A DNA stretch of 64,000 bases from an uncultured cyanobacterium (GCA_963710605.1 CAVQBA010000007.1:384001-448000), one strand, 5' to 3'; counted from the first letter of the stretch, positions 1-64,000 are shown. Notes: generated by a model from the letters alone, not told the origin. Numbers and translations: made by a program.

Positions 1-479
1 CAATCGTTACTAGTCGTTATTTCATTAATCAGGTTTTAGAGACTATTGATATTGAATCAACTAGAGTAATACCGATTGATATTTATGATTATAAGGAAGA
101 GTTAGAGATAGTTAAAAATTTACCTCTTCATTCTTACGTTGGGATTGTTAGTTTGAGTGCAGGTGTTTTGAGAGTTGCCGAAATGTTAGTGCATAGTCTT
201 CGAGGTGACGATATTACTGTTATAACAGCTCAAGCGAACGATCGACGTAAACTTAATAATTTAGTTAGAAGTGCTTATACAATTATATGCGATCCTAATA
301 GTTATGCGATCGTAAAAAAAACTTGGCACTCTTTGCAAAGTGAAATGATTCGCCCGCCAAAAATCATCTGTAGTAATAGTTATGTTGGTGAAAAATCGAT
401 CGAACTTTTAAAACAAGAATTAGGTATTGGCGAGAAAATAAAAGTTAACGGTGAAAATACTTCCATAAAATCAAAATAG
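1..479 (+). CDS. plmA: GntR-family transcriptional regulator PlmA, 5'-truncated by the window edge
   Basis: Frame is open from position 3 (IVTSRYFINQ...RVIPIDIYDYKEELE...GIVSLSAGVLRVAEMLVHSLRGDD), matching the conserved C-terminal half of cyanobacterial PlmA. Confidence 0.8.
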   Translation, partial: IVTSRYFINQVLETIDIESTRVIPIDIYDYKEELEIVKNLPLHSYVGIVSLSAGVLRVAEMLVHSLRGDDITVITAQANDRRKLNNLVRSAYTIICDPNSYAIVKKTWHSLQSEMIRPPKIICSNSYVGEKSIELLKQELGIGEKIKVNGENTSIKSK

Positions 480-525
480 AAACTGAAAATTAAGAATCAA
501 ACCTAAAAAAGGAGATGACTATTAG

Positions 526-1644
526 ATGCAAATACAGGGGAAACACCATCATACTATTTGGCTAAAATATGATGACGATCTTATCATACAAGTATTCGAT
601 CAACGCTATTTTCCCCATCAAATTTCTGTTTTCAATATTACTAATTCTGATGAAGCCGCTTTTGCAATTAAAGAGATGGTAGTCAGAGGTGCACCTTTAA
701 TTGGTGTTACTGCCGCCTATGGTATGTATTTGGGTTGCATTGAAGCTATTGAGTCGGATAACGCCGATCGATATATTATAGAAGTAGCCACAAAACTAAA
801 CAATACTCGCCCCACTGCTGTCAATTTAGCTTGGGCAACCCAGATAATGCTCGAAGCCATTAACTCAACATCAAATTGGCAAGAGAAAATCAAAATAGCC
901 AAGCAAAAAGCAGAGCAAATTAAACAAGAAGATATTGATATTTGCTACCAAATTGGTCAACATGGATTAAAACTAATCAAACAAATTGCCGAGGAAAAAA
1001 AGGGCGAAACAGTCAATATTCTTACTCATTGTAATGCAGGTTGGTTAGCCACGATCGATTGGGGTACAGCCACATCACCTATTTATCAAGCCCATCAAGC
1101 AGGAATTAAAATTCACGTTTGGGTAGATGAAACTCGCCCTCGTAATCAAGGGGCAAACCTAACAGCTTTTGAATTAAATGAGCAAGGTATTCCTCATACA
1201 TTAATTACGGATAATACTGGTGGACATTTGATGCAACATCAGATGGTTGATATAGTAATTGTAGGTACAGATAGAACGACTCGTAATGGCGATGTAGCTA
1301 ATAAAATTGGTACTTATCTCAAAGCACTCGCCGCCCATGATAATAATATCCCTTTTTATGTTGCTCTTCCTTCCTCTACTTTGGATTGCTCAATTGCTGA
1401 TGGCGTTAAAGAAATTCCCATTGAAACTAGAGATGAAAAAGAAGTTAAATATATTCAAGGGTTAGAAAATGGTGAGATTAAATCAGTTTTAATTTGCCCT
1501 AAAACTACCCCTGCCCTCAATTATGGTTTTGATGTTACTCCTGCTAAATATGTAACTGCTTTGATCACAGAACGGGGAATTTGTCAAGCAAATAAAAAGA
1601 GTATTCGTCAATTATTCCCTGAAAAATTTAATGATGAAGATTAA
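526..1644 (+). CDS. mtnA: S-methyl-5-thioribose-1-phosphate isomerase
   Basis: Motifs MVVRGAPLIG, TRPTAVNL, ILTHCNAGWLA, VDETRPRNQGA, GDVANKIGTY, FDVTPA; AGGAGA RBS upstream. Confidence 0.95.
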   Translation: MQIQGKHHHTIWLKYDDDLIIQVFDQRYFPHQISVFNITNSDEAAFAIKEMVVRGAPLIGVTAAYGMYLGCIEAIESDNADRYIIEVATKLNNTRPTAVNLAWATQIMLEAINSTSNWQEKIKIAKQKAEQIKQEDIDICYQIGQHGLKLIKQIAEEKKGETVNILTHCNAGWLATIDWGTATSPIYQAHQAGIKIHVWVDETRPRNQGANLTAFELNEQGIPHTLITDNTGGHLMQHQMVDIVIVGTDRTTRNGDVANKIGTYLKALAAHDNNIPFYVALPSSTLDCSIADGVKEIPIETRDEKEVKYIQGLENGEIKSVLICPKTTPALNYGFDVTPAKYVTALITERGICQANKKSIRQLFPEKFNDED

Positions 1645-1774
1645 TTAAAAGGGCAAAGTTAAAAGGGCAAAGGGCAAAGGTTATTTTCGATCGATAAAAC
1701 GATAAAATCTCCTTAAAACGATTTTAACTCAAAACGAGCAAATTTCTCTCTTTTCTCTCTTTGTCTTTTCTTTC

Positions 1775-1892
1775 TCCTCTGCGTTAAAAGTTGTTCATGG
1801 GGGAAAGCCAAGGGGCTGACACCTGAATTGATTTCAGGTGCTTGAACGCCCCGCCCAAGACCACACTTTTCGCTTCCGCGTCCTCTGCGGTT
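1775..1892. mobile_element. three-level nested small dispersed repeats
   Basis: 45-bp hairpin (1810-1854) inside AAAAGTTGTTCATGGGGGAAA..CCAAGACCACACTTTTC (empty copy on the opposite strand at 26081-26131), itself inside a CTCTGCG repeat tract (uninterrupted tract near 58412-58443). Confidence 0.75.
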
Positions 1893-1973
1893 AATAAAAC
1901 TTAGATAAATTATAAACTTAAAAAGTATATCTAGAATTAAAAAAAATACTGATAGTTTAATTTACAAATAAGG

Positions 1974-2580
1974 ATGGATAAAACTAAAAAAACGATCGAT
2001 GAAGGTTATCTAAAGTTTAATTGTAAATGGACAAAACAACCATTATCGATCCTGATTCCCGATGAGATTAAATGTTGGCGAGACAAAATGTATCGTTTAA
2101 AATTAATTGGTTATGATGATGAGCTTAATGTTGGCTATGGTAACATCAGTATTCTGCTAGAAGGAAGGATGTTAGTATCAGGTACACAAACAGGTCAATA
2201 TTTATCCGATCGACGATCGACATTTTACTGTAGTTGATGATTATAATATCGAGAAAAATTGGTTACATTGTACGGGGGAAATTAAAGCATCTTCAGAAAG
2301 TTTGACTCATTTAGCGGTATATGAAGCTAATGATTCGATTAAAGCGATTATTCATATCCATAACCAATCTCTTTGGCACAAACTGATAAATAAAGTCCCG
2401 ACAACTAATTCTAAAGTAGCTTATGGGACACCTGAAATGGCATTAGAAATAAAACGTTTATTTACTCAATCAAACGTTATTAACGATCGAATTATTGTTA
2501 TGGGTGGGCATCAAGATGGAATTATTGCTTTCGGTAATAATTTTAAACAAGCAGGAGAAACGATACTTTCTTATCTTTGA
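1974..2580 (+). pseudogene. class II aldolase/adducin family protein, frameshifted as assembled
   Basis: DEGYLKF...GYGNIS...SGTQTG then, one frame over, ...KASSESLTHLAVY...AIIHIH...YGTPEMA...MGGHQDG; removing one A at ~2197 gives a 201-aa ORF. Confidence 0.8.
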
Positions 2581-2657
2581 ATTTATTAGATGGTTTGTGT
2601 CATTATTGTCATGCAGTCAAAATTAGTAGAAAAAACAAAAATTTATAATTGTAATAT

Positions 2658-2918
2658 ATGGGTAAGTATGAAAAATTACTATCAAAAATATTAAACGGCT
2701 CATCGGACACAAATATCGATTTCTCTCAACTATGCCAATTACTAATCAAATTAGGATTTAACCAAAGAATAAAAGGCGATCATTTTATTTTTACACAAGA
2801 TAACATTGAAGAAATTATTAATATACAACCTCTCAACTCAAAAGCTAAAGCATATCAGGTTAAACAAATTAGAAATTTAGTTATCAAATATAAATTAGGA
2901 GATAAAAATGTCAATTAA
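2658..2918 (+). CDS. hicA: HicA-family toxin (type II TA)
   Basis: 86 aa basic protein with LGFNQRIKGDHFIF (G-x-H) and AKAYQVKQ; overlaps the downstream antitoxin. Confidence 0.85.
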   Translation: MGKYEKLLSKILNGSSDTNIDFSQLCQLLIKLGFNQRIKGDHFIFTQDNIEEIINIQPLNSKAKAYQVKQIRNLVIKYKLGDKNVN

Positions 2919-3120
2919 ATATGAATTAATTATTTATTGGAGCGATGAAGATAACTGTTTTATAGTAGAAGTGCCAGAATTAGCTGGATGTTTTGCAGAT
3001 GGTAAAACTTATAGTGAAGCTGTTTGCAATGCAGAAACTATCATTCAAGAATGGATTGAAACTGCAAAAGAATTAGGGCGTGATATTCCTAAACCCAAAG
3101 GGCGTTTAATATATACCTAA
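2908..3120 (+). CDS. hicB: short HicB-family antitoxin (no C-terminal DNA-binding domain)
   Basis: FIVEVPELAGCFADGKTYSEA...WIETAKELGRDIPKPKG signature. Confidence 0.9.
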   Translation: MSIKYELIIYWSDEDNCFIVEVPELAGCFADGKTYSEAVCNAETIIQEWIETAKELGRDIPKPKGRLIYT

Positions 3121-3131
3121 GAGTAGTTTAT

Positions 3132-3500
3132 CTAAATTTGATTTCCTCTATAAACATCATCTAAATACTCAAATCCTTCTTCTAGAAGTAAAATTATTTG
3201 AGGTAGTAATCTAGATACTATTGGCTGTGTTTGGGGATTTGTCGAATTCATCACAGAATGAAGATACGTTAAGAAAATTTGTATTGTTTCTCGTTCTTTT
3301 AAATATCGATCGAACTTTACATTAGAGCATCCAGGGGGCATTGTTAATAGTTCTTCATTCCAATGGGAAACAAGTTTTCTTATTGATACTAATTCATTTT
3401 GAGGAACTATTTTTGCTAACTTATCACCAATGATTCTCATACTTGACTCACGACAGTTGAGCATATACTTGCCATTCCATTGAATACTTCCTTGTGCCAT
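3132..3500 (-). CDS. hypothetical protein
   Basis: 122-aa ORF with ATG start; no recognisable motif. Confidence 0.55.
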   Translation of the reverse strand: MAQGSIQWNGKYMLNCRESSMRIIGDKLAKIVPQNELVSIRKLVSHWNEELLTMPPGCSNVKFDRYLKERETIQIFLTYLHSVMNSTNPQTQPIVSRLLPQIILLLEEGFEYLDDVYRGNQI

Positions 3501-3686
3501 TATTTTTGAAAGTTATAATTAAAATTTAAAATAACTAAATTAGTTTTTTTTGAGAAGATAGTACGATCGAGATTTTGTAGTGTTGTTGGTTGTATAGAAA
3601 CTATAAAATTTATTGTATATGAGCGATATATAAAATAAAAGTAAAATTCAATAACCAATTTTTAGCTCGGTATCGATCGTACTCTA

Positions 3687-3944
3687 TTAATTTATACCAG
3701 TAATATGCTTTAGAATTGTATCTAATTTTTGATTAATATCATCTCGAAATTTATCAAAGTCCAATGCTAGACGATCGATTTTATCCTCTAAATGATCAAT
3801 TTCTTCATACACTCGATCGAAACCTCGATTCAATTCTCTACTTGTAATTTGAGTATCTTCAAGACGTTCAATTCGGCGATTAAGACTTCTTAATTTACGA
3901 TCGATTTGATCATCTCTTTGGTTTGGCTCTTGATTTTCTACCAT
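3687..3944 (-). CDS. small coiled-coil hypothetical protein
   Basis: Heptad-rich charged 85-aa ORF ending KLDTILKHITG. Confidence 0.7.
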   Translation of the reverse strand: MVENQEPNQRDDQIDRKLRSLNRRIERLEDTQITSRELNRGFDRVYEEIDHLEDKIDRLALDFDKFRDDINQKLDTILKHITGIN

Positions 3945-4258
3945 AATATTAAAATAGATAATAACGATGGTCTATGTTTTTATTTTATATTGTTTAATGG
4001 TGCATTAAAAGTGATGCGATCGATTTACAGTAAACAAAAAACGATCGTCTATGTAATTATTAATTTAATTATTGATAATAAAATACAGCTAAGTAGTGTA
4101 TCGATCGATCGTTCTATAATTAACAAACATTACTATTATTAATTCACTATTATTAATATGGATATTTTAAGCTGTTATTTATTTTATTCTGTCATAATTA
4201 ATCCAAATCATTTGCGTACTATGGTTGCTTAATACCGTAAAGGAACAAATTATTAATT

Positions 4259-4891
4259 ATGGAGTTAAAAACAGAATCATATTTAAGTCAAAAAGAACGT
4301 TGGTCAATTCGAGGCAAAGTTATTTTGGCTCAATACGATCGTGATTCGATCGTTGTTTATCAAGCCTACCGTCCTTCGATTGGTCATTTTGCCGTCGAAA
4401 ATCAATATTTTGGTGGTGAATTCAAATTATCAAGAATGACTTGGATAAAACCCAATTTTATGTGGATGATGTATCGATCGGGTTGGGGAACGAAACCAGG
4501 GCAAGAGGTCATCTTAGCTGTTCGTATCAAACGTTTTGCTTTTGATTTAATTCTTTCTCAAGCGGTTATCTCCAAATACGATCGTGATATTTACGATAGC
4601 CAAAAAGAATGGAATCGTGCTTTGCAAAATTCTAACGTTCGTTTACAATGGGATCCAGATCATAGCCCTACAGGTGGAAAACTGCAACGTAGAGCGATTC
4701 AACTAGGGTTAAGGAATGAAGTCGCAGTTAAATATGCCCAAGAATGGATTATCGAGATTACCGATATTTCGTCATTTGTTGCCCAACAACGAGAAAATGC
4801 AATTACCAAAAATTACGATTGCCTTCTTACCCCTTATGAAGAAGTCTATCCGATCGATAATCTAGAAACAGCAAAAATAATTTATAGTTAA
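4259..4891 (+). CDS. DUF4291-type protein
   Basis: ILAQYD...VYQAY, RMTWIKPNFMWMMYRSGWG, VRLQWDPDH, RAIQLGL. Confidence 0.85.
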   Translation: MELKTESYLSQKERWSIRGKVILAQYDRDSIVVYQAYRPSIGHFAVENQYFGGEFKLSRMTWIKPNFMWMMYRSGWGTKPGQEVILAVRIKRFAFDLILSQAVISKYDRDIYDSQKEWNRALQNSNVRLQWDPDHSPTGGKLQRRAIQLGLRNEVAVKYAQEWIIEITDISSFVAQQRENAITKNYDCLLTPYEEVYPIDNLETAKIIYS

Positions 4892-4955
4892 TGATTAATA
4901 CTCCTAGCTTTTAGCTTTTAGTTTTTAACTCTTAACTCTTAACTCTTAACTAAAT

Positions 4956-5591
4956 TTACGACATATGTTCAAAAACATTTTTATAATACATCAAGTCTAA
5001 ATCAACAAAGACAGGAATTGTGTGAAAACATCTTTGGGCTAAATCCCATCGCTCTTCTCTTTTTAGCATTGTGGTTAATTTGTCTTTCATACTAATTAAA
5101 TAACGTACATCATTTGCCGCATAATTTAATTGTTCAGCCGAAAGATTTTCTATACTACCCCAATCCGAACTTTGAGCTTGTTTATCTAATTCTACTCCTT
5201 GTAATTCTCGGACCAAACTTTTCAAACCGTGACTATTAGTATAAGTACGAGCGAGTTTACTCGCTACTTTAGTACAGAAAATTGGTTGAGTATCAACATC
5301 AAAAGTATGTTTAAATTGAGCCACATCAAAACGAGCGTAGTGAAATATTTTTGTAATTGAAGGAGATTTTAAGAGTTTCTCCAAATTAGGTGCTGATACT
5401 TGCCCTTTCACAATTCTAATCGCACTTACATATCCTTGTCGATCGCAAATTTGGACTAAACAAAGTCGATCTCTTTGTGGAATCAAACCCAGAGTTTCTG
5501 TATCGATAGCCAGAGAATCTGCTTGTAAATATTGCTCTAAAGTTTCTAAAGACAAGTCTTGTTCAAAAACTTGAAATTTTTCTAATGACAT
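4956..5591 (-). CDS. rnd: ribonuclease D-like DEDD 3'-5' exonuclease
   Basis: AIDTET, RDRLCLVQI, KIFHYARFD, FCTKVASKL, QSSDWG, YAANDV. Confidence 0.9.
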   Translation of the reverse strand: MSLEKFQVFEQDLSLETLEQYLQADSLAIDTETLGLIPQRDRLCLVQICDRQGYVSAIRIVKGQVSAPNLEKLLKSPSITKIFHYARFDVAQFKHTFDVDTQPIFCTKVASKLARTYTNSHGLKSLVRELQGVELDKQAQSSDWGSIENLSAEQLNYAANDVRYLISMKDKLTTMLKREERWDLAQRCFHTIPVFVDLDLMYYKNVFEHMS

Positions 5592-5733
5592 ACAGTATCG
5601 TTATTTTTTGTAAGGTAAATTAAATCAGGAAAGGTGAACAATGAATCATCTTAAGATTCACTTTTTTTGAAGATGATTACCATTGTTACCATGAGTAAAA
5701 ATAAAAATAAAAAACAGAATTATTTTGCTTCAA

Positions 5734-6039
5734 TTATTCTTTATCAGGAGGATGAGGATGGATTTGCTCAGCTTCAGGGCAATCGTCAGAGACGTTGATT
5801 TCGCCATAGATACGAGAAACAGAAGATAATTTACGACTAACCGCCCCAATACTATCTAAGCGTACAAATTCTTCCCAAGAGCTATTTTCGTAGTCTTCTT
5901 CCATTTCGTAACGAATACTAACTACATCTCCTTCGATCGCAGTAATTGTAGCATCTTCGATCCAACGTTGTTGATCACGCAAGAATATAGATACTTCGTA
6001 ACCTTCTTTGTGCATTTGATAAATCTTGCGGTCTAACAT
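5734..6039 (-). CDS. conserved cyanobacterial protein (DUF6679-like)
   Basis: RKIYQ...IFLRDQQRWIE...SWEEFVRLDSIGAV...DCPEAEQI. Confidence 0.75.
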   Translation of the reverse strand: MLDRKIYQMHKEGYEVSIFLRDQQRWIEDATITAIEGDVVSIRYEMEEDYENSSWEEFVRLDSIGAVSRKLSSVSRIYGEINVSDDCPEAEQIHPHPPDKE

Positions 6040-6245
6040 AGATTTCTCCTTAAACTTTTAAAGTTCAAAATAAATTCTAGGATAATTGTAATTGTCAAAT
6101 TAATCAACTTGAATTTTTGATTTTTGATTTTTGATTAGGAAATATTGATAGAAGTTCTCATTGTAACTAATTTTGCCAATAACAGCTAACAATTAACAAT
6201 TAGCAATTAATAATTAACAATTATTTATCTGTTCACTATTCATTG

Positions 6246-7133
6246 TTAATCTTTTTGTTCTTCTTTAATGATATGTAAAGTATATTCGTAAACCTTAGTA
6301 GTATGTTCTAACATGGCAAAATGTCCACAGTCATCAATTTCATGGACGTTTCGTTGTCTATCACAAAAAAGTTCGTGAAAACTAGCTAAATGTTTAACAT
6401 ATTGTATTTCCATCACCGAATCTTGTTTACCAGCGATGAAATGTACTGGTTTGGACAGACGAGCAACTATTTGAGGTAAATAATGAACTTGTTCTTCTGT
6501 AGTTGATTCTAACAAAGAACCGATCGCTGCACTCGCATCCGCACCCAAAAAATCTTTGAGTCTTTGTTTACCCCAATGTCTAGCTAAAGGAAATTTAACC
6601 ATCATTCTGGCAAATACTAAATCTAATAAAGGTACATTTAATAACCAAGAAAGACGAAACTTGACTAAATTTTCTCCTGCTTTACGAAAACGATTAAATT
6701 CTTCTTGTAAATAGATACCTCCTCCTGCGTTAACACAAATTACACCTTCGACAATTTTCGGACACATATCAGCACACCATAATGCCACACTGCCACCTAA
6801 TGAATGTCCGATTAACCAAGCTTTTTCAATATTTAATTGTGTTAATAATTCTTTCAAGTCGTAACTATAATCTTCTAAAGAAAAAAGTGGCGTAGATGAG
6901 ACTAAATCTGTGGGAATTGGCTTATCTTGAGGTAATTTTGAATCGCCAAATCCTTTTAAGTCGTAAGCTAAACACGTGTATTGATTTTTGAGTAAATCAA
7001 TTAAGGGATTCCAAAATGTATGACTTAATAACCATCCATGAATAAAAACTAATACTGGTTTAGATGGATCGATTGATGAATTTTGAGTAAATTGATAATA
7101 GTGATCAACACCACGAATGGTAATTTTGTTCAT
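6246..7133 (-). CDS. alpha/beta fold hydrolase
   Basis: VFIHGWLLS, YDLKGFGDS, nucleophile elbow GHSLGG, CGHFAMLE; ATG at 7133 preferred. Confidence 0.9.
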   Translation of the reverse strand: MNKITIRGVDHYYQFTQNSSIDPSKPVLVFIHGWLLSHTFWNPLIDLLKNQYTCLAYDLKGFGDSKLPQDKPIPTDLVSSTPLFSLEDYSYDLKELLTQLNIEKAWLIGHSLGGSVALWCADMCPKIVEGVICVNAGGGIYLQEEFNRFRKAGENLVKFRLSWLLNVPLLDLVFARMMVKFPLARHWGKQRLKDFLGADASAAIGSLLESTTEEQVHYLPQIVARLSKPVHFIAGKQDSVMEIQYVKHLASFHELFCDRQRNVHEIDDCGHFAMLEHTTKVYEYTLHIIKEEQKD

Positions 7134-7658
7134 TGACAAATTCGCTTTGAATCAATCAGTTTAAACACTGAAGAAATGTACAAAAATCGAAACTAAGATA
7201 GTAAACAGTTATTCTTAAATAACAAATTAAAAATTGATTGAAAGTTAGATAATAACTGATTCTCAACGATCGCTTTTTATCAATGTGGGAAAATCACTTA
7301 GATTAACTACCATCAACTATTAATTACAATTTGTTAACTAATATCTTGATTGTGATCTTTTTTTTACTGAGCAATTGATGGTTAATAATCAAGAGCTAAT
7401 CACAAACATACTCGAAATAGATATATGCGTTATGATTTTCACAATCTATCTGCGATATCACTATAGTAGTTATTCTTATTTAATATACCTTAAATTTGCC
7501 CCTTAATCATTAATTTTTCTTATTTATCCAAACCTGAAACGAGATTAATAATCTAAAACATAATGATTAATTACTAACAAGAGATATCATTTTAATGTTC
7601 ATTAGATCAAATCGATTGTTATAATCACTATTTGAAGCTATTATTATTTTGAGAAAAA

Positions 7659-9132
7659 ATGCTGTCCTCTAAAAAATACGACTATACTTTATTACTAACT
7701 TCTTTGGGGTTAATTCTAACTAGTTTTTCACCTATACAAGCACAAGAGTTTTTCCATAATAGTCAGCAGCAAGAAAAAGATAGCTATTTTTTAGCTCAAG
7801 ATGATCTTAATATTTACAACACTAATGTTAATCCTTTACTTTTTCCCACCCAAACTGAAGAAGTAGAAATTGAAAATATTCAGGCTATTACATTAGTAGA
7901 AGCGATCGAAATTGCCTTAGAAAATAACGAAGAATTACAAGTAGCACAACTTGAGCTTGATCGCTCCGAGCAAAGTCTCAAACGCCGAATTAGCCACCCA
8001 ATTACCGACAGTTGATGGGCAAGTACAAGTAAACCAAAGAAGTGATGATAGCTTTGCTGGGGTTAATAATGATATTATCAATAGAGATAGAACGGTTTTA
8101 TCAGGACAATTAGAACTTAATTACGAAGTTTATGACGGTGGTAATCGTAATGCAAGGATAGCTAGGGCTCGTCGGCAGATTTTTTCTGATAAATTGGAAG
8201 TAGAGCGTATTGCCGAACAAATTCGTTTTCAAGCTGGTAATGCTTATTACGACTTACAAAATACTGATGCCCAAGTATCGATCGCTCAAGCGGCAATTGA
8301 TGACTTTTCTCAAACACTCAGAGACGCAAGATTACTCGAACAAGCAGGGTTAGGTACTCGTTTTGACGTTTTACAAGCCGAAGTAGATTTAGCCAATGCC
8401 CAGCAAGCTTTAACTGTCGCTATTTCTAATCAACTAAATGCCAGTAGAGCGTTAGCTGAGGTTTTAAATGTTGGTGAAAAAATTGATCTAACCGCCGCCG
8501 ACGAAATAACTGAAAATGGCGTTTGGGATTTTACTTTAGAGCAAAGTATTATTATGGCTTACAAAAATAGAGCTGAATTAGAGCAATTATTAATTCAAAG
8601 AGAAATTAATGCCGAAGATGTAGAAATTGCCTTATCTCAGAATAGACCACAAGTGAGTCTTTTTGCTAACTATAACTTTTCTAATAACCTGACTGATGAT
8701 TTTGACGTTACGGGATACGCAGATGGTTTTAATATTGGTGCTAGATTAAACTGGCGTTTATTTGATGGTGGGCAAGCTAAAGCAAGGGCAGAAGAAGAAA
8801 GAGTTAGTATTAGAATCGATGAAACTAATTTTAGTGATCAAAAAAATCAAATTCGTCTATCAGTAGAAACAGCATTCAATACTCTTAATGCGAACCAAGC
8901 AAATATAGCTACCACCGAACAAGCAGTAACAACCGCCGCTGAGAGTCTTCGTTTAGCAAGATTACGTTTCCAAGCAGGAGTTGGTACGCAAACTGATGTT
9001 ATTAATTCTCAAAGAAGTTTGACTGAAGCTCGTGGTAATTTTTTACAGGCCATTATTGGTTATAACCAGTCTTTGAATGAATTAAGACGGGCGGTGAGTA
9101 ATTTACCTGATAACAGATTATTTGATTTTTGA
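7659..9132 (+). pseudogene. TolC-family outer membrane efflux protein, frameshifted as assembled
   Basis: Signal peptide, ITLVEAIEIALENN, QAGLGTRFDVLQAEV, ARLRFQAGVGTQTDVI; one extra base at ~7980-7983 splits a 490-aa ORF. Confidence 0.85.
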
Positions 9133-9273
9133 TGACAATATTAGTCTTCACGCAAAAATAAATTTATGAGGATAATTTACCTTGTAAAAAACATTTCTTA
9201 AACTAACAAATTACGCTTATTAAAATGAACTGTTTTTTCTTGTGTCAAGTTTAATTTATTTAACGATACTTGT

Positions 9274-9300
9274 TAGCCTTGAATTTAAATTCAAGGTGGG
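9274..9300. repeat. REP-like palindrome TAGCCTTGAA-N-TTCAAGGYGG
   Basis: Related copies at 37491-37517, 45740-45765, 50435-50460 and degenerate copies at 45026 and 45870. Confidence 0.7.
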
Positions 9301-9514
9301 TATAATACTCAAACTTTTGCGATAAATATTAATGTCGCTGTCTAAATTGAAATAACTACAGGTATAGGTGATAGTAAAAATAATCTTCTTATAAGGAGCG
9401 ACTGAAGGATAAAACCCAACAACATCAACTAGGTTTTGAACAGATTTATGAATTGATAGCGATCTCAGTTACAATTAAAAGTTATAAGAATATACAAAAA
9501 AATTGTTATCTGTA

Positions 9515-10921
9515 ATGTTATTAACAGACAAAACGACAGCGGAAAAATTTATCGCCGCATCCGAATCTTCCTCTTCACCCAACCAAAGATTATTACCCCT
9601 TAGTGCGAAAGTCAATCAGCAAAACAATCTAGAAATAGGTGGTTGTGATGTCACTAAACTAGTTGAGCAATTTGGTTCGTCACTTTATATCGTTGATGAA
9701 AAAACCCTTCGTGCTTGTGCTAGTCAGTATCGTACTGCATTTGAAGAACATTACGCAGGCGAATCTCAAGTAATCTATGCTTCTAAAGCATGGAGTTGTA
9801 TGGCGATCGTCTCTATTTTAGCTACAGAAGGTATCGGTTTTGATGTTGTCTCTGGTGGTGAACTTTATACTACCTTACAAGCTCTTGAAAACAGCGGTAT
9901 TTCTACTGCTGAAATTGAAGGTAAAATTTATTTACACGGTAACAACAAATCGATCGAAGAATTAGAATTAGCGATCGATAACGATTGTAAAATTATCGTT
10001 GATAACCAATTTGAATTAGAAAACCTAGCTAGAATTACTAGTGAGAAAAATAAATCAGTTCAGGTTTTAATTCGTCTTACCCCCGGCATCGAATGTCATA
10101 CCCACGAATATATCCGTACAGGAAGTGTTGACAGTAAATTTGGTTTTAACCTGCACGAATTAGAATCAGTATTTAACTTCATTAAAGAACAAAAATTGAT
10201 TGAGTGCATTGGTTTACACGCTCATATTGGCTCACAAATCTTTGAACTTGAACCTCACCACGATTTAGCCGGAGTATTAGCTGATTGGTTTAAAAAAGCT
10301 CTTGATTTTGGCTTACCTGTCACCGAATTAAATGTTGGTGGTGGTTTAGGAATACGTTATATTGAATCTGATGATCCTCCAAGTATCACTCAATGGGTAA
10401 AAACAGTCTGTTCAGCAGTAACTAAAGCCTGCGAATCAAAAGGTTTAGCATTACCTAAATTAATATCCGAACCCGGTCGATCGATGGTAGCAACTAGTTG
10501 TGTTACCGCTTATACTGTCGGTGGACGTAAAGTAATTCCTGATGTAAGAACTTATGTTTCTGTTGATGGCGGAATGTCTGATAATCCTCGCCCAATTACT
10601 TATCAATCTCTTTACCAAGTTATTGTCGCTAACAAAATGACAGCCGAATTTACCGAAACTGTGACGATTGCTGGAAAACATTGTGAATCAGGAGATATTT
10701 TAGTCAAAAACGTAGATTTACCTCAAACTGAGGCAGGAGATATTTTAGTGATTTCAGCCACTGGTGCTTACAACTATAGTATGGCTTCTAATTATAATCG
10801 AATTGCTAGACCTGCGGCGGTATTAGTTAATGATGGAGATGCTAGTTTAATTATTCGTCGAGAAACATATCAAGACTTGATTAGACAAGATTTGTTGCCT
10901 AGTCGTTTAACCGAATCGTAA
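9515..10921 (+). CDS. lysA: diaminopimelate decarboxylase
   Basis: YASKA (PLP lysine), DVVSGGE, HGNNKS, SKFG, HIGSQ, NVGGG, EPGRS, VDGGMSDNPRP, GKHCESGD, GAYNYSMASNYN. Confidence 0.97.
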   Translation: MLLTDKTTAEKFIAASESSSSPNQRLLPLSAKVNQQNNLEIGGCDVTKLVEQFGSSLYIVDEKTLRACASQYRTAFEEHYAGESQVIYASKAWSCMAIVSILATEGIGFDVVSGGELYTTLQALENSGISTAEIEGKIYLHGNNKSIEELELAIDNDCKIIVDNQFELENLARITSEKNKSVQVLIRLTPGIECHTHEYIRTGSVDSKFGFNLHELESVFNFIKEQKLIECIGLHAHIGSQIFELEPHHDLAGVLADWFKKALDFGLPVTELNVGGGLGIRYIESDDPPSITQWVKTVCSAVTKACESKGLALPKLISEPGRSMVATSCVTAYTVGGRKVIPDVRTYVSVDGGMSDNPRPITYQSLYQVIVANKMTAEFTETVTIAGKHCESGDILVKNVDLPQTEAGDILVISATGAYNYSMASNYNRIARPAAVLVNDGDASLIIRRETYQDLIRQDLLPSRLTES

Positions 10922-11166
10922 TTAATTTAATCTCAATTTAATCTCATCAAAAGTACAAATATACTAAAGTTACTCTTAGTTATTTGAGACTAATTATTCC
11001 TGAAAAAATAGACATTTAAGCCTCTTTACTTTCATCAAAAAGTGTCAGTAAGGAGGTAGTTATTTTATACTAGTAAGAAATGATAAAATATCTGACAATA
11101 AATAGATTTAATTGTTGATTGTCAATTATAAATTTATCGATTGATTTTATTGAGTTGTTTGAGCAA

Positions 11167-12927
11167 ATGAAAGATAAATCTGATTACCGCAAAATAGGCT
11201 TAGTTGGTGAAGGACAGTTCGGTAAAGTTTATAATGCTATTCATCGTTATACAGGAGAATTAGTTGCACTTAAACAATTAAATCCGCAAAATATCTCCAC
11301 TAAAAAATTTCTTAATGAAATACATATTTTACTCACTTTACAACATCCTAATATTGTCCAGTATTATGGTATTGAACATGAAGAAGACAAAAGATATTTA
11401 GTCACTGAATATTGTGAAGGTGGTACATTAAGAGACTTATTAAATAGCGATCGTATTTTGAGTATCGAGTATAAACTAAAAATAATACTAGATATTTTAG
11501 ATGGTTTAAATTATATCCATAGCGAAAATATTATTCATCGAGACTTAAAACCCGAAAATATATTACTCTGCGTCAATACACAAGGATGGGTTGCCAAAAT
11601 ATCTGATTTTGGGGTTGCCAAAATAAAAGCAAAATCAACCAATTTAGACTCTAATACAATAGGCGATACTGGCTCACCTGCTTACATGGCACCAGAGCAA
11701 TTTTACGGTAAATATTCTCCTTCTTCAGATATTTATTCGATGGGTATCATTTTATTTGAATTACTATTTAACCGTCGCCCTTTTTTAGGTAGCCCGATGG
11801 ATATAATGACTGGGCATTTAAACCAAACTCCTCATATCCGTGACAGTTTACTCCCTAGTTTAAAAGATATTTTAGTTAAAACTTTAGCTAAGTTACCAAG
11901 TAATCGTTTTCGTACCGCCGAATATATGAGAAGAGAAATTTTGCGGGCTACTTTAAGTTTACCGAATATTCGTAATTCTTTTTACGTTCAAATACCCGAT
12001 AAATTCATAAATTACGATTTACTTAGTAGTGAAATAATTGATAACGAAATTTGCTTTTTAGCTGTTAATAACTATTGTCTTTATCAGGCGAGTAAAAATA
12101 ATTTGACTGTTGATTTATATTATTTTGAACCTAAAACACAACAATACAAATTTAATCAAGAAGGGATTTATGGTTTTGCCCGTCAAATTATTGAACTACA
12201 ATTAATTGAGTTTGGTTGTCTTTTCATTACTCGTAGTTTGGCTGAAAAAAATAGTTATGCCATTTCTTCTTTTCAAGATGAATTAAATCATTTGATAGAG
12301 TGGAAAACAAATTATTTAACCTATGGTTGTAGTTATAATTTAACTTGGTTAGCTATCAACAAAATAGTTATTTACGATGATAGTTTTCAATTAATTAATC
12401 TAGCTGATTCTAGTTTAATCAATACTCCGATTATTAACTTTATTCCCAAACAAATACTATGTTTAAATTCTAATCAAGGTGTAGCTATTTACACACAAAA
12501 AGATTTTAATCCTCAACATACTTATTTTCGGTTTTTTAATTCTCAAGGTGATTGGGATGATAGTTATATTATTCCTTTAAAAGTTAGTAAAGTTATTCAT
12601 CATCCTTTATTTCTTTATACTTTTTTAACTAGAGAAAAACAAACTAATAATCTTTTATTAATTAAGTTTTATCCGTACTCAATTTTACGTATTCCTTTAC
12701 ATTTTCGAGCTGATTTTTATGTTGTGACTCAAACAGGTTTTATTTGTGCGAGTGAAGATGGTGAAATTGCTTTTATCGATAATTTGGGTAATTATTTAGG
12801 ACAATTTAATCTTCAAGCTGATCTAATTGCGATCGCTTCTATAAATGCCGATGTATTTGTCGTCATTATTAATCGAAACGGTCAAAAAATACGTCAATTT
12901 TATCGTCAAAAACAGTATCTAGAGTGA
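11167..12927 (+). CDS. Hanks-type Ser/Thr protein kinase with soluble beta-rich C-terminal domain
   Basis: GEGQFG, VALK, HRDLKPEN, DFG, GSPAYMAPE; ATG at 11167 preferred over TTG 11119. Confidence 0.92.
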   Translation: MKDKSDYRKIGLVGEGQFGKVYNAIHRYTGELVALKQLNPQNISTKKFLNEIHILLTLQHPNIVQYYGIEHEEDKRYLVTEYCEGGTLRDLLNSDRILSIEYKLKIILDILDGLNYIHSENIIHRDLKPENILLCVNTQGWVAKISDFGVAKIKAKSTNLDSNTIGDTGSPAYMAPEQFYGKYSPSSDIYSMGIILFELLFNRRPFLGSPMDIMTGHLNQTPHIRDSLLPSLKDILVKTLAKLPSNRFRTAEYMRREILRATLSLPNIRNSFYVQIPDKFINYDLLSSEIIDNEICFLAVNNYCLYQASKNNLTVDLYYFEPKTQQYKFNQEGIYGFARQIIELQLIEFGCLFITRSLAEKNSYAISSFQDELNHLIEWKTNYLTYGCSYNLTWLAINKIVIYDDSFQLINLADSSLINTPIINFIPKQILCLNSNQGVAIYTQKDFNPQHTYFRFFNSQGDWDDSYIIPLKVSKVIHHPLFLYTFLTREKQTNNLLLIKFYPYSILRIPLHFRADFYVVTQTGFICASEDGEIAFIDNLGNYLGQFNLQADLIAIASINADVFVVIINRNGQKIRQFYRQKQYLE

Positions 12928-12970
12928 ACAGATAACAGATGAATAATTATTAACTGTTAATTGTTGGTTG

Positions 12971-13099
12971 TTAATTTAACTCTCCATTCTTCCCCGTACC
13001 TTCACAAAAAACACAGGTTTCTTCTCGTTGTATTTCTCCTGTACAATCTCTAATTTCGACGTATCCTTTTCCTTCACAATGTCGGCAATTTTTATCCAT
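12971..13099 (-). CDS. 42-aa protein with two DnaJ-type CxxCxGxG zinc knuckles (not in ORF track)
   Basis: Translation MDKNCRHCEGKGYVEIRDCTGEIQREETCVFCEGTGKNGELN. Confidence 0.8.
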   Translation of the reverse strand: MDKNCRHCEGKGYVEIRDCTGEIQREETCVFCEGTGKNGELN

Positions 13100-13152
13100 T
13101 TTTTTAATGATTATAAATTAAGAAAGACTAAAGTCGGTGACTACAATACTTT

Positions 13153-13989
13153 TTACTTGACTGTTTGGCATTGAGGACAAAAATGACTTGAGCGTCCACC
13201 TATTTTGATTTTAGCGATCGCTTCGGAGCAAGTATAACAAGGCTCTCCTTTACGTCCATAAACTAACGCCATACCGCCATAATTACCGTTGACACCAGTT
13301 ATTTGTAAAAAATCACTAAAACTAGTACCACCTGCATCGATTGACTTTTGTAGCACTTGAATAATCGCTATACGTAACCTTTGAATTTCACTTAGATTGA
13401 GATTACAAGCGATCGTAGTTGGATGAATTTGACTAACAAATAAAGATTCATCGGCATAAATATTACCAACACCAGCAACCAAACTTTGATCTAATAAAAT
13501 ACTTTTAATCTGACGGCGACTTTTACTTAATTTTGTTTGTAAATAATCTACTGAAAAATTAGCGGAGAAAGGCTCAGGACCTAATTTTTGTAATCCTGTA
13601 ATAATATTTTCCGGCGGTAAAGATTGATCAATTAACCAACATTTGCCAAAAGTACGAGTATCAACAAACCGTAATTCTTGATCATCATCAAAAAATAAAC
13701 GAAAACGAGTATGTTTATGTAAAGGTACATCTGGCTTTAACCATAACAATTGCCCTGTCATCCTTAGATGAACACCAAACCAACCTTGAGACAATTGTGC
13801 TAAGAGATACTTACCTCGACGTTGCCAATTGATAATTCTTTTTCCTTGAATACGATCGACAAAATCAGCATCATTATCAGGATAAGCGATCGTTTTTGAT
13901 AATAATACATCACTGTGATTAATAACAAGTCCCGAGGTCACTTTGTTGAGACCCCGACACACTGTTTCTACTTCTGGTAATTCAGGCAC
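13153..13989 (-). CDS. mutM: formamidopyrimidine-DNA glycosylase
   Basis: N-terminal PELPEVE, RRGKYL, HLRMTG, GVGNIYADE, C-terminal zinc finger ending FCPQCQ. Confidence 0.97.
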   Translation of the reverse strand: MPELPEVETVCRGLNKVTSGLVINHSDVLLSKTIAYPDNDADFVDRIQGKRIINWQRRGKYLLAQLSQGWFGVHLRMTGQLLWLKPDVPLHKHTRFRLFFDDDQELRFVDTRTFGKCWLIDQSLPPENIITGLQKLGPEPFSANFSVDYLQTKLSKSRRQIKSILLDQSLVAGVGNIYADESLFVSQIHPTTIACNLNLSEIQRLRIAIIQVLQKSIDAGGTSFSDFLQITGVNGNYGGMALVYGRKGEPCYTCSEAIAKIKIGGRSSHFCPQCQTVK

Positions 13990-13998
13990 TATTTCTTC

Positions 13999-14370
13999 CT
14001 AACGAGGTTCTGTACCTTGATTAGGTGTACCTGGTTTACTGTCGTTTCTTCCTGCGGCTTCCGCATCAGCTTTGCCTCTACCATCGGCTCCCTCTTGAGC
14101 ACCGGTGGTACGAGTAGCGGGTGCAGTTCTTTTCTGTTTACCGCCTGGTACGCTACCAGAACCAATTACTTCAAGTTCGTTTTCAGCAAAATTATTGGTA
14201 TTAATACCACTTGCCGCTCCACTTATACCTGAGTAATTAACTTTTTCAAAACGGACAATTACAGGGTAAATAATACCGCTTTTGTCCACACTTGCGACTG
14301 TTCCTATATCTTTGTACCAATAGGACTCTTCACGCAAAATTCTAACTTTTGAACCACGTTGGATTGCCAT
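13999..14370 (-). CDS. psaE: photosystem I subunit IV PsaE with long C-terminal extension
   Basis: [15 protein letters not shown]...GTVASVD...[12 protein letters not shown]...NTNNF. Confidence 0.95.
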
Positions 14371-14582
14371 AAGTTATCTTTTTTTTCCAAAATGACTATT
14401 ACATAAAAGATTACTACTTGTTTGTCGCTATCGCACTACTTTTTACTTTAAGATTTATTACAATTACTTTTTCAGCTCATATTTATTCTGTTTTACAAAT
14501 ACGATCGAAAATGCTTATTCTTCTTTAAAACAAAGATTTAGATAAATTAAATTATCGCAGTATCGCAGTATCGCAGTATCAA

Positions 14583-15395
14583 TTAACTCGGTATTTTGGC
14601 AAGTAAAGCCATCACTTGATTGCGGGTAAGTTTTGGTTTCCCTAAAACCATCACCTCTAAAGTAGCATGAGCCAGAGTTAAAGGTATTTGACAAAAATTT
14701 AAGGCAGGACCTTTAGGTAATGATTTAGTATAAGAATCAGCTAGACTTAGATTATAACGAGCATAATCAAACATATCTTCTAACTGCCAATGCTCAGGCA
14801 AGAAACTTACCCCCCGTAGTTTATCTTCTTTGTGATTACGTAAAATATTAACAGCTTGTAAACCTCTACCAAAACCGATCGCTTCTGCTCGACTTGTTTG
14901 TGTATTGTCGTACCAACCCCACAAATCTGAAAGAAGTAACCCGACTGCACCAGCTACACTAAATGTATATTGATTAAGTTCTGCTGTGGTCTCAATTTGC
15001 CAATTCTTTCTTGCCCAGTATGCCATTCTATCTGCCATTGAAGCTGTCGCATCCCAAACTCTTCCGGCGATGCTAGGAGGTGCAAGTAATGCCCAATCTG
15101 CTAGATGATAGCTAACCAATGGTAGTAAGTCTTTATATTCTTCTAAACTAGAGGTTAATTCTTCTTTAGTGGTTTTATTATCTATAGCTTGTAAAGATGA
15201 ACTCATTTTAGTAAGTATTTCGGTTTTGAGTCGATTATCAATGTTAGGATGATCTTCTACTTCATCGATCGCTCTCATACACAAATAAGCAGAGGTTACG
15301 GCTTCTTGTAATCCTTCGGGTAAGCCATTTATCGGGATGAAAAAAGTCCGACTAGTTTCTTTAAGTGTTTTTAAAGCAAATTTTTTTGCATTCAT
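14583..15395 (-). CDS. sqs: squalene synthase (phytoene/squalene synthase family)
   Basis: ETSRTFFIPI, SAYLCMRAIDEVEDH, YTFSVAGAVGLLLSDLW, GFGRGLQAVNILRN; resembles Synechocystis Sll0513 from memory. Confidence 0.85.
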   Translation of the reverse strand: MNAKKFALKTLKETSRTFFIPINGLPEGLQEAVTSAYLCMRAIDEVEDHPNIDNRLKTEILTKMSSSLQAIDNKTTKEELTSSLEEYKDLLPLVSYHLADWALLAPPSIAGRVWDATASMADRMAYWARKNWQIETTAELNQYTFSVAGAVGLLLSDLWGWYDNTQTSRAEAIGFGRGLQAVNILRNHKEDKLRGVSFLPEHWQLEDMFDYARYNLSLADSYTKSLPKGPALNFCQIPLTLAHATLEVMVLGKPKLTRNQVMALLAKIPS

Positions 15396-15836
15396 TAATT
15401 TTGAATCCTCACACCAGCAAAATTTTGACGATAGTTAATAATGTTTAGGTAAATATTAACTGAATCTTTGACTGATAAAAATTTTTTTTATCTTTTTGTT
15501 TTGAAGACATAACTCGATCGTTGTTAATTAATTTTGAATATAGTTTAATTATCTTACTTCTAATTTATTGATTTTATCCTCGCCTTAAATCTTCTTATTT
15601 CTCTTTGTTTTTTATCCTGATAACTATTAATTGATTTTTTATCCTTATAGCTATTTTTAATAATAGTTAAATACGACTAAAAATTATTTAAATTTAAACT
15701 AATTCTCTTCGGTTTATGTAATTTTTATTTAGTTTATCAAAAGATATTTAAAGTACTTTATAATTGAACACGATCGTTATCTATACAACAATAATAATTA
15801 ATTATTAAATAATTTCCTTTGCCAATATTTTGAAAT

Positions 15837-17357
15837 TTATTCGCTGGTTTGTAAACCAAAACATAAACGACCGATTACAGTTTCCTGATTATCATTTTGT
15901 AAAGTTTGTAATTTAAGACTTTTGAGTTTATTCATAAAAAGAGATAAATTTTGAGTTTTTGCACCATCTAAACTTCCAGAGCGGTTATCAAAACTCCAAT
16001 CACTCCACCAATCTAAACTGGTAATGTCGTTTAATAATAAATCAATTTCAAATAAATAAATTTGTGAGTTAGATAAACTATTTAAATCGATCGTGGTAGT
16101 AAAATCTAAAGTTTGAGCTTGATTGTTTATTTGTAAATCTTCAATAACTAAACCCCGTTGTAAACTATTACTAGAATTTACTTGAAAGTAAGTTTTTTCT
16201 TGAGGTATCTTAGGCATAGTTTGATTATTTTCCGCTTCTGATTGAGATTGAGATTGCTGTGGTGTTTGATTATTTTCTTGAAAGGTAAATAGTTTTTTTT
16301 GAGTTGTTAAATTACCATCATTAATTAATAAAGAATATTCTTCTAAATCTTTTTTAGGTAAAAAAGAAACGCTATAATCTATCTGCGGTTGTGGTTCATT
16401 TTCATCGACTATTTCTAATAATTCATAAGGCTCACTTTTATCATTAACTCTAGTTACCACCACTTGATTATCTTCTAAAGCAGAAAATCTTTGTAATTGA
16501 TTATTTTCAGGTAAAGTGGCGTTATTTTTACGCTCAGTGAGAGTACCAAGAGTAATCGGATTAATTAAACTATTACGGGTAGGTAAAATGAACATTTTGT
16601 CATTTCCCTGAATTTGATTATCTAACTTCTTAAACTCATCAAAATAGTTAGCTATATCTTGGTATTTACCAATAAACAAAACATAAAAAGGACGATAACT
16701 ATCTACTTGTTTGCCATCGGTATTATAAGTAAATTTGACTTTACCAGTATTAGGATTATAAATATTACCTTGAAACTCACTTTTCACAGCCCAAATACCA
16801 ACAGTGTAATCATTATTTTCAGGTCGTTTATTCAGGTAATGTTGAGCTAAAACTTCTGATACTTTCCCGCCGTCGTCTCCTTCTAAATCAGTCACAATCA
16901 CCGTTATTTTGTTTTTACCATTACTAGGCGGTGTGATTGCTGATTGAATCGGACTAGATACAGATTTGTAGCTATCATCATTACTATCATAAAAAGCACG
17001 GCTTGTAGCGTCACGACGAAATTGATTACGAGTAAGGGGTTGCTCGTCTCCTATTCTTTGATATGTAACATTAACTTGATTAGTTTTAATAAATCCATTA
17101 GCAATTAGTTCTAATGTTCTCATGTAATTATTATTAGGTACGGTGACATAACCTAACATTGAATCACTGCCATCTACATTAATCGAGACATCCAGATTAG
17201 AGTTATTGTTATTGGTGATAGTTGTATTTTGTAATGATGGTAAATCACATGATAAAACTTCTTCTGGTTTTCTTGATTGGCAACTTGCAAGTAAAGACGA
17301 AGATAAAACAATCGAAGCTAGGAGATAATTTAACTTTTTATTGTCGATATAACCCAT
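15837..17357 (-). CDS. putative lipoprotein with vWA/MIDAS-like motifs
   Basis: Lipobox LASC after hydrophobic stretch; VDGSDSM (DxSxS) and VIVTDLE. Confidence 0.7.
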   Translation of the reverse strand: MGYIDNKKLNYLLASIVLSSSLLASCQSRKPEEVLSCDLPSLQNTTITNNNNSNLDVSINVDGSDSMLGYVTVPNNNYMRTLELIANGFIKTNQVNVTYQRIGDEQPLTRNQFRRDATSRAFYDSNDDSYKSVSSPIQSAITPPSNGKNKITVIVTDLEGDDGGKVSEVLAQHYLNKRPENNDYTVGIWAVKSEFQGNIYNPNTGKVKFTYNTDGKQVDSYRPFYVLFIGKYQDIANYFDEFKKLDNQIQGNDKMFILPTRNSLINPITLGTLTERKNNATLPENNQLQRFSALEDNQVVVTRVNDKSEPYELLEIVDENEPQPQIDYSVSFLPKKDLEEYSLLINDGNLTTQKKLFTFQENNQTPQQSQSQSEAENNQTMPKIPQEKTYFQVNSSNSLQRGLVIEDLQINNQAQTLDFTTTIDLNSLSNSQIYLFEIDLLLNDITSLDWWSDWSFDNRSGSLDGAKTQNLSLFMNKLKSLKLQTLQNDNQETVIGRLCFGLQTSE

Positions 17358-17459
17358 GAGTTAACTACAATTGTTTTAATTTTTGCGAATCTTTCCAAAT
17401 ATTGTAATTCATTCTGCTCTTGTGTGATGGAATTGATTAATTAGTCAATAAAGGGCAAA

Positions 17460-17727
17460 GGGCACTCGTGCAAAGACGGGGCTTACAAGGTGCGGAAATT
17501 TAATGGAGCACACAGCCCACAGGCTTTGGTAATTTTAGAAGTAGAGTGCCATCACTACCACCAAAATTAATAACGCCAATCAATGGAGTATCCCCCCATC
17601 CCACGGGACGTTGACAAGCATCTAAAATAAATTCAGATGACTGCCTCTTTCCAAGAGCGAAGGCAGGGCTGTTTCATTCAAAGGAAGAAGAAAATAGCTA
17701 TCTGCTCAAAATAAATAGCTATCTGCT
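17460..17727 (-). ncRNA. candidate structured non-coding RNA (~270 nt)
   Basis: GC-rich intergenic island with consecutive hairpins whose mismatches are G-U pairs on the minus strand; TATTGT -10-like box at 17739-17734; no ORF of credible length. Confidence 0.55.
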
Positions 17728-17837
17728 ATTACTACAATACGATCGATCGAGAGTGGTTATCTTGTCTTTTTACTCCTTACTCCTTACTCATTACTTAAGC
17801 CTTTCTGGGCTTTGGTAAATAAACTGATTGTGAGTTA

Positions 17838-18473
17838 CTATTTAACCGTGGCAATTAGTTTCTTCGCCCATTGATTAAGCTGATAACTATTCAGACGATA
17901 AGCTAAAGGATTAGCTACTAAATAGGCACTACTTTCAAATAAAACATCGATTTCGATTAAGCCATTTTCTCTGAGTGTTTTGCCTGTAGAAACCAAATCA
18001 ACAATCGCTTCAGACATCCCTGTAATTGGTCCTAATTCTACCGAACCAGATAGCTTGACTATCTCCACAGGTAAATCCAGAGAGCGAAAATGCTCTTTAG
18101 CACAATTAACGAATTTGGAGGCAACTATACCATGGGCGGGTAACTCAACTGAATTACGATAAGGGCTAACTTCGGGTACGGCTACAGATAAACGACAATA
18201 ACCAAAACCGAGATTAGCAATTTGAGCAACATCAGCTTTTTTTTCTCGTAGTACATCATAACCGACAATTCCTAAATGTGCTTGACCGTATTCGACATAT
18301 ACAGGTACATCTTGAGCCCTTACGAGTAAAGCTTTCGCCTGTTTTGTGGGATCTTCTATTTGCAGTTGACGGTTACTATCACTGAGAAATAAACTAAAAT
18401 CAAGTCCTATTTCTTGGCATAATGCGATACTTTGTTTTAATAATGCCCCTTTAGGTAATGCGATCGTTAACAT
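17838..18473 (-). CDS. hisG: ATP phosphoribosyltransferase, short form (HisZ-dependent)
   Basis: [45 protein letters not shown]; 211 aa. Confidence 0.97.
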
Positions 18474-18574
18474 AAAAATTTATTTTAAATCTAAAAAATA
18501 GTATTGATTAATTAATTCAAAAAGAGATCATCCTCTAGTTGCTAAAATAAAAGTATCTCCTATTTATGTTATAA

Positions 18575-19303
18575 ATGAAAATTCTCTTGGTAGAAGATGA
18601 AAAAGAATTAGCTCTCACTTTACAAAGTATCCTCAATCACGAAGGTTATCAAGTAGAAATTTGTCATGATGGAGACAAGGCGATACAACTTATTCAACAA
18701 ACAGATTATCATTTATTGATCCTTGATTGGATGTTACCTTGTAAAAATGGTTTGGAAATTTGTCAATTTGTCCGATCGATTAACGATCAAGATAAAATTA
18801 AATTATCGGCAAATACACCTGTTTTGTTTTTAACTGCTAAAGATACTCTAGACGATCGAGTTTTGGGTTTAGATGCAGGTGCAGACGACTATTTAGTTAA
18901 ACCATTCGAGTTAAGAGAATTACTCGCTAGAGTCAGGGCGTTATTAAGAAGAGTCACAAACAACAACCAGAAAGAAAATACACCTCAGCCATCAAAACTA
19001 AAGATAGAAGATTTAGAATTAGAAATAGATAATCAAATCGCTTATCGTAATGGTAGATTGATTAAATTATCGGAAAAAGAAGTTAAACTACTACAATTTT
19101 TGATCGAGCATCCTTATCAATTAGTTAGCCAAGAAGATATTTATGACTATCTTTGGACAGCAGAAGAAGCCCCTAGTAGTAATGTAGTCGCCGCATTAGT
19201 TAGATTACTCAGACGCAAAATAGAACAAAAATCAGAACCATCACTGATACAAACTGTTTATGGTAAAGGATATTGGTTTGGTTTAGAAAAAAATGATAAA
19301 TAG
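18575..19303 (+). CDS. OmpR-family response regulator (RppA/NrsR-like), no adjacent kinase
   Basis: ILLVEDE, LDWMLP, FLTAKD, GADDYLVKPF, SNVVAALVRLLRRKI, TVYGKGY. Confidence 0.93.
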   Translation: MKILLVEDEKELALTLQSILNHEGYQVEICHDGDKAIQLIQQTDYHLLILDWMLPCKNGLEICQFVRSINDQDKIKLSANTPVLFLTAKDTLDDRVLGLDAGADDYLVKPFELRELLARVRALLRRVTNNNQKENTPQPSKLKIEDLELEIDNQIAYRNGRLIKLSEKEVKLLQFLIEHPYQLVSQEDIYDYLWTAEEAPSSNVVAALVRLLRRKIEQKSEPSLIQTVYGKGYWFGLEKNDK

Positions 19304-19406
19304 AAGAGTGCTAAAAAATCTCGGTGACAGTCAAAATAACGTCTTAAACGTATCAACTGTACAACCGAGAAGTTGAAGACTTTGGATTTGGTCTTAAATA
19401 AATAAA

Positions 19407-19486
19407 TGGGCGGAGAGAGACTCGAACTCTCACGATTTCTCGCCACATTTTGAGTGTGGTGCGTCTACCAATTCCGCCATCCGCCC
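19407..19486 (-). tRNA. trnL: tRNA-Leu(CAA)
   Basis: GGGCGGATGGCGGAATTGGTAGACGC-A-CCACA-CTCAAAA-TGTGG-CGAGAAATCGT-GAGAGTTCGAGTCTC-TCCGCCCA: acceptor stem, D loop, CAA anticodon, variable arm, TTCGA loop; CCA not encoded. Confidence 0.97.
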
Positions 19487-20331
19487 AGATTGGTCTTTTC
19501 ATTATTATAACCAACTTTACCTGTAGAGATCAACTTATCGTAATTAGGAGACGTTGCCCATTTTTCGATTTCTTTAGCTCGAAGAATTGGTACAGGATGA
19601 CTTAGCCCAGCAGTTTGATTTTCTTGGAGTAGTTTACCTAACTCTGTATCACCCATTGTTTTATAGTCTTTTACTTGTTCCATAAAAGCGGATAAATTTA
19701 GTTGATTCGCAATAGTAGGTGAGCCACCTGTTAGTTTCATCAACACAGACATAACTATCTCAGGTTTTTGTACCACTAGTAAAGCCGATCGATCGCAACT
19801 AAACTCGGCGCAACGTACCCATTGTAATAATTGAGTTTGCAATGATTGTGCAACGACTCCTCCCCATGTAGGTATCAATCCTGCGGCTAATACCATAATA
19901 TTCACCATTGACAAATAGACACCATGCTCACATTTAAGATGTCCTAACTCATGAGCTATCACTGCTTGTATTTCGTCTTCGTTGAGTAATTCCAATAAAG
20001 AAGTATGAATAACAATAAACGGCTTTTTACCTCTAATGGCTAAAGTATAAGCATTCGGAACAGGATTTTGTTGGATATATAGTTGTGGTACTTCTATATC
20101 TAATATTTTACAAGCATCCACTAACAAACGATGTAAATCTGGTAGTTGTTTTTCACTAATTAAAATACTTGAGGCGATGTTATTTAGATAAAAAAAGTCT
20201 TCCGCTACCGAACCTAAAACACCTCTAATCGCTAAGTCAAAACCTGGTATTTGTTTTAAACGATTTGTGGCTTCTAAGTCTAGAGGATGGCGGAAATAAT
20301 CGGCTTTAAGCCCTGTTAATCTTACAGTCAT
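19465..20331 (-). CDS. M48-family zinc metallopeptidase
   Basis: PNAYT, AVIAHELGHLK (HExxH), RCAEFSCDR, SHPVP; last 22 nt overlap the tRNA. Confidence 0.93.
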   Translation of the reverse strand: MTVRLTGLKADYFRHPLDLEATNRLKQIPGFDLAIRGVLGSVAEDFFYLNNIASSILISEKQLPDLHRLLVDACKILDIEVPQLYIQQNPVPNAYTLAIRGKKPFIVIHTSLLELLNEDEIQAVIAHELGHLKCEHGVYLSMVNIMVLAAGLIPTWGGVVAQSLQTQLLQWVRCAEFSCDRSALLVVQKPEIVMSVLMKLTGGSPTIANQLNLSAFMEQVKDYKTMGDTELGKLLQENQTAGLSHPVPILRAKEIEKWATSPNYDKLISTGKVGYNNEKTNLGGWRNW

Positions 20332-20881
20332 AAGTTGAAATTAATGATTATTCTCCTTCTATTGTAACAAGCAAAAACAGACAATTGACAATCGATCGTA
20401 TCATTCAATAATTAATTATTTTTTAAATTTAACGATCGCTTTATAAAAATTAATAATAAAGTTAATAAAACAATCAATAAACAATATTTTACTCATTAAA
20501 TAATAGATGGTATATATGTTTAAAATTAAGAAAATATTAATAATAGTAAAAAAGAGATAAATTTAGTTTAAGCTAGTTTGTTTTTGTTTTTAAATCAAAT
20601 AGAAGAAAGCTATTTTACGGATTAACAAGGTAAACAGCATCTTAATCAATTTAATTACTGATTTTTTAAACTAGCAAAAAGAAAGAAAAAATAAAGATGT
20701 TTATTATGGTTTATAACCGTACTTCAAAAAAATAACTTTTATGTAATCATATATAGTAAACATTTGTAAAATTTATTTGTTATGTATGGCGATTCCGCTT
20801 TTGTTTACATTAACGTAGTTGTACAGATGTCAATAGAACAAACAAACAAACAAACAAAACAATTAAAAGGATAAAAAATTA

Positions 20882-21217
20882 ATGCGTATGCACCGTACAT
20901 CAACAACCCAAATGGAAGTTACTAGTATTCGTCTTGAGAAAAATCTTAAAGATAGCTTAAAAGGTTTATCTGGTAGTCAAGGGTATCAAACTCTGATTCG
21001 AGACATTTTATGGAATTATGTACAACAAAAATCAGGTGAGTATCGCCCTAATTTTTCTAAAACAGATATCCGTGCAACAATGCCTGGCATAGCTCGAAAA
21101 GATGAAAGTTGTGTAATTACAGGTAAGTTGATTCCTGAAGGAGAAGAAATGTTATTGGCTTTAACTGTTCATGGTGATTTTGTACCAGTTAGTTTAGATG
21201 CACTAACAAGTGATTAA
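20882..21217 (+). CDS. ribbon-helix-helix (CopG-like) domain protein
   Basis: MEVTSIRLEK...GYQTLIRDILWNYV. Confidence 0.8.
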   Translation: MRMHRTSTTQMEVTSIRLEKNLKDSLKGLSGSQGYQTLIRDILWNYVQQKSGEYRPNFSKTDIRATMPGIARKDESCVITGKLIPEGEEMLLALTVHGDFVPVSLDALTSD

Positions 21218-21380
21218 CAGACAAAAAAAATACTAGTGATACTAGTAATATTTCAAATATAATTTATAGCTAAATATCTGTTAAATTTAAATGGGCGATG
21301 ATACGAAATCTTTTCATCTTAACTTTCCCTTAAGAAGAATTCGATCGTATTGTTGTCCACAAATTATTATTTGACAGCGA

Positions 21381-22289
21381 CTAAGCTTGCATATTACTAA
21401 GTTGGTAAAGCATTACTTGTGCTTTAATTAATGGAACTCCATCATCTTCATACTTACAAGTAATACCCATAAAATGATTAAGATGGTTATAAGTACGATA
21501 AAAACCATTGCTATAGTCTTTTTCGTAAATTATTCTTTGTCCATAACACCAACGTTGACTTTTTTGTTCTCCTAAATTAATTTTTGGTAATCCTTGTAAT
21601 AGAGAATCAAGTTTAATCAATTCTAAGCGATCGTGGTCTTTTCAATCAATAACATTTGTAAACGTTAGACTATTTTCAACACTCATTCCACAACTTAATG
21701 TCCGATTTAAACTAGCTAAAGTTGCACCTGTACCTATTTTTTGCCCCAAGTCACGCGCAATCGATCGAATATAAGTACCTGTGCTACAATCAATTTCTAA
21801 TTCTAATTCAGCCAATTCTTCTTGGTTACGCCAAGACATCAGCCTAATATCAGTAATTTCAACTTGCCTAGTCGGCACTTCTACCACTTTACCTTGACGA
21901 GCGAGTTGATATAATTTTTGTCCATCTTTTTTGATTGCACTAAAAGCAGGTGGTGTTTGCTCAATCTTACCGATAAAATCATTTAAATGAGGTGTAATCT
22001 CGGCTAAGGTTAAATAATTGACTGGTTTAGTTTCGACTACTTCTCCTTCCAAATCATCAGTAGTGGTGACAATACCAAAACGAATTTTTGCTTGGTATGT
22101 TTTTTGCGTTGGTAAAAATTGCAATAAACGAGTTGCTTTACCCACAGCAATGGGTAATACGCCTTGAGCTAATGGGTCTAATGTACCACCGTGACCAATT
22201 TTTTTGGTGTTTAAAATTTTCCTCAACTTGGCTACGCAGTCATGAGAAGTAAAATTCAGTGGTTTGTTTAAGTTAAGGAAACCATCCAT
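21381..22289 (-). pseudogene. truB: tRNA pseudouridine(55) synthase with in-frame TGA before the C-terminal domain
   Basis: [46 protein letters not shown]; the two ORFs are in the same frame: ...NVID*KDHDRLELIKLDS... Confidence 0.9.
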
Positions 22290-22331
22290 AATAATTAATA
22301 ATTAATAATTAATAATTAATAATTAATAATT
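22289..22331. repeat. heptamer tandem repeat (AATAATT)n
   Basis: About six units directly upstream of truB. Confidence 0.85.
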
Positions 22332-22364
22332 ACCTATTTATTAAATTACAACGGAGGTAATTGA

Positions 22365-23180
22365 TTAATTATTTATTTTTTGTTTGTTTTTTTTGGCGAT
22401 GACGTAAAAAATTTCGTTTTCTAGCCATACTTGATTATTATCAACTAGATTGAGTATTTCAATCGCAAATTTTTGTTTAAGTTTGTTTCTTTCTTCTTCG
22501 CTAATTTTTAGTAAAGGATGATAAATAGGGTGTAGCCAATTTCCTTGCCACCATTTCCCGGCATCTTCAACTGTTAGATATTTTCCTAATTGCTGAGTTT
22601 CAAATCGATCGATATCATACCCTAAATCAGCTAAAATAGTTTCGCATTTGGTTTGTGTGCCTAACAGAAGATGAAAATTAGGTAACTCATAACCAGATTC
22701 GTTGGTTACCTTCATAATCGTCGGTGTGAAAAAAGAGTTTTGTGAATAAACTGAAAAAGCAATATAACCTTCTGGTTTCAACCAGTTAAACCATTGTTTT
22801 AATACTTGAATTACATCAGGAAAAAGGACAATCGCAGATGAACAATAAATAACATCAAAACTATTATCAGGATATTCTAGTTGCTCAATATCAGTTAATT
22901 TTAATTCGATATTTTTTAATCCTAAAGCCGATATTTTTTGCTGACAACGATCGAGCATTTTCGGTGAGAAATCAACACCGATAACTTTTCCATCATTTTT
23001 AAGCTGTTTGGCAACTTCTATAGCTACTATACCCGTTCCTGTGGCAACATCTAATACAGACTCCATCCCTGATAAATTAACTAATTTACATAAATTAATT
23101 GCTCTTTCAATAGTTAATTTAGTATCATAATCATCTCTATTGTCGTAAAAATTTATTATCTGTTTTTTATATTCATTCAT
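22365..23180 (-). CDS. class I SAM-dependent methyltransferase (UbiE-like)
   Basis: VLDVATGTG, GVDFSPKML, YPDNSFDVI, LKPEG. Confidence 0.9.
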   Translation of the reverse strand: MNEYKKQIINFYDNRDDYDTKLTIERAINLCKLVNLSGMESVLDVATGTGIVAIEVAKQLKNDGKVIGVDFSPKMLDRCQQKISALGLKNIELKLTDIEQLEYPDNSFDVIYCSSAIVLFPDVIQVLKQWFNWLKPEGYIAFSVYSQNSFFTPTIMKVTNESGYELPNFHLLLGTQTKCETILADLGYDIDRFETQQLGKYLTVEDAGKWWQGNWLHPIYHPLLKISEEERNKLKQKFAIEILNLVDNNQVWLENEIFYVIAKKNKQKINN

Positions 23181-23357
23181 CAGTTTTTACAGTTAACAAT
23201 GGGCTTGCGAGCAAGGAAAGAAGAGGCTCTCGGTAATGAGTAAAAGTAGCTTGAAACCTTCAGTTTTTACAGTCAGAAGTATTAATTGATTGATTGATGG
23301 GGTGTGCAAAAGCCCTACTCAATTATCAATTATCAATTATCAATTATTAATTATTAA

Positions 23358-23705
23358 TTATCTTACTTTTTCCTGATAGCTGAGCATTTCATCACTATCT
23401 TCACCATAAATCGCTTCTATCTGCTGATGACAACAATCGATCGCAAAATCTTCAAACTCTTGAGGAGGTATATTATACATTTGCTCAAAGACATCAGGTT
23501 TAACCCGACAAAAAGATGGTCTCTCATCATAGATATTACAAATACGACGATCGTGATTATAATTAATACACCAACCGTCTTCTCCTACCATACTCAAATA
23601 CAAGTCTAATTCTTGTTTTGTTAAATACTCATCTAAATCTGGTCGATCGCTAGGATCTAAATGACAACAAGCCCCACAATTTTCGATACAACGCCATTGA
23701 CTCAT
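23358..23705 (-). CDS. YkgJ-family cysteine-cluster protein
   Basis: WRCIENCGACC, GWCINY...CNIYDERPSFCR, DCC. Confidence 0.9.
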   Translation of the reverse strand: MSQWRCIENCGACCHLDPSDRPDLDEYLTKQELDLYLSMVGEDGWCINYNHDRRICNIYDERPSFCRVKPDVFEQMYNIPPQEFEDFAIDCCHQQIEAIYGEDSDEMLSYQEKVR

Positions 23706-23720
23706 TACAAATAAAGTTCT

Positions 23721-23738
23721 GTTACAAAACTTAATAGT
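23721..23738 (+). promoter_or_regulatory. possible HLR1 (RpaB) site upstream of psb30
   Basis: GTTACAAA-AC-TTAATAGT: imperfect octamer pair with 2-nt spacer; second half is degenerate. Confidence 0.35.
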
Positions 23739-23842
23739 TTTTATTTTACTAGATCTATAAATAGGATAACCTTTCCTTGTATTATATATCTTGTTAGAAC
23801 GACCAAAATAATTTAAAATTAGCGATAAAAAAAGGAGTAGTT

Positions 23843-23983
23843 ATGGATTTTATTACCAATTTATTTAGTGGATTAAGTGGAATCGATTTTGAAGTAATTT
23901 TTCAATTAGTATCTGTTGGTTTGATTCTCATCGCAGGTCCTGTGATTGTATTTATTCTTTATGCTTTACGTGGAGATTTGTAA
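23843..23983 (+). CDS. psb30: photosystem II reaction centre protein Psb30/Ycf12 (not in ORF track)
   Basis: MDFITNLFSGLSGIDFEVIFQLVSVGLILIAGPVIVFILYALRGDL; AGGAG RBS. Confidence 0.95.
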   Translation: MDFITNLFSGLSGIDFEVIFQLVSVGLILIAGPVIVFILYALRGDL

Positions 23984-24452
23984 GTATTGGTTTTTAATTA
24001 ATTGAAAATTTATCAGAAATTTATAAAATAAAAAGATTGTCGGCTAAATGCTAAGGTGCTTTTTGCTTATAGATAAAAGCCGACATATAGACTAAAAAAA
24101 GTCAGTTTAAAATAGACAAAACATTGACTGAAAAGTTTTTTGGTAGTCGATCGTTGAAGCGATTATTTTAATTTAGATTGATTTTGTCTTCCAATAATTT
24201 AGTAAAAAAAGATATAAGTACCACAAATTTAAAAGATATAGCAAAGGGCTATGGTAAACTAATCCAGCAAAAAGCAAAACGTATTAATTAATTGAGAATT
24301 ATTTCAAATTTAAAATTAATATTTGATACAAGCATAACAAAAGCCCACACTGTTCATCATTAATTATTAACTAGTAATTACTAATTGCTAATTACTAATC
24401 GTTATACGTACATTCTCTACAGATTAACCAAAGTTTCAAGGATTTTATTTTT

Positions 24453-25976
24453 ATGTTAGATCGTAGATCAAGCGGTATTTTACTACATCCGACTTCTTTA
24501 CCTGGTTCTTATGGTATAGGAGATTTAGGATCTGGTGCATATCGTTTTGTTGATTTTTTACAAGAAAGTGATCAACAAGTATGGCAAATTTTACCATTAG
24601 GCCCCACAGGTGCAGGTAATTCTCCTTATTTGGCTTATTCAGCCTTAGCAGGTAATCCATTGATGATTAGCTTAGATATACTTTATGGTGATAGATTACT
24701 AACTCCTGAAGATTTAGAAACAGTTAAAAAAGCGTTTGCATTACAAGATCCAAATCGGGTTAGTTTTGAGTTAGTAATTAAAGAAAAATATCCTTATTAT
24801 CTCAAAGCATTTAGAGCGTTTACAGAATTAGATCAAAATACTCAATATAATCAAGAATTTAGCAAGTTTTGCCAAGATTATGGTTATTGGTTAGACGATT
24901 ATGCTCTTTATATGTCGTTGAAAGAACATTACGAAAATGCACCTTGGTATCAATGGGAAGAATCGATCGCTAAAAGAGAGCCAGAAGGGATTGAAAAATG
25001 GGAAATAAAATTAAGTGAAGAAATAGAATATCATAAATTTTTACAATTTACCTTCTTTCGTCAATGGCGTAACTTAAAAGATTATGCTAACAGTAGAGGA
25101 ATCCAAATTTTCGGTGACATACCTATTTACGTTGCTCACGATAGTGTGGACGTGTGGGCGAATCAATCTATATTTCGTTTAGATGAAAAAACAGGGGCGG
25201 CGGCTTTAATGGCAGGTGTACCGCCAGATTATTTTAGTGCGACAGGTCAATTATGGGGTAATCCTGTTTACAATTGGGAAGAAGTTAAAAAAACTAATTT
25301 TTCTTGGTGGGTACAAAGAATCAAAGGAATGTTGGAATTTGTCGATATTATGCGTATCGATCATTTCCGTGGTTTTGAAGCATATTGGGCAGTCAAAGAA
25401 GGTGAATTAACTGCTTTAAACGGCGAATGGTTAAAAGCACCAGGAGATGAGTTTTTTGCGGTACTTCAGCAAGAATTAGGGGATTTACCGATCGTAGCCG
25501 AAGATTTGGGTGTGATCACTCCAGAAGTAGAAACCTTAAGAGATAAATATGGTTTTCCGGGGATGAAAATATTACAGTTTGCTTTTGATGACGATCGAGG
25601 TAATCAATTTTTACCATTCAATTATAAAGATTGTAATTGTGTTGTCTATACAGGTACACACGATAACGATACAACAGTTGGTTGGTTTGAAAAACGTAAC
25701 TTTAGCGATCGACAAAAAGTAGTAGATTATTTAGGAGGAGCAATTTCACCTCAAGGTATTCACTGGAATTTGATCAGTAATGCGATGTCTTCGATCGCTA
25801 ACATGGCAATATTTCCTTTACAAGACGTTTTAGGATTAGGTTCATGGAGCAAAATGAATACTCCTGGTACAGTACTTAATAATTGGACATGGCGTTACTC
25901 TGATGATACTTTAACCGATGATGTGACAGGACATTTAGGGTATTTAACTTATCTTTATGGACGAAAACCAGATTAG
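24453..25976 (+). CDS. malQ: 4-alpha-glucanotransferase (GH77)
   Basis: GILLHPTSLPG, WQILPLGP, AGVPPDYFSATGQLWGNP, RIDHFRGF, AEDLG, YTGTHDNDT. Confidence 0.97.
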   Translation: MLDRRSSGILLHPTSLPGSYGIGDLGSGAYRFVDFLQESDQQVWQILPLGPTGAGNSPYLAYSALAGNPLMISLDILYGDRLLTPEDLETVKKAFALQDPNRVSFELVIKEKYPYYLKAFRAFTELDQNTQYNQEFSKFCQDYGYWLDDYALYMSLKEHYENAPWYQWEESIAKREPEGIEKWEIKLSEEIEYHKFLQFTFFRQWRNLKDYANSRGIQIFGDIPIYVAHDSVDVWANQSIFRLDEKTGAAALMAGVPPDYFSATGQLWGNPVYNWEEVKKTNFSWWVQRIKGMLEFVDIMRIDHFRGFEAYWAVKEGELTALNGEWLKAPGDEFFAVLQQELGDLPIVAEDLGVITPEVETLRDKYGFPGMKILQFAFDDDRGNQFLPFNYKDCNCVVYTGTHDNDTTVGWFEKRNFSDRQKVVDYLGGAISPQGIHWNLISNAMSSIANMAIFPLQDVLGLGSWSKMNTPGTVLNNWTWRYSDDTLTDDVTGHLGYLTYLYGRKPD

Positions 25977-26060
25977 AATTCGGAATTCGGAATTCGGAAT
26001 TCGGAGTTAAGAAGGCAAAAGGCAACGAGCAAATATAAACAGTATTAATTGTCAATTGTC

Positions 26061-26161
26061 GTCTTGGTCAGCATTCCCTTGCGGAAAAGTGTGGTCTTGG
26101 GGGTTTCCCCCATGAACAACTTTTTCAAGAAGCGACTGTAGTCGTCGCGGGGTCTGACCGC
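26061..26161. mobile_element. nested 50-bp and 51-bp hairpin elements (GTCTT-stem-GC family)
   Basis: Outer element matches 61595-61645; inner element occupies 26081-26131; the pair lies between units of an (AATTGTC)n array. Confidence 0.8.
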
Positions 26162-26186
26162 AATTGTCAATTATCAATTATTAAAA

Positions 26187-27419
26187 GTGGCTGTGGTGAG
26201 TAAAAATAAAGAACGAAAATGGGGATTTTGGTTTTTGTTACCGATTTATCCTTATCAACAAAGAGCGACTATTAGACAAGAAGTTGTTCATAATCGTATT
26301 TGGATATTTGATCAACCTCATGGTTTTTTATACGCAGTTGTACCAATTCGGATGACGGTAGTCAAACTCAAAAAAGGTGGTTTACTTGTATATTGCCCCC
26401 TTGCACCAACGACTGAATGTATCAAATTAGTTCGTGAATTAGAAGCGATACATGGAAAAGTTAAATACATTATTCATTCTACTAGTTCAGGTTTAGAACA
26501 TAAAGTATTTGTCGCTCCCTTTGCTCGTTGTTTTTCCACTGCTGAGGTTTGGTATGTACCGACTCAATGGAGTTTTCCGCTTAATTTGCCTTTATCATGG
26601 TTAGGTTTTCCCGCTGACAGAACCCATGTATTACCTCAAGATTGGCGTAAAGCTCCTTTTGCTGATGAGTTTGAGTATCATTTAATTGATCTAAATTTGA
26701 GTGCAGGTTCGTTTGCCGAGGTGGCTTTGCTACACACTGAATCACAAACTCTTTTAGTTACCGATGCGGTATTAAAAATACCTTTATCACCACCAGAAAT
26801 TAGTAATTTAGATCCATTTCCTTTATTATTCCACGCTAGAGAAACTGCGTTAGAAGAAACTAAAGATACATTGGCAAACCGCCTCAAAGGTTGGCGGAGA
26901 ATCTGTTTATTTGCTCTTTATTTTCGTCCTAGCATGATTGATACGATCGACCTAGTTCAACTATTTAAAGACGCTAAAAACGCCCCCGATCGTTCTCGTC
27001 GTAACTATTTTGGTTTGTATCCTTTTCGTTGGCGAAACAATTGGCTGAAATCATTTAAAGCGATCGCCGATACCCAGATACCGATCGTTGCACCGATATT
27101 ACAAACATTAATTCTGCCTCAAGACCGTAAAAAGGTAGCCGATTGGGTGAATAACATTTGTGAGTGGGAATTTAAACAAATTATCGCCGCTCATTTTGCT
27201 TCTCCTTTTACCGCTACTCCAGAGCAATTCAAACAAGCCTTTACTTTTTTAGAAGAGGATGGCAATGATGATTTTAGACAAGGAAAAGTATATCTAAGCG
27301 GTGACAAAGAAATTGTCAGTCAAGATAGTACTTTTATTAAAGAATTAGAATCAACCTTAGTCAAATTCAAAATAGCGACACCAGCTCCGAAAACAGATTC
27401 AGAAAAATTGTTGAAATGA
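26187..27419 (+). CDS. DUF4336-type protein (metallo-beta-lactamase-like fold)
   Basis: VPIRMTVVKL..GGLLVY.P.APT.EC, SGLEHKVF, QWSFPLNLPLSWLG, TLLVTD. Confidence 0.85.
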   Translation: MAVVSKNKERKWGFWFLLPIYPYQQRATIRQEVVHNRIWIFDQPHGFLYAVVPIRMTVVKLKKGGLLVYCPLAPTTECIKLVRELEAIHGKVKYIIHSTSSGLEHKVFVAPFARCFSTAEVWYVPTQWSFPLNLPLSWLGFPADRTHVLPQDWRKAPFADEFEYHLIDLNLSAGSFAEVALLHTESQTLLVTDAVLKIPLSPPEISNLDPFPLLFHARETALEETKDTLANRLKGWRRICLFALYFRPSMIDTIDLVQLFKDAKNAPDRSRRNYFGLYPFRWRNNWLKSFKAIADTQIPIVAPILQTLILPQDRKKVADWVNNICEWEFKQIIAAHFASPFTATPEQFKQAFTFLEEDGNDDFRQGKVYLSGDKEIVSQDSTFIKELESTLVKFKIATPAPKTDSEKLLK

Positions 27420-27683
27420 TTGATACGATCGTGGATTTTATAATAATTGATCATATATATTTGTCTAACCTATAATCAAAAAATATTTAGCAAAAAGGGG
27501 AACAAGAGAAGAGAATATAAGATAAGAGAATATAAGATAAGAGAAGAGAAGAGAATATAAGATAAGAGAAGATAAAAACAAGATGACTTTGAAAGTAGAA
27601 AAATTAAAGATAAAATACAATTTGAAAACAAAGGCAAAAAATAATAAAGAACTCAAAGTCCCCATTACAAAAGAAATAATATT

Positions 27684-27761
27684 AAGTCCCCCTTACGAAG
27701 GGGAAGGGCTGTCACCTGAATTCATTTCAGGTGCTTGTAAGCCCTGTGGATTTAGGGAGAT
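27684..27761. repeat. AAGTCCCCCTT-N-AAGGGGGATTTAGGG hairpin repeat interrupted by a 45-bp hairpin element
   Basis: Uninterrupted copy at 28183-28215; inserted 27703-27747 matches 1810-1854; other family members near 47274, 51645, 54260, 59631. Confidence 0.8.
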
Positions 27762-27803
27762 AAAACAATTGAGAGGAATAAAAATATTTAGAGAAACAAA
27801 ACC

Positions 27804-28224
27804 ATGAGTAAATTGAAAGAAGGAAATTACTTTTTACCATACAATCCCGATTTGGTAGCTAGAGTGAAACAGATGAGGAAAAATCCGACTCCAGCAGAGC
27901 GTAAGTTATGGGAATATTTAAGAACATTTCCCCTCAAGTTTTGGCGACAAAAACCAATCGATAATTTCATAGTCGATTTCTATTGCCCAAAGTTAAAACT
28001 AGTTATCGAAGTAGATGGCTGATATTCATTTTACCGAATCAAATCAAAGTTACGATCGAGCTAGAACAGAAATATTATCTGGTTATGGCTTAAAAGTAAT
28101 TCGATTTACTAATGACGATGTTTTGTCTAATTTTCAAAATGTTTGTAAATCAATCGATACTTATTTTGGACAAATTTTGGGAAAGTCCCCCTTACGAAGG
28201 GGGATTGAGAGGGATGGGGATTAA
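27804..28224 (+). pseudogene. DUF559/Vsr-like endonuclease domain protein, frameshifted as assembled
   Basis: MRKNPTPAERKLW...RQKPIDNFIVDFYC...LVIEVDG / DIH...YDRART...GLKVIRFTN; one extra base at ~28019-28020; 139 aa when repaired. Confidence 0.85.
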
Positions 28225-28248
28225 ATTTATATCTAAGCTAAGTACGTA

Positions 28249-31080
28249 TTATTGATTATCAATTATTTTCCCTTGTTGTTGTCGATAAAAAACCACCCCT
28301 AAACCTATCATCACAATAGCAAATAAAATCCAAAGATCTGGTTCTGGTACACCAGATACTTCCATCGGGCTAGAAGGCATATTTAAGTCTTCAAAACCTT
28401 TTTCTACTTCCCTGTCAAATCTGTCTTCTTTTGCTTCAGCGGCTTTTAATTGCTCACGTTGCTCGTCATTAACTAAAACAATCATAGACGAATAAGGAGT
28501 AACGATCGCATAATCAGTGGCTACTTGATGAATACTATCTAATTCAGGTACGGATAAAGGTTGATTTCCCTTTTGACTCATATAATAAACTAATTGACGA
28601 GCCGTAATTGGTTGTATATTATCACGATCGATCGTATTTTCGCCCTTACTATTACTATTTGTATTTTGAGCAATATCCCAACTATAACCATCTACAACCA
28701 AAACATCATTAGCTTTTTGAGTCGCCAAACGTTTTATTACCGTCGCCACATCATCAGCAATCCCACCATTGCTACCTTGAATCGCCTGTAAAACAGCATC
28801 ATTATAAGCCTGAGGAAACTCACCGCCCAAATGCACCATCCATAAAGGAGAATTGATTTCAGGAATTTTTTGCTTATCATCAGACAACTCATAACTACCC
28901 TCGTCGGTAACTACCAACACTGCCGAATAATTATCATTCCCTCTTAATTGTTCAAACTGATTTAACATATCCTCAGTCTGTAAACTGCCAAAAAATAATT
29001 GTTTATCAATATTGAAATTAGTTATTTCATCCAGACGTTGGGCTTTGCTTGTTTCTACATCAGTAATATATAAATCAACATCATTGTTGGTTAAACTTTC
29101 CTGCCACCAAACTAAACTATCCTTAACATCTTGACGATGAAGATTCATACTATAAGAAGTATCTAAAATTAAAGCATACTTTTCTCCATTCGGTAAAGCA
29201 TAATCTTTTTCAGATAATGGTTGCACAGCGACGTTATAACCATTACTTAACTCAACTTGATGGGGTTGTCTTTCTTGACTTGGTTTATCTTGCCAAAAAT
29301 CTTCCAACCAAACATTACGAAAAAACCCCTGTCTGATACCATTACGAATCCGTTTGGTATTTCTATCCCAATAAATATTCCGTTTTTGAGCTAACTTTGG
29401 TAAAGCCCAACCTTGCTCTTGTTTCATCACTTTGTAAGTTAACCACAAGTGCATTTTTTGTTGTTTTTCTAAATTACGAATATTATCACTAGACAAACGA
29501 GGAGGCACAGGAAAAGCTCTTAAACGATATTGTCCCACACCGACTTGTTCTAGTAAAGCAGGATCGATCGGGCGAGAGCGTCTAACTTGGTTATTATACA
29601 CTTCTTGAGCCGCACCACGAGGAGAAACTTGAAAGGGAAAACGTTGACTTAAATCCTCGGTATCACCTAACCATACACCAGTAATAGCAGAACTTTCAGG
29701 TAAAGAAAAATAGTAAAATATTTCTTCTACATCAGGAGTTTGATTGTTATATATTTCGTGAATTTCTACTTCTGCCCAATCGCCATTAGGCTTAAGAGTC
29801 ACCTCTTGTCTTTCTAACCAAACTTTTTTCTCGTCAATATTTAGTAAACCTGCTTTAGCTTCATCAACAATAGAAGTAGATTTAATGGCATGACGCACCG
29901 AATTTCTTTCTGCTTTTTGTAAAGGAGTATCAAATAACTCAGCATAAATAGGGCTTGATTTGGCAACGTCTTGTTTTGAGCCTTGATAGATAAATGGTGA
30001 GAAAAGTAAATTATAACTGTTTTGAAGAAACATAGCGATCGATTTATTGCCAACTAAATCTCCATACATCCACGCCACATGATTATTATTTTCAGTTGTG
30101 CCTAAATACCGATAAGCAGATAAATTAGCATTGACTAAACCCCTACGGACAGTATTAGATGAAGCTAATAACTCTTGTCTATTTAATTGTTGTTCATTTT
30201 TTTCTAATAATTCAAATGCCTTAACTTGAGGTTGTTGATTAAAACTTGCTAATAAAATTATCCAGACACCAATAACACTAACGCCACTAGTTATTACTTT
30301 TTGTCGGTTATATTGCCCTGCAAATTCAGTTAAGGTTTTCAAACCTAATTTTACATATAGGGTAGTTAAAGCAAAAGGCATAGCAATAAACAAACTAGCA
30401 CTTAAAACAAACAAAATAAAGAAGAAACTTAAAAACGTCAGTGCATATAGCCAGTCACTACCATTAAAAACAACTAAAGAAAAATGTTCTATCCATCTCA
30501 AAGAAAAGAAAGCAACAATAAAATTACCTAGCCAACCGAGAAAAGTAATACCAAAGGGAATGGTATAAAACAATAACATTAATCCTAAATATATTCCCAT
30601 TAATAAAATCAAACTATGAGCAATTATTTTGACAAAAGCGGGAATTTTCCAGTGTGGTAGATGTGGTTTAAATAAATCTAAGGCAAAGATGAAAACACAA
30701 ACTAAAAATGTACCTAAAAAGAAACCACTAGCAAGGGTTAATTCCCTAACTAAAAATAAACGTAATAAACACCAAGTAAATAAAGGTGCTTCTACGCCAT
30801 AAAATAAGCGAATAAGTTGTTTAGGTTTTTTGAAAAAATATTTTCTGCCTAGAAAACAACAAGCCAAGGGTATGGTTATTAAAACGAAAAAGGTAATACA
30901 AAAGTCGAGGGCAATATCGCCATCGAAAGTTGCAGTAATTAAAGGTATTCCTACAAAAGGTAATATCCCTAAATAAACGGTAACAAAAAAAACCAAATTC
31001 CAAAACCAAAAGATAAGATTATAGGTATAATTTACCAGTTTTTTTGAGCTATTAAATATTGCATAGAGTAGATTCATCAT
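28249..31080 (-). CDS. PEP-CTERM system integral membrane protein (multi-TM, VIT-like and vWA-like domains)
   Basis: N-terminal TM helices, VEEIFYYFSLPESSAITGVW, LILDTSYSM, VTPYSSMIVLV, C-terminal VPEP + TM + basic residue. Confidence 0.88.
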   Translation of the reverse strand: MMNLLYAIFNSSKKLVNYTYNLIFWFWNLVFFVTVYLGILPFVGIPLITATFDGDIALDFCITFFVLITIPLACCFLGRKYFFKKPKQLIRLFYGVEAPLFTWCLLRLFLVRELTLASGFFLGTFLVCVFIFALDLFKPHLPHWKIPAFVKIIAHSLILLMGIYLGLMLLFYTIPFGITFLGWLGNFIVAFFSLRWIEHFSLVVFNGSDWLYALTFLSFFFILFVLSASLFIAMPFALTTLYVKLGLKTLTEFAGQYNRQKVITSGVSVIGVWIILLASFNQQPQVKAFELLEKNEQQLNRQELLASSNTVRRGLVNANLSAYRYLGTTENNNHVAWMYGDLVGNKSIAMFLQNSYNLLFSPFIYQGSKQDVAKSSPIYAELFDTPLQKAERNSVRHAIKSTSIVDEAKAGLLNIDEKKVWLERQEVTLKPNGDWAEVEIHEIYNNQTPDVEEIFYYFSLPESSAITGVWLGDTEDLSQRFPFQVSPRGAAQEVYNNQVRRSRPIDPALLEQVGVGQYRLRAFPVPPRLSSDNIRNLEKQQKMHLWLTYKVMKQEQGWALPKLAQKRNIYWDRNTKRIRNGIRQGFFRNVWLEDFWQDKPSQERQPHQVELSNGYNVAVQPLSEKDYALPNGEKYALILDTSYSMNLHRQDVKDSLVWWQESLTNNDVDLYITDVETSKAQRLDEITNFNIDKQLFFGSLQTEDMLNQFEQLRGNDNYSAVLVVTDEGSYELSDDKQKIPEINSPLWMVHLGGEFPQAYNDAVLQAIQGSNGGIADDVATVIKRLATQKANDVLVVDGYSWDIAQNTNSNSKGENTIDRDNIQPITARQLVYYMSQKGNQPLSVPELDSIHQVATDYAIVTPYSSMIVLVNDEQREQLKAAEAKEDRFDREVEKGFEDLNMPSSPMEVSGVPEPDLWILFAIVMIGLGVVFYRQQQGKIIDNQ

Positions 31081-31124
31081 GATTAATTACTAACAATTAA
31101 AAATAAATAATTGCTTAAATGTAT

Positions 31125-32661
31125 TTACTGTTTGACTAAGTTTTGCCCAATGGTGGTATAGATAGTATTAGTAAAATTTTCGACTTGAATATTATCCGAG
31201 TTAAGAGATTTGTCGAATAAAACAGATACTAATACCCACGTTTTGTTTTGATGAGTTATATCTTCCCAAAGACGAGAGATAAAGTTATCGGTTGTTTCTT
31301 CTGCTGACTGAAACCAATAAGTAGCGGATAAATCACCATCCTGAAGCGATAACCAACGTGCATGAATTGTATTGTTGAGTAAAGTAGAATTCATCTTATC
31401 GACTTTAAAACCGTTACCGACAAAACATAATTCGGGTGGATGATGGGCGTGCCATGTATCACTAGCTACTATCAACATTGAGCCTGATAAGTCATTATCA
31501 GTTTGAAATCGCATTTTTTGTACCAGAGGATTAGCGGGGTTATCAAAAAAGTTAATTTCCGATCGACTTAAAGCAAGGTTTTCGGTAGTTATTTGAGAAG
31601 GAAAATCGATCGATTTAACCGCCATTAAACTTGATGTTGCTGGTTTAAATTGCCCGGCGATTGCCAAACTAAAAACTACTATCAATAACCAATTAAAATT
31701 ATGTTTTTTTGGGCTTGATATTGGTGTAATATCGATCGTTTGTAGTGATGCTTCTTTACTAAAACTTTTTTTAATCGTTAAAAATTTAGTATTGTCTGTT
31801 TACTGGTAAATTAGATTTACTATTGACTGTTTGTAATAAAACCCAAGTCAAAATACTAGCAAAAATAAAACCAATCACACCTAAAGGTAGATGTAATATT
31901 TCAGCAATTTGCTTTTGCCCTGCAACTTCGATAAGTAAAACTAAAACCAAGACACGAGTAAAGTTAGCAATTACCAAAAAGAAGAGATTAGCAATAGCTA
32001 CAGCCAACCAACGTAAACCTAACTGACGTTTTTCTAACCAAGTAACTCCTAATAAAAAAACTGTGCCTAACCACAAACTTTTCATGCCGCTACAAGGTAA
32101 GTCAACTTTACTGATACCATTTTCCATCAAAATAATATCATGGGAAGAAATAGCACCTAACTTAAAAAAAGACAAGACATCAGCAACAAAATGAGCGGTA
32201 ATAACCCTAACAGGAAAACCCAAACCGCTATTAAAAGAAATAGCAAAAGGGATAACACAAGCACTAATAATTCCCAAACATAAATTTTTTCGCCAACTAG
32301 ATAAATCGATAAACAAACCAAGCAAGCCATAACTACCTAGAATGAAACAAGCAAAAGTTAGTTGTGGTAAATGAATAGTCCATTTAATTACGATCGCACT
32401 TAATTCTCCTCCTAACATTAGTAGTAAAGGATAGAGTTTAAATTCAGGAGAAAAAGATTTTAATTTAAAAACCTGATTACGCCATAATTGTATAGATAAA
32501 GCAATAACCACGATCGATAAGATAACAATATTTAAAATAGAAGTATCAGAAAATGAGTCAAGAAACCAAACATATGTCCAAGCATTTCCTAATATCCAAA
32601 TAGCGACTAAAAAAATAGTTGCTAGATTTTGTTGAGGTTTTGAAATCGGTAATGTATTCAT
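31125..32661 (-). pseudogene. xrtO: exosortase O-type transpeptidase with C-terminal extension, frameshifted as assembled
   Basis: Multi-TM, VDLPCSGMKSL (catalytic Cys), ANFTRV, EILHLPLG; HHPPELCF in the extension; one extra base near 31800 splits a 511-aa ORF; directly upstream of a PEP-CTERM gene. Confidence 0.8.
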
Positions 32662-32854
32662 CGGGATAAATAATAAACTTCGTAGTGTAATCTGTGATGA
32701 TTATTTTATTTATTAAGTTTCCCCTTTTCCCTCTATTTAGTTATACACTATTTTGGCATTTATGCAAATATTATTTATATTAGTTAACAATTCATAATCT
32801 AACTTTAAATATAGCGTTATAGTCAGTTAAGAGTTAAGAATTAAGAAACACGAA

Positions 32855-32931
32855 ATTCCCTATTCCCTATTCCCTATTCCCTATTCCCTATTCCCTATTC
32901 CCTATTCCCTATTCCCTATTCCCTATTCCCT
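32855..32931. repeat. heptamer tandem repeat (ATTCCCT)x11
   Basis: Eleven perfect units counted. Confidence 0.95.
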
Positions 32932-32938
32932 ATTAATC

Positions 32939-32969
32939 AAAACTCCCTTCCCCAAAGCGAGGAAAGGAA
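32939..32969 (-). terminator. intrinsic terminator of psaL
   Basis: Minus strand TTCCTTTCCTC-GCTTT-GGGGAAGGGAG followed by TTTT. Confidence 0.6.
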
Positions 32970-33023
32970 TAACTAATTGTAATTAAAATAAAGTTTGTTA
33001 ACTATTTAATTGATTAGTAGTAG

Positions 33024-33512
33024 TTAGGAAGCCCCAGTCTTACTGAGAATATCCATTAAAGGTACTACGTAGGGGGTTTGACAGAGGAAATACGCAAAGA
33101 ACGCACCACCACAACCTCCTAAAAGGAAGCCACTTGCAAACTCACTCCAACCTTCACGGCTTCCTAAATCCTCTGGCACAACAGGTGTAGTTAAAGTTGC
33201 AGTAGGTTTTTCTACCGTAACAGTGCCATAAATAGATAAACAAATAGTGAGGATAGCAACTAAACCAATTGTTGCTAAAAGTCCCGCAGTAGGACCAAAT
33301 TCAGTGTAACGAATAGGACCTAAAAGAGCAAAAGGGCCGTATAAAAAGTACCCATGTGCCATACCAATTTCTAAGCCACGACGATTAGCAGATAATCCTT
33401 TACGATATGCTGGTAAAGCGTTGATATAAGCTTTGGTAAAACCAGAACCGTTTACAGGAGTGGAAAGATTTCCAACTTGAGGATCGCCACCAGAATGTAC
33501 AAATTCAGCCAT
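33024..33512 (-). CDS. psaL: photosystem I subunit XI PsaL
   Basis: DPQVGNLSTPVN, LPAYRKGLS..RRGLEIGMAHGYFL.GPF..LGP.R, GWSEFASGFLLGG; ATG at 33512 preferred. Confidence 0.96.
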   Translation of the reverse strand: MAEFVHSGGDPQVGNLSTPVNGSGFTKAYINALPAYRKGLSANRRGLEIGMAHGYFLYGPFALLGPIRYTEFGPTAGLLATIGLVAILTICLSIYGTVTVEKPTATLTTPVVPEDLGSREGWSEFASGFLLGGCGGAFFAYFLCQTPYVVPLMDILSKTGAS

Positions 33513-33700
33513 TGATTTTTCTTTATATCTCCTTAATATTGTTATCAAATAATTAAGTATTTGTAGGTTAATGTACCTCGATTCAGTATCTTTACCTTTT
33601 TTTTTGTTAAGAATCTTTATATTTCAATTTATTTCGTCAAACTTAGTTGTAATATCCAGTTTAGGTTAACTTTATTGTTTAGTATAGGAACATAACAAAC

Positions 33701-33826
33701 ATGATTGGAGAATACGCAGCTTCTTTTTTACCGGCCTCTTTAGTTCCCGCTGTTGGTTTATTAATGCCAGCGATCGCAATGGGACTTTTCTTTTTGTATA
33801 TTGAAAGTAACGCTACTGACGCTTAA
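33701..33826 (+). CDS. psaI: photosystem I subunit VIII PsaI (not in ORF track)
   Basis: [41 protein letters not shown]; divergent from psaL. Confidence 0.95.
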
Positions 33827-34015
33827 GTTTTTTTGAATTACTTGTTCGTCTTTATCGTCAGGGACTTAGTATTACTATGTCCCTACATTTTGAAATAACG
33901 ATCGTATTTGTTCTCAATTAACATTGATTAATTATTATTGATCTTGGCTAGAAAATAAGAGAAAGATGATACAACCGCAAAGGGGTTAACTTCAATCTTG
34001 CTAACCAGAAAAGAG

Positions 34016-34549
34016 TTAGGAATTTTGTTTAGAGGTATTAAGTAAAAAAGCAGTATTTTTGATTACTTCGGCAATACCTTGAAGAATTAATAAAATAGGG
34101 CTGATAATAATCATCGTTTTAATCGGGTAACGAGGTAAACCACCATCATCGCCAGATATTTCTCGAATACTCCATGAATTCATGACATATTGCCAAGAAA
34201 AATAGATGATGATTCCACAAAAAGGAATTAAAAAGAAAACGACTCCCAAAATATTAACTATGGCTTTTAGGCGTGGGGAAAAGTCTTTATAAAATACATC
34301 AACTCGTACATGATTATCTGTTTGTAATGTATAAGCCGCACCTAAAAAGAAAATCAAATCAAAGATGTACCATTGTAATTCTAGTAAGCTATTTGAAGTC
34401 AAATTTTCGCCGACTATTTTACCGACATATCTACCTATTACATTCCAAACACCTAAACTAATCATCAAAAGTACCAAACCATAAGTTAGTTTGCCACACC
34501 ATTGACTTATTCGATCGATTATGTTAGCTATCTTCAGAGCTATATTCAT
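34016..34549 (-). CDS. TRAP transporter small permease subunit (DctQ-like)
   Basis: Four TM helices, ELQWY, GAAYTL..DNHVRVDVFY, GGLPRYPIK. Confidence 0.9.
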   Translation of the reverse strand: MNIALKIANIIDRISQWCGKLTYGLVLLMISLGVWNVIGRYVGKIVGENLTSNSLLELQWYIFDLIFFLGAAYTLQTDNHVRVDVFYKDFSPRLKAIVNILGVVFFLIPFCGIIIYFSWQYVMNSWSIREISGDDGGLPRYPIKTMIIISPILLILQGIAEVIKNTAFLLNTSKQNS

Positions 34550-34763
34550 GATTAAAAAAACAAATAACGAAAAATAATTATATAGTGACTCTAGAGTAAT
34601 CTCACTATAATAGGTTATTCTTTTGAAAGACTAAAGTCCTTACTACAACTATTTATTTTTCATCAATTAATCGATAATTAAAAATGAATAGTCAAAAATA
34701 ACTTAATCTTTTACTATTAGTGTATTAGTTCTTTCACAATTCACATAAATTTATTAGAGATAA

Positions 34764-35309
34764 ATGGAAATTATTACGACTAAAATACCTGATGTTTTAA
34801 TTATTGAACCGAAAGTATTTGCTGATGAGAGAGGGTTTTTTTTTGAAAGTTTTAATAGTCAAAATTTTAGCGACAAAACAGGTGTTAATGTAGATTTTGT
34901 TCAAGATAATCATTCTCGATCGCAAAAAGATGTTTTAAGAGGATTACATTATCAAATTAAACAAGCACAAGGTAAATTAGTTCGAGCGGTAGTCGGAGAA
35001 ATACTTGATGTAGCGGTTGATATTCGTAAATCATCGCCTACTTTTGGTGAATGGGTAGGAGTAGTTTTAAGTGCGGAAAACAAAAAGCAATTATGGATAC
35101 CCGCAGGTTTTGCTCATGGTTTTTTAGTTTTATCAGAAAATGCCGAGGTATTGTATAAAGCAACTGACTTTTATGCCCCTCAATACGATCGATCTATTCT
35201 CTGGAAAGATCCCGATATTAATATTAATTGGAACTTAACTTCTTCTCCTACAATTTCAACTAAAGATGAAAAAGGAGCTTTACTCAAAGATGCTGAAGTT
35301 TTTAGTTAA
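34764..35309 (+). CDS. rfbC: dTDP-4-dehydrorhamnose 3,5-epimerase
   Basis: DERGFFFESF, VQDNHSRS, LRGLHYQ, VAVDIR, GFAHGF. Confidence 0.97.
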   Translation: MEIITTKIPDVLIIEPKVFADERGFFFESFNSQNFSDKTGVNVDFVQDNHSRSQKDVLRGLHYQIKQAQGKLVRAVVGEILDVAVDIRKSSPTFGEWVGVVLSAENKKQLWIPAGFAHGFLVLSENAEVLYKATDFYAPQYDRSILWKDPDININWNLTSSPTISTKDEKGALLKDAEVFS

Positions 35310-35345
35310 AACGCTTTTTTTATTACTTTTAAAAACATTTGAATT

Positions 35346-36236
35346 ATGACTAAAATTTTGCTTTTTGGTAGTCAAGGACAAGTTGGTAGCGAACTTGCTA
35401 ATATCTTACCCGAACAAGGAGAATTAATTAAAATCAATCGATCTTTAGTTGACTTAACTAACCCAGAACAAATTCGTAATTGTATCCAAGAAAATAAACC
35501 CAATATCATTGTTAATTCCGCCGCTTATACAGCAGTTGATAAAGCAGAATCAGAAATTCAACCCGCTCAACAAATTAACGCTGTTGCCCCCCAAATAATG
35601 GCACAAGAAAGCCAAAAAATTAAGGCTAAACTAATCCATATCTCCACCGATTATGTTTTTGATGGCAAAAGTAATCTACCTTATCTAGAAACATCGACAA
35701 CAAATCCAATCGGCATTTACGGTAAAAGTAAATTGGCAGGAGAAGAAAAAATCAAGGAAAATACCGACAACTATATTATTCTACGTACCGCTTGGGTATA
35801 TGGTACTTATGGTAAAGGAAATTTTGTCAAAACCATGTTGCGTGTCGGTGAAAAAAATCCCCAATTGAAAGTAGTTATTGATCAAATTGGTACTCCTACT
35901 TATGCTTATGATATAGCTGAGGCGATTAGTCGGTTAATTAAGCAATACCAAGGGCAAAAACAGCAAACAGACATCTATCATTTTACTAACAATGGTGTTT
36001 GTAGCTGGTACGATTTTGCCGTTAATATTTTTAAACAAGCGGATAAATTAGGTTTTCCTTTAGCCGTAAAAGAAGTTTTACCGATTAATACTAGTGAATA
36101 TCCTACCCCCGCCCAACGCCCTGCTTATTCAGTATTAAGTAATCGTAAAATTAGTCAAGATTTGGATTATCTACCTGAGTATTGGCAAGATTCTTTGACT
36201 ATAATGTTGAAAACCTTACTGACTTCAAACTCTTAA
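35346..36236 (+). CDS. rfbD: dTDP-4-dehydrorhamnose reductase
   Basis: GSQGQVG, AAYTAVDKAE, STDYVFDG, YGKSKLAGE, DQIGTPT. Confidence 0.97.
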   Translation: MTKILLFGSQGQVGSELANILPEQGELIKINRSLVDLTNPEQIRNCIQENKPNIIVNSAAYTAVDKAESEIQPAQQINAVAPQIMAQESQKIKAKLIHISTDYVFDGKSNLPYLETSTTNPIGIYGKSKLAGEEKIKENTDNYIILRTAWVYGTYGKGNFVKTMLRVGEKNPQLKVVIDQIGTPTYAYDIAEAISRLIKQYQGQKQQTDIYHFTNNGVCSWYDFAVNIFKQADKLGFPLAVKEVLPINTSEYPTPAQRPAYSVLSNRKISQDLDYLPEYWQDSLTIMLKTLLTSNS

Positions 36237-36264
36237 CCTTTAACTTTTAACTCTTAACTAAACC

Positions 36265-37338
36265 ATGAAAGCATTAATTTTATCAGGTGGAAAAGGCACT
36301 CGTTTACGCCCTCTTACTTACACAGGGGCAAAACAACTTGTACCAGTGGCGAATAAGCCGATTCTTTGGTACGGTATAGAAGCGATCGTTTCGGCTGGAA
36401 TTACCGAAATAGGCATCATTATCAGCCCTGAAACAGGTACAGAAATTGAAGAAAAAACAGGTGATGGTAGTCGTTTTGGTGCAAAAATTACTTATATTCG
36501 TCAAGATAGCCCTGATGGTTTAGCCCATGCCGTCAAAATCGCTCAACCGTTTTTAGGTGATTCTCCTTTTGTGATGTATTTAGGAGATAATCTAATTGCT
36601 GATAGTTTGCAAGAGTATTTAACTAATTTTAAAGAAAATAATTTGGATGCTTTAATCTTACTGAGAAAAGTATCTAACCCTACAGCTTTTGGAGTAGCCA
36701 AAATCAACGAAAAAGGACAAGTATTAGAGTTAGTAGAAAAACCGAAAAACCCTCCTTCAAATTTAGCTTTAGTTGGTATCTATTTCTTTTCCCCGACAAT
36801 CCATGAGGCGATCGCTACTTTAAAACCATCACCACGAGGAGAATTAGAAATTACCGATGCGATTCAAGCTTTATTAGAACAGAAAAAACCAATCTCAGCT
36901 TGTCAACTCAAAGATTGGTGGTTAGATACAGGAAAAAAAGACGATCTTCTAGAAGCAAATCGGATTATTTTAGATACTAATTTATTAACTCAAAATGACG
37001 GTTATATCGATGAAAATACCAAGGTTATCGGTAGAGTAAAAATTGGTAAAAATACTCGGATAATCAACTCTACCATAAGAGGTCCTGTTGTTATCGGCGA
37101 GAATTGCTATCTCGAAAATTGCTTTATTGGTCCTTATTCTAGTATTGCGGATAATGTCAAACTATCTGAAGCTGACTTGGAACACAGCGTAATTCTAGAT
37201 TCGGCTGAAGTAGTTGGTATCGAGCAAAGAATAGTTGATAGTGTTATCGGGCAAAGAGCAAAACTAAATCTAGCCCCCAAACGTCCTAAAGCTCTTAGTT
37301 TTATGATTGGTGACGATTCTCAAATTCAACTTACTTAA
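36265..37338 (+). CDS. rfbA: glucose-1-phosphate thymidylyltransferase, long form
   Basis: LSGGKGTRLRPLT, KQLVPVANKP, YLGDN, EKP, RGELEITD, WLDTG, C-terminal hexapeptide-like repeats. Confidence 0.95.
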   Translation: MKALILSGGKGTRLRPLTYTGAKQLVPVANKPILWYGIEAIVSAGITEIGIIISPETGTEIEEKTGDGSRFGAKITYIRQDSPDGLAHAVKIAQPFLGDSPFVMYLGDNLIADSLQEYLTNFKENNLDALILLRKVSNPTAFGVAKINEKGQVLELVEKPKNPPSNLALVGIYFFSPTIHEAIATLKPSPRGELEITDAIQALLEQKKPISACQLKDWWLDTGKKDDLLEANRIILDTNLLTQNDGYIDENTKVIGRVKIGKNTRIINSTIRGPVVIGENCYLENCFIGPYSSIADNVKLSEADLEHSVILDSAEVVGIEQRIVDSVIGQRAKLNLAPKRPKALSFMIGDDSQIQLT

Positions 37339-37431
37339 AGAAAATAGTACGATCTCGTAGGTTGGGTTAAGCCGTGAAAGTATTAAAATAGATCACGATA
37401 CATCACATAAAAGCGAAACCCAACATAAATG

Positions 37432-37594
37432 TATAGTTGTTTCAATTGAGATTAATACAGCAAGAACAATACTGAAACTAAAGTATTAAACCCGCCTTGA
37501 ACTGTCGTGCAAGGCTAATATCCTGTTCGTTTAATAAATTAAACTTAAATTTAGATACAGCACTCGTGTCTTATTTTTATTTGAAACAACTATA
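37432..37594. mobile_element. 163-bp MITE-like element
   Basis: Perfect 14-bp terminal inverted repeat TATAGTTGTTTCAA / TTGAAACAACTATA; carries a REP-like palindrome at 37491-37517. Confidence 0.7.
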
Positions 37595-37718
37595 TTAAAG
37601 ACATAATTCGATCGATGAATTACGGCACTCGTTATCAGTGAATTTGTTGCCCCTTATAATGGATAGTTGCCTAGACACACTACTACAGGCTATTTATTGT
37701 CAATTGTCAATTATCAAC

Positions 37719-38423
37719 TTATACAAATCTTTGTACCATCTCGGTGGCTAACTCAGTTGTTTCTACAGCTAAATTAAATAATTCTCTACCAGCATATAAA
37801 TAAGATTCTTCGTAAGTCATGGTAAATCTTTCTAATTCTTCAATGCCATCATTAATGTGATTCAATCCGTAGTAAATATAAGCGGCGATACCAGCATATA
37901 AACTAGGATTAGGTTGCGATCGTAACGTATTTTCAGCTTGAAGACAAATTCGCCGAGATTCTTCTAAATACTCCACAAAAACCCCCATTAATTCATCATC
38001 AAATAAATCACCTGATAACTCTTCTATTTCGTCTTCTAAAGGATTAATAATTTGTTCTATCATATGATAAATAGGAGCATAAACTTCGCTGAGCCATTGA
38101 GATTGCGAAGTCTCTTGTGATTGATATTTTTCTTTGGTTTGACGATAATGATTTTCTGCCCAGCTATTTTTAGCTTGACGAGATTGCACTTGTGTGCTGT
38201 AGTAATTATCTTGATCGTCTAAAGCTTGAGAGCGATCGTATTTACTTCGATTTTGCGGATCACTTAATATTTTGTAAGCAGTATTAAGTTGAACGATCGT
38301 TTCATGATTAGCGTTTTGATGTTGACTATCAGGATGAAATTCTTTGGCTAAACGTCGATAGGCTTGTTTGATTTGTTGAGTAGAAGCCGTTACTTCTACT
38401 TGTAAAAGTTGATAATAATTCAT
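37719..38423 (-). CDS. J-domain protein (type III DnaJ)
   Basis: NYYQLL...IKQAYRRLAKEFHPD...LNTAYKILSD; no zinc-finger or G/F region. Confidence 0.9.
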   Translation of the reverse strand: MNYYQLLQVEVTASTQQIKQAYRRLAKEFHPDSQHQNANHETIVQLNTAYKILSDPQNRSKYDRSQALDDQDNYYSTQVQSRQAKNSWAENHYRQTKEKYQSQETSQSQWLSEVYAPIYHMIEQIINPLEDEIEELSGDLFDDELMGVFVEYLEESRRICLQAENTLRSQPNPSLYAGIAAYIYYGLNHINDGIEELERFTMTYEESYLYAGRELFNLAVETTELATEMVQRFV

Positions 38424-38432
38424 GATCAGAAA

Positions 38433-39374
38433 TTATTCTAGCAAATCTTTAAACAAAGGCGTACTCAAATATCGCTCACCAAAACTAGGTTGTATCATCA
38501 CAATCAATTTATCTTTATTCTCTTCTCGTTGAGCAAGTTTAATCGCTCCTGCTAAAGCCGCCCCTGTAGAAATTCCTGATAAGATACCTTCTTCTCTAGC
38601 TAACCGTCTGCCGTAACTAATAGCTTCATCGTCGGTAACAGTTATAATCTCGTCGATTAATTCAACTTTCAAAACATCAGGAATAAAACCCGCCCCAATT
38701 CCTTGGATTTTATGCCCACCTGGTTTACCACCTGATAAAACAGAACTATTTGTCGGCTCGATCGCTATTACCTTAAAATCAACATTTTTTTCTTTGAGTA
38801 ATTCAGCCACCCCTGTGATCGTACCACCAGTACCCACACCTGCGACCAAAAAATCAATCTTACCATCAGTATCTTCCCAAATTTCGGCGGCAGTAGTTTG
38901 ACGATGAATAGCAGGATTAGCCTTATTTTGAAACTGCTGTAACATATAAGCATTAGGTAAAGTATCCACAATATCCTGAGCCCGTTGGATACAACCAGAC
39001 ATACCTTCAATTCCCGGTGTCAATTCAAGTTTTGCCCCAAAAGCCCTTAACATCGCCCTTCTTTCTTCGCTCATAGTTTCAGGCATTGTCAAGATTAAAG
39101 TATAACCTTTAGCCGCCGCCGCCATCGCTAAGGCGATACCTGTATTACCAGAAGTTGGTTCGACTAAAACTGTTTTTCCTGGTTTGATTAATCCCTCTTT
39201 TTCGGCAGTATTAATCATATTAACGCCGATTCTGTCTTTAACTGAGGCAGAAGGATTCATCCCTTCTAACTTCACCACAATCTGTGCAACACAACCTTCT
39301 TTTTTAGGGATACGATTTAATTTTACTAAAGGAGTTTTACCGACTAATTCAGTAATATTATTAGCAATCTTCAT
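38433..39374 (-). CDS. cysK: cysteine synthase A
   Basis: [44 protein letters not shown]. Confidence 0.97.
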
Positions 39375-39535
39375 TATGATGATAATTATTTAAGCGATTA
39401 TCTTTTATTTTAACTATTCTCCGAGCAAGAAGTTAAGAGTTAAGATTTATGAATTACAGAAGGATAAGAAATAGGAATTTAATATTCGGAAGGATTAAGA
39501 ATGAAAAATAATTGTCAATTGTCAATTGTCAATTG

Positions 39536-39775
39536 TCAATTACCCCGTATTTGTTCCATTTGATTAGTTTTTTCAGTTAAACCATATTTATTCATCAGTT
39601 GGACGATTACAACTGAACTTATAATCCCGATCACTAAACCAATACTTAATAGAATAGTAAATAATTTACGTAGGCTTTTAGTAGTTTGTGGTGATGGTTG
39701 TTCGTTTGTGTCAAAACGATCGTTATTATTAAGGTTATCAGATTGATTTTGAGGATCGAAAAAAGGATTATTCAT
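39536..39775 (-). CDS. small single-TM hypothetical protein
   Basis: 79 aa: acidic N-terminus, one hydrophobic helix, then KYGLT. Confidence 0.75.
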   Translation of the reverse strand: MNNPFFDPQNQSDNLNNNDRFDTNEQPSPQTTKSLRKLFTILLSIGLVIGIISSVVIVQLMNKYGLTEKTNQMEQIRGN

Positions 39776-40088
39776 TTATTTACTATCAATGGTTTTTTCT
39801 TATTGTAATGATTAAAGAGAAAGGGTCGATGTGAGTTTATAATTCTTCTAATGTCAGTATCAGGATTTAACAGGATTAATGGATTTACAGGATTGTTTTT
39901 GGATTAGGTTAGTCGATTGGTATCGCTCATTTTAATGAGCGATTATTATATTCGCAATCAATAATTTGACAAAGGATTTTTTAACTTATTAATTCTTGCG
40001 TAATAGGCATTAGAAAACGATCGTTATTATTAAGGTTATCAGATTGATTTTGAGGATCGAAAAAAGGATTATTCATTTATTTACTATC
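39713..40088. repeat. exact 75-bp direct duplication (39713-39787 and 40014-40088)
   Basis: Identical on read-through; covers the first 21 codons and leader of the 79-aa gene. Confidence 0.9.
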
Positions 40089-40306
40089 GATGGCTTTTAT
40101 TGATTATTAATGACTTTCTATCATTGTAATGATTAAAATTAGCAAAACAGGTCGAATTAATTTTTTTTATTTTGCTCAAAGTAATTAACCGCTGTAAATG
40201 ACTAGTGTCTGCTAAACAAATATTCTTGTAAGTTCATCAATTCATCAAAAATATTAAAAACAATGTTTATAATAGTAAATGTGTATTAAAATAATAATTG
40301 ATCGTG

Positions 40307-43300
40307 ATGGAAAATTACAATTGGAAAAGATTTTGGTCTTTAAATGGGGAGAATTTACAATTAGACTATGGTGGCTTTTTACCAAATCCTGAAAATAAGA
40401 ATGAACAAGATTATTACTATAATCCTAATCTTGTTAGTTTAAATGACATATCGCACATACCCTGTTTGATTTTGTTCGGGGAAGCTGGTATGGGTAAAAG
40501 TACCACAATGAAGGCAGAATATGAAAAAACCGAGCTTGAAATCGAAGAATTAGAAGATGTTTGTTTGTGGTTTGATCTTCGTTATAGTGCTAACAATAGC
40601 TCATCCAAATTTGTTTTTAATCACCCTACCTTTAAGACTTGGGAAAAAGGAACTCATAAGTTATACCTATTCTTGGATAGTCTTGATGAAGGATTATTAG
40701 CTTTTAATACTCTAAATTGTATTCTTGAACAAGAAATTGATAAAAGTTTATGTAATCGTCTTTATTTGAGAATTACTTGTCGAACTGCGGATTGGAAAAA
40801 TAGTTTGACAGAAGCATTTGAAAGAAAATGGGGTAACGATAACGTTAAAACCTATAATTTATGTCCTTTACGCCGAAAAGATGTCGAAGAAGCATTGAAA
40901 CATGAAAAAATAGATGACACACAAGCATTTTTTAAGGAACTTTTTAATAAAGAAATTACTACATTCGCCACACAACCAATTACTCTTAAGTTCTTAATAG
41001 ATATTTACCAAAAAAATCAACAATTTCCTGATTCAAAAACAGGTTTATATTACACAGGATGTTTAGAACTATGTAAAGAAAAAAATATCGATCGTCTTGA
41101 TTGCGGTTTTAAAGGTAAATTGAGTGACCAACAACGCTTAATTGTAGCTGGAAGAATTGCTATGATGATTATTTTTGCGAATAAAGTTGCTATTTGGAAA
41201 CATTATGATTCTACTCTAAAACCAGATTCAGATATAACAATCGATCAGTTATGTGTCGGACAAGAAACCATTAATCAACAAGAATTTAATGTTACTAGAG
41301 AATGTATTGAGGAAGTTTTATCAATTTCAGGATTATTTTCTTCTAAAGGTGAAGATAGATTAGGTTTTGCTCACAAAACTTACGCTGAATTTTTGGCGGC
41401 ATGGTATTTGAATGAACATAAAATTTCTTTACCCCAAATAATGAATTTGATTATTGCCCCTGAAGATACAGAAGGAAAATTAATACCACAATTACATCAA
41501 ACTTGTGCTTGGCTTTCTAGTCTTAGAAAAGATGTATTAGAAAGAATAATAGAAAAAGATCCTGATGTGGTCTTAGATGGGGACATATCGGATAATAACG
41601 ATCTAAAAACAAAAATAGTCGATAAGTTATTAAAACTATACGACCAAGAAAAATTACACGATCCGTATTTTCCTAATTCTCCTTATTACCACAGACTTAA
41701 ACATTCTCAATTAGCAGAACAATTACGCTCTTATATCAAAGATAAAAACAAATCACTGAATTTCAGACAACAAGCCGTTAACATTGCTCGATACTGCAAT
41801 GTCATAGAATTACAAGGTGATTTAATTCAATTAACGCTAGATAATTCCGAACCTATCGATTTGAGAATTAATTCCTGTATTTGTATTTGTACTTCTGTAA
41901 TAGGCGATCGCCAAGCCAGAGCTAAATTAAAACCTTTAATCTTTGAAGATTTACCTGAAGACACAAGAGACAATCTCAAATGTTACGTTTTGGAAGCGTT
42001 ATGGACTAAAGAACATCCTGATTTGACTGCCCAAGAATTATTTTCGGCTTTAACTCCGCCAAAACAAAATTGTTTTATTGGTAGTTATCACACATTTATT
42101 AGCCACAAGTTAATTAAAAATCTTGAAACTAAAGATTTAATTTTTGCTCTTGATTGGGTAAAAAAACTAGGAGTTAGAAATTATCTTAAGCAAAGTATTA
42201 AAATTAGATATTATCTTGCTGATGAAATTTTGCTTAAAGCATGGAGAAATTTTGATAATCCAGAAACGATTAAACGTTTTGCTCAAATTACTTTGATTCA
42301 ATGGAATGATCATGAAGATTTAATTACAAATAACGAAAATAACAATCTATTAAAGCGAGAATTGCACGAAGATGAGAACAAACGCCATAAGTTAATTAAC
42401 CGATTTGTCTTAGAAGTCAATGAGTATCATGTTAGTCAATTACAGTATTTTTATCACATTTTATTGACAATTCCAAAATTATTAAAGAATAGAAAATTTT
42501 TGTTATTAAAATTTTGTTTTTATAACTTGATTCATAAACGTCCTCGTTATATCAATAATATTGGTCGTGAATTCGGTTATTTGTTTTATGGTAATAGCAA
42601 TAGAGATAAAGTTTCTCTCGAAAAAAATATTTTGTGGCTAATCAAAAAAATAAGAGAAACAGAAGATGACAGCATACAGGCGTCATATATAGATTTAGCA
42701 GTATATAATTTTTGTCCAATTTTGTATCAAAATGTAGAGCTAACAGACGCTCTTTGCTCTCTATATTATTTTTATAAAAAAGATAATGGTAATCCAAACT
42801 CTATTTTTATCGATAAATTTTCTAAATATATTGAACCTATCGATCTAAACTGCGAACAAGCAAAAAAACAAAAATCAAATTATGATGAAGTTCAAGAAAT
42901 AGAAGAGAACCGAGAATATAACGAACCCTTAGAATCTTTTTACTCAAGAACATTATCAATATGTTTAGACAAATTTGAATCAAGTCATCTTGACTGTTGG
43001 CATGAATTATGTACGCAAATAAATGTTTTTCCCAATAGTAAATATTATGACCATTATTTTAAATTAAACTTAATGGAATTACCTGGGTGGAAAAATTCTG
43101 ATCAATCTATTAAGCAAAGAATTATTGAATGTGCTAAAAAATATGTCTTAGAAAAACAAGATCTTAATTGTGATTGGATTGGTACAAATAAAGTTGATTT
43201 ATTACCAATCGCAGGGTGTAAAGCTCTTTATTTATTATTAAAGATAGAACCAGATTTTGTTAATCAACTAGCCCCTCATGTTTGGCAAAAATGGGCATCA

Positions 43301-44831
43301 ATTATTATTGCTTACCCTAATTATTCTGATATTGATAGAGATGAGTCATATTTAGAGTTGGTCTATTTGACTTATTCTAATGCTCAAACTGAAAGTATTG
43401 ATACTCTACTCAAGCTAATCGATCGAGAAAATATAGAGTATCAATGTTTATATATAATTCATAAATTTGAAAAGTGTTGGGATGACCAATTAAAATCTAT
43501 TATTTTCGACAAAATCACCCAGAATCAAGATATTCTAAAACCAAAATCCTTAGAACAATTGTGTCAGCAACTTATACAACATAATTATTTAGAAGTTATC
43601 AAGTTTATCAAATTATTTATCAAAACTTTTTCTCCTTCTAGCAATCAAATAGAAAAAGATAAGATTTTTATTGCGATAAAATTATTAATTAACAATACAC
43701 TAAGTCAGAGATCAGGATTCAGAAAGTTGGGAATTAATTTGGCAAATTATTCAACAAGATACTCAATTTGGACGTGAAATAGTAGAGAAGTTACATTATC
43801 CTGTTGTCGGTGGATTTAATCTCAATCTAACAGCAACTCAATTAGCAGATTTTTATATTTGGCTTGTGCAACAATGTCCTTATGATAAAGATCGAGTAGT
43901 AAGTCTTAGAAACTATCTTTTAAATCAGCTAATAGAAACAAAAACAATTCAAGGATGTCGAGAAATAGAACGTATAATCAAAGTTTTTCCTGAATTAAAT
44001 TGGTTAAAACAATATCTATACGATGCCAAAAAAAATGTGAGACTGAATAGTTGGCAACCTCCTACTCCTGAGGACATTTTTCAGTTAATTGGTGACTCTT
44101 CTAAACGTTTAGTCAATGACGGCAATCAACTTTTAGAAGTATTAATTGAAGCACTAAAAGAATTAGAAAAGAAACTCCAAAATCAACCACAACCAGCAGT
44201 TATAGATTTATGGAATGAACTTAAATCAAATAATGTTAGAGATTTATCCAATTCACTGACAAAAAAATTAAAGGAAAAACCAAAGAAATCTACTCAACCA
44301 CAACTCCAACAAGATGAAAAAATTGAAATTTGGGAGAAAATAGACTGGAAAAAAACTCAAAGTTATAGCTTTTATACTCCTAAAGACGAAGAAAGAATAT
44401 CGGACTATATCAAACGCTATTTAGAAGATTATCTCAAAGGAAAAGGTATCATTCTCAATCGTGAAGCTCAAATTAGTAGAAAAGATGAAACTGATATTAA
44501 AGTCGATGCTGTCAAAAAAGTTAAAGATAAAGAAGAATATGATTGTATAACTGTCATTATTGAAGTTAAAGGTTGTTGGCATTCAGAGTTAGAGACAGCG
44601 ATGAAAACTCAACTAGTCGATCGTTATTTAAAAGATAATACCTGCAAACATGGTATTTATCTTATCGGTTGGTTTGATTGTCCACAATGGGATGATAATG
44701 ACAGTAGGAAAAAAAAGACTCCGAAAATGGATTGGGAAGAGGCTAAAACAGAATATAAAAAGCAAGCTGAAACATTTTCTGTATCTGGAGTTAATGTTAA
44801 GGCTTTTGTTTTGAATACCGCACTTAGATAA
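40307..44831 (+). pseudogene. NACHT/STAND-type NTPase with long helical region and C-terminal PD-(D/E)xK nuclease, frameshifted as assembled
   Basis: Walker A GEAGMGKST, Walker B LFLDSLDE, ITCR, GFAHKTYAEFLAA; C-terminal NRE...ETDIKV...IIEVKG; one extra base near 43705-43712; 1507 aa when repaired. Confidence 0.8.
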
Positions 44832-45096
44832 TTTTCTTTTAACAATACAACCAAGAGTTAAAATGTGCGATCGTTCTTAAACTACTAAAAAATTAATCTT
44901 GTTACTCTTCTTCTTTAGAGTTTACCTTCGTAAATATGAAAATGAAACGATCGTTTTAAAATTCATCGCTGTATTTAAAGTTATAGACTATTGATTTCTA
45001 GTTCATTTTAATGAACGTAACCTATTAGCCTCGTCAATTCATTGCGAGGTGGTTGATTTACGACTCTCAATTATTTTTGAGAATGATTTAAGTTTT

Positions 45097-45402
45097 TTAA
45101 TCATTACTGTTTTCATCAAATAATATCTTTAAATCACGATAACCACTGATAATACGAACAATAACAATACCCTCATCGTGGGGATAATAAAAAATTAGGT
45201 AATCTCTTAGTGAAAATCCTGTTAAATTTGGTCTTATTTGTGCATAAGACTTACCCATATGAGGAAAATTGGCGACTAACTTACATTTTTGCCGAATTGC
45301 ATCAAATAGATTATTCGCAAAACTTGGATTACTTTGAGCTATATAATCACAAATTTCATTTATATCTTTAATTGCATCCTCTGAAAATTGGTAATTTGCC
45401 AT
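45097..45402 (-). CDS. RelE/ParE-family toxin
   Basis: AIKDINEICDYIA...FPHMGK...YLIFY...IVRIISGYRD. Confidence 0.9.
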   Translation of the reverse strand: MANYQFSEDAIKDINEICDYIAQSNPSFANNLFDAIRQKCKLVANFPHMGKSYAQIRPNLTGFSLRDYLIFYYPHDEGIVIVRIISGYRDLKILFDENSND

Positions 45403-45659
45403 TACTCCAATCCATATTCTTCTTTTAATTTTCTTTGCAACTGCTCAAAAACTAACTCACCATCAGTTACATTCCCTGCTAAAATTTGCTCTGTTGCACG
45501 ATCGATTTTTTGTCGTAATTCTTCTAACTGAGGATTAGTTTCGTTATTTTCTTCACTTATAATAATAATTTCTACCTTTTCTCCTTGCACAAATGGTAAA
45601 TCAGATAAAACTAACTGTTGAGGATTATCGATTGTCACATATTTTTTGTAAGCATTCAT
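45402..45659 (-). CDS. antitoxin with ParD-like C-terminus
   Basis: Stop/start overlap with toxin (TAATG); acidic C-terminal LEELRQKID...VTDGELVFEQL. Confidence 0.75.
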   Translation of the reverse strand: MNAYKKYVTIDNPQQLVLSDLPFVQGEKVEIIIISEENNETNPQLEELRQKIDRATEQILAGNVTDGELVFEQLQRKLKEEYGLE

Positions 45660-46026
45660 AAATTTATTTGGTTAATATTTTTATTATTGTCTATTGTGAC
45701 TGTTATTTTCTTGATGACATAATTTATCCATTATATCTACCACCTTGAAATTAATTTCAAGGCTCATCAAAATCGTTTAATCAATTAAACTACTATTCAA
45801 AATACGCTGTAATCAACAATCATAAAGTACGTTTAATTCTCTTACTGAACAATTCTCAATTCTTTATCCTAGCCTCGTCAATTTATTGCGAGGTGGTTGA
45901 TTTTAGACTCTCGATTATTTTTAAGAATCATTGAGGCTTTTTAGTCATATAAAATCAAGTTAGTTAATACCTAAGTCAAGATTGAGTTAAAATTAAACTG
46001 ACCTGAAGAAAAAAACAGGATAATTA

Positions 46027-47127
46027 ATGGAATCAGTTATCTGCGTTGCTTTACCCGACAATTCTTACTCAATTTATGTCACTAATAATGGATTACCCCT
46101 CATTGGCGATAAACTGAGTCAATTGCCCAAAAAACTGGGTAAAAAAATCTTGGTTATTTCTAATCCTGAAATTTTTGATTATTACGGCGAAACAACAGTA
46201 AAATCTCTACAAGAAGCTGGTTTTGATGTTAGTTATCATTTAATTCCCGCAGGTGAAAGTTATAAAAATTTTGATTCAATTTCCACAATTTACGATCGAG
46301 CTTTAGAATGTAAATTAGAACGTAGTTCAACTCTCGTCGCTTTAGGCGGTGGTGTTATTGGCGATATGACAGGTTTTGCTAGTGCCACTTGGCTTCGGGG
46401 TATCAACTTCGTGCAAATACCGACTTCTTTACTGGCGATAGTCGATGCTTCTGTCGGTGGTAAAACAGGTATTAATCACCCTAAAGGTAAAAATTTGATT
46501 GGTGCTTTTTATCAACCTAAATTAGTTTTAATCGATCCGACTGTACTCAAAACCCTTCCAGAGCGAGAGTTTAAAGCAGGTATGGCGGAGGTTGTGAAAT
46601 ATGGAGTAATTTGGGATGAAGATCTTTTTGAGCAATTAGAAGAAGCTGAGAACATCGATAGCTTGGAAAATATTGACCCTGCGTTTCTCAACGATATTTT
46701 AACTCGATCGTGTCAAGCAAAAGCAGAAGTAGTTGCTCAAGACGAGAAAGAATCGGGTATCAGAGCGATTTTAAATTACGGACATACGATCGGTCATGCG
46801 ATCGAAAGTTTAACAAATTACGATACTTTTGTCCACGGTGAAGGTGTCGCTATCGGTATGGTAGCCGCAGGTGCGATCGCTGTTGAGATGAATTTATGGA
46901 CATCTGCCCAAGCCCAAAGACAAAACGAATTATTAGCTAAAGTAGGTTTACCGACGAAGATACCCGATTATTTAGATATTGAACAAATCATCGCTAACTT
47001 ACAAAATGATAAAAAAGTTAAAGATGGTAAAGTACGTTTTATCTTACCAACAACGATCGGTAAAGTGGTAATTACAGATAAAGTCGATCGTGAATTATTG
47101 CTTAAGGTTTTACCTTCATTACAATAA
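46027..47127 (+). CDS. aroB: 3-dehydroquinate synthase
   Basis: [56 protein letters not shown]. Confidence 0.97.
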
Positions 47128-47336
47128 TCAATTTTTTTGAATAACTGTAAATTTTTACTTTAATTTTGGTTCTGAAATCATATTTGTTTCTAGTAACAAT
47201 TAGATAATTAATTTACTGTGCAGAACATTATAGCCTTTCTCATCTTCACGAGGTACAACAAAAAATAATGGTAAGTCCCCCTTGGCTTCGGGGGATTTAG
47301 GGGGATTAATTTTTTGTTCGTTTTTTAAGTTCGGTA

Positions 47337-47912
47337 TTAAATTACATCAGAGCGAGTTAATCGTGAATTACTAATTAAAGTTTTGCCAACATTGAAATGA
47401 TTTTGATAAAATAACCCTTTACGGAAACTAATGCGTAATTTCAGTAGATAACGAAACCAGATTCTCGCAGGAGTATCAAAAAAAGTAAAAATATCCCCAA
47501 AAGCTACCTTAGAATTTTGATGGTGTAACGAATGTATCTCAGGTGTAGTAATAAAACAGATACGACATAATTTAGTAATCAAACTCGGTGTTTTCCAATC
47601 AAGAATCGAAACGTGTCGCCAAACCAGATGAAATTCACCTAAAATGATACCGAGGATGACTCCTGCGGGTGAAATTTGCCATAACCAAGGAATAAAGACA
47701 AAATAAGGTAATGCACCAAAAAAACCATCTAGCATCACCAAAGGGTTTTTCGTTAAAACAGCATAATGAATAAAACTACGATTTTTACTATGATGTACTA
47801 AAGAATGAAATTTGCCAAAAATATGTTCAGGTACATGATAGATAAAAGTAGAGAAAAAATCACCGAATAGTAATAAAAGAAAAGAAACTAAAAAAGCTTT
47901 AATTAAAAACAC
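47337..47912 (-). CDS. sterol desaturase/fatty acid hydroxylase superfamily membrane protein
   Basis: His boxes YHVPEH, HSLVHH, HLVWRH, HSLHH with TM segments; GTG start. Confidence 0.8.
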   Translation of the reverse strand: MFLIKAFLVSFLLLLFGDFFSTFIYHVPEHIFGKFHSLVHHSKNRSFIHYAVLTKNPLVMLDGFFGALPYFVFIPWLWQISPAGVILGIILGEFHLVWRHVSILDWKTPSLITKLCRICFITTPEIHSLHHQNSKVAFGDIFTFFDTPARIWFRYLLKLRISFRKGLFYQNHFNVGKTLISNSRLTRSDVI

Positions 47913-48401
47913 AATAGACTCCTCATAAACTAACTTTAGATTAAGGAGTTATTATTAAATAAATATAAAGATAAAATTAAGTTTTGGTAATCTAATTGAT
48001 ATTTATTTAAATTTATGCTATGGATAACTTTTTCTTAAATCTTTGTTAACTATTTAATCAATCTATTTTCATTAATCACAACTTAAAGCAACTAGACATA
48101 GATTTTCAGAAGCTCGAAGATAAAAGAAGAAACGATCGTCCAGAAATTAATCGCCAAATTTATATTGAGCCAAAAAAACAGTAATTGTCAATATTTTTGA
48201 CTAATTATTAACATCACGATACATAGATAAATACAAAGAGTTATCAATAGTTAATTATAACTAATCAAACGTAACTAAAATTAACAAATAATCAAATAAA
48301 TAAAAGCCAGATTTATAACCGAAAAGATCTAATTAATGTTAGGTTATGTTAAGTCATTTTCATATACTCAATTTTGATTCAAATTAAGAAAATATTCATT
48401 C

Positions 48402-50330
48402 ATGGTTAATATATCTCGTCGCAGTCTCCTCAAACTGTCTGCTTTTGTTAGTCTTTTTAGTTTAATTGGTTATTCTCGTATCGCCAAACCAAAACCAACA
48501 TTACATCGTTGGGATAAATTAGAATTGCCTCGTATTCTCAGCAAACCAAAAAAAGTAGTTGTTATTGGTGGCGGATTAGCAGGATTAGCCGCAAGTTACG
48601 AATTATCTCGTCGAGGTTTTGCCGTCACCTTACTAGAAAAAGCACCACAACTAGGAGGTAAAATTGCCAGTTGGGAGATAGAAGTAGGTGAAGATAAGTT
48701 AAAAATGGAGCATGGTTTTCATGGTTTTTTCCCTCAATACTATAACTTGAAAAGTATTGTCAAAGAAATTGACATCGAAAACAATTTTCAACCTTTAGAT
48801 TTTTACTCCCTAGTTTTCAAAGATAGCAAATACAAAACTGAAGAATTTCGCCCTAGTCACTCTTCTTTTCCTTGGAATATTGTTGATTTAGCTTTTTCTT
48901 CTCGTAATGCCCTCAAATGGGGTATAAATATAACCAATCCTGAACATTGGCGGGTGTTTCATGCTATCACTAGTTTTAGTATTCCTAAAAGTTATCGTTA
49001 TTTAGATGATATATCGGTAACTGATTGGGCGAATAGAGGTATTCCTAAAGGTTTATACGATTTATATTTCCTACCTTTTGCCAAATCCTCTCTTAATTCT
49101 CCTGATACTTTAAGTACTGGTGAACTGATGCAGTTTTTTCATTTTTACTTTTTTGGTAATCCCGAAGGTTTGGCTTTTAATGGTACGGTGGATGATATGG
49201 GTACTAGTTTGGTTGATCCTATTACCAAAGCGATCGAAAATAATGATGGTAAAATTATTACCGAAGCTACCGTTAGTAAAATTAATTATCAGGATAACAA
49301 AATCACCTCAGTTGAATATTATCAGGGTAATGAAGTAGGAAGTGTTGCCTTTTGGGTAGATAAAAATCCTTTATTAGCAGACGATGATTACGACTATTAT
49401 GGTGCAGGAGATAATTTATTCGCCGTCAAAAAAGAAACTAACGAAGCCTTTTCTTTAAGTTGTACTCATCAAGGTTGTACAGTTAATCATCAAGAAGATG
49501 GTAAATTTGTTTGCCCTTGTCATGGTGCAGTCTATGATAATGAAGGTAAAGTATTACAAGCACCTGCCCCTCGTAATCTACAAACTTATCAAGTAGTCGC
49601 CCAAGCCGAAAACCGTATCCAATTACAAAGTAATCAAACAACTGAAACGGCGAATCAAGCACATCAAACAATTGAAGCTGACTATTACGTGATGGCGGCG
49701 GATGTAAATGGTATTAAACACTTATTTGATTTAATCGAAACTGATAGTAGTAACTATCAACAAACAGTAACTCAAGTAGATAGTTTAGCATTAGCTGACC
49801 CTTTCGCTGTCGGGCGTTTTTGGTTAGATAAAGATTTTGCATGGGAAAACAGTAATTTTACTTCTTTATCAGGATATAGTTTGACTGATAGTATTAGTCT
49901 TTATCATCGGATTCAAACTGAATACAAACAATGGGCAGAAAAAACAGGTGGAAGTGTAGTCGAGTTACACGCCTATTGTTATAAAGAAAAAGAATTTCCT
50001 ACCCAAGAAGTTTTATTAGAAACATTTAGAAAAGAGTTGTTAGAAATTGTACCAGAATTAGCAGATGCCAAAATTTTACATCAAGAGTTAGTTAATCAAA
50101 AAAACTTTTCTGGTTATCCTCCTAATAGTTTTCCTCTTCGCCCCGAAACCAAAACCCAAATTAGTAATTTGATGTTTGCAGGAGATTGGGTAAAAATGCC
50201 TTTTCCTTGTGGTTTAATGGAAAGAGCAGTTAGTAGTGGTTTGTTATCAGCTAATGCTATTTTGCAGAAAGAAGGTTTGCAACGTCGAGATTTGTTTTCT
50301 GTCAATCCTTCGGGTGTTTTGTCGATTTAA
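48402..50330 (+). CDS. FAD-dependent oxidoreductase with inserted Rieske domain (CrtU/CruE-like carotenoid desaturase)
   Basis: GGGLAG, EHGFHGFF, Rieske CTHQGC and CPCHGA, FAGDWV...LMERAV; N-terminal SRRSLLK. Confidence 0.85.
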   Translation: MVNISRRSLLKLSAFVSLFSLIGYSRIAKPKPTLHRWDKLELPRILSKPKKVVVIGGGLAGLAASYELSRRGFAVTLLEKAPQLGGKIASWEIEVGEDKLKMEHGFHGFFPQYYNLKSIVKEIDIENNFQPLDFYSLVFKDSKYKTEEFRPSHSSFPWNIVDLAFSSRNALKWGINITNPEHWRVFHAITSFSIPKSYRYLDDISVTDWANRGIPKGLYDLYFLPFAKSSLNSPDTLSTGELMQFFHFYFFGNPEGLAFNGTVDDMGTSLVDPITKAIENNDGKIITEATVSKINYQDNKITSVEYYQGNEVGSVAFWVDKNPLLADDDYDYYGAGDNLFAVKKETNEAFSLSCTHQGCTVNHQEDGKFVCPCHGAVYDNEGKVLQAPAPRNLQTYQVVAQAENRIQLQSNQTTETANQAHQTIEADYYVMAADVNGIKHLFDLIETDSSNYQQTVTQVDSLALADPFAVGRFWLDKDFAWENSNFTSLSGYSLTDSISLYHRIQTEYKQWAEKTGGSVVELHAYCYKEKEFPTQEVLLETFRKELLEIVPELADAKILHQELVNQKNFSGYPPNSFPLRPETKTQISNLMFAGDWVKMPFPCGLMERAVSSGLLSANAILQKEGLQRRDLFSVNPSGVLSI

Positions 50331-50567
50331 TAAATCATTCAGATTAATATTCAATCAGAAAAAAAGCTAAATTTATCTGTTTTAAAACATTTTTGATTTT
50401 AAGTTTAAAGTTAACTTTAGTTAACGTATATGATTAGCCTTGAACTTAAGTTCAAGGCTCAAATAAAAGACTAAAATAAACCTCTCTTCTATTGTAGATT
50501 TTTCACAACCAAGAGATAAAGGAACTAATTATCTGATAAATTTGAGTGATGTAAGTGGGAAAAAAAG

Positions 50568-51320
50568 ATGGTGAAGCTACTTCCTTATCTCATCAAAAAA
50601 GCACTAGATGGCAGTGAAGAAAAAATTATCTTAAACAAATATAAATTAACTTTTGGGCGATATTCTGACAATGATGTGTCTTTACCAGAAAATGAAAACG
50701 ATCGTTGTTATATTTCTCGTCGTAAACATTGTGTTTTAGAGCGAGGCATCGGTGAAGAATGGTTTTTAACTGATACTAGCACGAATGGAACGAGTTTAAA
50801 ACCAGAAGGTGAACAAAGCGAAATTACTTTATTAAAAAAACAAAAAGTAGCGATCGGTAACGGGGATGAGATTTTGATTCATGGATATGTACTAACATTT
50901 TATGACCCTAATCGCACCGATCGTTTGCCAACAAAGTCAACTTCACCTCAAAAATCCAGTCAACCTTCTTTTACTACCCAACCGCCAGATAAGACATTTA
51001 TATACAATTTAAGTCAAACTAATTTATATAAAATAGCAGGTCAAAAACGGGAGCGAGTTCACTTAAATCCCAATGCAAGTAAAATGTTTAATTTCATGGC
51101 GAAAAAAAACTTTGATAATAATAATCAGCCTATTTTGTGTACCTATGAAGATTTAATTAAAGAAGTTTGGGGTGAAAAATCTTTCGATCGTAGTGAGGGT
51201 GATGTTCAAGATTTAGCCAAAATGATTCGAGATGCGTTTAAGAAGCATGATGGTAGTAAAACATTATTAGAAACCAAAAAAAAGCAAGGTTATATTTTAC
51301 ATATTATTTGTGAACCTTAA
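50568..51320 (+). CDS. FHA domain plus C-terminal OmpR-type winged-helix transcriptional regulator
   Basis: FHA motifs FGR, ISR.KH, STNGT; Pro/Ser/Thr linker; wHTH motifs TYEDLIKEVWG and LLETKKKQGY. Confidence 0.85.
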   Translation: MVKLLPYLIKKALDGSEEKIILNKYKLTFGRYSDNDVSLPENENDRCYISRRKHCVLERGIGEEWFLTDTSTNGTSLKPEGEQSEITLLKKQKVAIGNGDEILIHGYVLTFYDPNRTDRLPTKSTSPQKSSQPSFTTQPPDKTFIYNLSQTNLYKIAGQKRERVHLNPNASKMFNFMAKKNFDNNNQPILCTYEDLIKEVWGEKSFDRSEGDVQDLAKMIRDAFKKHDGSKTLLETKKKQGYILHIICEP

Positions 51321-51364
51321 TCAAAAAACTAGCATTTGTAATTTAGGTAATAATGCTACCTCGG

Positions 51365-51421
51365 TTTTCCATTGATTTTCTATGTACTATCCATCTAAAT
51401 CCTTTGTTTTTTTAATAAAAT
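51365..51421 (+). promoter_or_regulatory. triple 11-bp direct repeat plus -10 box upstream of the kinase
   Basis: TTTTCCATTGA/TTTTCTATGTA/CTATCCATCTA, then TAAAAT 18 nt later. Confidence 0.55.
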
Positions 51422-51610
51422 TAAACTATCGCAATTATTAGTATTATGAAGCAGGTATCGATCTCCTTAAATACTCCTTTCTGAAATCGAGTAGTAATAG
51501 CTTCTAGCGATTTTATTCTTTTTGAGAATGAAACAGTCCTGCTGCCTTGCCGAAGGAGGACTTGTTAACACAAACTGTTGCAAGTTTTATTTAAACTAGT
51601 ATTAAATGAA

Positions 51611-51719
51611 TATAGCAATTATCACCATTATGAAATACAAAGAAATCCCCCTAAATCCCCCTTTGTAAAGGGGACTTATTGATCATTAACTGTACCTCAC
51701 AAGTCTGGGAAACGCTATA
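51611..51719. mobile_element. 109-bp MITE-like element carrying a CCCCCTT/AAGGGG hairpin
   Basis: TATAGC...GCTATA ends with imperfect ~29-bp TIR; related element starts at 47229. Confidence 0.6.
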
Positions 51720-51814
51720 TATGAATACATTTTTTTATAAAGAGTTTTAAGCGACAAATATAAATTGCTATATATTAAAGTATAGAGAATAGCACTACAA
51801 CCATAGAATAAACG

Positions 51815-52969
51815 ATGAAAAGATTTCCCGATTATATTTTTGAAAATAATTTATTCGCCTCTAATTATTATCTTAAAAAATTCCTAGGTAGTGGGCAATT
51901 TGGAGCAGTTTATTTAGCAGATGAAGTAATAGATGGAAATAAATTTCGTGAGGTAGCTGTTAAAATTATTCAGAAATCTAATGATTCTATACATCAGAAA
52001 TTAATTACCCGTGAGTTGCAAATAGCTTGCAACTTAAACCACTCAAATATTTTGCAATGTTTCTGTCCAGTAAAAGGTTCTCTTGCCTACACTGATAATC
52101 AGACGAATCAAACGAGAATTAATTCATATAAAGGTTTGGTGATGGAGATTGCCTCACTCAGTTTGGAGAGTTATTTGAAGAAAAAACGACTTTCAGAAAA
52201 AGAAGTTCGAGATATAATTATTGAAATTACTGAAGGTTTAGCCTATTTGCATAGCAGAATTCCTCCTGTTGTACATAGAGATCTTAAACCAGCTAACATA
52301 TTACAGGTAGATGGAATTTGGAAACTAGCAGACTTCGGTATTGCTCGTCCTTTAGATAACGGTTCGATCGCTTATACTCAAGTAGTAGGAACGCCTCAAT
52401 ATATATCTCCAGAAGCATTAAAAGACGAGATAGTTTCAACAGCAGGAGATATGTGGGCTTTAGGTATTATTATTATTGAAATGCTTAGTGGACAATATCC
52501 CTATTCTTTATCAGGAAATTCGATACGGGTTTTATGTCAACGTATTAAAAATGAAAAACCTAATATTCCTCCTTTACCTGCTCCCTTCGATCGAATTGTT
52601 AAGAATTGTTTAGTTAAAGACCGAAAACAACGTTGGACTGCTCAACAAGTACTTGATGTTTTGCAAGAAACAGTAACAGTACCTAACTCTGTTACCACCG
52701 TAATACCGAATAATGATACTAATACAATAATACCTAGTGACTCGATGAGTCAAAAATCTAGCTCTACCAAGCCAACAAAAACGGTCGATCCTGACCTAAA
52801 AACACCTAGCAGATCGTCACAGACAGTTGTTGACTCTTCTTTTCCTCTTTGGCAAAAGGTCGCTATCTCGGCTGTTTTGATGGTGGGTATGATAAGTGGA
52901 ATTTCTGTTTTTTCAAGTTTACCTAATCCTTTTATTGAAAAAGAAGAAAGTCCTCGTCCTGCTTGGTAA
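51815..52969 (+). CDS. membrane-anchored Hanks-type Ser/Thr kinase
   Basis: GSGQFG, VAVK, HRDLKPAN, DFG, GTPQYISPE; S/T/P-rich linker; one TM helix; short C-terminal tail. Confidence 0.93.
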   Translation: MKRFPDYIFENNLFASNYYLKKFLGSGQFGAVYLADEVIDGNKFREVAVKIIQKSNDSIHQKLITRELQIACNLNHSNILQCFCPVKGSLAYTDNQTNQTRINSYKGLVMEIASLSLESYLKKKRLSEKEVRDIIIEITEGLAYLHSRIPPVVHRDLKPANILQVDGIWKLADFGIARPLDNGSIAYTQVVGTPQYISPEALKDEIVSTAGDMWALGIIIIEMLSGQYPYSLSGNSIRVLCQRIKNEKPNIPPLPAPFDRIVKNCLVKDRKQRWTAQQVLDVLQETVTVPNSVTTVIPNNDTNTIIPSDSMSQKSSSTKPTKTVDPDLKTPSRSSQTVVDSSFPLWQKVAISAVLMVGMISGISVFSSLPNPFIEKEESPRPAW

Positions 52970-53029
52970 ACACCTCAAACTGAATAAAAATATTTTTACT
53001 TTTATAACTCGTTATATTTATTAAAAACT

Positions 53030-53647
53030 ATGAAACCTACATTCTCTATCTCAAGCTTTTTTGTTTTATTTAGCACTTATTTCATCCTTCAGGGTTGCCA
53101 AAACTTTAAACAAACACAAGCAGCCACATCAGCGGAGTTCTATTGTGATGAAAAAAACTTGCAAACAAAAGTTGAATCACACTCATATGATAATCCACTC
53201 ACTGTTATTAATTGGAGACAAGATAATGATTACTTTGGAGATGAATGGACTCCGCTAAAAAGATGTCAAGAAGTTTCTCGTCGATTTCAAAATATCTACG
53301 AACGAGATGGCTTGAAGTATATTCAAACCGATCTTGCTCAATGGAAAGATAGAGATATAGCCATTGTCTGTAGTGTCAAAGTTAAGGATACTCGTTGTGA
53401 AGAAAACGATCTTTTGTTGACTTTAGAAAATAAAGACGACCCTAACCAAGTTTTAGGTGATTTAAAAGCTTTCAAAGAAAATCCAATCAATAACAGAGAA
53501 TTAACAAGAGGCGAAAATTCACCAAAAACTTTTTCCGAAGGTAAAAGAGATGTTTATGACATTGAAGAAATATTAAGTTTACCAGAACCACCAAAGCAGT
53601 CAGAAAACAATACTGACTCTTCTGAAACTCCAAAATCAGCATGGTAA
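53030..53647 (+). CDS. COP23-like lipoprotein
   Basis: Lipobox LQGC; FYC, INW, WTPLKRCQEVSRRFQ, IVC...C...LLLTL...DP pattern. Confidence 0.8.
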   Translation: MKPTFSISSFFVLFSTYFILQGCQNFKQTQAATSAEFYCDEKNLQTKVESHSYDNPLTVINWRQDNDYFGDEWTPLKRCQEVSRRFQNIYERDGLKYIQTDLAQWKDRDIAIVCSVKVKDTRCEENDLLLTLENKDDPNQVLGDLKAFKENPINNRELTRGENSPKTFSEGKRDVYDIEEILSLPEPPKQSENNTDSSETPKSAW

Positions 53648-53853
53648 TAAGATTGCTTTGAAAATTACTTAATAAATTGGACTAGATTCAAAAAACAAAA
53701 AGATAAATAGATAAAATTCCTGCTCATTCCTCAACCCCTCTGTTCGTGTCAAGCATCCCCTTACTATTCTCTTGTATCTAACCTTCAAAGAAAAAATTAG
53801 TGACTTACTCATAATAACGATTACTTTGTTTTGTGGAAATTGGTATCACTGTC

Positions 53854-53911
53854 TTTTCCATCTACTTTCCATCTGTTTTCTATTTCTTCTTCTGGTCGAT
53901 TTTGGTAATCT
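53854..53911 (+). promoter_or_regulatory. triple 11-bp direct repeat plus extended -10 box
   Basis: TTTTCCATCTA/CTTTCCATCTG/TTTTCTATTTC, then TGGTAATCT with the hexamer 19 nt later. Confidence 0.6.
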
Positions 53912-53949
53912 AAATAGGTAACGATCGATTTAAGAAACTGGAGATAAAA

Positions 53950-54177
53950 ATGAAAATTGCTGGTTTAATCATTAATATATTTTTTCCTGGTATTGGAACT
54001 ATAATGGCAGGAAAAACAACCCAAGGAATTATTCAAATTGTTTTAATCATCATTGGTATAATTTGTAATTTAACTCTTATTTTGGCAATTATTGGTATCC
54101 CTCTTTGTTTTATCACTTGGATTTGGGGAATTGTCAGTGCGGCGACTGCTCTAGAAGGTAACAAACCTGAATCTTAA
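53950..54177 (+). CDS. small hydrophobic membrane protein (TM2-like)
   Basis: IFFPGIGTIMAGK..QGIIQ plus two TM helices; GGAG RBS. Confidence 0.8.
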   Translation: MKIAGLIINIFFPGIGTIMAGKTTQGIIQIVLIIIGIICNLTLILAIIGIPLCFITWIWGIVSAATALEGNKPES

Positions 54178-54325
54178 CTTTGTTTCTCATAGTAAAAGTC
54201 GATCGCTAATTTTAGATATAGTGATACCAACTCTCACAAAATAAAAATACAGATCAATCCCCCTCTATCCCCCTCTATCCCCCTTTGAAAGGGGGAAGGA
54301 AGATAAGCAGATGCTTCGTTTTTGT

Positions 54326-54362
54326 GTCTTGGTACGCTCTTCCGTCAGTGGGATCGCACCGC
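54326..54362. mobile_element. 37-bp GTCTT-stem-GC hairpin element
   Basis: GTCTT-GGTACG...CGCACC-GC; a related host sequence lacking it occurs at 62462-62516. Confidence 0.6.
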
Positions 54363-54461
54363 TTTGGGAGGACTTGATGACCACAACTGTTGCTTTCTTT
54401 TATCTAAATTGGGATGAAATACTTTTACTCGCTTTATTTTACAATTTATGAAAAAAAAATT

Positions 54462-54680
54462 ATGTTAAGTCAAAGAGATTATAAAATTAAAAAAATAGGT
54501 CTTTATTTGTTGCTATTTTCTTTAGGATTAGGTTATTTAAAAGCGTTTTCAGCTTTAAACCTTTATAGCTTAACGAGTGACTATAGTTCAGTATTAATCG
54601 TACAATTTTGTACTCTTATTAGTGTTTTGGGTATCGATCGTTACAGAAAGAAAAACCTTAAGAACAAATTTTTAAAATAA
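54462..54680 (+). CDS. small two-TM hypothetical protein
   Basis: Two hydrophobic stretches and basic tail; start uncertain (54414 or 54462). Confidence 0.45.
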   Translation: MLSQRDYKIKKIGLYLLLFSLGLGYLKAFSALNLYSLTSDYSSVLIVQFCTLISVLGIDRYRKKNLKNKFLK

Positions 54681-54902
54681 GTTTTGATAAATGTTGTTTA
54701 AAGAAGAATTAACATATTCAACTAGTTAGTTATTTTGTCCTTTATAATTTTCTAAACACAAAGAATAATGCGAGTGGATTTGAGAATTTTAGTTTAAAAG
54801 ACATTTTTTGATTAGATTAAGACAGCCTAATCTATATTAATTAGCGATTGTAGCTTGAACTAGTAAACACCACATAAACCAATTATTTTCAAGGTAAAAA
54901 CG

Positions 54903-57900
54903 ATGAAAAAAAGATTCTCAAAATTTTTTAGATTACTTTTAGTTAGTTTAGCTGTTGTCGGTCAAGTTTCTTCTCTCAAATCTGTTCACGCCTCGATAGA
55001 CCTTATTCAGGCAAGGGAAGAATCCGATGAAACGATCGAAAAAAAGTTATCCGAGCAATTACAAGAGTTTGAAAAACTTGATGATTCGGAAGTAGAGCAA
55101 AAAAAAGAAATTTTATCTCAAATGTGTAGGGTTGAATTAAAATCCAGCAAAAAAGAAGTAAGTGTTGAATATTGCGATCGATTTATTTCTTTGTACAACA
55201 AAAACTCTAACTTAGAATTAGCCAACGAAGTATGTTCAAGTATTCCAATTCATTTAGAAAAGATTAAAAATTTAAAACAAGAAAGTTTAGAGACTGCTTT
55301 GAAAGCTTGTCAAAAAGTTATTTCAAATATTGAGACTGTAGAAGAGTCATCTCAATATCAATACTCATTTGTAGCCCTGTCAATAAATTTAAACAATCTT
55401 TTTAATCTTTTAGGAAAGTATTCTGAAGCCGAAACTTTTTATGAAAATTTACTAACCAACCTTGACAAACAGTTTAATCAAATTGGTAAAAATGAATCTG
55501 AATCTAACAATCCATTTTTTAATTTAGAATCCGCACAAAAAGAGTTTGCAGAGGATAAAATCTATACCACTCTCAACTTTTTGGGAGACATACATTTTGC
55601 TACTGAAAATTACAATCGAGCGATTGATTTTTACCTAAAAGCAGATCGAATTTATCAAGATGCGACTGAGAAATTCGAGGCTTTAGGCCCTTATTTTATG
55701 ATGGCTGACCCAATCCGTATAGTTGGAGTTGGTGGTGCAATATATTTTCCTTCCTATCTTCGAGCCAAAAGTTTTATTGGTAGTAGAGCTAGACTAGCCT
55801 ATGCTTTAGTAAAGCAGAAAAAGTTTGAAGATGCCAATAAATATTTAACTGAAGCTATTACTCAGTTAGAAATTGAATCTACAGATCAAATAAAAAAAGA
55901 CAATTCAATTGTTTTCCAAGAAATTGGATCACTTTTATACACCACACAACAATCTATATTTATAAATCAAAAAAAATATTCTCAGGCTCTGGAGCTTGCC
56001 GATCGTTCTCGCTCAATCGTTAATAATCTAGGTTTAAAAATAGGTGAAGAAGCTTTTACATACGATGAAATGAAAGCTTTAGCTCAAAAGCAAAACACTA
56101 CCTTTGTGGTTTATTCTATTCCCGATCGTATTCAATACGACTACAAAACTTTTACAGCCCGACAAAATAAAGTTTTTATTTGGGTAATTCAACCAAATGG
56201 CGATCTTAAGTTTGAACAAGTCGATCTTGATAGTAATTTAGCACAAAATAAATCTAACTTTAAAACGATAGTCAGTTCAGCTAACACAGAATTTACAGCT
56301 AAATTTTTAATAATTGGAGTTGGAATAATAGTTTTATTTTCTTTATGTTTAATCAAAAAAAATAAAGTTTCAACTGGATTAATCGGTATTATTCTCATAG
56401 CTTTATCTCTACAATCATGTAATAGCTTTCCAGCAAATCGGGGAACTTCACCACAATTAATATCAAGTGAAGGTGAAAACTTATCAGAATTAATAGAAAA
56501 CGCAGTATTAGAAATTATAGATCCTACTTTGGCAAAAGATGATGATTCGTCTAGACAAACAGAACAACAAAATGAAGAAAGTTTACAGACCCTTTATAAT
56601 ATATTGATTGAGCCGATCGCTAAGTTTTTACCTAACAATCCTGAAGAGCATATAGTTTTTGTGCCTCACCGTGGATTACATAATATTCCTTTTGCGGCTC
56701 TTAAAGACTCGAAGGAAAAATATCTGATTGAAAATCACACCATCCAAATATCGCCTTCATTGCAAACTTACCAAGCTATCTTAGAAAGAGCCGCTAACCG
56801 CATTACTTCTGGCGATGAATACTTAATTGTTGGCAACCCGATCATGCCAGAAGTCTCTTTTGGTGATTTTGGAGAGCCTAAACCAATCGCTCAGCTACCA
56901 GGGACAGAAATTGAGGCGAAAGAAATTGCTAAAATTTATGGAACAGAACCTTTAATTGGTAAAGATGCTACTGTAGATGCTGTAACCGATCGGCTTTTCG
57001 ATGCCAAAATTATCCACTTAGCAACTCATGCTTTTCTTGATGTTGGCTCATATAGGCGGTCGGCTTTTATTCTGACTCCTCATTCAGATGACAATGAGTA
57101 TCAAAAAGGAATTTTAGATACATACGAACTATACAATAATCGTTCACTTACCCAAATGGCTGTGCTAAGTGCCTGTGACACAGGATTAGGAATAGAGACA
57201 GTAGAAGGAAACTTGGGTTTAACCCGTCCTTTTCTTGTTTCTGGTATCCCTACAATTGTTTCTACCCTTTGGTCAGTTTACGACGAACCTACAACCGAGT
57301 TAATGATCGATTTTCATCATAGATTGACAACTACCTCTAACAAGGCACAAGCTCTGCGACAAGCAATGTTAGCTACCAAGGAACAACGTCCTGAACCCGT
57401 GAACTGGGCAGGTTTTATTCTGACAGGTTTAGCCGAACTTCCCGAACCTTCCCCATCGGCTCAAAAAGTAGTTGGTCAGATGGTATGTCGAAATCTTTTT
57501 AATACTAGTGAATTAGATGGAACCTCTAGAGACTTGTTATCGGCAACACTCGAATCATCTAATTCTGGCTTTGTTCTTTCAATGACTTCAGCAAATTTGA
57601 GAGGAAGTTCTAAAATCACAAAAAGGCAAGTAGATTTCAACAATCAGTTAGTCATACAAGAGGTAAGAAACTATTCTGAAGAATCAGATGAGTGGTATCC
57701 TTGGAATATATATCACGCTACCGAGAACGGAAATTCTCTTGAGATTAAACCTGACGGCTCTTTTTCTTTCGGTACATATGACACTAGTCGTACTATTTGT
57801 AGTTTTAAAGGCAAACTTGAATTTATCGGTGATACAGCTAGTAAGTTACAACGACTTCAGGTTTATGATAAATCTTCCCAAAGCAATGATAGCGAAACTT

Positions 57901-58094
57901 TAATAGTTAAAGCGGGTGATGGTGTTGCTAATCTTCGTTCTAGCCCTACTACTCGAGCAAGTTTAATCGCTAAAATACCGAATGGTACAGAGGTTGTATA
58001 TTTGAATCGAACCACCAATAGCTCTCAACAGCTTTGGTATGAAGTACGAGTAGATGGTCAAGTTGGATGGTTATTTTCTGGATTACTTGAATAA
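54903..58094 (+). CDS. exported TPR-CHAT (caspase-like) protease with internal TM hairpin and C-terminal SH3b domain
   Basis: Signal peptide; TPR-like helices; LYNILIEPI, IPFAAL, IIHLATHA (His), VLSACDTG (Cys), STLWSVYD, WAGF; SH3b ANLRSSP...WYEV..GQVGWL. Confidence 0.88.
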   Translation: MKKRFSKFFRLLLVSLAVVGQVSSLKSVHASIDLIQAREESDETIEKKLSEQLQEFEKLDDSEVEQKKEILSQMCRVELKSSKKEVSVEYCDRFISLYNKNSNLELANEVCSSIPIHLEKIKNLKQESLETALKACQKVISNIETVEESSQYQYSFVALSINLNNLFNLLGKYSEAETFYENLLTNLDKQFNQIGKNESESNNPFFNLESAQKEFAEDKIYTTLNFLGDIHFATENYNRAIDFYLKADRIYQDATEKFEALGPYFMMADPIRIVGVGGAIYFPSYLRAKSFIGSRARLAYALVKQKKFEDANKYLTEAITQLEIESTDQIKKDNSIVFQEIGSLLYTTQQSIFINQKKYSQALELADRSRSIVNNLGLKIGEEAFTYDEMKALAQKQNTTFVVYSIPDRIQYDYKTFTARQNKVFIWVIQPNGDLKFEQVDLDSNLAQNKSNFKTIVSSANTEFTAKFLIIGVGIIVLFSLCLIKKNKVSTGLIGIILIALSLQSCNSFPANRGTSPQLISSEGENLSELIENAVLEIIDPTLAKDDDSSRQTEQQNEESLQTLYNILIEPIAKFLPNNPEEHIVFVPHRGLHNIPFAALKDSKEKYLIENHTIQISPSLQTYQAILERAANRITSGDEYLIVGNPIMPEVSFGDFGEPKPIAQLPGTEIEAKEIAKIYGTEPLIGKDATVDAVTDRLFDAKIIHLATHAFLDVGSYRRSAFILTPHSDDNEYQKGILDTYELYNNRSLTQMAVLSACDTGLGIETVEGNLGLTRPFLVSGIPTIVSTLWSVYDEPTTELMIDFHHRLTTTSNKAQALRQAMLATKEQRPEPVNWAGFILTGLAELPEPSPSAQKVVGQMVCRNLFNTSELDGTSRDLLSATLESSNSGFVLSMTSANLRGSSKITKRQVDFNNQLVIQEVRNYSEESDEWYPWNIYHATENGNSLEIKPDGSFSFGTYDTSRTICSFKGKLEFIGDTASKLQRLQVYDKSSQSNDSETLIVKAGDGVANLRSSPTTRASLIAKIPNGTEVVYLNRTTNSSQQLWYEVRVDGQVGWLFSGLLE

Positions 58095-58713
58095 AATTTG
58101 AGTTTTAGTAAATCGAACAAGACATTATTTTTTTTACTAATTTCAAGAAGAACAAAAGTAATATTAAATATAAATAAAGTATGCTAAAGGAGTAAGGGCA
58201 GAATAATATTCTGCCCCTACAGTGGCTTGGTGATTTTTTAAAAAGATTGTGAAACCCGTGTGCTGTGGAAAATTTACAATCGAAAAAAGATGATATTTTT
58301 ATTCTTTATTTAATTGGCTAGTAAATTATTTTTTAAGCTAAATAAAATACTTAAACAAACCTTTTTTCTGTTCAAACTCTCTCGATCGAACTTGTGAGTT
58401 AAAACTATTAACCTCCTCTGCGTCCTCTGCGTTCTCTGCGGTTTTAAAAACTCTTAAAATTCAATACCTCAACAATTAACTTTAAGTAAATAAAATATAA
58501 CTATTACATTATAAAAGTTTAAACTTAACCTATTTCATGAATTCATTAAACATGAATATATATATACTTTTAGTTAATACAAAAGAAAAAATAAAGTTTT
58601 ATTTGTAATTAATAATACAGTCTATAACTTTTGGTAGATGACCATCACCGCAGAAAAAAAGATAATAAATCTAGATCAACAAAACTATATATAAAACAAA
58701 AAAAGAAAAAATT

Positions 58714-59586
58714 ATGGCAACTCAAGAGCGTCGTCCTACTCCTGATGATATACCACCACAACAGCTAGAATATTCTGCATCTCAAGCAGATATGACACCT
58801 CAACCTGATAGTGATTTATCTAACTATAAACCCGCAGGAAAACTAACTGGTAGAGTAGCTTTTATTACTGGTGCTGATTCAGGTATTGGTAGAGCAGTCG
58901 CGATCGCATATGCCATGGAAGGGGCAGAAGTAGCAATTTTCTATCATAGTAATGATGGAGATGCCGAACGTACTAAAGAAATGGTTAAAGAGATTGGTAA
59001 TAAAGATTGTTTGATTATCAAAGGTGATGTGCGTAAATATGAAGATTGTGAAAATGCGATCGCACAAGTAATTGAACGTTTTGGTAAGCTGAATATTCTC
59101 ATCAACAATGCGGCTTATCAAATGGTACAGAAAAAATTCGAGGATGTCACGATCGAACAATTTACTCGTACTATGGAAACAAACGTTTTTGGTTATTTTT
59201 ATATGGCAAAAGCGGCAGTACCTCATCTAAAAGAAGGTGATATTATTATCAATACAGGTAGTATTGTCGGTAAAATTGGTAAAGCCTTCCTCGTCGATTA
59301 TGCGGCTTCTAAAGGGGCTATACACACCTTTACTAAGTCTTTAGCTTTAAATTTAGGCGAACGTGGTATTCGTGTTAATGCAGTTGTACCAGGTCCTGTT
59401 TGGACACCTAATATTCCTGCGACTATGACAGCTAAGCAAGTTGATAATTATGACTCAGATGGTATTATCAAACGTACCGCTCAACCTGAAGAGTTAGCAC
59501 CTGTTTATGTATTTTTAGGTTCAGATGACGGTATTTTTGTAACTGGTGCACTTTATGATGTAACTGGTGGACAATTATCTGCGTAA
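58714..59586 (+). CDS. SDR-family oxidoreductase (general-stress type)
   Basis: TGADSGIGRA, NNAA, YAASK, VNAVVPGPVWTP. Confidence 0.93.
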   Translation: MATQERRPTPDDIPPQQLEYSASQADMTPQPDSDLSNYKPAGKLTGRVAFITGADSGIGRAVAIAYAMEGAEVAIFYHSNDGDAERTKEMVKEIGNKDCLIIKGDVRKYEDCENAIAQVIERFGKLNILINNAAYQMVQKKFEDVTIEQFTRTMETNVFGYFYMAKAAVPHLKEGDIIINTGSIVGKIGKAFLVDYAASKGAIHTFTKSLALNLGERGIRVNAVVPGPVWTPNIPATMTAKQVDNYDSDGIIKRTAQPEELAPVYVFLGSDDGIFVTGALYDVTGGQLSA

Positions 59587-59760
59587 TCATACTCTAACAG
59601 AAAAACGAGTCAGTTAGGACACCTAGATTAAGTTCCCCTCCTTCGATAAGGAGGGGTTAGGGGTGGTTGTGGTTAAACCGTAATTAATTAAATAAAACAA
59701 GACGTTGCACCAAATACGTCTCTACTATTATTGATAACCTTTTATCAAAATCTTATTGTT

Positions 59761-60096
59761 TTACTTCCAATCAGCTTCTGATTGTGCTAAGACATAACTG
59801 GCAACATTTTCAATTTGCTCAGGTTTCAAACGATTACCAAAGGCAGGCATCGCCGCTTTACCATTCATTACTTGGGTTTTGATTTTTTCGATATCGTACA
59901 TATCGTACTTTTCTAAAGCGTCTTTGAATAATGTTTTTTGACTACTAACAACATTTCTGCCTCCCATATGACATTGAGCACAGTTAGCACTAAAAACGGC
60001 TTTACCTGCTTGTGTATCAAAAGCGAAAGCAGGTTGGGCAAAACTTAAAGTAAGTAAAGTAAAAGATAATAGTAAAAAAGAAATTATTTTTTTCAT
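59761..60096 (-). CDS. petJ: cytochrome c6
   Basis: Signal peptide ending AFA, CAQCH heme motif, [17 protein letters not shown] at 60096. Confidence 0.95.
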
Positions 60097-60200
60097 GGAG
60101 AATTTTAACGTTAGCAATTTTTTTCTACATATATTTTCAACTAATACTTTGAGCTATGTCAAAAGACAACCTGTCAATCTTGTGATATTTGTTTATCTTT

Positions 60201-61550
60201 TTAAAGGGTAAAGGTGAAGTTATCTACTAAAGCACCCGGAATTAAAACACCTCCTAACGATCGAGATTCATATGTACCAGTATTAGGGATAAATTCCCGA
60301 AAATCAGTCAAAGCCAGTAAATTATCACCAAAAAAGGAATATAAAGAATCATCAAACCGTAAATCTTTAATCGTAGCGACAATTTTTCCATCTTCTACCC
60401 AAAAGCAACCATAACGAGTCATACCCGTAATTCTGCCTAAAGATCGATCGCTCCAGTTAAGATAATGTAAATTAGAAAGATATAAACCCGTACCAATATT
60501 CGCTAATATTTCAGCTTGAGTTAGCTTACCATTACCAATTTCAGGTGAGCGTAACCCTTCATAACCACTAGCATAATTAGAAATTAAACCATATTCGATT
60601 GCCGTACGACTACTAATTAAAGTATTAACTAATTCACCATTCACTATCAAAGGTAACTCATCAGCTGACATTTGACCTAAATCGTTGAATTGAGGTACAT
60701 TACCACTAGTAAAATTTTCTTTTAAATCGAATAAACTAGATAACGTTTTTCCTTGTCTGAGTTTAGCTAACGCACTCGCCCCTTGTTGCATTGAAGCCTC
60801 ACTAATTCCGCCCCAAGAAAACATACCCAATAAATCCGCAACCGCCGCCGGTGCAAGATAGGTGCGATAGTTACCAGGTTTAATTTCTTTGGTGGGTAAC
60901 TCTAGTTGTTGTAATTTTTTTTGGTTATCAGTAATTTGTTTTTGATAAGCGTTACTATCCCAATCTTTAGCTGAAAAAATACCCTTAATTGCTTTATTAT
61001 CGCTATTAATCAAAGAATAATCAACGAAAAAAGAATCAGTGGCAAACCAATGTTTTTGCCCTAAATTATTGTAATTTGCTCGTACGATTGTACCACTAGC
61101 ATACAAACCAGTAAAGTCTATACCTTGGGTAGGAGTCACGATTGCTTCTACTGCTAATTCTGGTGATAACAATTCAGCGGTATAAACTTCATGAGATGTG
61201 CCTTGGTTTTCAGGTAAAACAATATAAGCGTCTTCTGGTAAATCGTTGATTTGCGATCGTAAATAGTCTAAATTATCAATAGCAGTTTCTAAATCTACCT
61301 CTACATCTCCTGTCAAGGGAAAATTAGCCGAATTAGTCCGTTTGTTAGCAATAAACTTTAAGGAGACTTCTCCATCAATAACGATACCCGTTTGTCTTAC
61401 CTTAGCGTTATTCAAACGCAAGAAATGACTATTTTCGGCTCTTAGTTGTACAATTAAATATTGTTGTGATTGTGATTCTAACTGAGTAAATAAACGATCG
61501 CAAATTCGATTAAAAGATGTTTCCCAAGACTTGATTTGTGAATTAGCCAT
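60201..61550 (-). CDS. TldD/PmbA family protein (TldE-like, no HExxxH)
   Basis: RLNNAKVRQTG, PGNYRTYLAPAAV, NLHYLNWSD, TGMTRYG. Confidence 0.88.
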   Translation of the reverse strand: MANSQIKSWETSFNRICDRLFTQLESQSQQYLIVQLRAENSHFLRLNNAKVRQTGIVIDGEVSLKFIANKRTNSANFPLTGDVEVDLETAIDNLDYLRSQINDLPEDAYIVLPENQGTSHEVYTAELLSPELAVEAIVTPTQGIDFTGLYASGTIVRANYNNLGQKHWFATDSFFVDYSLINSDNKAIKGIFSAKDWDSNAYQKQITDNQKKLQQLELPTKEIKPGNYRTYLAPAAVADLLGMFSWGGISEASMQQGASALAKLRQGKTLSSLFDLKENFTSGNVPQFNDLGQMSADELPLIVNGELVNTLISSRTAIEYGLISNYASGYEGLRSPEIGNGKLTQAEILANIGTGLYLSNLHYLNWSDRSLGRITGMTRYGCFWVEDGKIVATIKDLRFDDSLYSFFGDNLLALTDFREFIPNTGTYESRSLGGVLIPGALVDNFTFTL

Positions 61551-61576
61551 AAAGAAATGAGTAAGGAGTAATGAGT

Positions 61577-61677
61577 GTCTTGGTGGACGTTCCCGTCTTG
61601 GTCAGCCTTCCCTTGCGACTTATAGTCGTCGCGGGTTCTGACCGCTTGCGTCTTTCGCCGACGCGGGCTTCCACCGC
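61577..61677. mobile_element. GTCTT-stem-GC element nested inside a paralogous element
   Basis: Inner element 61595-61645; outer 50-bp element with covarying stems; sits between units of an AA(T/G)GAGT heptamer array. Confidence 0.8.
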
Positions 61678-61716
61678 AAGAAGTAATGAGTTTTAATTGC
61701 TAACTTGTTAATTATT

Positions 61717-62310
61717 TCACCAGCCAGTGATAGCATTCGTGTCTAATAGAGTTTGATTATTAGTAGTGGCTGAATTATCATTACTATTTTTATCTTCTCT
61801 TTCTTCAATACAAAAAGTAGCTGTATTAAAACCACCAAATCTTTGTACTGTACTAATTCTTAAACGAATATTATCATCCACAAACCAGAATCTTTCACTG
61901 ATAGTCATGGTTTCGTATTCCGTGGTTAATACCAAAGCATCTTCATCATCTAAATAGTATTCACCTGCCACAGGCACTATTTCTGCATAACCTCTTTCTC
62001 TTAATAACTTACCCTGACGGGAATTTTCGCTATCAGGAATTAAAGCAAAGACAGTGTCTCCTTTATGATTTTCATCATCTTTATCCCATTGCATCGCCCC
62101 ATCCCAAGTTACATAAGAGCCACCCACCGATGTATTTGGATCGAATGAGTGCATTTCACAAATTTCGACAATTTTGGGGTCTTTTCCTTCTAATGTCTCT
62201 ACTTTTATCTGTGAGCTACCTGTTTCGGCTCTTCTAAAAGGGAGGTGGTGTGTTGTACGTTGAGATTTCCAATCTCCTGAACTATTTTGAAAAAAAGTTA
62301 AACCGTCCAT
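61717..62310 (-). CDS. cpcS: phycobiliprotein lyase CpcS
   Basis: FF..S.G.W.SQRTTHHLPFRRAE, LLRERGYAE, SERFWF, RISTVQRFGGF.TATFC.E.R. Confidence 0.88.
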   Translation of the reverse strand: MDGLTFFQNSSGDWKSQRTTHHLPFRRAETGSSQIKVETLEGKDPKIVEICEMHSFDPNTSVGGSYVTWDGAMQWDKDDENHKGDTVFALIPDSENSRQGKLLRERGYAEIVPVAGEYYLDDEDALVLTTEYETMTISERFWFVDDNIRLRISTVQRFGGFNTATFCIEEREDKNSNDNSATTNNQTLLDTNAITGW

Positions 62311-62539
62311 AATGATTAAAATGCAGGATATATGATGTTTGTTATTTTAAGATTCTATTTTATCTCAAATATTATGGACAATAAGTAACTTGTTGACAAA
62401 TTCAATATAGTTTTAGATAAATAATAACGAAACAATTTGTCATGTCGATTGTAAGAAGTCATAGATAAGGATGCTTCGCTTTTATTGTTTGGGGACTTAC
62501 TAATAAAAACTGTTGCCAATTTTATTTGAATTCAAGCTA

Positions 62540-63631
62540 TTAATTATTTTGTAATAAAATCAAGCTACTATATAATTGAAAGGCTTCATCCCAAAGAGAT
62601 TCTTCTCGACGAAAAAGCTCGACATTAGACTTGACTTGTTTGAGCATTTCAGGAAATTGGGTTACACTTTCACCAAAGAGGGTAAAATTTGACCATACTT
62701 TTTCAGGTTTAATTTTAGTTTCTAAAATATCTTGTAATTCTTGCCATTTTTGCTTAGTTGTAGTTGTGTTTTGATTCAGACTTTTGTCTTGAGAAAATTG
62801 ATAAGCTCGATCGTTTAAACGAAAAATAGTTTGCTTATTATTCAAATGCAAATCATAAAACCCAACATAATCTAAAGTAGATTTTTTCTTGATTATCTTA
62901 CTTTGTTTTCCTACGTTAACGGTTAATTCAAATAAAGGAATCATTCCACTTACACAACTATTAATCTGATTATAATCAATTTTTAATACTTGTTCTATTT
63001 CTTGGTTATCTTGATAGTAAACAACTAAATTATTACGATCGTATTCTACATATTTAACTTGGATTACTACTGTTTCATTTACTTTATTGATTGAATAGCA
63101 AATACAAGGTAACCCGATATTATCTAATTCAGATTGATAATAATCTAATTCATCTTTAGTACCTGTTTTATAGACACGCCAACTACGAGTAGGAATTGTT
63201 AGAGTAGCTGTATATCGATCGATTTCCATTACTTTAGCTAATGCAGGAGCTAGTATTTTCTTTTGTTCGAGTGATACATTTTCTAAAACTAGTAACGCTA
63301 ATTCCTTATTATTTTCGTTACTAATAAATTGCTTTTTTTTAGTTTCTCGTTCATCTTTTTCGATCGCTAATTGCGTTTTTTTAATCTTAATTATTCTTTC
63401 AATCCCATTACGAACTAAACTAATTAATTTAGGATCAGGATAAACACTATCTTTAATAATTTGACGATAATTTGTTTCAGCTTCAGTCAATTTATCTTGT
63501 TTTTCGAGAATTAAAGCTTGATAATATCTCAGCCATAACTTATCTACATTTTGATTATTCAGTTTTTCAATAATATTTTGGGCTAACTCATAATTTTGAG
63601 AATCGATCGCTTTTTCTATTTCTAAAAACAT
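62540..63631 (-). CDS. conserved cyanobacterial protein with N-terminal TPR-like helices
   Basis: WLRYYQAL...AETNYRQI; PTRSWRVY; RREESLWDEAFQLYS. Confidence 0.75.
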   Translation of the reverse strand: MFLEIEKAIDSQNYELAQNIIEKLNNQNVDKLWLRYYQALILEKQDKLTEAETNYRQIIKDSVYPDPKLISLVRNGIERIIKIKKTQLAIEKDERETKKKQFISNENNKELALLVLENVSLEQKKILAPALAKVMEIDRYTATLTIPTRSWRVYKTGTKDELDYYQSELDNIGLPCICYSINKVNETVVIQVKYVEYDRNNLVVYYQDNQEIEQVLKIDYNQINSCVSGMIPLFELTVNVGKQSKIIKKKSTLDYVGFYDLHLNNKQTIFRLNDRAYQFSQDKSLNQNTTTTKQKWQELQDILETKIKPEKVWSNFTLFGESVTQFPEMLKQVKSNVELFRREESLWDEAFQLYSSLILLQNN

Positions 63632-63821
63632 GATTGATAGTTGATAAGTATTAAGGATTAGAGGTTAGGTATTAGGTATTAAGATTCACCGAGTTACCAA
63701 TTAAATTGTATTTCATTGTTAATTATCAATTATCTTAACCGTTATCTGTTCACTGTTATTTGTCTTATGCTGACATTTAGCTAAAATTAATAAATAATAA
63801 CCGAATCAATCTAAATTATTT

Positions 63822-64000
63822 ATGCCCAAATTAAATTCTTTTTTTAATAAAAAAATAACAGCCTTAACATTAAGTTTATTTACCTTAGGTGGTGTTTTTG
63901 CTCCTCTTGTACATTCAGCCGAGGAGATTTTCTTTATATATAATCCTTTTATCATTTCTTTAAGAGTAGAATCATTAGAAGAATTTGCTAAAACAGGTAA
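63822..64000 (+). CDS. exported alpha/beta hydrolase-associated (DUF1400-like) protein, 3'-truncated by the window edge
   Basis: MPKLNSFFNKKITALTLSLFTLGGVFAPLVHSAEEIFFIYNPFIISLRVESLEEFAKTG: signal peptide then AEEI...SL.V.SLE.FA.TG. Confidence 0.75.
   Translation, partial: MPKLNSFFNKKITALTLSLFTLGGVFAPLVHSAEEIFFIYNPFIISLRVESLEEFAKTG

Follow-up and report, generated by a model that had tools for sequence, protein, structure and literature searches.

A cyanobacterial locus joining a Hanks kinase/FHA-winged-helix pair with a COP23/protease pair: a candidate envelope-to-transcription signalling unit

In Mycobacterium tuberculosis, the Hanks kinase PknH phosphorylates EmbR, an FHA-containing transcription activator of the OmpR type, and in E. 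coli envelope-stress input reaches transcription through a lipoprotein (RcsF-Rcs, NlpE-Cpx) or through a periplasmic protease that reads C-terminal peptides (DegS-RseA-sigmaE), DegS reading YxF-COOH peptides. The TPR-CHAT proteases include Csx29 of the type III-E CRISPR "Craspase". COP23, the small protein at the centre of the present work, takes its name from a circadian oscillating polypeptide, described from Cyanothece/Synechococcus RF-1, that founded Pfam family PF14218. A locus of an uncultured cyanobacterium, located in the 64-kb stretch of DNA analysed here (the window), can be compared with each of these systems. The most plausible reading is that two conserved gene pairs adjoin here, one consisting of a Hanks kinase and an FHA-winged-helix (FHA-wHTH) regulator, the other of a COP23 protein and an exported protease. 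We propose, with a probability of roughly one half, that together they form an envelope-to-transcription signalling unit. An earlier note on this DNA knew of no description of such a combination; none was found in the literature searched, and neither was a protease- or kinase-linked role of COP23.

ORF calling yielded six ORFs, all on the + strand, at 50568..58094 of the window (Table 1), in agreement with that note, and the domains it had assigned were recovered by Pfam, by profile matches to PDB entries and in an AlphaFold model. The placement of the cluster between housekeeping loci holds for the upstream side (an amine-oxidase/Rieske gene, 12/12 genomes of the same family) and fails for the downstream side (an SDR gene, 0/12). 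COP23 starts 60 bp past the kinase stop codon and is therefore probably co-transcribed with the kinase. The regulator-kinase gap carries a terminator-like hairpin and probably splits the regulator transcript from that of the kinase, while 1255 bp, with a repeat and a pair of small ORFs unrelated to each other, lie between COP23 and the protease gene. No Rfam match was obtained at 50.0-58.8 kb.

Table 1. Features of the locus (positions counted from the first nucleotide of the window)
Feature	Position	Strand	Size	Basis
FHA + OmpR/PhoB-type winged-helix regulator	50568-51320	+	250 aa	
Spacer with two dispersed-repeat copies	51321..51814	.	494 bp	repeat search
Hanks-type Ser/Thr kinase	51815-52969	+	384 aa	Pfam
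COP23-family protein	53030-53647	+	205 aa	Pfam
TM75, small membrane protein	53950-54177	+	75 aa	6 homologues
Dispersed repeat, third copy, hairpin at 54278-54296	54224..54296	.		repeat search
TM88 ORF	54414-54680	+	88 aa	
TPR-CHAT-SH3b protease, putatively exported	54903-58094	+	1063 aa	Pfam

The regulator consists of an FHA beta-sandwich (residues 1-112; Pfam FHA 28-104, 35.1 bits), a disordered Ser/Thr/Pro-rich linker (122-140) and a C-terminal wHTH (~144-249). The Trans_reg_C match of the latter (186-244) scores 24.5 bits, slightly below the 26.2 cut-off (46, 39 and 36 bits in the regulators of loci L008, L104 and L107, respectively). The winged helix is nevertheless assigned to the OmpR/PhoB type, since (i) the family profile matches the DNA-binding domains of YycF/WalR, VicR, SaeR, RpaA and PhoB among solved structures, with E values down to 1.7e-9, and (ii) the AlphaFold (AF2) model (pLDDT 88.7) predicts a beta-sheet/three-helix/hairpin topology for the C-terminal domain. 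The FHA-wHTH family is coherent (141 representative clusters), and in an alignment of 51 members the GR, SRxH(C) and S-x-NGT columns, the phosphothreonine-binding motifs of FHA domains, are at least 90% conserved. Among solved structures, the FHA half of the family best matches the FHA domain of EmbR (E 2.8e-13), and the comparison with EmbR that had been suggested, with a reversed domain order, is apt: in the window regulator the FHA domain comes first according to Pfam and is followed by the wHTH, there is no BTAD match, and the protein is 250 aa long versus 388 aa for EmbR. Given this domain order and the missing BTAD, the regulator is not a member of the SARP family; by analogy, it would work like EmbR from outside that family.

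The kinase has a Pkinase domain (residues 20-281, 182 bits) with its catalytic motifs present (VAVK47, HRD154 and DFG173), followed by a Ser/Thr/Pro-rich linker (~285-345), one TM-like segment (347-370, by hydropathy) and an outside tail of 14 residues ending in SPRPAW. Similarly to PknH-EmbR, a membrane Hanks kinase is thus encoded near a regulator combining FHA and OmpR/PhoB winged-helix domains; unlike PknH, the window kinase is almost devoid of an extracellular part, and next to the pair the locus encodes COP23 and an exported protease. A Pkinase gene was found within the fetched ±10 kb in ten of eleven FHA-wHTH loci, directly adjoining the regulator in six of them, against ~0.09 kinase genes expected by chance per 20 kb (18 kinase genes in the 3.93-Mb genome). 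The Hanks kinase and the FHA-wHTH regulator are a conserved gene pair.

COP23 of the window matches PF14218 over residues 37-159 with 84.4 bits (cut-off 27), which places it in one family with the founder protein. Its N-terminus, read by eye and by hydropathy, is a putative signal peptide with a lipobox-like FILQGC, and the N-termini of all 54 aligned COP23 sequences are hydrophobic; Cys39 and Cys79 are invariant and Cys114 and Cys123 at least 90% conserved among them. The core is modelled with pLDDT >84 (AF2) and is followed by a low-complexity tail ending in TPKSAW.

The protease comprises TPR repeats (around 161-321 in Pfam, in a TPR region of ~160-460), a CHAT domain (559-842, 207 bits) and an SH3_3 domain (1008-1062, 45 bits), and its full-length orthologues are 40-53% identical. 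As in the TPR-CHAT proteases (PF12770), the CHAT domain comes after the TPR repeats and has a conserved His/Cys dyad, residing in the motifs HLATH705 and SAC758 (H705/H709 and C758 are invariant in 26 relatives). The N-terminus is signal-like by eye and hydropathy, and a hydrophobic hairpin (461-511) has a second half that, by eye, resembles a lipoprotein signal (…LSLQSC). These signal-like and membrane segments and the SH3b domain make the protein probably extracytoplasmic; SH3b domains commonly bind the cell wall. In having them, and in being paired with COP23, it differs from the known TPR-CHAT proteases, Csx29 included, and neither Cas7-11/gRAMP nor any other CRISPR gene was found among the ORFs at 46-62 kb by ORF calling and Pfam.

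The neighbourhood of COP23 was surveyed in 86 loci from 26 genera, with genes called, as in all foreign loci of this study, as greedy longest ORFs and families assigned by local HMMs, so the counts are approximate and those from related genomes non-independent. In 34 of the 86 loci (16/26 genera), COP23 either adjoins a protease of the trypsin-like, CHAT or C14 kind or is fused to one. The frequency of proteases falls with increasing gene distance from COP23 (38/166, 12/157, 4/141, 1/126 and 0/223), that is, they make up 23% of the nearest ORFs versus 0.3% of those at least four genes off, while the other same-strand neighbours (n=50) include no family common to more than two members. All 33 trypsin neighbours called locally belong to Pfam Trypsin_2, and their His, Asp and Ser residues are invariant. 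COP23 is usually partnered by a trypsin-like protease, CHAT being a minority variant: COP23 stands alongside only 1 of 75 generic TPR-CHAT relatives, loci in which no kinase within two genes and no FHA-wHTH gene was seen. Within the CHAT subfamily to which the window protease belongs, all three loci (the window, its C6 paralogue and G283, where the gap is 75 bp) have COP23 directly before the protease. COP23 and an exported protease are thus a second conserved gene pair.

A persistent peptidase neighbourhood of a small domain has a precedent in Trypco1 and Trypco2, the "trypsin co-occurring domains" that Kaur et al. (eLife 2020, PMC7159879) describe in MoxR-vWA ternary conflict systems. Like these, COP23 is small, has no assigned function and is encoded next to trypsin-like peptidases time and again. 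The Trypco systems are cytoplasmic and NTPase-centred, whereas the COP23 proteins fall in another Pfam family, carry signal peptides and have conserved cysteines. COP23 is mentioned in the main text of neither that paper nor its 2021 follow-up (PMC8195603).

COP23 lies immediately upstream of the protease, and for 14 of the 26 pairs the spacing is very short or negative (-118 to +67 bp), an arrangement resembling that of enzyme/immunity pairs; the pairs occur as several paralogues per genome with a patchy distribution, and the proteases retain their catalytic residues. These features, and an SH3b domain, would suit an exported-protease weapon or self-destruction unit. The protease, binding cell wall through SH3b, would then attack competitors or the envelope of its own cell, COP23 would protect the producer as immunity protein or inhibitor, and the role of kinase and regulator would be limited to expression control. 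We consider this improbable. COP23 is also fused C-terminally to enzymes (Pfam confirmed two Trypsin_2-COP23, one C14-COP23 and three beta-helix-COP23 proteins), and it adjoins kinase/FHA genes of other kinds in 9/86 loci (9/26 genera; e.g., COP23 + FHA-WD40 + kinase), also where no protease is present; a recognition module therefore fits better than an immunity protein. Furthermore, one domain would need to inhibit three unrelated catalytic folds, and COP23, whose fold found no match among solved structures, resembles no solved inhibitor, although these structure comparisons are inconclusive on inhibitor likeness. In PADLOC-DB 2.0 the kinase alone is matched, via generic kinase models (mad6, PD-T4-6), and the other five of the six proteins have no match; nothing bears on the damage, predator or phage sensing that had been suggested for the locus.

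The cyanobacterial papers matched in the literature search appear to concern diel or N2-fixation transcription, which suggests that COP23 figures in them as an expressed gene and might be taken to mean that the COP23 of the window is just the clock-controlled membrane protein known from unicellular diazotrophs, functionally unrelated to its neighbours, in a cluster without a common role. COP23 proteins of the longer class (at least 240 aa) agree with this, a downstream protease being found in only 3/28. The window COP23, however, belongs to the short class, 23/67 of which have a downstream protease on the same strand, its nearest relative (the C6 copy, 36% identity) also adjoins a TPR-CHAT gene, and each of the five COP23 copies in this genome lies next to a protease or kinase gene. 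We regard an unrelated clock protein as very improbable.

All four parts (kinase, FHA-wHTH, COP23 and protease) are present in 3 of the 11 regulator loci, two of which share one genome: the window, a paralogous locus (28% identical) that carries a protease of a different fold, and L104, an operon-like locus from another taxonomic order, in which kinase, COP23, two trypsin-TPR genes and FHA-wHTH follow one another in this sequence on one strand, with gaps of 21, 258, 47 and 32 bp. The homologues thus do co-occur elsewhere, as the gene-neighbourhood check proposed in the earlier note revealed for both the kinase/regulator pair (10/11 loci) and the four-part set. The protease-linked regulators fall in both major clades of the regulator family tree.

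These co-occurrences have to be weighed against the possibility that the locus consists of two independent modules, each working alone, that are chance neighbours in a variable region of the genome. The pairs are mostly apart: COP23 is absent from 8/11 regulator loci, whose kinases have FGE-sulfatase or GUN4 domains and adjoin DGR, radical-SAM, PP2C or VWA genes, and there is no FHA-wHTH member in the 86 sampled COP23 loci, where weak matches proved to be response regulators, FHA-WD40 and Zn-ribbon-FHA proteins. Long repeat-bearing spacers separate the parts in the window, and the gene order on the downstream side of the core gene is not kept in the five relatives examined, none of which has the cluster beside that conserved upstream gene. 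Against chance stand (i) the short kinase-COP23 gap, both in the window and in L104; (ii) the compact L104 block of five same-strand genes that ends with the regulator; (iii) the three COP23-bearing regulator loci of eleven, far over the ~0.025 expected per 20 kb (about five COP23 genes per genome); (iv) the paralogous locus, which repeats the set with another protease fold; and (v) the enrichment of kinase/FHA genes around COP23 (19/323 ORFs at distance 1-2 vs 8/490 farther). Independence of the two pairs is a reading that we consider unlikely.

The kinase and COP23 have C-termini in common (…EESPRPAW and …SETPKSAW), both ending in P(K/R)xAW. This shared tail, already pointed out in the earlier note, is real; it is encoded by different codons in the two genes and hence is not a DNA duplication. 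It also recurs, as the COP23 of L104 ends in SPKPLW and W-ending ORFs are in excess among COP23 (13/95 vs 21/819 others); in this genome, 40/3167 ORFs of at least 90 aa end in W. The supposed promoter boxes fared otherwise. The conspicuous intergenic repeats (51428-51490, 51612-51674 and 54224-54296; repeat families D1/D2), the second of which ends in a GC hairpin (51656-51674) with a terminator-like match at 51658-51673, belong to a dispersed family whose doubled core, ATCCCCCT..ATCCCCCT, has 65 copies in the 3.93-Mb genome (38 of the hairpin form), so they are not locus-specific. Nor is the supposed membership of the small TM proteins in the system supported, since neither has a relative in any related locus. 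TM75, which has no Pfam match, is a real small-membrane-protein family with six homologues (51-67% identity), among them a protein that its source annotates as TM2-domain YozV-like, whereas TM88, with no Pfam or NCBIfam match and no tblastn relative in this genome or the fetched loci, is unsupported both as a gene and as a member.

For a signalling unit built from the two pairs we propose the following route. By analogy with PknH-EmbR, the membrane-anchored kinase would phosphorylate its own threonine residues, probably those of the Ser/Thr-rich juxtamembrane linker; the phosphothreonine would be bound by the FHA domain of the regulator, which would then undergo phosphorylation itself or be released and alter transcription through its OmpR-type winged helix. 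COP23 may partner the membrane-tethered TPR-CHAT-SH3b protease as a recognition or regulatory subunit or as a substrate; in other genomes it occupies the C-terminal slot of trypsin-like, C14 and beta-helix enzymes, a slot taken elsewhere by TPR, WD40 or SH3b domains. Since its fold matched nothing solved, any biochemical role assigned to COP23 is a guess. As a kinase with a mere 14 residues outside cannot itself sense, we infer that the COP23/protease pair would supply its input; the coupling of the two pairs, all physical contacts, the direction of the signal and the stimulus are inferred likewise. The common P(K/R)xAW-COOH ends of the kinase and COP23 could compete for one reader, e.g. the TPR domain.

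As a functional analogy, a lipoprotein and an exported protease would feed a membrane transducer that acts on transcription, as in the Rcs, Cpx and DegS pathways, and an aromatic C-terminal residue might serve as a docking tag, as in the peptides read by DegS. Unlike in those pathways, Pfam detected no PDZ domain, anti-sigma factor, sigma factor or histidine kinase in the six proteins, the transducer being a Hanks kinase and the protease caspase-like. The recurring four-part set gives COP23, long unexplained, a testable role.

The gene cluster of the window, which is part of contig C7 of an assembly of 3.93 Mb in 7 contigs, is real and recurrent, and unites an EmbR-like kinase/regulator pair and a COP23/exported-protease pair. 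The six co-oriented plus-strand ORFs of the earlier note lie precisely where it had placed them, and its domain assignments are borne out by Pfam, which gives an FHA domain in the 250-aa regulator (Trans_reg_C being sub-threshold), assigns the 384-aa protein a complete Hanks kinase domain and the 205-aa protein a COP23 match, and finds TPR repeats, CHAT and SH3_3 along the 1063-aa protein. Two short ORFs (75 and 88 aa), which the note had included as small TM proteins, have no match in Pfam or NCBIfam and drop out as members of the system. The kinase keeps the VAVK, HRD and DFG motifs and, according to a hydropathy script, carries near its C-terminus one TM-like segment followed by a 14-residue tail. 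The protease keeps the HLATH and SAC motifs, with His and Cys invariant in 26 relatives, and the same script places a hydrophobic hairpin between its TPR and CHAT halves. Read by eye, the N-termini of COP23 and the protease are signal-like, that of COP23 with a lipobox-like FILQGC. At residues 461-525 of the protease, a TM segment leads through a short basic loop into another segment, this one lipoprotein-signal-like (…KKNKVST…LSLQSC); two exported proteins may have been joined here, or the protein may be split in two by processing. No Rfam family matched within window positions 50000-58800, and a generic kinase domain was the sole PADLOC match.

An exhaustive HMMER search for the regulator gave 141 representative clusters at E ≤ 1e-3 (66 of them at ≤ 1e-10), mostly of 230-270 aa and aligned end to end, which marks the FHA/winged-helix architecture as that of a family rather than of an isolated fusion. 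The alignment conserves GR, SRxH(C) and S-x-NGT columns, the motifs of phosphothreonine-binding FHA domains. The best solved match of the family profile is the FHA domain of EmbR (E 2.8e-13), while its C-terminal half matches DNA-binding domains of the OmpR/PhoB family (YycF/WalR at 1.7e-9, also VicR, SaeR, RpaA and PhoB). The AlphaFold model (pLDDT 88.7) consists of a beta-sandwich, a disordered linker (122-140) and a sheet/three-helix/hairpin domain. The family is rare, occurring in 5 of 41 relatives and in at least 7 of 301 genomes from across the class, scoring there being limited to nine first-look candidates per genome; a query with the regulator protein alone matched no relative in genome contigs.

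Regulator context was deduced from 11 loci, two of them in the same genome (the window and, on contig C4, a 28%-identical paralogue) and nine in other genomes. In 10 of them the fetched ±10 kb include a Pkinase gene, which directly adjoins the regulator in six; the window's genome has 18 kinase genes, giving an expectation of about 0.09 per 20 kb. In L105, the only locus lacking a kinase, PP2C, FHA and VWA genes take its place. The sensor part of the linked kinases varies, being absent in the window, an FGE-sulfatase domain in L009, L011 and L012, and GUN4 in L010. PknH-EmbR of Mycobacterium tuberculosis is matched in pairing and in domain logic; unlike EmbR, however, the window's regulator has the reversed domain order and no BTAD domain.

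Close relatives of the regulator in L009 and L012 adjoin genes of diversity-generating retroelements (DGR; bAvd and reverse transcriptase), and the kinases of these two loci are fusions with FGE-sulfatase (C-type-lectin-like) domains that DGRs are likely to target. In L009, L010 and L012 the regulator has a small radical-SAM (Fer4_12) gene as its immediate neighbour. The FHA-wHTH gene adjoins a Rieske-domain oxidoreductase gene both in the window (amine-oxidase + Rieske) and in L104 (Rieske + PaO), the latter from a genome of another order; this may be a coincidence.

As to the second pair, each of the five COP23 genes of the window's genome adjoins a protease or a kinase. In the TPR-CHAT paralogue on contig C6, the CHAT part is displaced by a frameshift, which marks a pseudogene unless the assembly is in error; this paralogue has an internal TM and lipobox-like segment as does the window's protease, and the opposite strand encodes an RTX-repeat protein (1189 aa) and a HlyC-family acyltransferase. 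For a wider sample we took one genome per genus, that with the fewest contigs (26 genera), and fetched ±6 kb around each PF14218 match above the cut-off, merging neighbours into 87 loci; one 156-bp contig-edge fragment and two matches below the cut-off were excluded. ORFs were called greedily and labelled by HMMs seeded with Pfam-verified domains of the window's genome and iterated on the loci. A COP23 ORF is present in 86 loci, in 34 of which (16/26 genera) a trypsin-like, CHAT or C14 protease is adjacent or fused. The protease share of ORFs drops with gene distance from COP23 (38/166, 12/157, 4/141, 1/126 and 0/223). A kinase or FHA gene directly neighbours COP23 in 9 of the 86 loci (9/26 genera) and is at most two genes away in 16. 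Pfam assigns all 33 trypsin-like nearest neighbours to Trypsin_2, 11 with TPR repeats, and their His, Asp and Ser are invariant; as a negative control, no family exceeds two members among 50 unassigned same-strand neighbours. The reverse test sets a limit to this link, as COP23 adjoins only 1 of 75 loci of generic TPR-CHAT relatives; within the window's own CHAT subfamily, however, the pair occurs in 3/3 loci, namely in the window, at the C6 paralogue and in genome G283 (three candidates per genome being scored), with a gap of 75 bp in G283. COP23 with FHA-WD40 and a Hanks kinase forms a second recurring arrangement, present in the window's genome and, within its family, in two further genera (L021 and L030).

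Pfam identifies COP23 fused to Trypsin_2 (L055, L056) and to C14 (L049), and also to DUF1565/NosD-like right-handed beta-helix proteins, hence the domain is not confined to protease partners. A role as N-terminal pro-domain of the fused proteases was ruled out by Pfam, which places COP23 at the C-terminus in every fusion; there it fills the slot taken by TPR, WD40, DUF2808 or SH3b in related exported enzymes. Judged from domain composition, this favours recognition or targeting over class-specific inhibition as the putative role of COP23. The core of COP23 is modelled well (pLDDT above 84, residues 30-150). Neither Foldseek against the PDB (best E 0.21) nor VIA-align against 48,161 chains (best Z 3.2, rmsd 2.6 over 48 residues) gave a usable match, which does not imply a new fold. 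Predicted complexes of COP23 (30-205) with the protease TPR (31-460) and CHAT (525-900) regions scored 0.00 and 0.00, which speaks neither for nor against binding.

The C-terminal tail which the earlier note saw in both kinase and COP23 is there (…SPRPAW and …TPKSAW), and the likeness is at the protein level, since the codons differ. The COP23 of L104 ends in …SPKPLW, others in …LPRRAW, …KPVPLW and …GGTIW, that of G283 in …QSAF, and two trypsin-like neighbours of COP23 in …RPRRAW and …PELLW. Trp is the last residue of 13/95 COP23 ORFs versus 21/819 other ORFs in the sample, and of 40/3167 ORFs in the window's genome. Flexible Pro/Ser/Gly-rich tails ending in a hydrophobic residue and Trp (or Phe) occur on COP23 and some adjoining proteases in many genera. 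Both window tails would, from the predicted topology, be located outside the cytoplasmic membrane, and the COP23 and protease tails may be a docking or sorting tag. Carboxylate-clamp TPRs offer an analogy for tail reading, by which a TPR domain might, at a guess, be the reader.

Coordinates of the features discussed (L-numbers, fetched loci with their own coordinates; G000, the window's genome, with contigs C4 and C6)
Feature	Sequence	Position	Remark
Amine-oxidase/Rieske gene	window	48402-50330	adjoins FHA-wHTH gene
Protease gene	window	54903-58094 (+)
Dispersed repeat	window	51428-51490
Dispersed repeat	window	51612-51674
Dispersed repeat	window	54224-54296
COP23 locus	C4	1305 kb	COP23, trypsin-TPR
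COP23 locus	C4	470 kb	COP23, C14 caspase-DUF2808
COP23 locus	C4	486 kb	FHA-WD40, double COP23, kinase
COP23 locus	C6	224 kb	COP23, TPR-CHAT; frameshift near C6:222417
Split TPR-CHAT paralogue	L016	8536-11452	G000 C6, about 221.5-224.5 kb
COP23, FHA-WD40, Hanks kinase	L015	6070-13114	G000 C4, about 484-491 kb
COP23, FHA-WD40, Hanks kinase	L021	5807-7838
COP23, FHA-WD40, Hanks kinase	L030	5942-8007
Beta-helix/NosD-COP23 fusion	L057	5002-6462 (+)
Beta-helix/NosD-COP23 fusion	L058	5940-7346 (-)
Beta-helix/NosD-COP23 fusion	L060	318-1748 (+)
Regulator relative with DGR genes	L009	2530-5207
Regulator relative with DGR genes	L012	2645-9638
Rieske + PaO gene	L104	8379-9788	adjoins FHA-wHTH gene
COP23 gene	L104	14598-15134 (-)	tail-bearing
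COP23 genes	L031, L023, L051, L039, L045, L062, L063, L087		tail-bearing
Trypsin gene	L077	1137-2156 (-)	tail-bearing
Trypsin gene	L062	6593-7516 (+)	tail-bearing
Further ORF	L185	8737-9396 (+)	tail-bearing

The gene-neighbourhood check proposed in the earlier note shows that the combination recurs, the full four-part set being present in 3 of the 11 regulator loci, although COP23 is missing from the other eight; given about five COP23 genes per genome, one is expected in about 2.5% of 20-kb windows. At the C4 paralogous locus, kinase and FHA-wHTH are on one strand and COP23, followed by trypsin-TPR, on the opposite one. L104 encodes, on one strand and with gaps of 21, 258, 47 and 32 bp, a kinase (402 aa, tail-anchored as in the window), COP23, two lipoprotein-like trypsin-TPR proteins and, last, FHA-wHTH, which makes five genes to the four core genes of the window. 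A quick IQ-TREE phylogeny (SH-aLRT support only) resolved two regulator clades (SH-aLRT 99 each), one with L008, L104 and L107, the last having a trypsin gene nearby, and the other with the window beside L009, a locus which holds a TPR-CHAT gene, DUF928 and a CHAT fragment. Protease-linked loci in both clades imply that the association is not limited to one regulator lineage. Against coupling of the two pairs, however, two of the three full sets belong to one genome, none of the 86 COP23 loci has a true FHA-wHTH family member, and long repeat-bearing spacers part the window's genes. In five relatives, neither the cluster genes nor the window's downstream genes were found 3' of the conserved amine-oxidase/Rieske gene, and a clean insertion is not demonstrable; a same-genus contig stops about 100 bp past that gene.

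The intergenic boxes that the note read as shared promoter elements are instead members of a dispersed repeat family in which a doubled ATCCCCCT core runs into a CCCCCTTTG..AAGGGG hairpin at the end, and two core patterns of which have 65 and 38 matches in the 3.93-Mb genome. It is probably a REP/MITE-like element and at times scores as a terminator. A sigma-70/terminator consensus scan was no richer than shuffles (32 versus 33.1 promoter-like and 4 versus 4.4 terminator-like matches), so that promoters are not assignable.

Overall, the observation of the earlier note was largely right and its interpretation is supported in part; the stimulus and all protein contacts of the cluster we infer. 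Titles and abstract openings in the cyanobacterial literature connect COP23 with diel or N2-fixation transcription, and mention neither a COP23-protease link nor an FHA-first winged-helix family. The term COP23 is absent from the main text of the two Aravind-group surveys of caspase/trypsin conflict systems (PMC7159879 and PMC8195603), whose supplements may bear on this. What is new here is a known signalling logic in a new form, the link of COP23 to proteases and kinases being its most novel element. We tentatively propose, with a probability of about one in four, that COP23 is the founder of a widespread cyanobacterial extracytoplasmic adaptor domain, which would gate or target three unrelated exported-protease folds (trypsin-like, CHAT and C14) and signal the condition of these proteases to FHA proteins and tail-anchored Hanks kinases. 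In this view, docking tags for protease TPR domains would be provided by the flexible …(K/R)x(A/L/V)W-COOH tails of the window's kinase, of COP23 and of some proteases. COP23 has so far been a Pfam family and a name with no mechanism; neighbourhood and fusion data tie it to exported proteases and Ser/Thr-kinase signalling, and thereby provide a testable hypothesis. Outside actinobacteria, the transcriptional outputs of Hanks kinases are poorly known, and the FHA-winged-helix family represents a compact EmbR-like output device for them. The three four-part loci offer a small, defined system for how a sensor-less kinase receives a periplasmic signal and, if the adaptor reading is true, the COP23 system would be the eukaryote-like-kinase counterpart of RcsF/NlpE/DegS envelope surveillance.
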